A DNA stretch of 62,338 nucleotides, filler included, from Diploschistes diacapsis (lineage: Eukaryota), in the NCBI GenBank assembly GCA_023645945.1. It is 8 parts of 8 records of this genome, joined end to end, with 100 filler letters (N's around TTAATTAATTAA, not from the genome) between each part and the next. Parts side by side here need not be neighbours in the genome. Positions count along the whole stretch, not along the records: positions 1 to 24,501 come from JALAIB010000236.1; 7 more parts are not named here. One strand, 5' to 3'. The notes beneath the pieces are model-generated. The model was not told where the DNA came from and ran no database searches. It saw only the letters and a program-made list of their open reading frames with translations. Positions 1 through 62,338 of the stretch are shown one piece after another. A program made the position numbers and the translations under genes. Within the stretch, counting starts at the first letter, position 1, and the number at the start of each line of letters is the position of its first letter.

Positions 1-1015
1 CCCTCTCCCATCTCCACGTCCCCATCTCCCTCTCCCTCCCCTTCCTCGCCCTCCTCATCGCCCTCCTCTTCGTCTTCGCTACCGCTGCTCTCCGCCTCGA
101 GATCCTCGCTGCCCGCCTCCGACGCGGCCTCCTCCTCGTCCTCCATCTCGGCCTTGGCGCCATCTGTGCCTTCCGTGCCTTCAATCTCCATCTCCTCGTC
201 CTCGGGGCCCAGCTCGTTGTATTCCTTCACAAGCGCCTGCTCCAGCTCGACTTCCTCCGCCCCGTACTTGTCTGCGTCATCTTCCTGAATGTCGGCCTCG
301 GGCTGCTCGGGCGGGAACTCGGCGGGGGCGGAGTCCTCGGAGTCCCTTGGCTGTCGTCAGCAACTTTTGACAATTTCCATATAAAGAAGATATCTATAAC
401 GGGATGGAATGGAATGAAATGGAGCGGTGGATATCTGTGAGCGAGCATACGTACCATTTAATAGCGAACCGCGTAACCCTCGGCTTCTCCGCCAGAATGT
501 TCCTGCGCACCCGCTCTATGACGGGCTTGGCCGGCGGCTCCGCGTTCAGCTCCTCGCTGTCGTACTCGTTGTTGACGTAGTAGCCGACGCGGACGAACTC
601 GCGGCCGTCGTAGGAGCACGACAGGAGGATGACGGTCACGCCGATGATCTCGGAGGCGGGGATCTTGGTGAGGTTTGGAGGGTCGGCTTCGAAGATGAAC
701 TTGTTGACGCCGATTGGGATGGGGCCGACGAGGAGGGAGTCGAGTTCTTGATCATGATCGGAACTGTGGGGGAAATGAGTGAATGATGGCTGTGGATGGG
801 GATTGTAGGGTTTTTGGTTGAGGTGGTGCAGAAGCAAGGGGTTTGGTGGACGGGAGGATGGCTCACGAGGTAGCGGAGCCGACATAGACGAGTTTCCACT
901 CTAGGTCTTTTTGCAATTGCTCGAGACATTCGAAGGTGATTTCGAATTCGTACTTGTCGTTGAATCGGGCGGGGTTGTTGAGGAGCTTGACCCCCAAGAG
1001 CGATACTACAGACAT
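1..1015 (-). CDS. ASF1: Histone H3/H4 chaperone Asf1; 3' end runs off the window
   Basis: Exons 1015-867, 763-455, 345-<1 with GT-AG introns translate to [50 protein letters not shown]...[26 protein letters not shown]...[13 protein letters not shown]...[12 protein letters not shown] followed by an acidic tail. Confidence 0.97.
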
Positions 1016-1643
1016 TCTGAAGTCTGTTGGTGGGGCAGTTTGAGCTGTAGAAGACGCCTTGAAGTTGAGGCAGTGAGCCTGAGGTAGTAACTTTGGATGT
1101 CGCTGTGCTGTACGTAGATATAGAACTCTAAGTTATCATACCTTAGACAAAGCTTAGGTGAAAGGAGGATGTATGCAGGAAGATGTAGTTGTTTGTTTGA
1201 ATTGTAAAAGTGTTTGGGTGCACGAGATACAACAAGGCGGACACGCTTGAGGTCGCGTTGATTAAGAGGAATCGCGTAGATATGCTGGCATAAATCCCTA
1301 TTTGTGAAACTGCATAAATTTATGCAATGAACAGGCAGGCCTTTTAGGTTTTTCCTGCATGCGGACTTTTGCGACGTACACCGTGACCTTTACTTCACCT
1401 CATCTCTTTCATTCTTTTTGAAAGCCTTTAAGCAAAGCCGGTTGTAACATCTTCAATACCCTGCTACTACGTCTTTTTGATTTTATCTAGTCATCTTGCC
1501 TCTACTAACAGTGACCTTCCTTTCGCACATAGCTCTGCGCTCCGTCGATCCCTACGCCGCGACTCCAACTCCTCCCCTACCTAACTGAATATCTCCCAAT
1601 TCATTCTGTTATCTTTCATACAGTCAACTACACCTCGCCCATC

Positions 1644-4600
1644 ATGGCAGAATCTGAGGCCGAGGCGGCTTTTTTTAGCTCTATGCAGGCTGCGAATGAG
1701 AATGCTGAAGGCTACAATATCGAGGAGAGTCATAGTGGAGAGCAGATAGAATCATCAGATGAATACGACCCTGCGCAAGATGTGCAAGACATTTCTTTGC
1801 CTGATCAAGCTCAAGCGTCTCCTTTTGTTGAGTCTCCCATCACTGCGTCCTGTCCTACGTCCACAAACCCCATACCATCCTTATTTCCTGTCCCCAATTC
1901 CGCTAGTGATCATCGAACGATTGAAGATCGTCCGACGACTTCAAATTCAATCAAGTCTCCCATCTCTACAGCCAATCCTATCGAGGCCTCTACGGGCAAA
2001 GAACCAGGTGCTGCATCGACGATCTCTCCACGCTCAGCAACTTTCAAACCACGGCTTCCCAACGACACGATAGGTATTCTTGAAGATCGAATAAAGGAGG
2101 ATGAAAAGGGCGACATCGACGCCTGGCTGAGTCTAATTAACGAGCATAGAAGGCGCGGCAAGCTAGATGATATGAGAAAGGTCTACGAGAGGTTCTTTAT
2201 GATATTTCCTCAAGCGGTATGTATCCAGCGCTACGTATGATTTCGTCATCTAACGAATGCCAGGCCGAGCAATGGATCTCACTAGCCCAGCTTGAGAGCG
2301 AGGCCAACAACAGATCTGGGGTCGAGGCCATATTCCATAAGACTCTCAAAGACATACCACACCTTCAGCTATGGCGCACATATTTGGACCACATTCGGCG
2401 ACACTTCAACCTTGTTGTGGACAAGTCGGGCACAGCAAGCCAGACCAATCATGCTGCTTATCAGGCGGTGCTGGAGACTGTTGGAATAGACAAGGATGCG
2501 GGTACTCTGTGGCAGGATTATATTGCTTTCATCAAGTCCGGTCCTGGGACCCTGGGCCAGCAAGACTGGGAAAGTCAGTCGAAGATGGACGTCTTGCGAA
2601 AGGCATACCAGGAGGCGATTAGTATCCCGACGCAAGCGGTCGAAACGATCTGGAAGGAATACTCTAATTTTGAGAACAGCTTGAACAAAATGACGGTTTG
2701 TGATACTTTCTTGCTGCAAGTTTATATTACTGACTTCTTAGGGCCGCCAATTCCTTCAAAAGAAATCTGCAGACTACATGTCTGCAAGAAGCTCCTATAC
2801 TGAGCTTCAAAACATTACCCGCGATCTCAAGCGTACGACGCTCCCCTCGCTGCCGCCTGCTTTGGGATTCGAAGGGGACACCGAGTACACGAAGCAGGTT
2901 GAGATCTGGAAGCGGTGGATCCAGTGGGAAAAGGACGATCCTTTGGTGTTGAAGGATGAGAATGCCAGTGCCTACAGGAAGCGCGTCCTTTATGTCTACA
3001 AGCAGGCTCTTATGGCTCTGAGATTCTGGCCTGAGATTTGGTATGAGGCCGCAGAATTTTGTTTTAGCGTAAATCTAGAATCTGAGGGCGATGAGTTTCT
3101 CATTCAAGGTGTCTTAGCCAACCCAGAGAGCTCACTCTTGGCTTTCAAACGTGCTGACAGGCTGGAAATGACCACCACAAATGGCAATGATGACACTAGC
3201 AAGCAGCAGCGAGGCTTGAAGGTGCGGCAACCATACGACAAGCTATTGGAGTCACTCTACGCCCTCATTCAAAAGGCCATGGAGCGGGAAAGGCGGGACC
3301 TGGGCCGCATCGAAGCCGAGTTTACGGCAACTACGACAACGATAACCAACGGCGTTGACAAGCATGGCGAGGATGACGAGGAGGAGGACAACGATGAGCC
3401 TAGGAAGGAAATTCAGAACGAAAAGCAGGCCAAGGTTGACTCTGTAAAAGCCGTGAATGCTGTGCAAGTGTCTCTCCTAAATAGGACCATATCACATGCC
3501 TGGATCTCGCTCATGCGAGCTATGCAGCGAATGCAGGGGAAAGGAAAGGTGAACTCGGTGATTGGAGGTTCCAGACAGGTCTTCACGGACTCTCGAAAGA
3601 AAGGTCGTATAACCAGCGAGGTCTGGGTAGCTGCTGCATTGCTCGAATTTCACAACTCAGACAACGAAGCCGCAAAGCGCATCTTTGAACGGGGTACCAA
3701 ATTGTTCCCAGATGACGAAACCTTTGCGCTAGAGTTCATCAAGCTCCTGGTCAACGTCAATGACCATACAAGTAAGCTAGTCTGAATGTCTCTGTCCATC
3801 TTGATCATGCTAATGCAGGAGCAGATGCTCGCGTTGTATTTGAAACGACAGTCACAAGACTGACCCAGAAGCCCGAAACAGCTCTCAAAGCCAAATCCCT
3901 TTTTGCTTTCTTCCACCAGTTTGAATCCAGATACGGCGAGTTGGCGCAGATACAGAAGCTAGAAAAGCGCATGAAGGAACTTTACCCTGACGACCAAAAA
4001 TTGTACGCCTTCTCGCAACGCTTCGTAAGCGACAATTTCGATCCCACGGCCATTCGACCTATCATTTCACCTGCCACTCAAGCGAAGCCAAAGGTTATGT
4101 TCAGTATCGAAGAAGCCGGACTGCCGTCTAGACAGCCCTCTCCACCGATCGTGAATATTGCACCACCGCCTGTTGTTGCGAATTCGCCTAAGCGTCCAAT
4201 GCCGCTGGACGACTTCGAAGCGGATAGCAACCGTCCACGCAAGCTTGCTCGTGGCGAATCACCCTTGGCTGGTGCTGCTGGACGCCGACTCAATCAGATG
4301 CGCCAAGGCCGTCAGCCGACTGAAAGTACACCAACTGCTATCCCGAATGGTGGGTATATACCGCCGCCGCCTCCATTGCCGCGTGACATCACCTTCTTGC
4401 TCAGTATAATTCCTCCAGCGTCGACTTACAATACGGTGCCTTTCAAGGTGGACGAGATGATCAAACTGATCAGGGACACGCCCATACCCTCAACCGTCGG
4501 CCAACCATCTGCGAATCAGCTTCATGATGCCCGCACTTCTACTGTACCTGGCCCTGCCTTAACTCCGCAGTATACTCAAGGTTCCCCCTATTATTTAGGT

Positions 4601-4668
4601 ATGAGTTCTTACCTAGCTTAAATCTGATGGTAAGGCTAATCTCGACAGGTCAACCCATGTATCGATAG
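1644..4668 (+). CDS. RNA14: mRNA 3'-end processing factor Rna14 (CstF-77, HAT-repeat protein)
   Basis: Exons 1644-2216, 2264-2695, 2742-3771, 3825-4598, 4649-4668 join in frame; motifs RLPNDTIGILEDRIKED, LWQDYIAFIKSGPG, IWKRWIQWEKDDPL, YKQALMALRFWPEIWYEAA, FDPTAIRPIISPATQ, RGESPLAGAAGRRL. Confidence 0.93.
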
Positions 4669-5502
4669 CTTCTCTTGCATAGCAGGCATTCTTTGGCGGA
4701 TCTTCTTGCACATTGGGGGATGGAAGGGTTATCGTGGCGTTGATCATTTGGGTTGAGTAATTGAGAATAATAAGTCTTGTAAGGGAAACTAGGCTCTTTT
4801 ACCAATGGCAAGTTCCTCTCGAGCTTCTCCTTATGCATTTGATTTGGCGTTTGGGCATCATCTTGCTGTTGTGCTGCCCCTATTTCTTTCGTATCTGCCA
4901 CCATATTCCTTTATAGTAGTCAAAGACTTTCTACCTTATAGCAGGCCTACTGTTCACCTTGATCACTGTCACCGACCTGCTAATCACATCTTTGGACATG
5001 AGACTGAGTTCCTTTTTCGAACATTCACAAGAAGAGGCTTCATCCGCTCTGGCTGACCGCCCCAAAACACAAGCCAGGGAGGCCTGAAGCTGCTTTCGTT
5101 CTGGTCAATTCCTCACCTTTGAGGCTGCAGACGTAATCCTGAACTGAGTAGGGAAGATCCCAAAACATCATCCATCCACGGTCCCCGATCCCCTAGGCAG
5201 CGACTTCTATTGAACAGTCTCCGACTCAAGCTAGTCCTCAACGAGATTGCCCCATTTCATCGAACCTACCTTTCCTCCCTCTCCACCGACCCCCTTCGCT
5301 GCTCAAGTGGACTCTCCTCACTTCTCTGTCGACCCCCTTCGCTGACCAGGCGTACACCCGACTGACCTGGGCAACCATCGTCGAGGTTAGTGCCAATCAC
5401 TTCAGGTCATACGACCCTTTTCATTTCCTGATCCCCGTCTTGATCCCCGTCGCTTAAGATTAGCATCTGCGGATTCGGACCCTTCATAACAACAACCTAC
5501 CT

Positions 5503-6158
5503 CTATAAATACTTCGCCCCATCCCCCACCCTTTCTGTTCTCTTCACCTTCTTCATTCTCTTCACTACTCACCACCCTCCATCCTTCCTCCTTTTTTCCT
5601 TCATTTCTCTTCTCTCTATTACTCTTCAACTACCTCACTACCCTTCCCCCCCTCTCTATCACTCTCCACGCTCATCTTCTCTAAAGGCATGCTTTGGGTG
5701 TCAGTTCTCACCACCTGAAAGATCTTATCAAGATAATCACAGGACACGGTAAGGCCTTGGAGCTGCTCCTCACAGCTGCTCGACGTATGTGCTAATCATC
5801 TCCTGCCACAGGGAATAAGCGCTAGTCATAGCAGATCACAGTGAGTAACAGCACCATCCTCTATCCAAAGCACCACTCCTACCCTCAACCCTCCGTGTCA
5901 CACGTCAGAGACCTCGCTGTTTTTATCTCTCTGGGGTCCCTCGAAGGGTTCCAGAAAGCCGAGTACACCACGTTCTCAAGCGTTCTTGAGGGAACACAGG
6001 GTTCCCGAAACCTAGCTGCTAATCGCAGATGGTCTAACTTCCATAAAGTGACAGACTTCAAGACAGACTGACAAATACAAAGACTTGGGTACATCGAGGT
6101 GAAATTTACATACTCGGAGCTTTGAAGCACTCACTAACGCAATCATGGTAGACTCACA
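5503..6158 (+). promoter_or_regulatory. Distal promoter and spliced 5' leader of the Argonaute gene
   Basis: TATAAATA near 5504 followed by a CT-rich tract; candidate introns 5749-5811 (GTAAGG..GCTAAT..CAG), 5841-6028 (GTGAGT..GCTAAT..CAG) and one ending at 6151 (CTAAC..TAG), 7 nt before ATG 6159. Confidence 0.5.
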
Positions 6159-9100
6159 ATGTTCAACAATTCATCTGGCCGCTCATCCGTGAGCACCGAT
6201 CCCGCATATAGAGCCTATGATGGCCCTGCCGATCCATCTGTAGGCGCAAGTGCCCGCAGCGTCTCTACTAGTACTAGAGCCCCATCTACAACTAGATCGC
6301 CCCAGGTCGTGGCGGTCAAGCAGATAAAGGCAGCAATGCCTAGGAATGTTGACTTGTGGGGGGATGCGTGGCAGTTGGCCACAGAAGGGGTAAGCTATGA
6401 ACTCTTCAGCAACACTCTCTTGCTTGAACACCCTGCTTCAATTTCCCAAGGCAAACATGACCACTGTATTCACCATGTATGCTTGTTGCGTTCTCAGCTG
6501 CAAGGTTATGTATCTGCACGCTTGCCGCTGACATCCGCTCAACCAACTTGCTACCAACTTCTATCTTTGCTTGTTTGCCGCTCAATCACGCAACACTTCT
6601 ACACTTATTGAATACTTTGCCACCCGTTTGTTCGAGATTTGAATAGCATGGCTTGGGCGTGTGATCCATGTTTGCCTTACGCCAGGCTTCTCACAGGCGA
6701 ACGTTCCTTCTATATAAAGCGCCCCACTCCCCATCTTCATTTCTCTTTCTCACTTCTCGAGTGCCTTTCCTCTCTTTCAAGGCCTTCAGGTGACTTTATC
6801 ATCTCAAGATGTCGGTTCAGTCCACAGGCGCTGGTGGCAGTGCCAGTGGCCGCAAGCCGTCTTCCGCTCATGCTACCCAATCCACACCCTCTGCTGCTAG
6901 CGAAGAGCGAAAACCGCGGGTTTACCCCATGCCTGACGAGTCGCGTGAAACGGACATGAGGATTCGTCTACGTGATTTGAAGCTAACACCTGACAAGTAT
7001 GAGAAGCCCTATGATCTGGTGAAGCGTCCAGGCTTTGCCACCGCTGGGAAACCAATTGGAGTCGAAATCAACGCCTTCAAAGTGCTTTCCTATCCAAGCA
7101 TCAAGGTCTATCAGTACGATGTAAGCTTAACATACTGCACTTGTTCGGTTCCCAGCCAGACTAACTCATTCAACTAGGTCTTGATCGGAAATGGCGACGA
7201 GAAACGTGGCCTTATCGCCAATGTCTGGAAGGCCAAATCATTCGTAGAGAAGCGCGGAAAAGGCTGGGTTTTCGATGGAAACCGTCTGGCTTGGTAAGTC
7301 TCCCGGAACCAGTACATGCATTTCATTCCGTTGACTCAGACTAGGGCTACGCAAGATGTTGGTCAGCAAACCATCATGGTGGACATGGACGAGGAGAAAG
7401 GTCGCCCTTCTACTGGACGCAATGTCCATCGTGTGCAAGTCCGCCTGAGCAAGACTCTTGATCTCTTCCCACTGGAGGCATATCTGAGCGGCCAAGCACC
7501 TTTCGACAATATCGTGCTTGAAGCAATCACGTTCATCGATCATCTCCTGCGAGTTTTTCCCTCTGAGAACCTCTTATCCATTAAACGGTCATTCTTCGAC
7601 AAGAGTATGGCAGGCAGTTTTCCCCTATCTGGAGGCGTTATTGCCATGAAGGGAGTGTACCAGTCGCTCCGTCCCGTCCAGGGCGGTGGACTCGTTATCA
7701 ACGCCGATGTTGCCCATACTTGCTTCTGGGACCCCGAACCGAGCCTCGTTGCCCTAGCTAATGGCCTACTACCTGCGACCGACCCAAGGTTGTGGTGCAA
7801 TCTCCTTTGGGAGCGGAGGCAGCCTAGAGCCGATGGACCCTGGTTTGAAACACCCGAAGCACGCCAGCTTCGGCGCTTGAAGAGGCTTCGCTTCAATGTG
7901 TGGTACGACGGCATAACGGAGAGTGCGAAGAGCAAAATATACATCGTTGAAGAGATTCTGCACACGAACGCGCTGGAAACGACATTTAAGCAGGTCAACC
8001 ATACTACTGGTGAATCTCGAGATATTTGTCTCAGAGATTACTTTAACGAGCAGTATGGAACCCACATTCATTTCCCAGGATATCCGACCATCAAGACTTC
8101 TCGGGGACAGCTGTTCCCCATTGAACTCTGTTTCGCGAACCACGGCGAACGCTACAATTTCAAGGCGAACGAACTCCAAACTAGCCAAATGATTAAGTAC
8201 GCGGTCACCAAACCCGATGTTCGAGCTCAAGCGATCTACAACGGCCTCAAGGCACTCGATTGGAAGGGGGATCCCTATCTGAAGCAGTACAAGATGGACA
8301 TCGCCGACCGTATGATCACCACCAACGCTCGTCTGCTTGTACCTCCCGAAGTCGAGTTTGGCAAGGGTAAGACGGAGAAGCCAGGCACCAGCGGACGCTG
8401 GCGCATTGATGGAAAGCAATTCATCGAGCCAGCAGGCGCCCTGAAGCACTGGGGTGTCATGGTGCTCGACAATTTCGGTCGAGGCAAAGCCGTCGCTACT
8501 CCTGCGGTTCAACAGTTCATTGTAAATTTCATTGGCGAGTACCAGAAGTTTGGCGGCACCGTTACCAATCGTCAACCCATTATCATGCCGGGCCGACCAG
8601 ACATCGCCAAGGCTGTCGAAGCGCTATGGGAGAGTGTAGCACGGAAGTGCACACCTCCTGAACGTCCACAGATCCTGCTTTTCATTGTCAATGCCAAGTC
8701 GACTGACCCATACAACCGCCTGAAGAAAAACTGCGATTGCCGTTACGGTGTTGTGTCACAGGTAATGCAGGCCGCTCACGTACAGAAGAATCAAGGACAG
8801 TACATCGGTAACGTCCTCATGAAAGTCAATGCTAAGCTGGGTGGGTTTTCTTTTCGGTCGCTGTCCTATGGGGTCAAGCCCAACACTCAGTTCAGTCACT
8901 TCAAGCAGCCGACCATGATCATTGGTGCTGACGTGTCCCACCCTGGTCCTGGCAGTTTGGGCGCTTCAATGGCAGCGGTCACAGTCTCCATGGATAAGTT
9001 CGGTGCCAAGTACGTTGCTACCTGCCAGTCAAACGGATCCCGCATCGAGATGATATCTACGTGGAACTTCGAGGATATGCTTCGTAACACTTTCATTGAC

Positions 9101-9814
9101 TGGATCAAGAAGTTTCATTGTTTCCCCAAACACATCATCTACATGCGCGACGGGGTCTCGGAGGGCCAGTTCCAGCATGTTCTTCACCAGGAGATTCGCG
9201 ATCTCAAAGCTGTCTGGGACAACCTTGACTTGAAGAGGCAGGGCTGGGCCGAGAAAATCAAGTTCACGGTCATCGTTGCTTCGAAGCGCCACCACATTCG
9301 TTTCTTCCCCAAGGCTCCAAACCGGGACAACAACAACAACCCCCTTCCAGGCACTCTGGTCGAGCGCGATGTAACCTCGCCGTATGGTTGGGACTTCTAT
9401 CTCTGCGCTCATCGTGCTATCCAAGGAACTGCACGTCCCGTCCATTACACAGTCCTGATGGATGAGAACAAATCCAACCCGGATTGGCTGGTCAAAATGA
9501 TCTACGAGCACAGCTACCAGTACGTCCGCTCTAGCACACCCGTGTCGGTTCACCCAGCCATCTACTACGCACATCTTGCGGCTAGGCGTGCCGTCGCCCA
9601 CGAAAAAAACCAAGGTATGGGGGATGGCCCCAGGTCATCAGAGATCATAGAGCGCGAGGACCTGATCGAGGCCAAGATCATTGCTGATCGCACCGGAAAG
9701 ATTCTCCGCCAGGACGCTCTTCAGCGTCTCAAGGCGCTGACCGAGCTTGAGCATCCTCGTCTCATTCCCATGAACAACGAAGGTGAGATCAAGGAGACGA
9801 TGTGGTACGTCTAG
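6159..9814 (+). CDS. Argonaute, QDE-2/AGO type (N, PAZ, MID, PIWI), with candidate alternative starts at 6159 and 6809
   Basis: Exons 6159-6389 + 6998-7120 (or 6809-7120), 7178-7293, 7345-9814; motifs KRPGF, FDGNRLAW, GVYQSLR, NVLMKVNAKLGG, GADVSH, RDGVSEGQF, KRHHIRFFP, QGTARPVHY, AIYYAHLAA, MWYV C-terminus; catalytic D, D and H visible. Confidence 0.97.
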
Positions 9815-10576
9815 GTTTAGTGGAGCTATGGTACGGTTCTGTCAGTGATTGAGCGTCTTTGCAACGGCCATGGTCGGCTCAACTCATATGTCACGGAGAT
9901 TTGATGCTTGCAAGTTTGAAGAGTGGTGGACATCCCTTTGGCCTGAATACCTCGAATATGTCCCTACGAAGCTTGGATGCGACCGGGTAGACGACTTCAT
10001 TTGTCAACATGAACGACAAGCATCACCAATGAGTTGCCAGTTTACCGATCGGATACGGAGACGGGGACAGACAACGACTCGGATCAGAGGATTTATGTAG
10101 TCAAGTATTATTAGATAGGGGATTAACAAGAGTGACTGAAAGCCATGAACGTTCGGTATCTGCATACTGTGAATATTGAATATTGTGGATGCTTCAGAGG
10201 CCTGCAGCAATTGCTTGTGCTTTTAACCAAAGCTTACAATGCTTGCTATCTTCGTAGATCCTGCAGTCTGTAGATATGCTATCTATCTAGAGTACAGATA
10301 CAAACAGTACGGTCAAAGGACCCCCCACCAAGCTCTTGTCCTAGAATTCGCCCGCACGTGGATGTGACGAAACCTGCAGACGCCCTATGAGCAGACGCCC
10401 GTATGAGGTAGCCAAAAGTACGTACACAACCAGGGCGTCTTTCCCATTTCACTAGAGTATAAGGTAGGTACTAAGTCGGGCGCAAGATATCCCAAATCCC
10501 AAAGCCTCAGCTCCTTTCTCAAACCTATCCACCTACTTGCTTCATCTCTCGAGGAGTATCAGACTACTCCTCAAAA

Positions 10577-11769
10577 ATGTCTTCCGCTGTCGTGAGTGCG
10601 GACGATGAGACGCTAGAGCCGACGCTGCAAAGCATACTCGACCAGAAGACGTTGCGATGGATCTTCGTGGGCGGCAAAGGTGGCGTCGGCAAGACCACGA
10701 CCTCGTGCTCTCTTGCCATCCAGCTGGCGAAGGTGCGCAAGTCGGTGCTGCTCATCTCGACCGATCCCGCACACAATCTCTCCGATGCCTTTGCCCAGAA
10801 GTTCGGCAAGGAGGCCCGGCTCATTGACGGCTTCAGCAACCTTTCTGCCATGGAAATTGACCCCAACGGCAGCATCCAAGACCTGCTGAAGGAACAGGGT
10901 GAGGGTGCCGAAGAGGCCATGGGAGCGATGGGCGGGATGGGGAACATGATGCAAGACCTTGCTTTCAGTGTAAGCTGTGGTGACGGGCAATACTTAGCGG
11001 CTTGTCGGAGCTTCTACTGACGCTACCATAAGATTCCTGGCGTCGACGAGGCAATGTCCTTTGCCGAAGTTCTGAAGCAGGTAAAGAGCTTATCCTACGA
11101 GGTCATCATCTTCGACACCGCGCCGACAGGCCACACTCTGCGTTTTCTACAATTTCCAACCGTCCTCGAGAAAGCGCTGGCCAAGCTCTCGCAGCTGTCA
11201 ACACAGTTCGGGCCTATGCTCAATTCGGTTCTTGGTGCAAGAGGTGGACTTCCAAACGGGCAGAATCTCGACGATTTGCTCGCCAAGATGGAGACCCTGC
11301 GTGAGACGATTGCGGAGGTCAACACCCAATTCAAGAACCCGGATATGACCACCTTTGTCTGCGTGTGCATAGCCGAGTTTTTGTCACTTTACGAGACAGA
11401 AAGGATGATACAGGAGCTGGCGAGCTACCAGATTGATACCCATTGCATCGTGGTCAACCAGCTTCTGTTTCCGAAGAAGGAGAACCCGTGCGAGCAATGC
11501 AACGCGAGAAGAAAGATGCAAAGAAAGTATCTCGAGCAGATTGATGAGCTCTATGACGAATTTAACGTGGTTAAGATGCCGTTACTCGTCGATGAGGTTA
11601 GAGGAAAGGACAGTTTGGAGAGGTAAGTCTCCAGAAAGAGTCTGCTGGCGGCGCGATGAGAGATGTTCGAGCAGCGTGCAGCATTCTTACGATGGTGAAA
11701 AACACTGCTGATCTTGGTAACAGATTTTCGGAAATGCTCGTGCACCCATACCAGCAGCCAGAAGAGTAG
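10577..11769 (+). CDS. GET3: ATPase Get3/ArsA (tail-anchored protein targeting)
   Basis: Exons 10577-10969, 11033-11622, 11724-11769; [11 protein letters not shown]-loop, [40 protein letters not shown] dimerisation motif. Confidence 0.98.
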
Positions 11770-13292
11770 ACAAGGTGAGGCTTTGAGGAGGGTCTTACTA
11801 GGGCTGGAACACTATTATGTTGGGATGATGCACGATGTCTGCGACTGATGCGCAATCCGCGCCCGGTCAGTCACCGGTACTTCTCAGAGAGGTTCTGGGT
11901 CCTACTGGGAGTTGCTTGATTTGCACCAGGGCAGGAATGCAGGGGATCTTTAACAGGATCTGAAAATAGGCCTGAGCATACCATGTCTTTATGATATAAT
12001 GACATGCAATAAGGGCGCTGAGTGGGAACCATGAACTTACTACCCCTTAACCAGACAGATGCCCTTCTAGGACTAGTCCTCAAACCTTCCCTCTCCAACA
12101 TGCGATAGTCATTAATGCTGCATTCCCCCTTCATTCTACCATTTCCATCTCTTCTTTGCTTTTTTTCTTTTCTCCAAAGCCAGGCTGGCGACTTCCTTGG
12201 GCTCTGGATCGCGTCATCTCTTGGATGTGCCACCAACACTGTCGAATTTCCTTCATAGAGAAGCGGAGACTGCTTTACCTAGTTCTGGGGTCTTGTCGCA
12301 CCATGACCAGCGGATTCCAAAGTGTCCGTGGACAGAGCGCAATAATGTTCCATGTGCTGCAACAACATAGAGGCATTCCACCGACTTCTCTGAGGAAGGA
12401 AATCCCAGGTCCACACCTTGATATCTTTCAACCTTTATCAAAACACTCTGAAGGGGTGTTGCAACGTAAGAGACCTGTGGCCTGTACTTGACAAACCTTG
12501 TGGGATCGGTGGGTTCGCAGCGGCTTCGTGCTTGAGGCCACAGACCCTCAAAGCTCCGAAGACGCCTTTACTATCCACAATAGCCATTCCAGTCCGTCTA
12601 AGTCCATACACAGCATTACCAGCGCGGGCTTATCGCAATTATAGGGGTCCTCATCTCGTGAGGTAATTGCTGATTTGGTGCCAGACTAGCGCTACGATCG
12701 GACCCCACTTCAGCAGCCTCGCCAACATTCTTCAGGCTTTATTGGACATTGTCGTGGTGGTGTGTGAATATCGCCTCACTTCATTCTTTTAGAAGCGAAT
12801 TGATCAACACAAGAAGCATTGCCGAAGAATCTGGTATAGAATGCTGTGCAGAGAACAAGAGCTAATCTCTCTATATGTCTAGCCACAACTATAAGGCCGC
12901 CTCTTTCATTGGGCTCATCCTTAAGAGTGAGGCAGACACTCGATTTGGATGGAGATGAGATATCTCATGCCTCGCCTTAAGTCGACTGAGCTCTCTTGCC
13001 TTACCAGATCTATCAGGTCCCAATGTGGCAAACCTTCTCTGACTGCAACCTTATTTCTGTCTGGAATATTCTCTTCCTGCAACTTTCACGCACCTCCGGG
13101 CGTCAAGGGTACAGGATGCCACGATTGGTCTCCTCATTATATGGCTCGAGATCGCGTCCTGTCAAGGTGTCTATAAAGTGAACATACGAGTCCTGGAATT
13201 AGGAAGCGTCAAGCAGCACTCTATCTTTCGTTTCTTGCTTTGTACATATTGGCTTTTAGATAAAGCATTCATCCTGCCTAAGAAACACAATC

Positions 13293-14015
13293 ATGCCGCC
13301 CTCTTCCTCACAAGACTTTCAACCCTATTTTGTGCCCGGCTACGGGATTAGTAGGCACATTATCGTCTCCCATATACAGTACTTTCTCGGTCCCTACGCG
13401 ACTGTGAGGCCATATCAATACCGAGGACGAGAGGGCTTCCTTGTGAATGCACCCGGGCAGCTGACCAAGGTGAGTTGAGTGTTCGTTCAATTCTCGCACT
13501 CTGAAGCGATCAAACGTCAGCCTGTTCCGTCTTAGCCGCATTTCAGCAATCATCTTTGGATAAGCGAGGCGACCGATGTGTGCGCCCAAAGTGCTCAACG
13601 CTCATTCCTGATCTGCGGCTCATATCTCAGAATCTCACCCTCGCACATCTCCCGTCACGACCACATAAGCGGTTAATCCGTCGACTCCACCAGCCGCCTC
13701 TTCCGGAACCCGCTCGCCCCCAAACCCACTGACACCATATCTCGTGTCGCTTTCCTCTTTCGGCGTCAACCCTGCGCCCGATTTCTGTGGACCCCTTTTT
13801 CATCCTCCAATATCATTTTCCAGTCGAACAGAGTTGGCTGACACGAATTCCTTCTAAATCAGTCGCAAATTGAAGACCTCCAATCGCTGTCTCGCCAATA
13901 TGAGTACCAAGCCGCCGAGCGCATGGTGTCGCCCCAGCAGCAGGGCCAGAGCGCGGAGCAGCTTTACATCAACCAGCCCGTGCAAGTCCCCGAGCGACAC
14001 CGACGGCGCTTCTGA
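13293..14015 (+). CDS. Small (109 aa) RfeG-like fungal protein
   Basis: Exons 13293-13469 and 13863-14015 (intron GTGAGT..GCTGAC..CAG) give YFVPGYGISRHIIVSHIQYFLGPYATVRPYQYRGREGFLVNAPGQLTK|SQIEDLQSLSRQYE, resembling my recollection of the RfeG N-terminal domain (YFVP..GI.R.VI..DI..YLG..A.VRP..LT..MIEDL). Confidence 0.7.
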
Positions 14016-15623
14016 CTGCTGAATCGGCGCGTCAGCACGGGAATAGGAGAGATAAAGGGCGGACAAAGATGCCTGTGCCGCCAAGCGGAAGCTGGGCGGA
14101 TACGGGACTGCGGTGGCAGGGAGGAGATCTGTCAGCTTACTGGACACACTGCTCCTTAAATTTAAAAAGTCACTTTTCCGCCCAAGTCGGGTGCGATCCA
14201 ACATGCCAGGGTCTAAAGCGTTACAATTAATACCTGGGCGCACTTTTCTTTTCTTTTTTGGGAATCTACATTTTTTTCCCGTTCCGCTACCGCTTGCTTC
14301 CGGCTACGACATGACAATACGACGGAAAGCGGGAAGAAGAGTTCCTCCCCCGCATTTTTTCTCTGCCTCTGCCTCTAGCTCTGCCTCTGTCTCTACCACC
14401 GCCTTCTTCTACCTTCCTTCGTCAAAGCATCCCATCCCATCGCCAGCACCCGAATCATGATACGCACACGCATACGGACGCGGGGCGCTCAGTCCGGAGC
14501 CGAGACACTCCTATTCCTATTCCTGTTTAACGTTTGTGCTGTCCACTGTGCAGAGCGAGCGCTCTTTAGGACGGGATGCGTTGGCGGGGCTTACGGCTGC
14601 GGTGTGCTGTATATGCGGCGTCACAAGGACGAGCGGGTTTGGAAGAACGGAGGAAGGGAAGACCGGAACAGGGGAAAGGGAGGACAGCGAGGGAGAGCAG
14701 GGGAGTTCCGCGCTTTCATTTCAAACATGCCGTCTTTTACCGCTTACCGCTTGTCTTTGCCTGCTTACTTTGCCGTCCATCCGTCCGTCCAGTCCGTCCG
14801 TCCGTGCGTGTGTGGGTGTGTGGGTGTGTGGGCGTCCCTTTTCTTCTTACGCCGAATTTTATTATTACGGAGTTACGAAATGCTGTATCCTCTATACATG
14901 CATATATACATACATAGAACCGAGATGGGATGGGGTAAATGCTATTATCTTCCTCATACCTGCGTACCGCTGTTGTATCCGGGGGTGTTCGGTTAGGTTG
15001 ACAATGTTCGGCATGTCGATGTAGTAGTTGGGGTGGTGGGCTTAAGGGCGCGCTTGTCTGCCTCTGGTACCTTGTCCACCCCTCGCTACCATACCATACC
15101 AGCTGGACCCTACAACTATAGTACTGACTGGTGTGTGAGCATAAGCATAAGCCTTAACCCTGGTGCGATTGAGTGAAGAATACAAGTGTTTTAACACCAT
15201 GTTTAATTAGTTCAGTGCTCACTCGACCACCAAGGCAGCGCGAGCTCGCGTCCAAGCTTCTTCCTCCTCGAAGCAGGCACGTATAAAGCGGACAGGCTCG
15301 GGGTATCTCGTACGACGTGAATACTACATCTCATACTCCCCTCCAGCTCAGGCTGGCAAGCAGAGCAAAGCAAAGAAACATCCCAGCATTTGTTTCATCC
15401 GACATGAAAATACAAGCAAAGGCACACAGAATCCTCCCTCCCCCCGAAGAGCATCGGTCTTCTCGTAATACCCACAGCAGGTAAGAACCAACGAGCCCAC
15501 ACGCCGAAATGTCCAGCATGTATCCGTACACCTATCTCGCCTGACTATCGCTCAACGATGTTAACATCTAGAACAGGCTCGATCGGTCGTCACATATCGT
15601 ACATCTATCGTCGTAACGCTTGC

Positions 15624-18220
15624 TCACCTCCCCATATAACCCGCCCTTCCTCTAACAAAGAAACCCTCGTTCCCCGACGGCGGTCTAAAACTCTGGCCGC
15701 CGCCCCTTCCGCCACCGCCACGCGGCCTCGTCTGCCTGGGCGGCGATCTGGACCTCAGCCGTCCCCCTCCCGCGCCGGGGCGATAATTCTCGCCCTGCGA
15801 ACGATAGTTCCTGTAGTCGTGGTCAAACCTGTTGTTCTGGCCTTGGGGTGGGGGACGGGATGCGTAGCTGCTGTAGTTTCGCTGGTTCCCAGAATTAGCG
15901 TTGCCGTTGAGGTTCGAGAGGCCCTTAATGCGCATATTATTGTTGCCAGGCTTGTTCTGCCGGAGCGGTTGACGGCCTGGGCCTAGAGGGCGGAAAAATT
16001 CGTCAGCGTCCTCCTCAGTATCGGGGCTCTCAAGGTCGATCGGATCGTTTGGGGCTCCCTTCCTGCCTTGAAAAGCGTTGCGTCCGCGCATTTCTTTCCT
16101 GTTTAGACCCCCCGCTTCTGGCCTTTGCGGAAGGATGTTGCCGGGAGTGATGTTCTTGATAGACTGTATAGGACATGGCAGGCCTCTGGAGCTCCACATA
16201 CTACTGCCCATTGGCTTACCCGGACGTCGATGGAGACAGTCGTTACCAAGGTGGCCCGACTCGCCGCATTCGTAGCAATAACGGGCAACGCTAAGCGAAG
16301 GTAATGGGATTTTCCAGATTAGTCCAGAGCTACGCCAGCGGAGCTCACAGTCACCTTCTTCGTGGCCGTCTTCCTGGCATAGATCGCATGTTAGCCGGAT
16401 GTTGTCAGGCTTTAGTTTGAGGAGGCAAGCTGATATGCTGTGGAAGCCACGACACCTAGGACAGCGTTGGTTCTTGGGACAATAGCGGGTAAAATGGTCT
16501 TTGAAAGCTCCGCAACTTGAACATGTTACCGAAGGACAGTATTTCCTCACGTGGCCAGCTTCTGCACACACAGTACACCGAACGGGATCTGATTCCGGTA
16601 TAGTCGTAGGGTCACGACCGACGTAGAAATAACGCACTTGCAGACGCAGCTCTGCAGTCGACAAATCCTTCAGATTCCTGGGTCCGTCTTCGGGTTTTAG
16701 TCCTGGGACTGGTGACGGCTCACGGGATGAAGTAGGTGATTCCGAAGATGCTATCTCTACTATCTCAACAGGTGCTCTGTTGTTTGAGGTTCGGGGCCGT
16801 TGATCTGCGTTCGCGTATTCTGCCACCATATCGTCCTCATCGTTCTCGGACTCCTCAGAAATCTCCCCCGACTCGCTCCGCCCGTTGTCCTTATCGCTGT
16901 CCTCCCCGCTTTCGGCACTATCGCCATCTTCTTCGTCATCTTCCCCTTCAATACCATTTTCTTCTTCTCCGGAATCTTTGTCAGCCTCAAACGGTCTCTC
17001 TTCACTGGAATCGGAATTGGAGGCTTTCTCGACCTCTTCAAAGCGTCTTTTTATACCAGCTCTCGAGGCAGTACGTGGATCTGCAGCTATGTATGTAGTT
17101 GCAGGCTGTCCCCATTCTTCCTTAGTTGGGGAATCGGGCAGTTCCCCATCCTCTGGCCCTGAGCCCACTGAAGATACCAGGTTCAGAATCACACCGTTAT
17201 CGTCTTCATCTGACGTAAGATCAACAACAGATTCGTTCCCTTTCAAGCCGACCTTTTGCAGATCCAAACGAGGATTTTCAGCTTCTTCCTGAAGAGATAG
17301 GCTTCTCATCTTTGTCCTGACGCCATTTCCTTTGTAGGCAACGTCGTCTGAGAGTTCCTCAGCGGTAGGCTTATGGGTTTTAGAAGAGAATCCATTCGCC
17401 GATGATTGCTTAGCTAACGTAGTTTCCTTAGCTTTCGCAGCAGTTAGGCCCGTCTTCGCTCTCGAGATCAGTTCGTTCAAAGGTACTTTTTGCTTTGGTG
17501 GAAAATTCTCGAATATCGGAGACGAAGCCGTCGGTTCATCAAGTCCGGCTTTAAAGTCCTTTCGCGCGCGTTGAATGCTTACTTTCCGGCCTCCAATAGT
17601 CCGACCTGACAGCGTAGAGATAAGATGTTCGACATCGGCAGGGTTAGAAACATTTACAAAGCCGTAACCACAGGGACGCAATGTCCGAGGATTGGAAGAC
17701 AGTTCTACGGATTCGCTGGTAACATAATGTCAGACAATGCTAACATAGATCAAAACATTAGATAGTCTACTCACATTTGGACACTTCCAAAAAGATCCTC
17801 AAGGTCTCGCGGAGTGGCGGAAAAAGGGAGATTCCCTACGTAAAGACTTCGTCCCTCATCCATGGCATCCGGGCCATTGCGGACGGAGGATGTAGTAGAA
17901 TCTGATGGCCGGTCATCTGCCACTTGAGGAGCAGCTCTAGCGGATGAAGCTTGGACATTAGACATCGTCAGTGTCGAAGGCTCAGAGGTAGTAGTCGGAG
18001 TATTAGATGGGGGCTGCATCGTGGGCTTAGGTGAAGCTAGTTCTGGATCCACCGAACCAGTAGAAGAGCTTTGTGCGTTCGCTGTAGAGAGACCATTTGG
18101 CCTATGCGTCTCGATTTGCCCGTTGGGAGGTGCGGCTTTGGGTTGAGGTGCAGACGGGCGAGCGCTGCGTAGGCTCGTCCTGATAGTCCGTGAGCTCCCC
18201 GCGCCAGGATTCCAGTTCAT
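15624..18220 (-). CDS. Air1/Air2-like zinc-knuckle RNA-binding protein with an N-terminal RRM
   Basis: Exons 18220-17775 and 17716-15624; RNP2 LYVGNLPF and RNP1 CGYGFVNV; acidic linker; five CCHC-type knuckles (CTVCAEAGHVRKYC, CSSCGAFKDHFTRYC, CPRCRGFHSISAC, CDLCQEDGHEEGDC, CYECGESGHLGNDC); RG-rich tail. Confidence 0.82.
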
Positions 18221-19295
18221 TGTAGGCTTAAGTGTGGAAAGAGGGATCTTGGCGAGTCGTAGAGTTGTTTATCTGCCGTCCTGAAAGGTCTAGTTCCGCT
18301 CAAGCAGTCCCGTAATTCCGGTCTTTTACTATAGCATCTCCATCGCAACAGTCAAGGGTATATCAGCTAGTACAGAAACTCGCCCCATAAGGGCTAGGAC
18401 CAATATAGAGATATCTTTCCTCTGAATCGAAAGCTCTGGAACTTTAGCACGGAAGATATCTTGGGGGATGGATAATCGCTATGCCTGTTCTTCAACACGC
18501 ATGCCTTAGCTTTCAATCCTTCCACTCAAATGGACAGAGGACAGCCTGATCCTGCTTTACCCTAAATAACATCATAACTCCGTTCTTATCTCCATGCCAA
18601 AACTGTCCTCCTGTTGCTCAACTAAGCTAAGCCACTTGGGGTAACTTCCCGGCGGAAAATTAATCGGCCGTAGCAAGCCACTCACGCCACTTTCCTTGGT
18701 CTGCCCCAAAGGGGTTCTTTAGGCGGCTCAAAGTTACGTGGTGAAGTGTGCATGCTATGGAAAGGATTTTGGACATGCTTGTTTCTGTCATGCCTGTCTT
18801 TTGAGCGTGCTTCTTACTGTTTATGACAGAAGTTTTGGTTTGATGCAGGAAAGCAGCTTTCAGCAAGCGTCTTAGTATCCCTGGTTCTTGTCTTCTCGTC
18901 TGTGATTGCTAGGACTTACGAGACATCCGCTTCAGCTGTACGGCTACAAGGGAGCTTTTCTTGTATCTACTGCTCTTCGTCATCTCTCTCTTTTACTTCT
19001 CTAACGGTATGTCCCCAAGTTATTGCTCTTCCATGGCATTCAAGATTTTGCGTCGAGCTCCCTAAAACAAGCGAGTTGTAGCACCCCGGAGATTGCTACC
19101 AACTTGGTGCAACAGACACACCCCGATATCTTTCCCCTACCGAGCCAAACCGAAACCCCCAGTCCACGTCTCTAAACCCTTCTTACCCGAACCTCCAAGC
19201 TCTCCAAACCCACCGCCAACCTGTCTTCCATCCTCCTCCCCCGCACCCTCAGATTCGCCCCCGGAACTGGGGCCGGTCCAGCAAACAGGGACAAG

Positions 19296-20073
19296 ATGCA
19301 GCAGAGCAAGCAAGGCCGCCGGCGCCGCTCCAGCAGCGTGATAATATACAAGGAGCCGCCCGAGCCACCGGAACAGATCGTCGACCAGTCCGCGCTGCCG
19401 AACGTCAATGCGTCGTGGGTGAATGGCAAAGGTAAGGCGCAAGAAACATACTTTTACCACCCATTTCCCCTCCAATAAAAAAAAAAAGGCCCCCTTTAGC
19501 AAAGAGGGAAACTACCAAGACATCTAACTAACCCCTTTCTCTTCTCGCGCAGGCGCCTGGGTGATCCACTTCGTCCTGATCGCCCTCCTGAAGCTCGTCT
19601 TCGACTCGCTACCCGGCATGACGCAGGAGACCTCCTGGACGCTGACCAACATCTCCTACATGACCGGCAGCTACCTGATGTTCCACTACGTGCAGGGCGT
19701 GCCCTTCGACTTCAACGCGGGCGCCTACGACAACCTCAACATGTGGGAGCAGATAGACAACGGCGACCAGTACACCCCGGCCAAGAAGTTCCTGCTGTTC
19801 GTGCCCATTGCGCTGTTCCTGCTGAGCACGCACTACACGCACTACGACCTGACTTATTTTACTATCAATTGCCTCGCGGTCGGCGCGGTGGTGATTCCAA
19901 AGTTGCCTTTTGTAAGCATGTTTTCTTTCTTTCTTCTGTACGTTTTTTTTTCTTTGTAGCGGGGGCCGGTTTTGGTATGAAGAGTGCATGAGAGCTGAGC
20001 TAATAGTACTTTTTCTTGGCAGAGTCATCGAATGCGAGTATCCATATTCTCGGGCCCGCCGGAGAATCGATGA
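19296..20073 (+). CDS. ORM1: Orm1/ORMDL sphingolipid homeostasis protein
   Basis: Exons 19296-19431, 19553-19911, 20023-20073; RRRRSSS, DQSALPNVNASWVNGKGAW, GVPFDFNAGAYDNLNMWEQIDNGDQYTPAKKFL, PKLPFSHRMR. Confidence 0.96.
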
Positions 20074-20434
20074 GGGGACTGGATGGGCGAAAGTTTTCTG
20101 GGGTTTGCGTGTACGATTGGAGGTTCTCTGACAAAAAGCGGTAGAGGGGCTTGGAAGGGGGCGGTTGGATCAACGAGAATTCATATTCGGAATTTCCTAG
20201 ACCGAGGCAAATTGCTTGCACACCAGCCAGCACGTGCTCGATCGTCGAGGAAATGATCATTCCTTTCAAATCCATCTGGGTGGCTGTTTTTGATTTTCCA
20301 TGATCGGCGTATCGGCGTGGAAGTTATACGTGTATCTTGCCGTGCCCTATTTCTACCGACAAGGCCCCCATTTGGTGGCCTTCTCCTGGACAGCCACCAC
20401 ACTCCAGCCAGGCTCGTCAAGCCAGCCGCGGTAC

Positions 20435-22301
20435 TTAAGCCACGCCTTCCTTCCAAGCCCACAGCTTCCCGAATCCCCTCTCCCGCACCTCCCTCCTCGC
20501 CGCCCCATCCACAAACCTCGGCTCCGCACCCTCTGCGCCCTTCGCACCCCCACTCCCCACAACCCTCAACAGCACCACCATGGCCACCGCACTGACAATG
20601 CTCAGCACCAGTATCCCCACCATGACCAAGTTCGAGCGCCGGTACTGCGTCGGCCCGGGCACACTATCCGCCGGCCAGCCCGCATAGAGCGCATAGGTCG
20701 TCAGAATGCTACCCAAGTTACCCAGGCCACTAACCAGGGCACTGGCGGCAGCAACGCCGACCTCGCCGTGGCGCGGCTGGAAGATCTCCGTGGTCCAGGT
20801 CATGGTTATGGGGACGGTGGGGCCGAGGCCGAAGCCGACGAGCAGAAGGCCGACGTAGCGGGACCAGGGGGTCGGGGCGAAGGTGGTGGTGAGGAGGCCG
20901 GTGATCTGGAGGAGGCAAGGGAGAGAGAAGAAGAGGGGGCGGTGCTGGTGGAAGCGGTCGGAGAGGGGGGTGACGAGGAGGATGGCTATTAGGTCGCACT
21001 GTGGAGGGAGAGGGGCGTTAGTGAGATGAGAATGTGGCGGTAAGGGTTCAACGAGAAGAAGGTGTGGGGAAAGGGTTATAGCGGATTAGAAGGAGGAAGA
21101 GGGCTGGAGGAACGCTTACGATCCAGATAGGTGCGAAGAGAAGGCTTAGTTGTACGCCCGTGAGGCTCGGGTTGATGGCTTGAATGATGACGGTTCCATA
21201 GTTTTGCGTGCCGATGCCGACGCCGACAACGCCGAAGTACATGAGCATGAGCGGCCATAGGCGCCAGTCTATCAGGACTTTCACAAGGTCTCTCAAGTTC
21301 CAGGGACGATGATGGTAAACTCTGGTAAGGTCGCGATAGTGAATCTCCGCGTCCTCGCCGGTCAGGGCGGGCAGAGTCCGAGGTATCCACCTATGCCAGC
21401 CTGTCTTGGCCCTCGTCTCGCCGGGAGCGAGAGGGCGGTCTGGAAGCCACCAGAGGAGGACGAAGCCGAGAATTACACCGACCAGGCCGTAAATGAGGAA
21501 CATCCACTGAAACCCTACCAGACCGCCGGCGCCGTCCATCAACTGGAAGCCTGCGGAGACCAGGCCGACCACGGCTGCAGATACCTGAGCGGCGGTGAAG
21601 TACTGACCAATTCGTTTGCCCGTGCGCGAAGGGGGGTAGAAGAGCGTCAGATAAAAGGCCATGCCGGGCCACATTCCGGCAATAACGATACCTAGGAGAA
21701 GACGAAGAAGGCTTTGCACGGTCAGCTCCTACAAGTGACAGCAGGCTTGTAAACCATACTAGAGGCTCCAGGCAGCCTTCATGGCAGCCATACAAGCTCC
21801 GACTAGCCCAGTCCCGATCACGATCCTGCTCATCCATATATGAGGGCTGAGTCGAGACATGACCAGGTTGGATGGGAAATCAAAGATGACATAGCAGACA
21901 TAGAACAAGGCCAGCCCCGTGGAGATTTGCTTCGGCGTAAGGTCCAGCACGTCGGCCAAATCATGCCCTTGGGCCTCGTTCATGGTCTGAGCGAGGCCGA
22001 CATTGGACCTGATGGCAGAGCAGACGAAGTACAGCAACCAGAATGCTAAACAATTTAGTACGCCTATGGCTTGGGTCTGATGTGACACACCTGGTATAAT
22101 CCGCCGGTCGAGCTTCCTAAAACTCTTTTCAGTGACTTTATATACCTCAACGAGATTCTATATTTACTTGTACACCTTCTCGATCCTTGCGAGATCAACC
22201 TCCCCAGACTCTACATCTCTCTGCTCCGGAAGGTTCCTAACGTTACCTTCCAGGCTCTTTCCCATGGTGGGTACCGCCTTGTGTGGTGGGGTTGTCGCCA
22301 T
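20435..22301 (-). CDS. MFS transporter, anion:cation symporter (Dal5/Tna1-like) family
   Basis: Multi-exon; IEKVYKKLDRRIIP, AFWLLYFVCSAIRSNVGLAQTMN, ALFYVCYVIFDFPSNL, YLTLFYPPSRTGKRIGQYF, GLVGFQWMFLIYG; stop at 20435; start could be 22301 or in-frame 22265. Confidence 0.9.
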
Positions 22302-22879
22302 CTTTAAGGATGCTATATAAGTATATCACGGCGCGAAGGAGATATCAAAAGGAATTAAGGAACATGGACATGCAAATCACCTGCAAAGGTAAGAGCTTGA
22401 ACGGTCCATTTCCGCCAAGCCCACTCCCTCAGGCACTTAAGAAAAGGAAGGATGGCATTGGTGCTCTAGGAAACACCCCGATCTCGTTAACAAACCCACT
22501 TGGTGTGAGAAATCTCGCGAGGGCCTGCTCATCTAGTGGGTGGGGCTCTGTGTGGGAGGGAGTCCATCTCAAGTCCACAGGTTTCCCGCTCTTAAAAGAA
22601 GCTTAACTTAACCGCGTAAATAATTATGTCGACGGGAGTTTCCTCAAGCAGTTTAGCGTTCCAAATATTAATAACTTACAATACGCTTTCAGATACCCGA
22701 AATAAGAAATAACGATTAGTCTATGGATTTTGGATATTACTATATTTGGGATGTAGCGGGTTAGTTAAATACCTCCGTGCGGAACGAAGCGCAACGACTA
22801 TCTTTAATAGCTAATGCGCGAAAACTAATTGCTGCATTGGAGAACCCATTGGACTCGACACTTTGGACGGCGTGGGCAG

Positions 22880-23959
22880 AGGTGTTGATTCTCCTCTTTG
22901 AACATCTGGCACAAGAATGATACGCCATGTACTCGACAGCAACTTGCCGACTCAACTTCTTCCGATCCGGCTCTTCTGATTTATTGGCCAAGGTCCCGTG
23001 CTGAGGCATCTGGCCGCAATGTTCGTTATTGAAGAGGTCACTACTGATACATATCAATCGACACAACTATCCAAAGCCTTAACTGTCCCAAAATATCGGG
23101 ATGCCATTCCCTTTTGGTAGGTCTTCGAAACTAAGGTGTGTGAGAAAGTACGAAACTGATATAGAGCAGTGCTGAAGCTGGTGGATCTGTCTTTTAGAAG
23201 CTTCCAGCATTCCTTAAGCAGATAGGCTATAAGAAGCCAACTGATGCGACTGCCGGGCCTTTCCAATTTGGTCACGACACTACGTTGCAATCGTCCCAGT
23301 GGCGCAAAGAAAGACTTGACATACAGACCGCTTTTAACAACCACATAGCCGGTTACCATCAAGGCCGGCCAAGCTGGCCGGATGATGGATTCTATCCTAT
23401 AAGGAACGAGTCTTTCCGGGAATAAAGGAGAGTCCAGAAGCTGTTGCGATGTAGACATTGGCGATAGCATTGGGCATGATCTGCAAGAGCTTAAAGAAAA
23501 AGAGGCCGGAGGTCCCGGGCAAGTTCGTCTTGCGAGATTGCCACAGGTAATTGAGCAGGTGAAGGACCTCCTGGCAGACATTGAGGCTACAATCCATGAT
23601 TTTTGGACTTCTCAGCCCGTTAAAGGAACGCGCATGTACTCCATGCATTCAGTGCTCCATGATTGGACAATGACTGCAGAGAACTGCTTCGACAGACTGC
23701 TGCGGCCATGGACAAGGGCTATTCGAAGTTGCTGATCAATGAGAATGTGATTCCTGACGAAGGTGCCTCTTCTCAGGTGACTTCGCTCGATTGGTTTATG
23801 ATGGGTTTAGCAGCATCGAGGGAGCGCACAGAAAGGCAATGGGGTGAATTACTAGAGAGTGTGGGCTTCAAGATCACTGGCATTTGGTCCAAGAATGCTA
23901 CTTCTGCGGCTTTTAACTCATTACGAAGGAACCATCTATTATTAAGCACTACCCTCTAG
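22880..23959 (+). pseudogene. Frameshifted SAM-dependent O-methyltransferase (secondary-metabolism type)
   Basis: Fragments in different frames: LPAFLKQIGYKKPTDATAGPFQFGH, AFNNHIAGYHQGRPSW..FYP, VDIGDSIGHDL (degenerate SAM motif), LPQVIE, HDFWTSQPVKG, MHSVLHDW, KLLINENVIP, RERTERQWGELLESVGF; 5' boundary approximate. Confidence 0.82.
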
Positions 23960-24342
23960 CTTGGGGGGTCTAATTCGCTTGTCTAGAACATCAGAATTCA
24001 GTACTTCCAGAAGTAAGCGGATGAAGATCAGGCCACATGAACAGGGAAGCAGCCCCATTCCGCTATGATTGGACACGAGTATTTGAGCCTGAAATAGCTG
24101 GCGAAGTTCGCTTTAAAACAGAGTAGCCCGAAAAGTGCTTCCTGTTTTCAATACATACAACAGACTAGTCCCGAATGAGGCGTGAGTAAAACTTGCCATC
24201 GTAAAAACCGCCTCCATAAACAAAATCTCGTGTCATCTCCCGGATGCTTCCTTCGAGAACATCCTCCCCGACTGTGCGCAGGATGTGAGCCCAAGTTTCG
24301 GCAACGCTCGCCATACAATACATAAGACTTCCTCCGCTCGCA

Positions 24343-24483
24343 ATGGCCCGCGTCCAACCCAGCCTCCTCTCCTCCGCGCGAACCCGTCTCCGCCCAGCCT
24401 CATCCCTCCGCGCGAACCCACAGCTCCACCACCACCACCAGCAACGGCGGCATCTCCAAACCCTCAAAGACAACCCACACATC
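24343..24483 (+). CDS. First exon of a probable mitochondrial-targeted conserved fungal protein (rest lost at contig end)
   Basis: MARVQPSLLSSARTRLRPASSLRANPQL...RRHLQTLKDNPHI, an Arg/Ser-rich, acid-poor presequence-like segment ending at a GTAACC donor just before the linker. Confidence 0.5.
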
Positions 24484-24601
24484 GTAACCCCACCCCCACC
24501 CNNNNNNNNNNNNNNNNNNNNNNNNNNNNNNNNNNNNNNNNNNNNTTAATTAATTAANNNNNNNNNNNNNNNNNNNNNNNNNNNNNNNNNNNNNNNNNNN
24601 N

Positions 24602-25761
24602 CGGCGTTTGGGCCGGTTGTTTGAGGGAGGCGGGGAGGAGGCGGAAGGTGGACATGAAGGTGCCGTCTTCCGCGACCTGGGCTTGGGCCTGAGCTTGCTT
24701 TTGGGTGGACAAGAGGTATGAGGTGTCGGCGCCGGCGTGAAGAGAACGGGTAGAGCTCGTTGTTGGAGGGGCTGTTGAGGGGGTCGAAGAAGCGGCAATG
24801 GCGGCAGAGGAGGCATCCACATTTAGTGCCGCGGGCACCGTAGCATCACCCTGCTCCTGCTCCGGCTTAACCGTCCTGTCGCTCTCCCACCCTTCGTCTT
24901 CGTCCTCGTCCTCCCCGTCGAAAAACACCCGCTCCTCAAACTCCTCCATCGACAACTCCCGCCTATCCCCCGCAATCTCCGCAAACAAATCCCCCTCCTC
25001 ATCTCCATCCACGTACGCCTCGTCCTCCAGCGCCTCCAGCACCTCCCGCAGCCGCGGATCCATATCCGGCTGGAACCCCGCCAGCGCGTCCGGCACGTCC
25101 TGCTGGTCCTGGTACGTGCGGCGCTGTAGCTCCGCGGACGGCAGGATCGTGGGGTCTGTCAGTTTGCCCCTGGCATCCTGCTGGCGCCGCTCGTGCTCGA
25201 GATCGAGGTTGCGGAGAGCGTCGGCGAGGGATTGGTCATGTTTTCCTTTCGCCGTGTCCTTTCCCTTTCCGTTGCTGGAGGAGCTGGGTGCTTCGATCCA
25301 CGTGGTGCCCGCCCCTCCTTCCCCAGCTCCGCTCTCCACGCCGCCGCCCAAGTCCCGCATGTGCTGCATGTAGTCGTACTCGGTGTCGTCGAAGTATATC
25401 CCATGCTCCGCCGCCTCGCCCTCGTTGGCTCGCGCACGGCTCCATCCGCTCTGGCTGCTGGCATCCGAGAAGGAGTCGCCGCCGAAGAGCTCGGCCTCGA
25501 GATCGCACCGGTTTCGGGGTTTGTGGGACTGTGTGGGCGCAAGCTCTTGGAAGACGTGGGCGGAAGAGAAGGCATCATGGATTAGGGGGTCGGTTTGAGG
25601 GCGGTGCAGGAGTTGGTAGGTTGTTGAGGTATTCTTGTCACTGCGGGAGAAATATGATGAGCGGAGTTTATAGAGGGGAGAGTGGGGTGTTTTAGGGATG
25701 TCGGAAAGGAGAGTAAGGGAGGCAAGCTTGGAGGGGCTTACATCCACTTTTTACGAGGCAT
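24602..25761 (-). CDS. LTV1: 40S ribosome biogenesis factor Ltv1 (3' truncated by contig end)
   Basis: Exon 25761-25742, intron 25741-25641, then MPRKKWIDKNTSTTYQLLHRPQTDPLIHD, GEAAEHGIYFDDTEYDYMQHMRDLG, YQDQQDVPDALAGFQPDMDPRLREVLEALEDEAYV. Confidence 0.93.
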
Positions 25762-26370
25762 GTTGGAGAAGTAGTGGAGTTGCTGAATTTTGGTGATTCT
25801 GGAGGTGACCTAAATGTTTGTGCGTTTTGCATGAAAGTGGCGGCTGGTTGCCGCGTAAATTCTTAGCGATCTCGATCCGGGAACGCGAGTAATAATCCAT
25901 CAAAATACGCCCTGCGGCCCTTAAATCTAACAGTATGCTATGAGCCGCTAACCCGAAGGGGCTTAACGTTAAAGACTAACTTAAAAGTTTTTAATCTTAT
26001 AATCTTAAGCAGGCGCCAGCCGCGCGTCAGTGTTATAATTTCTGCTATGGTGATCCAACCCGTCTCAAAATATGAAATTTATGCGAGTTATGCACGATTT
26101 TGTATAGGGGTGTTTTACTCAGTGAAGTGATTATCGGCCTATGGCATCAAAATTCAGTATTGAGCCAAACGATCAGCTCCGCTCCGTTATGGCACTGAGT
26201 AACAAGCAATCCAAACTCACTATCTCGAGCCGGGGGAATATGCGATCCAAGCTTCTAGCGCTCAAGCCCCCAAGGCCGAGGAACAATACATGCTATATCA
26301 TCTGTGAACCGGAGTAGACGTCTTATATATATCCACACAAAACGTACAATGCTAGTGCCACCCACGACCT

Positions 26371-26713
26371 TCACCTTCTCAACCAACACGAAACGCTTGC
26401 GCTCTCTAATTGTACAGTCCCCGGCGGGATAGGCTTTCTACCTACTTTCCCGAAGCATCGAACGGAATGCCCAAACTAGCCAAAAGCAGCATCCCATCTC
26501 TATCGTTTGTCGCCGTCGTCGTAAGCGTCACGTCCAGACCCGGTATCATGCCCGGCGGATACCTATGGTTCCAAGGCCGTTAGCGTCTTGACTTCCAAGA
26601 AAACCGTCCCCGCCTTTCACTCTGCTTTACCCCAGCAGCAATGAAAGAAAAACGGATCGGGGCTTAATACTCACGCATCATAATTCACCGCCACCTCCGG
26701 CCACCCCTCCACC
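26371..26713 (-). CDS. MRPL7: 3' part of mitochondrial ribosomal protein uL5m
   Basis: WPEVAVNYDA, intron (GTGAGT..CATAG), YPPGMIPGLDVTLTTTATNDRDGMLLLASLGIPF matches the fungal uL5m C-terminus; exact stop uncertain because a further short intron is possible. Confidence 0.8.
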
Positions 26714-26813
26714 NNNNNNNNNNNNNNNNNNNNNNNNNNNNNNNNNNNNNNNNNNNNTTAATTAATTAANNNNNNNNNNNNNNNNNNNNNNNNNNNNNNN
26801 NNNNNNNNNNNNN

Positions 26814-28924
26814 ATAATAAACTTTGACATATCTTTATTAATAAAGAAAGGAGTTTCCGTAATGTTTGGTTTAGAAGCGGGATATTAATAAAAAAGAATA
26901 TTTATACTCGTCGTCGGTATTAAAACATTTTAGGCCGTATATATTGAAAATAATTCTAGTTTTACATCCGTAAACGGTTTATTCGGTAATAACGGTTTTT
27001 TTTAAATAAACGTTCCTGATTATTCGCTTCCTTCTGAAAATATAGTATCGGGCTGATTACCTGTTTTTGATGGGATTTCAGGTTTAGGATCACGATATGT
27101 CGTTTTTATATTGGTCGTGGTCGAGCAGAGCACCTTGGGAGTCCCTGATACTATTAATGCTTGAAGGGAATTGTAAGCTAATTACGAGAGAAAGAGAGAC
27201 GCGATAGTCCGTGAATAGTCTAACTCTTTACGCTGTTCTATTATTTTCTCTTTATACTCTTTTGATTCCTCTTTAGAATTATAATACCATATTTTCTCTT
27301 GTTCTTTTTGCTGCAAAGCCCCTGGTTTCAACAATATACCAAATTTTCTTTCCTTATTCTTTATATCCGCCTTATTCTTTTGTTGTTCTTCCTTTTTTTT
27401 TTTTTTCTTGTTCTCTGGTTCTCTCGTTCCGATAACATTGGTTCATTTGTTCATTTGTTTTTTATTGTTTTTTTTTAAAACTCGTATTCGATTTTTGTTT
27501 TTTATCGTTCGTATTCGTATCATTCTGTTTAAATTATTTATTCGTATTCGATTTCTTTTTTTTCGTATTCGTATTCGCGTAATTTTAATTAATTTATTTA
27601 ATTTCCGTCCGGTATCGAATAGCTCGAATTAATAATACTTATCGTTTTTAATATCGATAATTTTTAATTTCTAATTCTTTTTTAATATTCTATCTATCCG
27701 CAGCCTAACTTTTTAAATATATTTTAATTAAATTATATTTTTTTATCCTTTTAATATTAGCAGGCCATTTAGGAACAATTAGATATCCCTTTCCTTTCTC
27801 TTTTCATATTCTTATAAATAATATCTTTTTATTATATCTAGAGCTTTTAGATCGTAACCTTTTCCTTACCTTTCGTAAGATGTGAAAGGGTCCTTAGACA
27901 AGTCCTCAGGTTAACCTCTATTATAAACTCAAGACGCGCTGTCTAGAGAGACTTCTCTTGTTGTAGTAGGTAAGTAGTCGCAGGTGATGTAATAAAGAAA
28001 TGTAATATGATCTCGTAGTTAACAGCATACCTAGGTAAGACATTTGTAAAGTGTAGGATGCATTTCTTGTCTAGAGCTACCTAGCAAGCCTCCTTAAATG
28101 GAGCTACCTTGTAGAGACCACCCCCACCAAGTCTGCGGCCTACTTTTATGTTTACAATATTAACGAGTTTAATAATATTAAACTTAAAAAAATAAAATAG
28201 ACACGTACGATTATTTCAAGAAAAGGCCGAAACGTTCGCGGAAAGATTTTATTTAAAATCTATAGCCGATATATCAGACATCAAAAACCCGGAAAAACTA
28301 CGTCTCCGCCCCGTCGAAATACCGAAAAAAACTTTAATAATATTAAAAGAAATAAAAAATTTTGCTCGAAATTAAATAACACACGACGTCGAAGCTCGAT
28401 AAATTTCCGATTTTCTTTTTAAAAACGATAAAAAAAAGGTAATATATCGTCGCGATATCGCTAACGAACGTTTATTAAAAAACGGACTATTTTACGGAAT
28501 CGTTCCGGACGATAAAAATAATAATCTTATATAAATCGAAGAAAGAATAATACGACGAATCGAAAATATAACGCCCGATTATTTTATTTAATACGATAAA
28601 TAAAATAATCGAAAAAACATACGTAAATCGGATAAAAGACGTAACCGAAAAAAAAGAATTCTTTTTCCGCATCTAGATGGGCGGCCGAAGAGGCCGTTCG
28701 ATAAAAATAACGATAAAATTATTAATAAAATAAATTTATATTATCTAAAACACGAGATCGAGAAAAAATATAACAACGCTATTATCGTTAAATATCGCCG
28801 AGATATTTAATACGATAAATTATATCCGGTTCTTAAATGTATTACGAACGAAAGAACTTTCCAAATAAATAATACATTAAATAATAGTTTTTTTATAAGA
28901 ATAACGGATCACGTTATGTTTTTA
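26814..28924. mobile_element. Heavily RIP-degraded repeat relic(s)
   Basis: Very AT-rich, TpA-rich, surviving C/G mostly in CpG, no intact ORF; family not identifiable by eye. Confidence 0.7.
27881..28156. mobile_element. Probable LTR nested in the RIP relic
   Basis: GC-richer island bounded by TGTGAA...TTTACA; flanking 5-mers do not match, so no TSD support. Confidence 0.4.
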
Positions 28925-29026
28925 NNNNNNNNNNNNNNNNNNNNNNNNNNNNNNNNNNNNNNNNNNNNTTAATTAATTAANNNNNNNNNNNNNNNNNNNN
29001 NNNNNNNNNNNNNNNNNNNNNNNNAT

Positions 29027-29596
29027 TGTAACAGCGGGGGGAAGTGCCTAATAGGTAGCGCTATCCCACTGAGCCAAAAGACTAACCACAATGCTTTCAG
29101 GAACCCCGAAGCACTGTTTCCCTATTACACTATATGTAGGTGCGTGGCTGTGGCAGTAGGCGGCAAATGTGTAACCCCGCAGGCCTTACAACTATCTCCC
29201 CTCCCCACAGTGCTGGCCCCCAGCACCTGCCACGTCTCATATAACGCCCCGGATATGTTAGATACCCTAAGCCGTTTGTCGCAACTATCTATAATAACTC
29301 AAAGGCCCTTAAACATGTTCATTACGCTCCCGAACAGATCCACATCTATAAACAACAATAGTGCGCAATTAATTCGACCCATAGATGACAAAACTATGCT
29401 CGAACCAACGACCTAAGAACTAAAAGCATAACTATAACAGCGGGGGGAAGTGCCTAATAAGTAACGCTATCCCACTGAACCAAAAAACTAACCACAATGC
29501 TTTCAGGAACCCCGAAGCACTATTTCCCTATTACACTATATGTAGGTACGTGGCTGTGGCAGTAGGCGGCAGATGTGTAACCCCGCAGGCCTTACA
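29027..29596 (-). mobile_element. TRIM-like non-autonomous LTR retroelement (two 164-bp LTRs, 242-bp internal region)
   Basis: Direct repeats 29027-29190 (TGTAA..TTACA) and 29433-29596 differing by 8 G/A transitions; minus-strand polypurine tract GGGGAGGGGGAGA next to the left LTR; right flank AGAAT agrees with the visible AT of the left flank. Confidence 0.85.
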
Positions 29597-29699
29597 AGAA
29601 TTAACTGACCCTATTGGGAAAGAATAGAATCCCGATAATTAGTTTAATATACCGCAGACGCCGGTAATGCTAAAAGATTGGCGTCTATATCTTTTAAAT

Positions 29700-31135
29700 A
29701 TGGATGCTCGATAAAAAGAATAATAAATATTATTATAACAATAGACCGAAACTAATCAACTATTAATAAAACGAATATATTAATTTAATATTAATCAGAA
29801 TCGATCAAAACCGATTCAAGAAAATACGAGTCGAATAACCTCGGATCGAAATCTCAATTATATAGAAATTAAATTTTCTATACGACCTACGTTTAGGATA
29901 CTTAATCTACTTAAATACGATAATTCTAAAAAAAACGATACGTGCGATAGATAAATACTATAAATCAAACGGTATTTAATTATTATAAAAAATCTTTATA
30001 CCTTTAAGTTTCGCGTCGATTAAAAGATAAGCATTATTATTATAAACCTTAAAAGCGACGCCGCTATATACGTTACGAATCTTATAAAATCTAATAAATT
30101 TAATTATACTTCAACAAAAACTATTAAAAAATTATTTCAATTACTCCAATAAAACTTCGTCGAATCAAATATTAAAGAAAAAAAATAGGATCGTTAAAAT
30201 CATCTTCGCCAAATAAAAGATATACGAGATCTTATTACAATTATATAAAATCTAATAACAATCCTCGATCCTTATTCGGATAATTTTATTATCCGACGTC
30301 GATTCTTTTCGACTTTATAAAAACAGATTCGAAACAAATTAATTCAACGCGATATTAACGTTAATAATATTAATTCGAATAAACTAATCGAAGCGACCGA
30401 TCGAATTAATATAACGTTTCATAAATTAAAAAGTTCCGACTCGCTTAACGTCGTTTAAATTCGATCAAATTTTAATTTAAAAAATTCGTCGCCTAATTTT
30501 CTTATAATCATTCGTGCTATTCTATCGAAAAAGTTAGACACGAAAACTTTTAAAAAGTGGTGTCAAGACAATAAAGCTTGCTTTCATTATAATAAAAAAA
30601 ACCACACAATCGCAAAATATAGATCTCGAAAGTCATCTAATCTATCCGACGCGAATAAAAACTCTTCGAAGAAGAAAAAAACTAATTAATCCGATTCGGA
30701 AAACTAGACATCGCGGCTTATAATAAAGCGATAACCCGCGATTTATCAAAAACTTCATCTATTCTCTTTTTTAAACTACGCCAAATAAAGCTTAAAAATA
30801 CATTATTAGACTAATATCGACGCATTTCGAAACTTATAGACCGTAAAAAAATATTTGGTTTCTTATAAGTTCTAAACGACGAAAATTATCAGATACCGAC
30901 CTATTTAAATCTTAATAAAACACGACTAAACGTTCAACTATTAATAGATTTAAGAATAAATATTTACTATATATTTAAAAAAATCGCAAAAAGAATTAAT
31001 AAAAATTATTAGAAACAAATAATTTTTATCGATATAAATACGCCTAATAAACCAATTTAATCGACGGCAACCCTTACGATTCTAATAATTATAAAAAAAT
31101 TTCGAACGATATTTACGGCTCGGATAATACTTTTT
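29700..31135 (+). mobile_element. RIP-degraded LTR retrotransposon gag/protease relic
   Basis: Near 30550-30625 reads FKKWCQDNKACFHYNKKNHTIAKY (eroded CX2CX4HX4C knuckle); near 30932 VQLLIDLR resembles an eroded aspartic protease LIDSG motif; boundaries approximate. Confidence 0.6.
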
Positions 31136-31456
31136 NNNNNNNNNNNNNNNNNNNNNNNNNNNNNNNNNNNNNNNNNNNNTTAATTAATTAANNNNNNNNN
31201 NNNNNNNNNNNNNNNNNNNNNNNNNNNNNNNNNNNTTTAAAGATAGTAAGAACGTCTTCGCTCCTAGACATGATAATGAAGTTTCTATAAAAATAAAATT
31301 AATAATTAACGAGAATAAAAAAAATTAAAAAGATAAAAAAAATTAAACCTTTATATTAAACCCACGCTAACAATAAATTAATAATAATAATATATCAAAA
31401 TATTAACGACTCGCCGTCGACGCGCTAATTAAAAATTAATAAATATTGATAAAATT

Positions 31457-31858
31457 TGAGACAGCCCAGCCCAGGGGCCTGCCAAGCTGGGCTTGCCAAG
31501 CCACGGCAGGGTTAGTGCCCAGGGGCTTGCCAAGCCACGGCAGGGTTAGTGCCCAGGTGCTTGCCAAGCCACGGCAGGGTTAATGCCCAGGTGCTTGCCA
31601 AGCCACGGCAGGGTTAATGCCCAGGTGCTTGCCAAGACACGGTAGGGTCAGGAGGTGGCTGTGTAGATGGGTAATCCCCGAACCCCGGTAAATCTGATAT
31701 TCACATTACTTAACGGTGCCCTCCTCTTATCTAGATAGTTTCTTCTTTAGCTTTTCGAATCGAGATGTTTTACCTATAGATGTTTAAATTACATCTAATC
31801 CTTCCGAATTAGGCCCAGCCTCCGATAAAATAACAACTTTTTTTACGTTAGCGTTTTA
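31457..31858. mobile_element. LTR copy with internal 34-bp tandem array, partly RIP-mutated
   Basis: TGAGAC...GCGTTTTA; reverse-complement homologue of 32099-32451; flanks do not form a TSD. Confidence 0.8.
31491..31650. repeat. 34-bp GC-rich minisatellite, about 4.7 copies
   Basis: Unit GCTTGCCAAGCCACGGCAGGGTTAGTGCCCAGGG starting at 31491, 31525, 31559, 31593, 31627; about 3.7 inverted copies near 32305-32440. Confidence 0.95.
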
Positions 31859-32098
31859 TATTCGAAAAGTTTATTTTATTTTTATATTCATAACGAAAGT
31901 TTAAAACGTTAATCGAACTCGAAAGTATTATCCGCCGATTTATTATAAGATATATTTCTGTCGTGAAAAGATTAATATCCGAAGCTATATATTTTATAAA
32001 TATTCTATCGTTAATTAATAACTTTAACTCGGATGGATCTACTTATATTTCTAGAATAATTAAGTTTAAAAGCTCTCGTAAACGAAATCTATAAAGGA

Positions 32099-32451
32099 TG
32101 AAACGCCAGCGCAGGAAAGGATGCTACTCTACCGGGGGCTGGGCCTGATCCGGAAGGATTAGGTGTAGCTAGGCATCTGCAGGTAAAAGGTCTCGATTCG
32201 AAAAGCTGAAGAAGAAACTATCTAAGTGGGAGGAGGGCACCGTTAAGTAATGTGGGTGCCAGACCTACCGGGGTTCGGGGATTACCCATCTACACAGCCA
32301 CCCCCTGACCCTGCCGTGTCTTGGCAAGCACCTGGGCATTGACCCTGCCGTGGCTTGGCAAGCCTCTGGGCACTAACCCTGCCGTGGCTTGGCAAGCCCC
32401 TGGGCACTAACCCTGCCGTGGCTTGGCAGGCCCCTGGGCTGGGCTGTCTCA
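32099..32451. mobile_element. Solo LTR with 5-bp TSD
   Basis: TGAAAC...GTCTCA flanked by AAGGA at 32094-32098 and 32452-32456. Confidence 0.9.
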
Positions 32452-32456
32452 AAGGA

Positions 32457-33345
32457 TTTCAAAAGGGCTTAATCGGGTGATGTTGAGATTTATAAAATTA
32501 TTAATGGCGAATTAAATGCGAATAAGTTCGGGAATCTAATTACGCTCGTTCTGAAACTAATTAATATAGTATCTTAATATAATTTCGATTATCTAATTAA
32601 TATGTTCGGACATGTCATCCGTTTAAAAATAATAAGCAATAAAAGCGAATCTTGTGATATCTAATTTGTCGAAGATTGTTTTCTATAATCAGATATAAAC
32701 TTCAGATTTCGATCTAATATAACGACCCGCGGCAACCCTTAGTTAATTAATTTCAGGCGGTTGATTAATGCTGTCGCCTAAGCGCTTACTAATTAGCTCT
32801 TTTTACCTGATATGAATGATATTGCCTTAATGAACTAGTTAATAACGGATATAATGGAATCGTAATTTTCGATTATAGTTTTCGACAAAACTAGTATAAA
32901 ATCCATAATAAATATATAGAATGATCTAATAGGCGACGGGATAAATTATAAATATCCATAAAGTCTATACCTCGGTGTTCTATTCGCCTGATAATAAGAA
33001 TAATATCGGATATACTCACGAAGCTTCTTCGCTAGATCTTAGATATAAAATTATTTTATTAATCTTTTATGCGAGCGCGCGTAGTCGAAATACCCATTCG
33101 TATCATAAACTTATATAAAGAATCTTTGTTTTAATGTTTTAAATACGTAAAGTCGGTACCCAGCTTCCGGGTCGGCGAAGTAAAAGATTCCGTCTATTAA
33201 TTTGAAGAAAAGCCTTACGGTATCTTTTTTAAGATCCCGATTCTCTTGTACTTTCGCCAAAACTTTTTATTATCTGGATTCTTCGTATCCGGTTCGAAGA
33301 AGATCCTTCAAATCTTATGACATACGGATAATTATAATTAAATAA
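32457..33345 (-). mobile_element. RIP-degraded Ty3/gypsy integrase region
   Basis: Minus strand near 33110-32930 reads YDTNGYFDYARSHKR..LAKKLREYIRYYSYYQANRTPRYRLYG, an eroded HHCC zinc-binding segment showing RIP-type H>Y and C>Y changes. Confidence 0.65.
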
Positions 33346-33445
33346 NNNNNNNNNNNNNNNNNNNNNNNNNNNNNNNNNNNNNNNNNNNNTTAATTAATTA
33401 ANNNNNNNNNNNNNNNNNNNNNNNNNNNNNNNNNNNNNNNNNNNN

Positions 33446-34638
33446 TGCGAGAAGGAATAGCGTTTCCGCGGTGTGCTGGAGGGGTAGGAGAGGAGAAGGG
33501 TGGAGGTGAGGGAGAGCGAGCTGCTGCGCGGCTCGGAAGGGGAAGATGTGAGGGGGCTAACTTCGAGGGGCTCCGGGATCGAGGAGATAGAGTTCCTGGA
33601 GGGGCCGTGCTGAGATTTGGAGGGGATTCCTGTTGAGGACTTTGGTAGGGTTGGGTTGGACGACCTGTTCCTCGTTGGTGGTGGAATGCCGATAACGGGC
33701 TCGGGGGGTAGTGCTTTCCTCCTTAGAGGATCCAGGAGGGCTGTGAGCTCTTTGCGCGTTGCGTTTCGGTCTCGGGTCGCTTGATGAGGCGGGCCAGTGG
33801 ATAATGGCCTCAGATTCTCCCTAGCCGCTAGAGAACTTGACGATGGAGGCCGCATTGTTGCCTTGTGTGGCGCTTCGCTAGGCTGTCGTATCGTGCTTGC
33901 ATAGCTGTCAACCGATAATCTAGACGAAAGTTTTTCTAGCTGGCTGTACACGGGCGCGTTGGATTGCTCGTACACTGTCGATTTCCGCAGTGCCTTGGGA
34001 ACGGGATTGGCATGTGCTCCATTGGATTCTTTCAAGAGCTCATGGTAGGCAAGATTCACTGACGCGTCTATCGGTAGGCGTGATTCAAGTTTGGTTAGAC
34101 CTTCATTTGAGGGTTTCGTTTGCCAGTCCGGTCGTCCGGGTAGAACAGGCGGTGGCTTCCTTCCGAGACTCGTATTGCTCGGATATTTACTGATATTTCT
34201 CAAGTTGTGAGTAGAAGATGGAGCGGCTGAGCGAGGAATATATATCTGCGTTTGCTTTGAAGCCGCCGACTGTCGCGAAGAGGCGCGATCCACGGACAAG
34301 CCAGACACCGTAACGGCCAAGGGTTTCTGCTGCGCAAGCTGAGGTTGGGCGCCTGCAGAAACTCTTCTGGATGCTTTACGAAGGACGGTGATGTTTTCCG
34401 ATGAAAAGTCGTTTATTGCACCGGATCCCATTCTCTGATCATTCCCCATCGACTGCTGTTTCTTTGAAGTGTCAGAGCTCGAAATTTGAGAAACGCTGGG
34501 CTCTCGAGCATTGTCGTGCTCAGATTGCCCCCTGCTCATCCCTGTGTTAATCGGCGCTGGCACCTGCAAAGATGACCTCTTTCTTTGAAAAAAGGAAGCA
34601 GTAGAATATCGATTCTGAGGCATCTTGAGCCGCAGCAT
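33446..34638 (-). CDS. Hypothetical Ser/Pro-rich protein, truncated at contig end
   Basis: Open frame of about 400 codons, low complexity, no recognisable domain; true start may lie upstream. Confidence 0.55.
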
Positions 34639-35651
34639 TCACTGACATCAGATACGCGGATTCCCTCGCTGAACCGTGCCTCTGAGAGGTATCCACAGTT
34701 TGTTAGATTACCCTAACGAGTTGTAGAATTGAAGGTTGAAGGATCCGATGAGTGGCCCGGCTAACGTAAAGGTAGACAACCAAACCTGTTACAGAGGGGA
34801 AATGTCGTGTCACCACCTTACCGTGACACATAGAGCTCCGAGGCCACATTATTTTGTCAATTTGGAAAGAGAAACATCTGAGAAACGCGCTTACCTTTCA
34901 TGGCGGAAGATCCAACGCAGATGAAAATATGGTAGAGTACTTTTATAGGGGGGGCGGACGGTCAGTCGTGGGAGCGACGTTCTAGTTCCGGGGCTTTGAA
35001 CCTGATTCTCAATATTAGGGACTGAAGTCAAATATGTTCAGGCTTTCTTGTTTTGTTTTTTTTTTGAAATAGAAGGCCGGCCAGTTTGCTCGTCTCCCAT
35101 ACAGCGATCTCCTCCTCAAAGTCTTTTGCTTCTTTTACCCGTCTTATTCTGTCGTAAAACTTGGGTAGATTCGGATGTAGTTGTGGAGACGAAGGGGCAT
35201 GCAGTACTTTTTAGGTTTCCATCAAAGCGGGAAATGGACTTGCAGCCTCGTTGATGGCCAATTCTGTTCCTCATGGTAGATCACGTACTACAGGGGTCAT
35301 ACCAAGCCCCAAACACTGCAACAGCAATCACGAGCAAGCCTGGGTTGAGAACGTTCACTATATACACTGCAAATCGATAGTATATACATTCTCAAACAGC
35401 CTTTGCAGGCAGCTTTCCTTGCGGTCCAATATCTAATGCACTTGTCATCCCTATTCATGCAACTTGCCATCAGATGCATTCGTTGACAGCAGATCGTGAA
35501 ATGAAAAAGTACTCTAGCCTCTCCAATATACAATGCAGGGGAGTAGCGTCTNNNNNNNNNNNNNNNNNNNNNNNNNNNNNNNNNNNNNNNNNNNNTTAAT
35601 TAATTAANNNNNNNNNNNNNNNNNNNNNNNNNNNNNNNNNNNNNNNNNNNN

Positions 35652-37753
35652 AGGGAATACGCGACGCTTAAGATCCGAAAAACTTTTTTATCGTTCACGG
35701 AAAAGAAGTTATCGCGATCGAAATACAAGTTTCTAATAAAGTTTTAATACGTATAATGACCCCGTATATATATCTTATTATATATATTATACGAAAGGAT
35801 ATTACGCGAGTGAATATTTTTACAATAACAATTTAATCATTATCTTAATTATTAACGTAAAAATAATAAGAAAATTAGAAACTATCGAAGTCGATATCAA
35901 AATCCGAAAAGATTAATCTGATTTCGTTAAAAATAGGATCTATCGTTGAAATAATAAGATTACTCGATAATCATAAACCTATAACTATTAAGCTTGACCT
36001 CGACACGAAAATATAATATAACTTCATTAATAAGAAGTTCACAGTCGAAAATCAGTTAACTCGCTTGCCTAATGTAGAATTATGAATTCCAAAATAGGTC
36101 AATGATTTAAAAATATATTATTACGAAGTATACGAATTGACAATACACCTGACGGTGAAACATCCTGAACGTTTGTGGGTTCAAGGGTTGAACCCCGTAG
36201 GGAGGTAGGGCTGGCACCCATATTATTTATTTGTGCCCTCCTCCCACCTAGATAGTTCCTTCTTCTTTACCTTTTCGAATCTGAACCATTCAGCCTACAG
36301 ATGCCCAGTTACACGTAATCCTTCCGGATCAGGCTCAGCCCCCGGTAGTGTAGCATCTATTCCTGTAGGGGCGTTCTAGACGGACTGTTTAGGTACTTAT
36401 GGTACTATCACGGGTATCTATTATGCTATTAATAAAATAGGAAACCCGCTTCTATTAGACTCCCTAGGGCTAGCAAAGGGATCTATGTTAGTTGACTGCG
36501 AAGAGCAGGCTTGGAGATATCGAATTAATCTTAAAAAGCATGAAGTTTTTAACCCTATAGAATTTTTTAAAACTAGTTTAAAAAGAGATTAGCGTATTTG
36601 TATTAATAATAAACGAGGTCGAAAATCCATATATCTAAAAAAGACGGGAAGTTAAATTAGGCAGCGTTGGAGAAAGCACGTTTTTTATTATACTTATAAG
36701 ATTTTAAAGACGTGTTCGATAATAAAAAAGTTGTTGCGCTATTATTTCATCGATATATCGATTATGTTATTAAATTAAAAAATGAATTATCGTATAGACC
36801 TTTATATAATTTATCGATAAAAAAATTGTAGAAATTACGAGAATATCTTAATAAAGTTTTATAAAATGAATAAATTAAATCATTAATTAGTTTTATAAAA
36901 GCACCGATCCTATTCGTGTTAAAAAAGGATAATGATTTACGTCTTTGTGTCGATTATAGGGGTTTGAACAAGATTATTAAAAAGAATAGGTACCCCTTTC
37001 TTTTAATAAGTGAGACCCTTGATCGTCTCAGCGGTGCAAAGATATTTTTAAAAGTAGATCTGAAGAATGCCTACTATCGGATTCGCATCAAGGCAGGAGA
37101 TGAGTAGAAGACTGCTTTTCGTACTCGATATGGCCACTTCGAATACCAGGTAATGCCATTTGGGCTCGCCAATGCTCCCGCTACTTTTCAAGCCTATATC
37201 AAAAGGACATTTTGGAGCAGAACGAACCCTTGATCTCTTAAAGAGGAACTTTCATTGGAAAGGCATGCGACAAACAGTCGAGGAATATGTTGCCAGCTAC
37301 GATATATGCCAAAGAGTCAAAGTTTATCGATATAAAACCTATGGTAGTTTCAGTTCTCTACCCGTTCCAAAGGATATCTGGAAGGAATTAACTATGGATT
37401 TTATTACCGGTGTTCCGCCGGGTCGTCATAACGGGAAAGCTGTCGACGCGATCATAATAATCGTAGATAGGTACTTTAAAATAATAAAATATTTTAATAT
37501 GTCAAAAACATTAATAATAGTTAAATTAATAATATTATTTATATAAGAAATCGTGTATAAATATGGTGTATCTAAGGGTATCGTGTTGGATAAAAGATTG
37601 TTATTTATAAGCGCGTATTAGAACGAGATCTGTTATTAAATAAAAATTAAGTAAAAATTAAGCATTATTTTTTATCTTTAGACTGATGATTAGATTAAAC
37701 GGCAGAATTAAACGCTTGAGCATTACTTGCGAGTATATTATATAGAACAGTAG
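35652..37753 (+). mobile_element. Ty3/gypsy pol relic (RT and integrase) with RIP damage and internal deletion
   Basis: [75 protein letters not shown] abuts integrase [35 protein letters not shown]. Confidence 0.95.
36156..36378. mobile_element. Solo LTR inserted in the gypsy pol relic, with 5-bp TSD
   Basis: TGAAAC...GTTCTA flanked by GACGG at 36151-36155 and 36379-36383; shares GTGCCCTCCTC..AGATAGTT..CTTTTCGAATC..TAATCCTTCCG core with the LTRs at 31457 and 32099. Confidence 0.88.
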
Positions 37754-37855
37754 NNNNNNNNNNNNNNNNNNNNNNNNNNNNNNNNNNNNNNNNNNNNTTA
37801 ATTAATTAANNNNNNNNNNNNNNNNNNNNNNNNNNNNNNNNNNNNNNNNNNNNTT

Positions 37856-38858
37856 TCAAACATCGATCCCTTCGACCGTGACGCCCTTATTCCAGCTGTA
37901 CTGCATCACACGGGCCACCTCCTCGGCGGACTCGGTCGACACCATGGCGCCGACAAGATACAGCGCGGCGTCCAAGCCGGCCGAGATGGCGCCGGCGGTG
38001 ATCAGGCGGGCGCCACCGAGCTTCATGCTGGAGCGGCGCAGCACGCTCTCCCTGCGGCGGCCCTCCTTCCACGCGTTGCTGCCCTTGCGCGCGATGCTCT
38101 TCCGGCGCGCGTCCGGCCTCTTGCGCAGGATGAAGGGGTTCTCGTCCTCGTTCTCGCCCAGGTCGAAGCGCGCGTTGTTGACCACGTACCGCTCCTCCAT
38201 GACGTCCGTCTGCTCCAGGTCGCCGCGCCGCGCCGCCTCCTGGCACGCGATCTCGAACTTGGTGTAGTAGTCCGGGTGCGTGGTTGCCGCGAGGCCCTGC
38301 AGGATGCCCTGCTGCGCGAGGAGGAAGGAGCCGGTGGAGATGGTCATCAGCGTGCGTTCTTTGGACGGGTCCTTTTGCTGCAGCTCGATGAAGGCTTTGA
38401 TCAGGCTCATGGGCTCGAGGCTGTCCTTCAGCACCGCATCGTGGTTGCCGCCGGGCACGATCAGGATGTCGAAGTCGGAGAGATCTTCGAGGGCGTCTGG
38501 GCTTGGTCAGCTGGGAAGTATCCGATGGTGCTTTTTCTTTTGTTTGGGGGGGAGGGGGATGGAGTAACCTTCGTAGTCCATGTGTGCACGGAAGCTAGCG
38601 CCTTGGGAGGATACGGTGTGCTCCGAGGCGGAGACGAACTGGCATTTGAAAGCCTTGGAGCCTGTGCCGATGGGGTTACCATGTATTCGCATATGTGCAA
38701 ACAGAATCTGATATACTGGGGTCCTTGACGTTGTGCCTAGCCCAATTCAACACCTCCAATGGCCCGGCGAAGTCCAGTGTGTCGAAACCAGTGTAGAGGC
38801 AGAAGAGGACGTGGATTACTGGAGTTGGACCCTCGGGTCCGTCTGCAATTGCACTCAT
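37856..38858 (-). CDS. DJ-1/PfpI (ThiJ, isocyanide-hydratase-like) family protein
   Basis: Three exons: GFDTLDFAGPLEVL, DFDILIVPGG, LMTISTGSFLLAQQGILQGLAATTH, ITAGAISAGLDAALYLV..AEEVARVMQYSW. Confidence 0.92.
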
Positions 38859-40179
38859 CTTGGTGGCTTGAACGTAATGTAGGTAATGTAAAGTCCAGGG
38901 AGGAAGATAAAGAGATGGATATGTCAGAAGTCAGCACATTGAGATCCAAAAAGCTTTGCGGTGAGGAGGGGCACCACAAGAGCTGTCAATCTGGTTCCAG
39001 GGTCTTTACCCCGGATTTCCCCGCAGAAAGTTGCAAATGGCTTTCGGAGAATCTTTGTTCCTGATACCCCCTTGTTCTCATGGAAAGTTCCGAATTCCAT
39101 CAACCCAAAAGATGAAACCAATGTTCTGGCTGTCGAGACCTTGATACAAAGTCGGAAGAGCCGTATGGTCCTTCTCTCTCCCATCGTGTCAGTTCTCCAA
39201 ATAGATCAGTGTGAGGGCCACGTTTCAGGTTTTTGCTGTTTTACGCAGGCAATGCTCTCTCCTGCTTCGGGACTAGTCTACACCATGTATTGAAAATGGG
39301 TGGCGGTTTTTCGGCTGCTCTGTTTTAAAACGAACTGCTATTATTTACATTATTTACATGAAGCTATTCTGTTCCTAGTGGCTCAGGAGGCTCAATGCCA
39401 AGGCCCTTGAGCCTCGGAGTGGATTAAACCACGTCCCGTCTTGGCACAAGGATCTTAGATTCTCAACTGGTAAAGGCTCTGCACGTTACTTCAACTACAT
39501 TCGACATTCGGGACTAATATACACCGACGACTACATCTGCTTTGTTATCAGCAATACCTCTGTAATTGAAATCTACGCTCCCAAATCTACGACGTTTGTT
39601 GCGGAGCCTACAGTCTTTACATGCGTGTGCCGTATACACTATGACTGAGGCGATATCAGGCTCTGCAACACCGACCACGAGCATCGAGCAAGGCCATTAT
39701 TATGCTGCAAGAGTTGGGCTTGACACTAATACTGAGGCTTGCTGCTGCTCCGCGGGAGCGCGCATACGGGTAATATATGCATTGCACAGCAAGCGGCGAG
39801 GAGAGCGAATGATAGGGGGCAAGGCATCGTGAGCTCACATGGCAACAGCGCGACGCCAGCAGCTCTTAATAGCTTCAATTCTACCTACAGGTTACTCGGA
39901 TTGGATTGCTTGGGGTTTCCGATTGGCTTATTAGGCTTACCGCCAACCCTGCCAAGGGAGCCTCACTTTGTACTCCCGTCATTCTTGGGGAAAGTGAAAG
40001 CAATTAATACGTTCAGCCGCAGCCCCCAAAGGTTTTGAAATCTGGGAAGAGGCGGTTGATGGGCTCCGTCGATGTAGAAAGCTGTTGAATCCCCAATAAA
40101 GCCATCAGAAGTCACCAAATAGACCGGCAACCGGTCCGAATACTTTGTCAGTTTCCTCAACTCCCACAGTGGAGCCAAC

Positions 40180-41130
40180 TATGAGGATCCAGACCTCCAT
40201 GCGCTAAGGACATTGAATGGTCAGCCCTTCCTTCCGGAAGACAACATTGATGCCTTCCATTATCGTAGTGACGAAGAAAGCAGGAAGACTAGGATTGACC
40301 GAGTGTTAAAACGACAACACCTACTGCATTAGAGGATAGGAAGTGGCTTATGGAAAATGAAAGAGCTGCAAATTCAACTCATTGCGATACGTCCATAATA
40401 CTGTCCCCGCGGCCATATTCCAGAGCTAAAACCCTTGTCCCAGCGAGCTTAATGCCAACTGTTGATCATTTGGCCGAAATTCCAAGGGTTTTCCGTGATC
40501 TGTCTCCTCAACACATCCATTCATAATTTGCATCTTTCCAAACCTTGCATTCGTCTTAATACGTTGGATTGTGTAGATTCTGGAGATACCCAATCATCCA
40601 ATCTGGAAGTTACCAGGGGAGAGCCTGGTGCATGAAGCTTGGAATTAGAGGATACAAATCCCGCATGAGCGACCGCAAGGTGATCTCCCCCATCCCGTTG
40701 CTGATAATATCTAGCCAGCCATGAACGCTTCGTGAACACCGCGGAGATTCCACACATCAACCGTGCCTGCTGATTGGCTGCATGATGTTGCGGAGCAAAA
40801 ATCGAGCCAGCTCTAGCATGGTCAACTCCAGAGTTATCGCTATGAAGCTGTTGGTTTTGTTGTTCGGAACAGTTCTCTGTTGTCATCCAAGATACGTCCT
40901 GACAATGAGACGTTTTTCTCAAGTATGTGTGGATTTTGGTAATATTCTGCTGCTGAACGGACCGCGTCAGGCACTGAAATCAGTTTAGGATACCAAACAA
41001 CGCTGAACCTGGTGGATGAACTCAGAGAACTGAAGGCTAGACATAACAATTTTGCTGAAGAACCCTTTGGAATGGATTACAGACAGGATTTCTAGAAAAA
41101 TAATCTATTCGGCCCTCGAACGTAATCTTT
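40180..41130 (+). pseudogene. Possible decayed accessory gene of unknown family
   Basis: Protein-like stretches in shifting frames (NYEDPDLHALRTLNGQPFLPEDNIDAF; LGYQTTLNLVDELRELKARHNNFAEEPF) interrupted by stops. Confidence 0.3.
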
Positions 41131-41209
41131 GAGCCAATCCAACTCAAATCTTCAGGAAGCTGTACATTGTAACGTATTCCCTAGTCCGGCTGAACTGAAG
41201 AGGCTCAGT

Positions 41210-42400
41210 TCAAAGGTTCATTTGCGCCCCAATCTTTGAGATGATAGACCTTGAAATGTCGAGAATCTTTCCCTGACGACAAGGGCATTCGAACACAAAG
41301 TTATCTTGTACCAACATTGTGGACCAGAGACTTCTCAATGATTGTTTTGTCAATGCTTCGGAGGCTGCATTGGTTTGCCTCTTTTCCGTTTTTTGTGATT
41401 TTCTGTCTCCTCCGTCAGTCTTTTTAAGATAAGAGGACTGATATGCAATCCAACTTCTAAAGCTTTGTGCTCTGGTCCCAATGTTTTCCAAGGCTGCTGA
41501 CTGCGATTCCTAGACCGTATCGAAGTCTTCCTGAAAGTGGTCGCTGTTGCCAGTATCCAAAGATACAATCAGCGAGTCGAAGCTTGGTCGGATGGTGTTG
41601 CATGTAACAAAGTCAACTCCAGCCAACAACCCCTGCTTTAGTGTTATGGTGGCGTGTAAGCAACCGGCTGCAAGGTAGACGACTTCCTCCGATGTGATGG
41701 CCATCATCAAGCATCCTTCCAACAGCGGCAGTATTCGATAAATGCGCCTAATCTCATGAGCGTGAGTCCTGAAGGTTTGGCAATCTTTTAGCGTGAGCGG
41801 CAAAGCAGCCATAACATGACGCACCTGCAATTAGAGCAGATAAGCCTTCCCAGCCCGCCGTCGATATGGAAATCAACCACAGCACCTGCACTTACCTAGT
41901 TCCCTTACCTGCTTCTCCTAGGCACATGTATTTCGCGGCTTGCTAAGAAATTCAGTTACGGTCCGATGGATGGGCCATGTTCAAGATGACAGCGTACGAG
42001 TTGGGAACAGAGATTAATATTCTTCCATGGATTTACGTATAAGTATAAGGAAGGCTTCGGCATTTGACGCTCGTTTGGCTCGAACAAAACAGCGTGGGTC
42101 GCATCCATCCCGCAAGCTATTCAGAGCATCCTGAACATTTGGAAGTTGCTGGGTCGCTTGTTCCCACCCCAGTATTCCTTCGCAGGAAACAACTAAAACA
42201 GATCAGGTGCACCTGCGCTCCATAACCTTTCAAGGTTCGGATTGGCTGAAAGATTCCGTAGCACTAGACAAGTTTCGACGGATTAAGCTGGCCAGGCTTT
42301 CGGTCTCATCATGCAGTATATGCGAATACTCATCCAAGGCGGCGGCAATACTGTGAATCGTCTATCCCTTATCGGATCCTGAATGGGAAGAAACCCCCAA
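41210..42400 (-). pseudogene. Decayed JmjC-like (cupin dioxygenase) gene
   Basis: GAVVDFHIDGG (HxD) near 41885-41853 and VVYLAAGCLHATITLKQGLLAG (distal His) near 41685-41620, separated by frame breaks; upstream ORF 42414-42959 may belong to it. Confidence 0.6.
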
Positions 42401-43695
42401 TCTGTTACTCTCATCAGGACTGTGTTGTCCGGAGAGAGTGTGCTGGCTGTAAAGAACCCACGATAGACAAGGGTCTGTAGCTATAGCCTTTTAAGTGACT
42501 CATTGATCTCTTCAAGATCTCCGCCTTGGACTTTGGCGATATTTCTACCCCAACGCTCGTTCGTTGCCTCAAAACCAAGTGGAGCTCTCGACCGTAGCAT
42601 TTGATTATGGCGGTCTTGAGAACCACGAAAATAACTGCGACAAACAGCCCTTGGTCTCTCTCGACGAAGGCGGTATAGAAGCTGCAAAGAAGGTTTCGTC
42701 TCCAGGTTTCTTCGCCATTGTAGAGACCAAATTTCCTTTCCAGATGTCCAATAGGGCTATTTATTTTTTGCTGCTCAGCTCCCTGTTCTTGACCTCGAAG
42801 TGCTCCAAGCTTCCAAGTAGTTTTGTGTAGCCGAATTTCATCTGCAACCATGACCTGCGTACAGATTTGGAGTGGTAAAGTGGTGGGGTGGTGAAGTAGT
42901 GGAGTGGCGGAGGGATGAATTGGTGAAATGGTGAAGCCGTGAGCCAATTCCCTAACCAAGGTCGAGTTATAATATTTAGCTTCTTTGGCACAGTTATGCA
43001 GCGCTTTTCAATCTCCTTACCTTAGACACCGACGCCTACTTCACTTTCGGAGTAAAATCCTGAGCCCTTCCTCCACTTCTTAGCCTGTCTCGACCCGGCA
43101 TCATTCATCACCTATGTTTACGTAGTGAAATTTCACTTTGTACCGCAGCAGGACGTCTGGAGGTTGCGGACCTCTAGAAGCCGCTGCGATTACTAAGATC
43201 TCCTCTTAGGCGCTGTTGGAGGTCTACTATCGCGTTGGATGCTTGAAGATGGGTTGTACGAGCAGGAAGACGTTGCTCAACAGTAAGGTATTTGTGAATA
43301 ATTTAATTTGACGCTAGATCTTTGGCGATTCTGTTGGTTCTAACGTGGATTAGGGGGGGGGAGATTTTGGAAGCTGGGCCGATCGATTCGCCAACTACAA
43401 AGTCATCCATCCGCTTTACAACATACACATACTGACTGTGACATACTGTGGCAAGCCAAATACGGTGCATTGATTTACGAATATTTACATTTTATGGAAG
43501 ATGGATTGGCCGCTTGCATCGCCGATCCTTCGCCACTGGACTTCCAGGCTGAATCAGCATTTATACTATGACCATTATTCGACAAAATCTGCCTTGCAAG
43601 GCAGTTGGCCGAGATAGCAGCCTGACATCAATGAATATATGAGACTTGATTTTAGCCAGACTTAATTCGCCTCCCTTCTACCACATCAGAGCAAC

Positions 43696-46600
43696 ATGAC
43701 CACAGGAATAAGAAGCTCAGAATTTCTACGGCCCACCATCGGTGAAAAACGGCCAGTGGCGGCTAATCTCCCAGATAGTGGTCAGGACACCAAGCGGCTT
43801 TGTGGGGAGCAAACAGAACTTACCGGAGAGTCTTTAGAGTGTGAGCCTGAAGCTGGACCAAATGTGGCAAGGCAGGCCTCATGGAATCCAGGTCCGAGTT
43901 TCGGGTCTGATATATTTTCAGAAACGAGTTTCCAAGACTTCGGGGTCCTCCCCACTGGAGACCACAACATGCAGTGTGGACCGCTTGAAAATATACAACG
44001 GGAAACATTAAGAGAACCTTTCAGTGATTCGATTGTTGCAAGTTCTCAGCCAGTCCAACTTGGAAATAGATTAGGCTCAGGCAAGATTCCAGCTTCAAAA
44101 TAATAATATCATGTTACTGACTGTACAGAAGGACCTTATGATGTTGTTGATGGCATGGTCCTTCCACGAATTGTATCTGACGAGGCCAGTATGGAATACG
44201 ATACTTGCTTTGGAGTGGTAAGTCTTCTGGACCTTGTCTACAGTATATATTGATGCAAGGAAGATCATATTGACTGCAACATATTCTTTTACCTGTGTCA
44301 AGGGTACTAAGGTTGCACCGTTGTATGTTAAGGCTTCTGGCAACTTCCTCAAGCTCTATTTCCAAGATTCAAATAAGTACGCTGGAGTATTGGTTTCGCC
44401 GGTGCTGTGTAGACTTACTAAAGACTTTACAATTCAATTGGAAGCAACGTTGAGGGCCCCAGAATCTCAGCCAGAGCTCATATCCAACAGAGGAACGCCA
44501 AAGTCTTTGGAATGTCCGACTCGGATAGCCGTGTATGGTGTGGCAGGAGAAAAGTTGGCCGTTGGGAATGCTCTTTCGAATGCTGACTTATTTCTTCAAC
44601 ATCCATCGGAAACAGAATGCTCCGGACATGTTATATATTCTAATCCACACTATCTCCTGCGACCAGGCTCACAGATACCGAAGTTAAAGGATTTATGTCT
44701 GACAGCAGATGATTATAACTCCCTTTCATCAAAAGAGCTGGATGCAGTCGGTGCAGCTCGTTATCGTCGGCTCTTCGACTATGCGGCGTCAGACGAAATT
44801 AAAGTCGTAACGAATTTTGGACCCAGTTCTCGTTTACGTTCGACGCTGATGGCGTAGGTGTTCTGGATGTTATTACCAGAACCTTAGTGACAACAGGCAG
44901 GCACCAACTCACAGCTCTCTCCATGATGGCAGAAAGGGAGTTTGGCGCTGATGGACACCCGAGGTTTCCAACACTATGGGCCCCAACGGCCGATACACAA
45001 TCATCTATCAAGTATTGTTCTAGAGCATAGTTGTTTCAAGTAATAGGCTAATAGACCTCTACACAGATATCGCCATATCGTTACTGGAGCTCTCGAGCAT
45101 GAGCCGGTCTCGGTTCTCGGTGGAATCCTTGCTGATGTAGGCATCTCAAACCCGTCTAACGATGCTACAGCGCAAGCTGATACTCTGGCTAGGAAATGGG
45201 CCTCGGGAAAACATTGAGCGTTCTAGCATTAATATGCTCCTCTATTGATCAGTTGAACAATCAAGGCACACAATACCAAGGCTCGGTTTCTCGAAGTACC
45301 CTGATAGTTTCTCCGAAGTCAAGTAAAGTTCATCGTCTGATTGAAGTTAAAATTGTCTGTAACTAACAATTTCTAGTAATAGTTGGATGGCAAGACCAAA
45401 TTTCCAAGTATAGCAGCCCCCAAATAAAATTAGTTCATACTTGACTGATTACCCAGACACATTTTCTCCGGTCAGATCGAGTCTTGCGTGTACCACGGCT
45501 CCAGCCGGGAAGGGTTAGCAGCGCGATTTCAAGATTACGATATTGTCTTGACCACCTACGAGACGCTTCGATCAGAGTGGGAAAATAGCGGTCCTCTCCT
45601 CTCAAATAAATGGCTTAGGATTATATTGGACGAAGGTAAGCAACCCAGTTCAGAAGAACTGCGTTCCCCTGCGAGTCCGTGCGTCCGCTAACAAGGAGCC
45701 AGCACATCACATCCGTAACCGCTCCTCCAAGGTCTTTAAGTCCACCCTTGAAATTCAAGCTCGGTATCGGTGGTGTCTCACAGGAACGCCAATCCACAAC
45801 TCCCTCGATGACTATGGTGCTTTGCTGACTTTCGTTGGTGTCGAGCCTTTCAATGACAAATCTATGTTTGATTACTGGATTGCAACGCCAATCAAGGAGA
45901 AGAGGCCTCACAGTCTACACAGACTCAAGGACCTCGTGAAGGCTACGTGCCTTCGGCGGACCAAGAAATCTCCGATCGTGTCTCTTAATCTTGCAAAGCC
46001 TGTCGAAAAGATCGAATACGTTAGGCTTCAAACAGACGATCAGAAGCTCTACGATTTTTTTAAGAAGAAGACAGCCGATGTTGCAGCTAGAGTTGACCAA
46101 AACGGAGAGAGGATGCCCAGAACCCGAAAATCCCAAGAAGGAAACATCCTGGCGCTAATGAGTATCCTGCGGCTCATCTGTAACCACGGCAAAGAGCTTC
46201 TTCCGTCAGCTGCCTTGGCTCTTTGGACAGGGTCAGACAAGCGGTCGCTTAACAGGCAAATGATGAATGTTTCCCCAGAAACCTGCGAGGTGTGCGGAGA
46301 AGACCTTAAAGATTCTGAATCGAAGTCTTCCGAGACTCGCCATGTTCGACACATATGTTTGGCCTGTGCTCCTTTGAATGAGCCAATCGAGGAAGCCCAG
46401 ACAGATATCCCATTGCAAAAAGGAAGAGAAATCGCCACTGGCAGATATAAAACACAGGAGTTGGTGGCAAACGACGTATGCCCATCCGCGAAGGTCAAGT
46501 GTCTCCTCCATAATCTCCGCAAGGAAAAGGGAGATAGTCGAGGAAGCCCAATCAAAAGGTAGGTTATGCTAAGGCGCGGATCCTTCATAATACCACAGCA

Positions 46601-47251
46601 CTGACTTACTTCCAGTGTGTTGTTCAGTTATTGGACCAAGATGCTCGATTTAATTGAGTTGTCGTTACGGAAGCAGGGTTTTGTTTTCCGAAGGATCGAC
46701 GGACAGACAAGCCTTCAGGCCAGGGGTGAGGCATTGAGCCAGTTCAAAGAAGATCCCACATGCACCATTATGCTTGCCAGCATAGGCAGCTGTGGAGAAG
46801 GGTAAGAAATTGATAAGGAGGGCCTCTCGAGTGTTTTTTCCAACTGAAGTTTTTAACAGCGTAGATCTCACGGCTGCCAGTAATGTCCACCTTATTGAAC
46901 CCCACTGGAACCCGGCGATTGAGGCTCAGGCGGTTGATCGAGTGCACCGGAAAGGCCAGACACATCCTGTCACAGTCACAAGATACATTGTTCCTAACTC
47001 GATTGAAACCGTAAGCCGATATTCCTAATGCTCATTGGCCAGGTCTGGGACTGATTCTTTAACAAGTATATACAATGGGTCCAAGCTCAAAAGTGGAAGC
47101 TCATCAATCAGTCTATCGACAACATGGATACAGATGAGCCCGGAAACATTGATGCCGAAAGATGGAAGGTCAGCTATGCTCAACACATTGCACATTATAG
47201 CCCGTGGTAGCTAACAGAGGTCAGATGCTTCAGAGTTATTTAACGGATTGA
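43696..47251 (+). CDS. SNF2-family (Rad5/16-like) helicase/ATPase with degenerate RING-like segment
   Basis: About a dozen exons: YDTCFG, HQLTALSMMAERE, GGILAD|EMGLGKT (motif I), WLRIILDE|AHHIRN (II), WCLTGTPIHNSLDDYG (III), CLRRTK, CEVC..HICLAC, FSYWTKMLDLI, RIDGQ, EPHWNPAIEAQAVDRVHRKGQ (VI); stop 47249-47251. Confidence 0.92.
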
Positions 47252-47368
47252 TAAAGCGGCCCATTACAATGACAACGCTAATCATGGTACCAAGAACAAG
47301 ATGGATGATAGTAAAAACCCCGTGGAAAGTCTAGACGAGCCTATGTATAGGACTCTAATTTGAATGAA

Positions 47369-50300
47369 TCAAGAACCTGAGTCAGCCTGCGCTTCGCGCT
47401 CTTCTCTCTCCTTTTTAGTTTGCACAACCAACTCGTCGAAAGATATGCCCAACCACTTAGATATTCCTTTCGCACCTTTCTTATCCCTGATACTCTGCTT
47501 AGTTCCTTTACACATTGCGTTCGGGTTAGCGCCTGAAAGCAGGAGGAATCTCATCAGCTCAGCAGCCTCAGCCGTAGAGCTGCTTGCAGCATAGTGAAGT
47601 GGTGTCATGTACTTCACACTCCTTCGATGATCTACTTTCGCGCCAGCTTCGATCAAGCACTTTGCAAGTCGTACCGAACAGCACGACCGTGCAACGTGTG
47701 CCAATGCTCTGCCCAGATCTTCTGAATTGAGGGCTTTGATAATGCCTTTATTCTTCCATAAATGATAAACGAGTTGTTCTCTGTGCGGATGGCCTTGTAT
47801 GGATGAAAGATGCCGTGGATCAGTGAAACTGATGGCAACTGAACTCTTTGTCTCAAATCTCGCTCTCTTTAATCTCTCTCTCCCATCTCTCTGTGTCTTA
47901 TATATGCGAAGGTGATACTGGAATTCAAAATCCACATATTTTTCCCACATATCATAGATATCCATTGAGTCTGAACGCAGTACTTCACCAAGAGTGTCAC
48001 TGACTATTGCCCGGGGAATATAGTGATGGTTTGGCACGTTTTGTTGTGCTGGGTCCAAGACTTGTTGAAGAAGATACTCAAAAGTACTGATGTTATTATT
48101 TGTGATTGCAATAGATGGAAGGTCGAACCCATCAAGATAATTCCTCTTAGTCCCCGATTGTAAGAGCAATTTAAGTAGAGCTCCTGACCCAGAGGCAGCG
48201 GTTATCTTCAGAAGTTCAAACTGGATTGGCCAATCAAGAATGACGAATGAGGGTAGCAAAGCCTTAACAGCATCAAAATTGTCCGCCTGGACCAAATCAA
48301 ACAGAAGTGGCTGCACCTCATCCGGGTCTGGCATAAGCACAATTGAATGTTCTTGAGGCTCCCGTCTCTGGTGATACTCGTCCAAGTGATTGTCTCGCAT
48401 CTTTCGTGAGAGGAAGCCTCCGTCTGCATATTCGCACGTCGGAACACTACACTTCCATGGGCGGTCATGGAATTTTTCGTGAGAATTCCTCGTTCGCCTT
48501 TTTCCGAAGCCTAACCGGCAGAAACGACAGTTCACAAAACTGCACTTGAAGGGCCGACTTCCATAATGCCTTCGGATTTGGTGGCAGGAGCAGCTGGTAT
48601 TATGCTCTTGAGCCTTGCAGTCTAACAGTGAATCAACCGTCTTATGGATGAGAAGAGAAGTTTGGGATATCGTTAACGGATCAAGGTTTGTCCATACGGA
48701 TTCTATAATTTCATAAGCCTTATCCGAAAGCTAATCTACTTTCAATTCTTTGTCAACCATACCTTGCATTCTGTATTGAGAGGCTGAGCAAGCCTTGCGA
48801 AAGTGCAATGCTCTAGACGCCATATCGTGAAGCTGGGGCGTCTTATCCTTCAGCGTTGCTAATTTTAAATCAGCCATATCCTCGCCCTTGTCATCGTAGT
48901 TGTAATTAGTTCTATCCGACAATAATACCTCCATTAGACTGATTAAACCGGGTGGTAGCTTATTACGGGTAGACAACTGAACAGAACGCTCCAATAGCTC
49001 GAGCCAATTAGTCGCTGCAAATTTATGCAGGATATATATACCGGCAAGAGTGTTCTCAGTAATCTCTTCGCTAGGTAAATCCAGTTCGTGGTGCTGCTGG
49101 CAGAGATACGCTATACAAGTCATCGTCAGACTAAGCGTTGAATCTGCTTCGCTAATATACCCAGGAATGTTTGGGCTTGACAGATACCTGCATCTCTGTC
49201 AGAGGCGATTTTACTGAGATATTCCGGGTCTTTCACTCACTCTTTCACGGTAAAATGAACGAACTGGATGTATTCATCATCAACCTCGATAATTGGGCCG
49301 CAGATTTTTTGTAGATTAAGATCTGCTAACAGTCGTGCTCCTCCTACTCTGTCGTCGAGCTTGACTGTCAGAGCCTGGCGGACTTCTTGTACCATTAGGG
49401 GAGTGGGCGAGCAAGCAATCCATCCAAGAAGCTTCCGCGCGTGCTCCTTCGAGCGTGGGGGCTGTAGATTGTTTACCCTCAACAGTATCCTAGCGTAGCT
49501 GCTCGAGTCAAATTAGGCTTCCGGGCTGGCGGACAACTTTCCGTGGGTTCTTACGCTGCGTCTAGACTTTCCGGCAGGACATTAAGCTCAACACCAATCT
49601 CATTCATGTCATCCAGATATTCGATACTGTTCAGAATAACTTTGGCGTAAAGAAACATCCCTGTCTTTCGATCAGCATCACTCCATTTGGTTCAAGACAA
49701 TTTGACTATCCAACCTTTTGATTTCGAAGCTAAGGGAGCTAGCCATCCTTCAATGGCTGCCCTTGCCTGCGAGGAAAATTGGCGTTCTTCAAACCAATTC
49801 CTAGTCCAGTGTCGCACAAACATTTGAATACTTCCGGCATTTTGGTTGTCTACACGGATGGATGGGGTTTGGCCACCCAAAAGGCTCTTCAAGTCAGCTT
49901 CGGGTCTACTGCTAATCAATATCCTAACACCTCCACAGCGTTTTAAGATATCTTGCAGATTCTTTACAAGTATGCCCCTTTCGATCTCGTCCATCTCATC
50001 TAGTCCATCGATGACAATATATACTGTACCGGCGTATGCGAGGAGAGAGGATAGAATTTCAAGAGCGATCTTTGTGTTGCTCTTGAAGTTCTTGCGATCC
50101 AGTTGACAGAGGACTATCTGCAAGTTTTCTTCATCGGCAGCTAATTGAAATATCAACGAATGAAGGATGGATAACGCGGATGTGTTACTAGCGTGAGTAT
50201 AGGAAATGAAGGCAAAGAGGCTCCTTCCACGTTCAAGAGCCTTATCCACTGCAATGCCTGCAAGAAAGGTCTTCCCTGTTCGTGCCACTGTAAGAGATGT

Positions 50301-51283
50301 GCCAGAAACTCCAGCAGCACCGAGTTTCACGTACCGGCGCCAGGGATGCCTTGTAGCCACAGCAATCTTCCCGACTCAGAACCATTCAGCCATTTCATAA
50401 AATCCGCATCTTTCAGAAGCCAGTTTCCGGTGCCCACACATGTCCGACTATGCAGCTCATTCAATTTGGCATCGTAAGTCTGAGGAGACATGTCTGTCCT
50501 GATGGTATAAAACTCTTGACATTGATGAGCCTTCTCCGTGCTCTCGAAGTGCGCCAAAGATCTTAACCTGGCTTCGTGCTCTTGCTGGATGTGTTCGAAC
50601 TGCACTTCCTTTCGCATGAGAAGGGTATGCCGTTCGATGTTGGTCGTCACGACCTTGATCTTGTCTCTGTGCTTCGGCCACAACGCTTCGAAGACATATT
50701 TCCAACCTGAGCATGATTGAAAGACATTGATCAGCTGCTTCGTCACCTGCATGCAACGAAAACAAACAAGGTGAGATGCTAACGTACGTGGAAGGCGAAA
50801 GAACCTCAAAGCTACTAAATAAAAGTCCAGTACATCTCTAAAGAAGAGAAGTAACACATCCTTGATCTGGCTGCTCTGCTTGAAAAGCTCAACTGCACGC
50901 TGAAAGTCCGGCAATGCCAGTCCTACTTCGGCCGTCGTATCGACGATGGCATCGAAGGACTTCTTCAACGCGTTGGCGCATTGAAGAAGCAGCACGACCG
51001 GACCCCAGAGGAGCGCCAGTATCTCCGGTTTTGCCTGAATGAAAACGCCTACAGCATCGGCGTACTCGGAAAGGCGCGTGAGGTAGGGCTCGATCTTGGA
51101 TAGGTGGCGGAGATGGCCATTCTTAGCCTGATCCTCCTGAAGCTTGTCCGTGGCATCGTACACCTGCTGAATCGAGGTCGTTCGCAGTATATCGCTGTAG
51201 GTCGCGTCGTCTTGTAGATTTGCTCTGAATTCGTCTATTGCTTTCGAGAATGCAACCTGGCTAGGGTCAAAGGACATGTTCAT
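47369..51283 (-). CDS. NLR-like STAND protein: helical N-terminal domain, NACHT, winged helix, C2H2 zinc fingers, ankyrin repeats
   Basis: Multi-exon; WGPVVLLLQ N-domain, GTGNWLL, WLQGIPGA|GKTFLA (Walker A split by an intron), YIVIDGLDE (Walker B), ILISSRPE, GMFLYAKV, LLGWIACSPTPL, FVHFTVKE, RPFKC..C..H..H and RPWKCSVPTC..H..H fingers, TPLHYAA..LLLSGANPN ankyrin. Confidence 0.9.
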
Positions 51284-52682
51284 GGTCTTTAACGGAAACC
51301 ATGACCTGATATTCCCTGGATTTCCAGAATTAACTTATAAGAAGTCCATCGTTCTATGGAAGAAAGGCCGGACCGCTTAGCTGTGTCCATTGGGTCTCGT
51401 GGCGCCTCGTTGCAGAGGCATATTAGAGGCTCAGCACCCTGTAAATGCTGTCGCTAGCCTTGCTGTCGGCCGCTTTCGGTCTAGTACAATCTGCTACTAT
51501 TGGCCTTTTAGCGAGACCTGGCCACCCCTCGGGCTACTAACCTTTTTAATCGACGACGACATTATAGCTTAGATCCCAGATTCAATTCAGATCCGGATCT
51601 GTCATCGTCTTCGTGACTCAGCATCGCAACGAAAATAGAGTGGAACGTTACCTGCCACAATTTTACCCCTTCAGGTGACCACTAAGCTATATTGGGCCTG
51701 ACGGCGACGCTACTACGACATTTACCAGGGTCGTGAACCTCTCTATTGATTGGTCAACTGAACAAAGCCTGATTATCAGGTGTGATGACTTGACATGCCA
51801 TCGATGAGCTTGTAGCGGTCAGACCTTGCAATCCATATTGATTATTACGAGCTTGAACCCGAGTTCGTTTGGCTCGGAGCCTCTCTCCTGCATCTAAGCG
51901 CATGTTGAGCGCATGCAGGTGGCTCGCCCCCGGACATTCATTCAGGCGAGCAGATTGGATAACGTGTAACTCTGCAGCCTCGGTCTGAATAAACAGGTGT
52001 TGTGAAAGCTTCAAGGTAATCGATTGACCAAGGCCAGAACCAACATAACAACCAGCTCGACAGCAAATAGGAAAGGGTGCGAGCCCAACCGCCAGCTGAG
52101 TGCACACCTTGTTAGCTTCGAATCCACCTCTTGATTTGACTGAAATCTCGAAGCCTCCGATGGAGCGGAGATAGAACTCAGCGTTACAAGCTCAACACAG
52201 TAGAATGAGCTCTTCATATTTGATACACGAAGCTGACTAATTCAGAAAAAATAGGAAGGAGGGTTACCAACGTAAGACACCAACCAAAGTCCTCTGCTTT
52301 CAGAGAGCACCATGTCGTCCACATAGCAAATTCGCGGTCTGGTGAAGAGTATTGGTATCCTTAATTATATAGCAAGTTACAATGTCATCTGGGTCGAACG
52401 AGCACTGAGCCTGGGCACAGTTCCTACAAAGCCGATGTTCCACCTACCCAGTTGATGGCCTTCCCAGTAGAGTCCTTAATTGTGGCCATGTGCATTCTTC
52501 ATCTGGAAAGAGCCAAAAGGGGCTTTCAACTTTGCGAACTACAGTCATCAAACGTCGACTTTCAAAAGTGCCGCAGAACCTGGAGCCTAGGAAAATGAAC
52601 AAGCAACTGCGCTGGACAGGAAGGCCGAAGATGCAATGTAAGTTGCTCGGCTTACCTCAAACGGAGTAAAATACCTACTTAC

Positions 52683-53400
52683 AATGTCCTTGAACGCATC
52701 TGAACTCACAGAGCGCCTTACACTAAGAGTCGTTTGAATATGGTTACATGCCCTTTAGGAAGTAAAGCTTGGGGCTATCGGTACTGAAGCTTCAAGAGAA
52801 GCCGAGTATGGAGCCTTCAAGGTGTGCTTCCATCACGCATGCTATGAATAAAACATTTCTCCCATCCTGCTGGAATTTCCTCATCTGCAGTCACCCATGT
52901 CCAGCACGTCCACATCCTCGCCTCTGCCTTGATACATATCCTCGAGCTCACCGACCATGACTCACGACAGTACTTTCAGACCTTAAAAGACTACTCTGAG
53001 GCGTATCGCGGGAAATCAAGCCTCGGAGCATCTTGAGGCTCGACAAGAGGCGTAACTTTTCGGCAACAAGCTAGAAGGATCGCAATGCTATCAAGATCGC
53101 CAAAGAGCATGCGCCCAAATTAGTCCTCGTGGAAGTTGTCGAATCTGCGGGAGCAGAGCTTTTGATGTATAGTGAATGGGCCCGTTGTGTAAGTTCTTTA
53201 ATTGGTGAGCCCACTTCGAAGAAAGACTGATCAGCAGTAGAGATTAGAGGTCTGATCGGCCTGCGCCTCCCTGAGCCAAGAAAGGATCACTTTGCTTGGC
53301 CAGCATCAGATACCAGCAACATACAAATTTGCGAGCCCCGACTTCAAAGCGACAGCTTCAAGCGGAGATCGCAGAGACTCCAGAGTCTGGATAATCGAAA
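52683..53400 (+). pseudogene. Possible decayed gene of unknown family
   Basis: Fragments KDRNAIKIAKEHAPKLVLVEVVESAGAELLMYSEWAR, a GTAAGT..CTGAT..AG intron, LEGLIGLRLPEPRKDHFAWP, with upstream stops. Confidence 0.35.
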
Positions 53401-55979
53401 ATCAGATAGTTCATCGTGGTGTCGGCCTTGATTATCTCTATTCGATCGATCTTAGAGGCTGAAAGTAGCGAGCTGACCTGATTTAGCACGCCTCGTTTAC
53501 GGGTGAATGGTTTGCAGGTGAATCTTGCATAACATAACAGCCAAATAAGATTTTTTAATTTCCTAAGGGAGGTGCCGTTATGCTGGAAGTTAATGAAGCC
53601 GTCGCATGTTGGTTTGATTTCTATAAAGATCGCTTAAGGCTGGCCTGAGGTTTCTGGCCCAAAGCTGCTCCTGGAAGCAGTTTTCAGGAGTAGTAGAGGA
53701 AAATCCCGTTAAAATATTCAACGCGCTTATAGATCGGCTATAATATCGGGTCTAGGAGGCCCCTCTGGCGACTTCACATTATGTTCCTTTAGGAAAGCTT
53801 CGCGCTCCTTCCATGTTGCAACAATAAGCTCAGCCCGCATATATTTTCCGGCCATCACCTTTCACATCCGCTGGGCTCGAGTGGACTCAATATACTTGTG
53901 AGATCAGTTCCCAGATTTCTTGTGCTCTCGTCGTGTCGTACGACTCTCGCACATTTAATTAGGATATAGATGACTGAAATATGTTAGCACAGGAGGTTAG
54001 TTGTGTGGCGTAAACAATACTTTCGTGCGCTTTATTGGAAGCAGTTCTCGCGGCGCCACTGAAACTGCTTTATGGACTGATTGGTTTGAACAACAATGTC
54101 ATACTCGAGGCACTGCATGCAGATGGTGCAAAGCTTGTTATGATAATCCCGTATGCGTCCCGATGTTTCATTGTTGTATGAAAGCGGATGGAGGATGACT
54201 CTTCTGAAAGCACTGATCAGGGTTTGCGCCCCGATTAGGATCATATTGTCAAGTCGCTTGGTAGCGTCACAAAACCGCCAGTACTTTCGTCACGACCGTT
54301 CTGGATTCTTTCAACAAGTGCTTCCTTTGCGGCAGAGAGAAGGTTTTGTTAGACAACCACGATAGCTCAAGACGGCTTCGAATATGCATCTAAAGGACCG
54401 CTGTTCTTGGACCGCCGAGAAACGCCAAGGACAATGCGATATGCTGCAAGACCACTACGTTTCGTTTGAAAAGTCCTGCATAGAGGACGTCATGTCCTCG
54501 TCTTCTACATTCAGTGGCAGTTTCGCATCTTAGCCTGAAATCAGTGGTCACTGGTGGAGTCCCAGAGAGCGCTCTGAGGGCCAAGTCGATGTGTTGCAGC
54601 TGCCACCATATCCATCTGCGTCGTTCTGTTTCCGCAGAGGGCAGTTTTAGAAGGGCTCCATCACGCTGAAGCTTAGCCTCTCGCCCTTATGTAAAACAAT
54701 GCCCATCAGAGACCAGAGGCCGTTTATTTTTAGTCTGCTGAGCACAGCGATCTACTCAAACTCCTGTCAGGTTCGAAGAAGCTTTGGGTGTGAAAGACTA
54801 ACGACGTACATGATTACAGATTGCAATATCAGGGTATCCGATCCATCAAAAAAGCCACTGGCACCTAAAGCTGGTTCACAGTGGTATTGGAATTCCGCCA
54901 GTAAATGGGTTCTCGTGTGCGACGCTGACGAGATATAGCTCAAATACGAACGCATGCTCCTAGTTGGACAGACATCCACACCTTTCGGTGAGAGAGCCGC
55001 ACACCTCAGTCGTCGACCTTCCGAGCGAAGAAAGTTTTTAGCACTGAGTGAACGTTCCGGTGAAAGACCTTCCATTGGGCAGCGGCTTCGTCTTCCGAGA
55101 GGAGCTTTTGCTGACTGCCCGCCGGACCGCAGTATCTACCATTCCAGCCGTGCCGGATAGACCTTTACTATTAGTACAAAGGATGGAGGCTGTCCAAGCA
55201 TGACATGCGATGCAAGATATATTGAAGCTTCTGGGCTCGGCACTAAACCGCTATCGGTCTATCCTGCTCTCCATCGGCTTCGGGGTTTCCGCCTAGACTT
55301 CGCACCAGCGTCTCTAACTTTTTGGTTCGTTCATTGGGCGAAAGGTCGTTCTAAGTACATTGATCATTGCGTTTCTTGCAATTTGAACAAGCCTCTTCTA
55401 TATCGCAGGGTACCTTGGGTTTTGGACGTTGGCCGTGTGCGTGGACAGGTGCAAGCAGGTTAGGGAGATAGTGGATGGGGGTTGCGAGAAGGCGCAAGAT
55501 AGGCGCTTGTCGGCTTAGGCTCTGCACGTAGGTTTTATTGTAAAACCAGACGCCATAGATACCTTTTCGTGACATAGATTGGATGCTCGGACTTCGGGCT
55601 ATCTAACTCCGACGACATTTCCTCATTCGGACTTCACCAACATCTACGTCTGCTTTGTCAGCAGCAGAATCTACACGTCATGACTTTTGCATGATATAAA
55701 TAGGAATAAAAGCGCCGATTTCAACAATCACCCCGTTTCAGCATAAGTAAGTTACTGTGGCTTCCTCCTACTTAATTCCATCCCTCATATCGCATCCATG
55801 ACGCGCACTCAACGAGTTCTCACTGTTGCCTAGATACTAAAAGGGGCTCAACTATCCGCTAGCAAGAGCGTATGGACGTAGTATAAAACATGGCCATCTC
55901 CGGGAAGTCTTCTTGGTCCTTCGAGCAATCAATGACAATGCCTTGATACTCTACTTTGCATTCAAACAAGCTGAATCAA

Positions 55980-57857
55980 ATGTCGAGCCCCGTAAATCAA
56001 GAGGTTTTGGCGGAGCTTGACGATCAAAATGAGGTTGAGGATGGCTATCCGCCACGAAAGGTGCTCATACCGGCAATGGTGGCCATATACCTAGCTGTCT
56101 TTCTGTTTGCAGTTGTATGCCGTTCCTTTCTCGCTTTTCAAAACTAAAACCATCTTCGCCGTTAACGTCTTATTCTAGGATAGAACTATTCTTGGCACAG
56201 CAATCCCAGCTATCTCAGACGAATTCCATAGTTTTGGGGACATTTCCTGGTATGAGGCAGGCTTTCTGTTGCCTCTTTGCATCTTGCAGCTATCTCTCGG
56301 TCGCGTATATGTGGGTTGAAAGGTGCCATCTGTACGGGTAGAGACGCTGAGGCATGATCCCAGACTTTCTATTCCACCAAATGGGGTAAGCTCGATGCGG
56401 GCGAGTAGACTATAAGTGGTATAACCTCTTCCCAGTCCTCATAACGCTTGTTTTCATCTTCGAAATCGGCTCAATCATATGTGCAACAGCCCCAACTTCG
56501 AATGCCCTCATAGCCGGCAGAGTCATAAGCGGAGTTGGAGCTACTGGAATCATTTCCGGTTCGACCAATCTCATCAACATACTGCTTCCCCTTCGTGCTC
56601 GTCCAAAATGGTCAGGTAAGTTACTTTATTCTTTCGAAGCTCAACAGCCCCGAGAGGCTCCCGATCTGACTCTATGCAGGTGGAATAGGTGCTTTGTTTG
56701 GGCTAGCAAGTATATTAGGACCCCTTCTTGGCGGATTTCTTACCAGCGTGACCTGGCGCTGGTGCTTCTGGATCAATGTACCGATTGGTGGCGTCTCGTT
56801 GATTGCGCTGGTCATTGCAACTCCCAACCGCCCACCCCCACTCAAAGCCGCAGATACTTTCCGGGGAAAGATCAATCAGCTTGATCCTATCGGCTTTCTA
56901 CTGATAGCGCCTGCCACTGTCTGTCTTCTTCTCGCTCTTCAGTGGGCCGGAATTCAGTACCCCTGGAGCGATCCTCGGGTAATTGCACTTTTTGTACTCT
57001 CCGGGGTCTTTGCTGTTGCCTTCATCGCTACTCAATTCTGGCGCAAGGACAACGCGACGGTCCCCCCGAAGATATTCTTCCAGCGCAGCATCCTCGCGGG
57101 AGCCATCGCGTCGTTTGGTATTGGATCATTGCTCGTAATCTACTCGTTCTACTTGCCGATCTGGTTTCAGGCAATCAAGGGAGACTCCTCGCAAAGCTCT
57201 GGCATTTCCTTACTTGGTTTACTCCTCAGTACGGTCGTGTTCGTCATGTTCTCAGGCATAGGGACGAGTGTACTAGGTTATTACACGCCATTCATGATCA
57301 TAGGTGGAGCAATCTCCATAGTGGGTTCGGCGCTGATTTCTACATGGGAGGTCAATACGGGTTCTGGGACCTGGATTGGATATGAGGTATGTTTCAGAGC
57401 TTATTGGAGGAACGTCAACCGCTGACAATGAGGTGAGGTCATTGCTGGGGTCGGCCAGGGCCTCGTTCTCCAAGGGCCGAACATTGCCGCTCAGACTGTC
57501 CTGGGAAAAGCCGAAGCGCCCATTGGATTTGCATTACTTGCTTTCATCTCGTTCTTAGGAGGTAGCATCTCCATAACCGTTTGTCAGACTCTATTGGTAA
57601 ATAAGCTGGTGTCAGCTCTTGAGGGGAAGGTCGTGGGATTCGATCCTGGCGCTATAGTAAACCAAGGAGCTACCTCCTTGAGGCACTTGGTCCCCAGCAG
57701 TGAGCTTCCGCTTGTGCTTGAAGCCTACAATGACTCTCTAAGAAGCATATGGTACTTGGTCACGGCTTTGTCGGCTTTGGTGTTCATCGCATCCTTTGGG
57801 CTGGAGTGGAAGAGTGTCAAGAACGAAAAGAGCGAAAAGAGTTCAGAAGCCTTTTGA
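55980..57857 (+). CDS. MFS drug:H+ antiporter, 14-TM DHA14 (aflT/gliA-like) family
   Basis: Multi-exon including a 22-nt microexon; DRTILGTAIPAISDEFHS, FEIGSIICATAPTSNALIAGR, LGPLLGGFLTSVTWRWCFWINVPIGG, YLPIWFQAIKG, GYYTPFMI, LEWKSVK. Confidence 0.94.
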
Positions 57858-58244
57858 GTCAGGTTAAGGGTCAAAGTCGGATTCTAGTTACAGCGGGTTC
57901 AGGTTAAGGAATTTCTACAATTAAATTATCTTAGGGTTGTATGTGTTATAACTGCGTTACTGAATGGGCAGCGGGCTTTTCCATGTACATGGCTACACTG
58001 CGTCTGTTCGTCGACTTCTTTGCTGAACAATAATGGTACTTGGTAAGTGTGGATTCTTTCTCTTACTCGAACACATAACACTTCAACCCATCAATAGTCT
58101 CTCGACTATTTCGCTTTGAATTGTCATCGTGGAGTTGATCCGTATTTATATGCGTTCGTCTTCAAATTTCCTGGTGGATCATAAGAAACAGACCCTCGCC
58201 ATTTGCTGGTTTACCCAGCTGAATCGCTCGACTTTACTGAAAAC

Positions 58245-60341
58245 ATGGCGGGCAACGTCAGAATCCCGTTGGAGGTCTTCTTCAACGTCCTGGATTATGC
58301 AGACGAAGACGTAGTTGAGCAACTTTACACAGCTACATCGGGCAACCGACGATATCATGCTGCTGTTCTAGAATACCGGTGGCAAAACATCAGTATCGTG
58401 GAAGAAGATATCTATTACGGCAGTCAACACACTGCAGATTCTCGGCATCTCATTGCTTCAGCACTTCGAAAAACGACTACGGAGAACAATGATGTTCCTG
58501 CAGAACCAGCATCTTACATTAGATGCTTACGTGCTGACTATGCTCGGCCGTACGCACAACACCCATCTTACAAAAGAACCTTTTCTCCAGACAGGGGGAA
58601 CCTCTCTCTCTTCCATCTGCTAACTCGTTGTAGTTCGCTTCGCGAGCTCTACCGCGTCGCACCTCTATGCCAGAAAGCGCTGAAACTGATCACCCATTCG
58701 AGCCATCACTCGCTTCAACGACTCCGACTGCAGATTCCATCGCCTGGCCACCCATCACAAGCAAGAAACTGGCGATGTCTGCAATCGATGATGGAGCTTA
58801 CCAAGTTAGAGATAGGCGATGTTTCTCCACAAGACGCAACAGAGCTTGGGATGGTTGTCGGAGAGCTGCAGAATCTTACTGATCTGACACTGATGATGTT
58901 GGAGTCTGAACCAGGCTCGAGCTCCATCTTCAATTTCTTGACCAACCTGCATGTTACCGACAGGATCTCGCACCAAACAGTGCGCTACTTCCCTTCAGGC
59001 CTGAAGTCTTTGACCCTGTGCGACCCTACTGAGACGAGTATGTTCACGTCTGCAGTTCGAGGGCTCTTCCCCCCACTATCCATGGCGCGGATCAGTATCC
59101 CTCTTCTCGAAGATTTATGGCTTGACTGTCAGAACACTCTGACGTTAAGGGTCATGCTGGCCTGGTGGGAGCTCCCCATTCTCGAGAGACTCACTATACC
59201 TAGTGTCACGTGCGATCCACGAGGACTCTCTGGTGCTCTGACCTGGACCAATCGCATCTTGTATGAAGTTCTCGAACCAGTGATCTCGATGTGTCGTGAC
59301 ACTATCCATCAGGTGGTACTATTAGATGTATGGCAGAACAAAGATCGCCACTCCAAGCTGAAGACGATGAATACTGCTTGGAACTGGGAGTTCGGTTTCG
59401 TTATAACTGATTTAGTCTTTGGGACTCGTTCACGGAGACATATGGATCTTGCGCTCTCGCACTTATTTCGTATGAAATCCAAGGCAAGGTACAGAAGAGC
59501 TATCATTGACTGCTACCTTTACCAACAACTGTTTGACACCAACCAGCTTCATGAGAGTCTGATCCGTCTAAGGATAGATCAATTAGACTTCTACGAGGAT
59601 GCATTCGAGGATCTTTTCCGAAATAACTTTCCGAAACTCCGAATCCTAATATTGTATCCCTGGAACCCGCAGCCGTTTCGCTCAGACGATGAAAGATACC
59701 CGAAACGCATAGATGGCTTCTTGGAAGGTCGTCTAGCTCAGCGTATACTTCAGTATGCGGGTGAAAGCATTCCAGAGCTGTGCGTGCTTGCAATTGGTGG
59801 CTATAAATTTTGGCTTCCAAAGGCACCATATGCCAAGAAGATGGTCGAGCGTCCTCTCCTCACGCCCAAACTCTGGCGGCAAGTTTGGCATCTAGACCAC
59901 GCAATGGCCGACACAGCGCAGAGGGAGGCTATCCGGAGCAGCCTCGATGCACGAGACTGGCAATTCTTGAGCGATATCCCACCACATCCCAGGAAGGAGG
60001 ATCCGTATGCGAGTTCAAGCCATCCCGATCCTGAAAAAAATGTAGACGAGAGAAACAGGGTGCTATTCAGAAATTGCGCGGCATCACAGATGATTCGAAA
60101 CAGGAATTACATGGTGCTGCATCCGGAGGATATCTCGCCGGAAGCGCATGAGTACTTCTCGGCCTCATCTTCGGCTTATACACGACCTCTTCATTGGTTG
60201 CATAATCTGGCAATTTGGGACTCCGAAGCTTCGGAACAACTTGCGAAAGGGGCAGCGCTTCGGAACGTTATTGGAGAAGGTACAGCGTTTCCGGACGTTA
60301 TTGGGAAAGGCGCAGCGCTTCCGGATATCACTTCACCATAG
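58245..60341 (+). CDS. Intronless hypothetical protein with F-box-like N-terminus and LRR-like central region
   Basis: Open frame of 698 codons from ATG 58245; IPLEVFFNVLDY resembles an F-box start; repeated LxxLxL motifs (LRELY, LQRLRL, LTKLEI, LTDLTL, LKSLTL, LERLTI, LRILIL). Confidence 0.6.
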   Translation: MAGNVRIPLEVFFNVLDYADEDVVEQLYTATSGNRRYHAAVLEYRWQNISIVEEDIYYGSQHTADSRHLIASALRKTTTENNDVPAEPASYIRCLRADYARPYAQHPSYKRTFSPDRGNLSLFHLLTRCSSLRELYRVAPLCQKALKLITHSSHHSLQRLRLQIPSPGHPSQARNWRCLQSMMELTKLEIGDVSPQDATELGMVVGELQNLTDLTLMMLESEPGSSSIFNFLTNLHVTDRISHQTVRYFPSGLKSLTLCDPTETSMFTSAVRGLFPPLSMARISIPLLEDLWLDCQNTLTLRVMLAWWELPILERLTIPSVTCDPRGLSGALTWTNRILYEVLEPVISMCRDTIHQVVLLDVWQNKDRHSKLKTMNTAWNWEFGFVITDLVFGTRSRRHMDLALSHLFRMKSKARYRRAIIDCYLYQQLFDTNQLHESLIRLRIDQLDFYEDAFEDLFRNNFPKLRILILYPWNPQPFRSDDERYPKRIDGFLEGRLAQRILQYAGESIPELCVLAIGGYKFWLPKAPYAKKMVERPLLTPKLWRQVWHLDHAMADTAQREAIRSSLDARDWQFLSDIPPHPRKEDPYASSSHPDPEKNVDERNRVLFRNCAASQMIRNRNYMVLHPEDISPEAHEYFSASSSAYTRPLHWLHNLAIWDSEASEQLAKGAALRNVIGEGTAFPDVIGKGAALPDITSP
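60247..60330 (+). repeat. 30-bp coding tandem repeat, about 2.8 copies
   Basis: Encodes KGAALRNVIG / EGTAFPDVIG / KGAALPDITS at the C-terminus of the F-box-like ORF. Confidence 0.8.
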
Positions 60342-60905
60342 ACCATCTTTTTCAGCCATATGGCTGTTGTGCTTCAGAAGGACACCGCAGGATAAAGTTT
60401 GAAGCAGAATTAAGTGTCTGAGAATATTTGATATACATAGGGTTGGAATGAACCGCAGATCTTCCAAGCATAACTTTACATTGCTTAAGACTTTGAGTAT
60501 ATCGAAGTCGATAGCCGACAATGGTCGGTGAAGTATCGTAAGAGCTTGGGACTAGGGGAGCTAGTATGCATGTTTTTACAATAGGTAGTCTTGATTATGA
60601 GTATTAAGGGTCGACGTTCTTCGCTCGAGCTAAACGACGACCTTTCCAAGCATTGTAAAAGTGAAGAGAACAGGTAAAGTCACAAACATGTAAAAACTAA
60701 CGCGGCTACTCAGCCCTATATAGCCCTTTCCACCCTCGCTTAGATGCCGCCCACACAAAGGGCAAACCTACCAGATCACGCCAAGTAATTGCACCTCACC
60801 CACACAAAACTTAATACCCACAAACCCTCGACAACAAGCAAGACTTCATCTTCGAACGGCAGCCCAAACACGTCCCTAGTCACTTAACTGCTGACATCGT
60901 CCAAG

Positions 60906-61840
60906 ATGAAGCTCAACATCTCGTATCCGGCAAACGGGACCCAGAAGCTCATCGAGATCGAAGACGACCGCAAGCTCCGAATCTTCATGGACCGGCGCAT
61001 GGGCCAAGAAGTCCCGGGCGACAGCGTCGGCGACGAGTTCAAAGGCTACACTCTCCGCATCACGGGCGGTAATGACAAGCAGGGTTTCCCCATGAAGCAG
61101 GGCGTCATGCACCCGACCCGTGTTCGTCTGCTGTTGGCGGAGGGCCACAGCTGCTACCGTCCCCGCCGGACCGGCGAGCGCAAGAGGAAATCTGTTAGGG
61201 GCTGCATTGTGGGGATGGACCTGTCGGTTCTGGCGGTTGCTATCGTGAAAAAGGGAGAGGGTGAGATCCCCGGCTTGACGGACAAGGTGGAGCCGAAGAG
61301 GCTGGGGCCGAAGAGGGCGACGAAAATTCGGAAGTTCTTTGGATTGAAAAAAGAAGATGATGTGAGTTCCTCTACCATGGATTTGCAACATCGGGCGTCA
61401 TCTGCTGCAATTTTGGTTGCATTCGAAGAAGGCAGCGCTGATTATCTGTGCTCAAACAGGTTCGCCAGTTCGTCATCCGCCGTGAAGTCCAGCCCAAGGG
61501 CGAAGGCAAGAAACCTTACACCAAGGCACCGAAGATCCAGCGCCTCGTCACTCCCCAGCGCATGCAGCACAAACGTCGTCGTCTGGCTCTCAAGCGCAGA
61601 CAAGCCGAGCGTGTCAAGGATGCCGCGGTAAGCCCCTACCTCTGTCCCCTGGCATATCTTTGAACTACTATGTTCGAAGCAAATACTATTTGCTTTAATC
61701 TCGTAGTCAATGCGAAACGTTTGCTGACTTCTTTCGATCCACAGAACGAGTACGCCCAGATACTTGCCAAGCGTGTCGCCGAGTCGAGGGAAACCAAGAC
61801 CGAGGCGCGCAAGCGGAGAGCCAGCTCGATGAAGAAATAG
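60906..61840 (+). CDS. RPS6: 40S ribosomal protein eS6
   Basis: Exons 60906-61361, 61460-61627, 61745-61840; [56 protein letters not shown]. Confidence 0.99.
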
Positions 61841-62259
61841 ACGGATGCCACCTCTCGACGGCCTCTTGACATACTGAATGTATTTGGGCTAGCTAGGGCG
61901 GGGAAACAGGATGTCTGAGGATGTCGTGATGATGAACTCGAGAAGACTCCAGTTCTGGATGGGAAGACGCGGTGCATCACTACTCGACCGGCCCGCGTTC
62001 GACTTCAGGGAGTTCTTTTGAAGTACCGCGATGTAGCATAAATTGGAAGAAAGGGGATGAATTCAAATGTTGCTTGCAATCCTCACCTTAACAGGGATGA
62101 GCTATTATCATGAAATCATGTCTTGCTAGCATTGCCAACCTATCAAACGCATTTTTTCCGCAGGTACAGCAACATTTTCCCGCCCCTCGGTCCCGCCAAT
62201 CAACGAGCACCGGCGCCGCGAGCCAGCTACTGCGCAGCTACAACAGCTACATTCTCAAA

Positions 62260-62338
62260 ATGAAACGTCGGTCCGCCCGGGACCGCCCCTTCCGCTCCCT
62301 GCGGCAACCCTTCCCTCCTCTGGCCCTCTCCCTCTTTC
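62260..62338 (+). CDS. Possible start of the next gene (short first exon plus intron)
   Basis: Strong Kozak context CAAAATG followed by a possible GTCGGT donor and a pyrimidine-rich tract at the window edge. Confidence 0.25.
   Translation, partial: MKRRSARDRPFRSLRQPFPPLALSLF

Follow-up and report, generated by a model that had tools for sequence, protein, structure and literature searches.

Evidence for a conserved second start, embedded in an intron, in an Argonaute gene of Diploschistes diacapsis

Can one fungal Argonaute gene encode two proteins with unrelated N-termini, the start of the second lying inside an intron of the first? The question is raised by a locus of Diploschistes diacapsis, for which an earlier note had proposed two alternative N-termini on a single slicer core: a distal coding exon (here exon A) that is spliced to the core, and an ATG within the intervening intron whose frame (here segment B) reads directly into the core. 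The window, i.e., the whole stretch of DNA that was analysed (62,338 nucleotides, filler included), comes from contig C1513 at positions 1-24501 and is N or off that contig at 24502-62338. The gene's neighbours in the window, judged by eye from ORF translations, we take to be ASF1, RNA14 and GET3. On re-reading the sequence, the coordinates proposed for exon A, its donor, the branch, the acceptor and the ATG at 6809 all proved correct. The features of the locus are these.

5504..5690, plus strand: probable distal promoter, a TATAAA at 5504 and, after it, a CT-rich tract (read from the sequence; promoter function putative)
5689..5718, plus strand: 9-codon uORF in the probable 5' UTR of transcript A, with the sole ATG of the putative spliced leader
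5749..5811, plus strand: probable 5' UTR intron 1, 63 nt (GTAAGG donor, CTAAT branch at 5792, CAG acceptor; placed from signals alone)
5841..6151, plus strand: probable 5' UTR intron 2, 311 nt (GTGAGT donor, CTAAC branch at 6134, TAG acceptor; likewise placed from signals alone)
6159..6389, plus strand: coding exon A, 77 codons, the N-terminal tail of isoform A (profile and shuffles)
6390..6997, plus strand: phase-0 intron of isoform A, 608 nt (same junction in relatives)
6711..6808, plus strand: probable proximal promoter and leader of B, with TATATAAAG at 6711, CT-rich (promoter function putative)
6809..6997, plus strand: dual-use segment B, 63 codons, both the tail of isoform B and the 3' end of the A intron (relatives, NCBI model)
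6983..6997, plus strand: branch CTAAC at 6983-6987 (A at -12) and acceptor AAG at 6995-6997, which are also codons of B
6998..7120, plus strand: shared exon 2, start of the folded Argonaute core, TAT GAG AAG from 6998 (conserved Tyr); weak ArgoN match, E 0.02
7178..7293, plus strand: shared exon 3 (splice signals; agrees with the NCBI model P0437), between introns 7121-7177 and 7294-7344
7345..9814, plus strand: shared exon 4, with part of N, and L1, PAZ, L2, MID and PIWI (Pfam, alignment to human AGO2)

Exon A ends RNVDLWGDAWQLATEG and is followed in phase 0 by a GTAAGC donor at 6390; the ATG at 6809 has A at -3 and opens 63 codons into exon 2. When spliced by these coordinates, isoform A (979 aa) and isoform B (965 aa) have no internal stop and share 902 residues. 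The distal TATAAA, the CT tract (C+T is 88% in 5515-5615), the uORF and the two 5' UTR introns had been missed in the first reading; the uORF could damp translation of transcript A. The intron 6390-6997 in turn holds a probable proximal promoter, a leader and the coding start of isoform B: C+T is 74% in 6721-6808, and the last 100 nt before 6809 have no ATG and a C+T of 71%. The in-frame GAG 7003 and AAG 7006 (window 6990-7006) are preceded, at 11 and 14 nt, by a second branch-like motif, CTGAC with its A at 6993; use of these two as minor acceptors would remove the conserved Tyr from isoform A.

Exon A is recognizable by its kin. It bears the conserved [YF]DG and RNVDL motifs; a profile built from related A exons, this one excluded, gives it 19.4 bits (decoy maximum 5.3), and none of 500 shuffles reached its motif score. 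The NCBI model named Diploschistes diacapsis, P0437, is identical to isoform B at 965/965 residues; thus B is annotated and A is not. That model, the failure of the searches to recover exon A from any close relative, and two peculiarities of the A tail in the window (the basic N-terminal cluster that 24 of 50 A proteins carry is missing, and W stands at a position where one of 73 tails has W) would fit a species that inherited the architecture yet uses one form, B as in the model, while exon A decays. We consider this unlikely: gene models give one isoform by design, exon A retains an open 77-codon frame with A at -3, a canonical donor and a significant motif match, and upstream of it stand its own TATA and CT tract and a pair of UTR introns whose signals are canonical.

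For segment B, chance must be reckoned with. Among 20,000 shuffles of the intron, 1.4% produced an in-frame RnnATG with at least 58 open codons ahead of the last 15 nt, and 8.5% one with at least 10 open codons; the window alone is therefore only suggestive, and it is the relatives that settle the dual start. The AAG acceptor alone likewise proves little in this window, since the first GET3 intron also seems, by eye, to end in AAG (11030-11032).

The shared part is an Argonaute core, in which Piwi, ArgoL1, PAZ, ArgoL2 and ArgoMid exceeded the Pfam cut-off, ArgoN fell below it when exon 4 was searched alone, and alignment to human AGO2 together with motif positions placed the catalytic tetrad DEDH at D672, E711, D745 and H886 (B numbering). 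In the AlphaFold model of Monascus A the alignment of the core with human AGO2 sets in two residues past the junction; thus isoforms A and B are both predicted to be complete DEDH slicers. Recombinant BcAGO2 cleaves RNA in vitro (PMC12054834), and the His of the tetrad is common to the Diploschistes Argonaute and FgAgo2 (PMC5310905).

The nearest named relatives in the homologue search were lichen fungi, and the matches included Paracoccidioides PABG_02302, PADG_00716 and PAAG_11422, which Table 1 of PMC6428129 lists together with Neurospora NCU09434 (sms-2) and Afu3g11010 of A. fumigatus. The QDE-2 chain 2yhb, a solved fragment, scores 132 bits on the window gene vs. 280 on a QDE-2-like paralogue (L003, at G000:C4259), the QDE-2 orthologue elsewhere in the same genome. 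RNA14 lies upstream of the Argonaute in 17 of the 26 distinct loci, among those listed, with at least 2.5 kb of upstream sequence. The Paracoccidioides names, the QDE-2 scores and the RNA14 synteny together point to the SMS-2 (meiotic-silencing, MSUD) clade, an assignment made by proxy rather than from a tree that includes SMS-2. Assays of induction by dsRNA or virus, which the earlier note had suggested, would accordingly address the wrong paralogue, the QDE-2 orthologue being L003; in Neurospora it is QDE-2, not SMS-2, that is the main antiviral Argonaute (PMC7648066). We rejected the name PpdA for the window gene, as PpdA is the QDE-2/RsdA orthologue in PMC10275271. The genome has a further Argonaute (L002, at G000:C3702) with two stops within the match, probably introns, and a search of the genome with positions 6100-7000 matched only those positions. 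One homologue, from Chaenotheca (P0019), is an Argonaute called 'Histone chaperone asf1' at NCBI, a name probably taken from the adjoining gene.

Relatives were collected by scanning metagenome contigs with a degenerate exon-2 pattern, which yielded at least 114 loci, with flanks for 80 of 114. Twelve of the 114 listed loci, without the RP anchor, were left out; the junction was placed in the other 102, which collapsed to 75 distinct loci. Exon A with a phase-0 GT donor was found in 40 of these 75, in 39 by a profile score above the decoy maximum of 5.3 and in one by hand. The 35 listed loci in which no spliced A was found comprise seven that look non-orthologous or are differently built, seven with A fused, 18 with less than 550 nt of upstream sequence, and three more, L004 (where an A is probable by eye), L015 and L056. 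B starts, the pairs for dN/dS and two of the donors were picked by hand. These loci are kin, so that the counts describe a pattern and not independent trials; the seven loci with a TAG acceptor (see below), for example, amount to about three lineages.

Start B was present in 26 of the 40 distinct listed loci with a spliced exon A; by nearest named relative these belong to what we take to be the Eurotio-, Lecanoro-, Leotio- and Dothideomycetes. Its in-frame ATG stands 17-50 codons before the acceptor (63 in the window) and has a purine at -3 in 26/26 of these loci, vs. 57/128 for other intronic ATGs. The acceptor that B must read through is AAG in 15 of the 26 and CAG in 11, and never TAG; in the 14 listed loci without B it is TAG in seven, CAG in six and AAG in one, and for the next intron, in 32 listed loci including the window, it is CAG in 17, TAG in 15 and AAG in none. 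The branch A is at -11 (21 loci) or -14 (five loci) in the 26 loci with both starts, and two loci (L049, L092) have the junction one codon later than usual. The A intron measures 287-757 nt in listed loci with B, vs. 52-56 nt in 10 of the 14 without it. Four loci appear to show B in decay in an intron that is still long: two are without an in-frame ATG (L012, L114), one has an in-frame stop (L069) and one a 170-nt intron (L025). In the seven fused loci (L026, L028, L046, L055, L070, L106, L115) exon A runs on into exon 2, and neither an intron nor an AG is present at the junction; these lineages have lost intron and B together. The fused form of L106 could instead be a spliced RNA. At L056, B is present and no A was found within the 1302 nt upstream. 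Thus A is kept in every listed lineage with enough upstream DNA but one, B is optional, and B has been lost repeatedly. Three Argonautes about 41% identical to the clade (L005, L054, L073) lack both the A motif and the conserved acceptor; they may represent a fungal lineage that branched off earlier, which would then date the architecture.

The B codons behave as coding sequence. With the ATG and the last five, splice-signal codons removed, dN/dS for B was 0.25 (15 pairs, 257 codons), beside 0.16 for exon 2 (626 codons) and 0.23 for the end of A (192 codons, from pairs with A in both loci). An alignment-free count in equal-length pairs gave 35/31/75 mismatches by codon position in B vs. 55/54/52 just upstream. 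The B codons are under purifying selection. The B tail of the window itself has diverged: it gains no score on the pan-fungal B profile, where 116 of 500 shuffles did as well. A close relative, P0410, has the B start and B motif as in the window and 28 tail identities, a score reached by 0/2000 shuffles; P0411 also matches, P0413-P0415 match weakly (9-24 of 2000 shuffles) and P0419 marginally (49), and the match to P0412, P0423 and P0132 was not significant.

Public proteins tell of the same two starts. Homologues fall into a long class A that ends R/K-N/R-x-D/E-L and a short class B that ends R-H/N-...-T/A-D/N-x-x-K/Q, and the same Tyr follows both. Both classes occur within one 90% cluster in the same species or genus in Monascus, Exophiala, Xylographa, Paracoccidioides, Gyalolechia, Botrytis, Sclerotinia and Hyaloscypha. 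Of distinct B tails, 72/74 end in K or Q, residues with codons that can end in AG without being a stop, vs. 3/29 A tails. Of 46 short ORFs, nearly all start at B and continue across exon 2 into the intron that follows. On the evidence of these relatives, the dual-start architecture is very probably real and conserved. The proposal of two alternative N-termini on one slicer core is borne out by the frames, by the relatives and by selection, and so is that of 6809-6997 serving as both intron and coding DNA (26 listed loci, dN/dS of 0.25); the conservation at codon level in orthologues that the earlier note had named as a check was found for both segments.

Are the two tails ever joined? The same note had raised an alternative, namely that exon A is spliced from 6389 to the AAG at 6806-6808 to give one long isoform with A and B in tandem. 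That AAG does abut the ATG at 6809 in frame, and public models, which differ in giving A, B or an A-B fusion, include tandem A+B models in Pleopsidium, Xylographa, Gyalolechia, Exophiala, Paracoccidioides and Botrytis. We nonetheless regard this as very improbable. No YTRAY branch motif precedes 6808; among the introns of listed loci, only two of 27 have an in-frame AG with a branch motif upstream of the B ATG, both at a distance of 8; and the tandem models join A to B at a place that differs by genus, whereas the examined intron-free contigs join A to the Tyr. Among Sordariomycetes, the Colletotrichum and Xylaria models examined have A only.

Those intron-free contigs come from Logan. For Monascus, intron-free ORFs were found for A (908 aa, on contigs of 3300 and 3404 nt) and for B (896 aa, on a contig of 4266 nt); other Logan ORFs of the Monascus cluster are broken at introns. 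An intron-free B on a 3636-nt contig agrees with the Sclerotinia sclerotiorum model at 922/923 shared residues, and intron-free A was found for Hyaloscypha, Erysiphe, Exophiala and P0017; in P0440, the genomic sister of the last, the frame runs on into the donor. The exon A junction of the window recurs in the intron-free relatives P0114, P0160, P0167, P0017 and P0363, and the genomic ORFs P0136 and P0440 run into a GT donor at the same position. From the missing introns we infer that these contigs are spliced RNAs; if so, B sequence would stay in RNAs from which the other introns are removed, a circumstance that does not by itself fix the 5' ends of such RNAs. We rejected P0043 and the P0034 group as RNA evidence, as the same ORFs occur on contigs of 14-59 kb and of up to 22 kb.

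How, then, would B be expressed? We think it likely that a second promoter lies inside the A intron. Among 26 listed loci, ATG density is 4.6/kb in the 100 nt before B vs. 14.4/kb in the rest of the intron, a dip that is partly due to low G (10% vs. 16%). Exact TATA[AT]A was not enriched, being present in nine of 27 introns of listed loci vs. 5.5 expected, and is missing from several clades. Four loci of one clade (L009 4030-4470, L022 2644-3074, L061 4067-4470, L067 4080-4470) share conserved elements within the intron, namely a pair of ATGCAAAC-like blocks, a block GG(G/T)CTCG and a TATA-like YATAARA box, together a candidate regulator site for promoter B.

Alternatively, one promoter would suffice if B were reached by re-initiation or leaky scanning on distal transcripts in which the intron is kept. 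One intron-free Monascus B ORF (P0161) extends upstream of the B ATG by 90 codons, or at least 270 nt, and fits intron retention too, and the lack of TATA enrichment is in keeping with it. However, in such a transcript of the window ATG 6159 would open a frame of 150 codons that ends within the intron, followed by seven more ATGs before the B leader; and the depletion of ATGs and enrichment of CT just before B, as well as the TATA-like block kept in one clade, argue for a start of transcription there. Retention accordingly strikes us as improbable. An exitron-like retained intron does not fit, with the exon A frame stopping 73 codons into the intron.

The best explanation, in which we have fair confidence, is that of two transcription units from one SMS-2-clade gene, separately controlled and sharing everything from the conserved Tyr. 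The distal promoter would give an RNA in which exon A is spliced to the acceptor at 6997, and hence isoform A, with a long low-complexity tail whose closing conserved motif probably folds back on the core. The promoter within the A intron would give an RNA that begins past the donor, so that nothing would be spliced at the acceptor, and translation from ATG 6809 would pass through branch point and acceptor to give isoform B, with a shorter, unrelated and disordered tail. Such an arrangement would allow separate control of the two forms, with tails suited to different localisation or partner binding.

Whether the forms differ in function is a closer call, and we lean only slightly towards a difference. 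Both starts might be real and do the same job, B serving as a second promoter only and its peptide being held by splice signals and mild folding needs. The tails do lie outside the folded core, the B tail is predicted to be disordered, B is lost or decaying in 14 of the 40 listed loci, and the TD/TN and K/Q at the end of the B tail are the branch point and acceptor. Against this, dN/dS stays at 0.25 even without the last five codons, one column upstream of and outside the splice signals is Arg in 105/121 B tails, and partial order is predicted for the A motif but not for B: in AlphaFold, residues 21-40 of the Monascus A tail have pLDDT 69-73 and residues 1-22 of the B tail are below 50, which is only a hint, as the underlying alignments differ. 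We regard a single shared job as a serious possibility, if the lesser one. The tails were also described as Ser-rich; this stood for the present lineage (Ser makes up 12/77 residues in A and 10/63 in B in the window) but not for the 26 related loci, where B tails are mostly not Ser-rich. RG pairs number zero in the window tails and 4-6 in A tails of Chaetothyriales. An origin of A and B by exon duplication was not supported, with a profile-profile probability of 2.4% over seven columns and no detectable homology; in the same test for duplicated alternative first exons, B was found to have no donor and to be contiguous with exon 2.

A bolder reading, which we offer tentatively and doubt in its full extent, is that the Argonaute of this clade is two proteins from one gene in Eurotio-, Lecanoro-, Leotio- and Dothideomycetes, kept for hundreds of Myr by the dual-use acceptor. 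A promoter switch would swap a long tail, with a basic start, a middle that forms granules and a motif that docks on the core, for a short free one, and so move the slicer between a sexual perinuclear silencing complex and a vegetative or host-contact silencing pathway. If this is true, knockouts of the whole gene and tags on a single isoform have shown an average of two proteins.

The two starts account for a split in annotation, with models near 900 vs. near 1000 aa (939, 1012 and 1024 in Botrytis; 901 and 1006 in Exophiala dermatitidis) and one and the same species given as A, B or a fusion. Many moulds and lichen fungi keep both starts while gene catalogues show one, and an N-terminal tag or a cDNA complement would capture one form only. 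The locus is also a natural case of DNA under splicing and coding constraint at once, for which the lineages without B are controls.

By proxy, the same clade includes Neurospora SMS-2, F. graminearum FgAgo2, P. oryzae MoAGO1, B. cinerea BcAGO2 and A. fumigatus Afu3g11010. It is reported in meiotic silencing (Neurospora), vegetative silencing (Pyricularia) and infection (Botrytis), and a second isoform would be a testable reason for these mixed roles, at least in classes with both forms. The role of SMS-2 in meiotic silencing by unpaired DNA is known for Neurospora (PMC12054834, PMC7648066), and in Fusarium the clade is reported in ascospore formation and bulk small-RNA production (PMC5310905). 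The accessible text of PMC12054834, PMC5946944, PMC12871901, PMC5310905 and PMC10275271 treats the gene as one protein. A literature search, mostly of open-access main texts, returned no report of two N-termini for the SMS-2 clade in fungi. An intron-embedded second start with a private coding tail thus appears to be unreported for fungal Argonautes, while Argonautes with alternative promoters are already known from csr-1. In Drosophila AGO2, alternative starts alter the N-terminal extension alone; these are separate first exons, with no intron-embedded coding start sharing an acceptor known.

Fungal cases of alternative transcription start sites (Zeb2L/S, wtf, zao-1, Cryptococcus), in which downstream starts change N-termini (PMC9604717, PMC12754623 and a Cryptococcus preprint), are mostly truncations; here, by contrast, each isoform has a private tail that is under selection and is kept across classes. 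A review of such cases has, in its accessible portions, nothing on Argonaute or RNAi. The closest precedent is C. elegans CSR-1a/CSR-1b, with a distal first exon that encodes a disordered tail and a promoter in a first intron of about 0.5 kb; there, too, most csr-1 orthologues are annotated with one isoform (PMC8270938; see also PMC8421154 on csr-1 isoforms). The csr-1 promoters were demonstrated by reporters (PMC8270938), whereas the probable second promoter of Diploschistes is read from sequence. CSR-1's first exon is RG-rich, unlike the window tails. Finally, CSR-1b is CSR-1a minus its first exon, whereas here B has a tail of its own, of 17-63 codons, that overlaps the branch point and acceptor of A.
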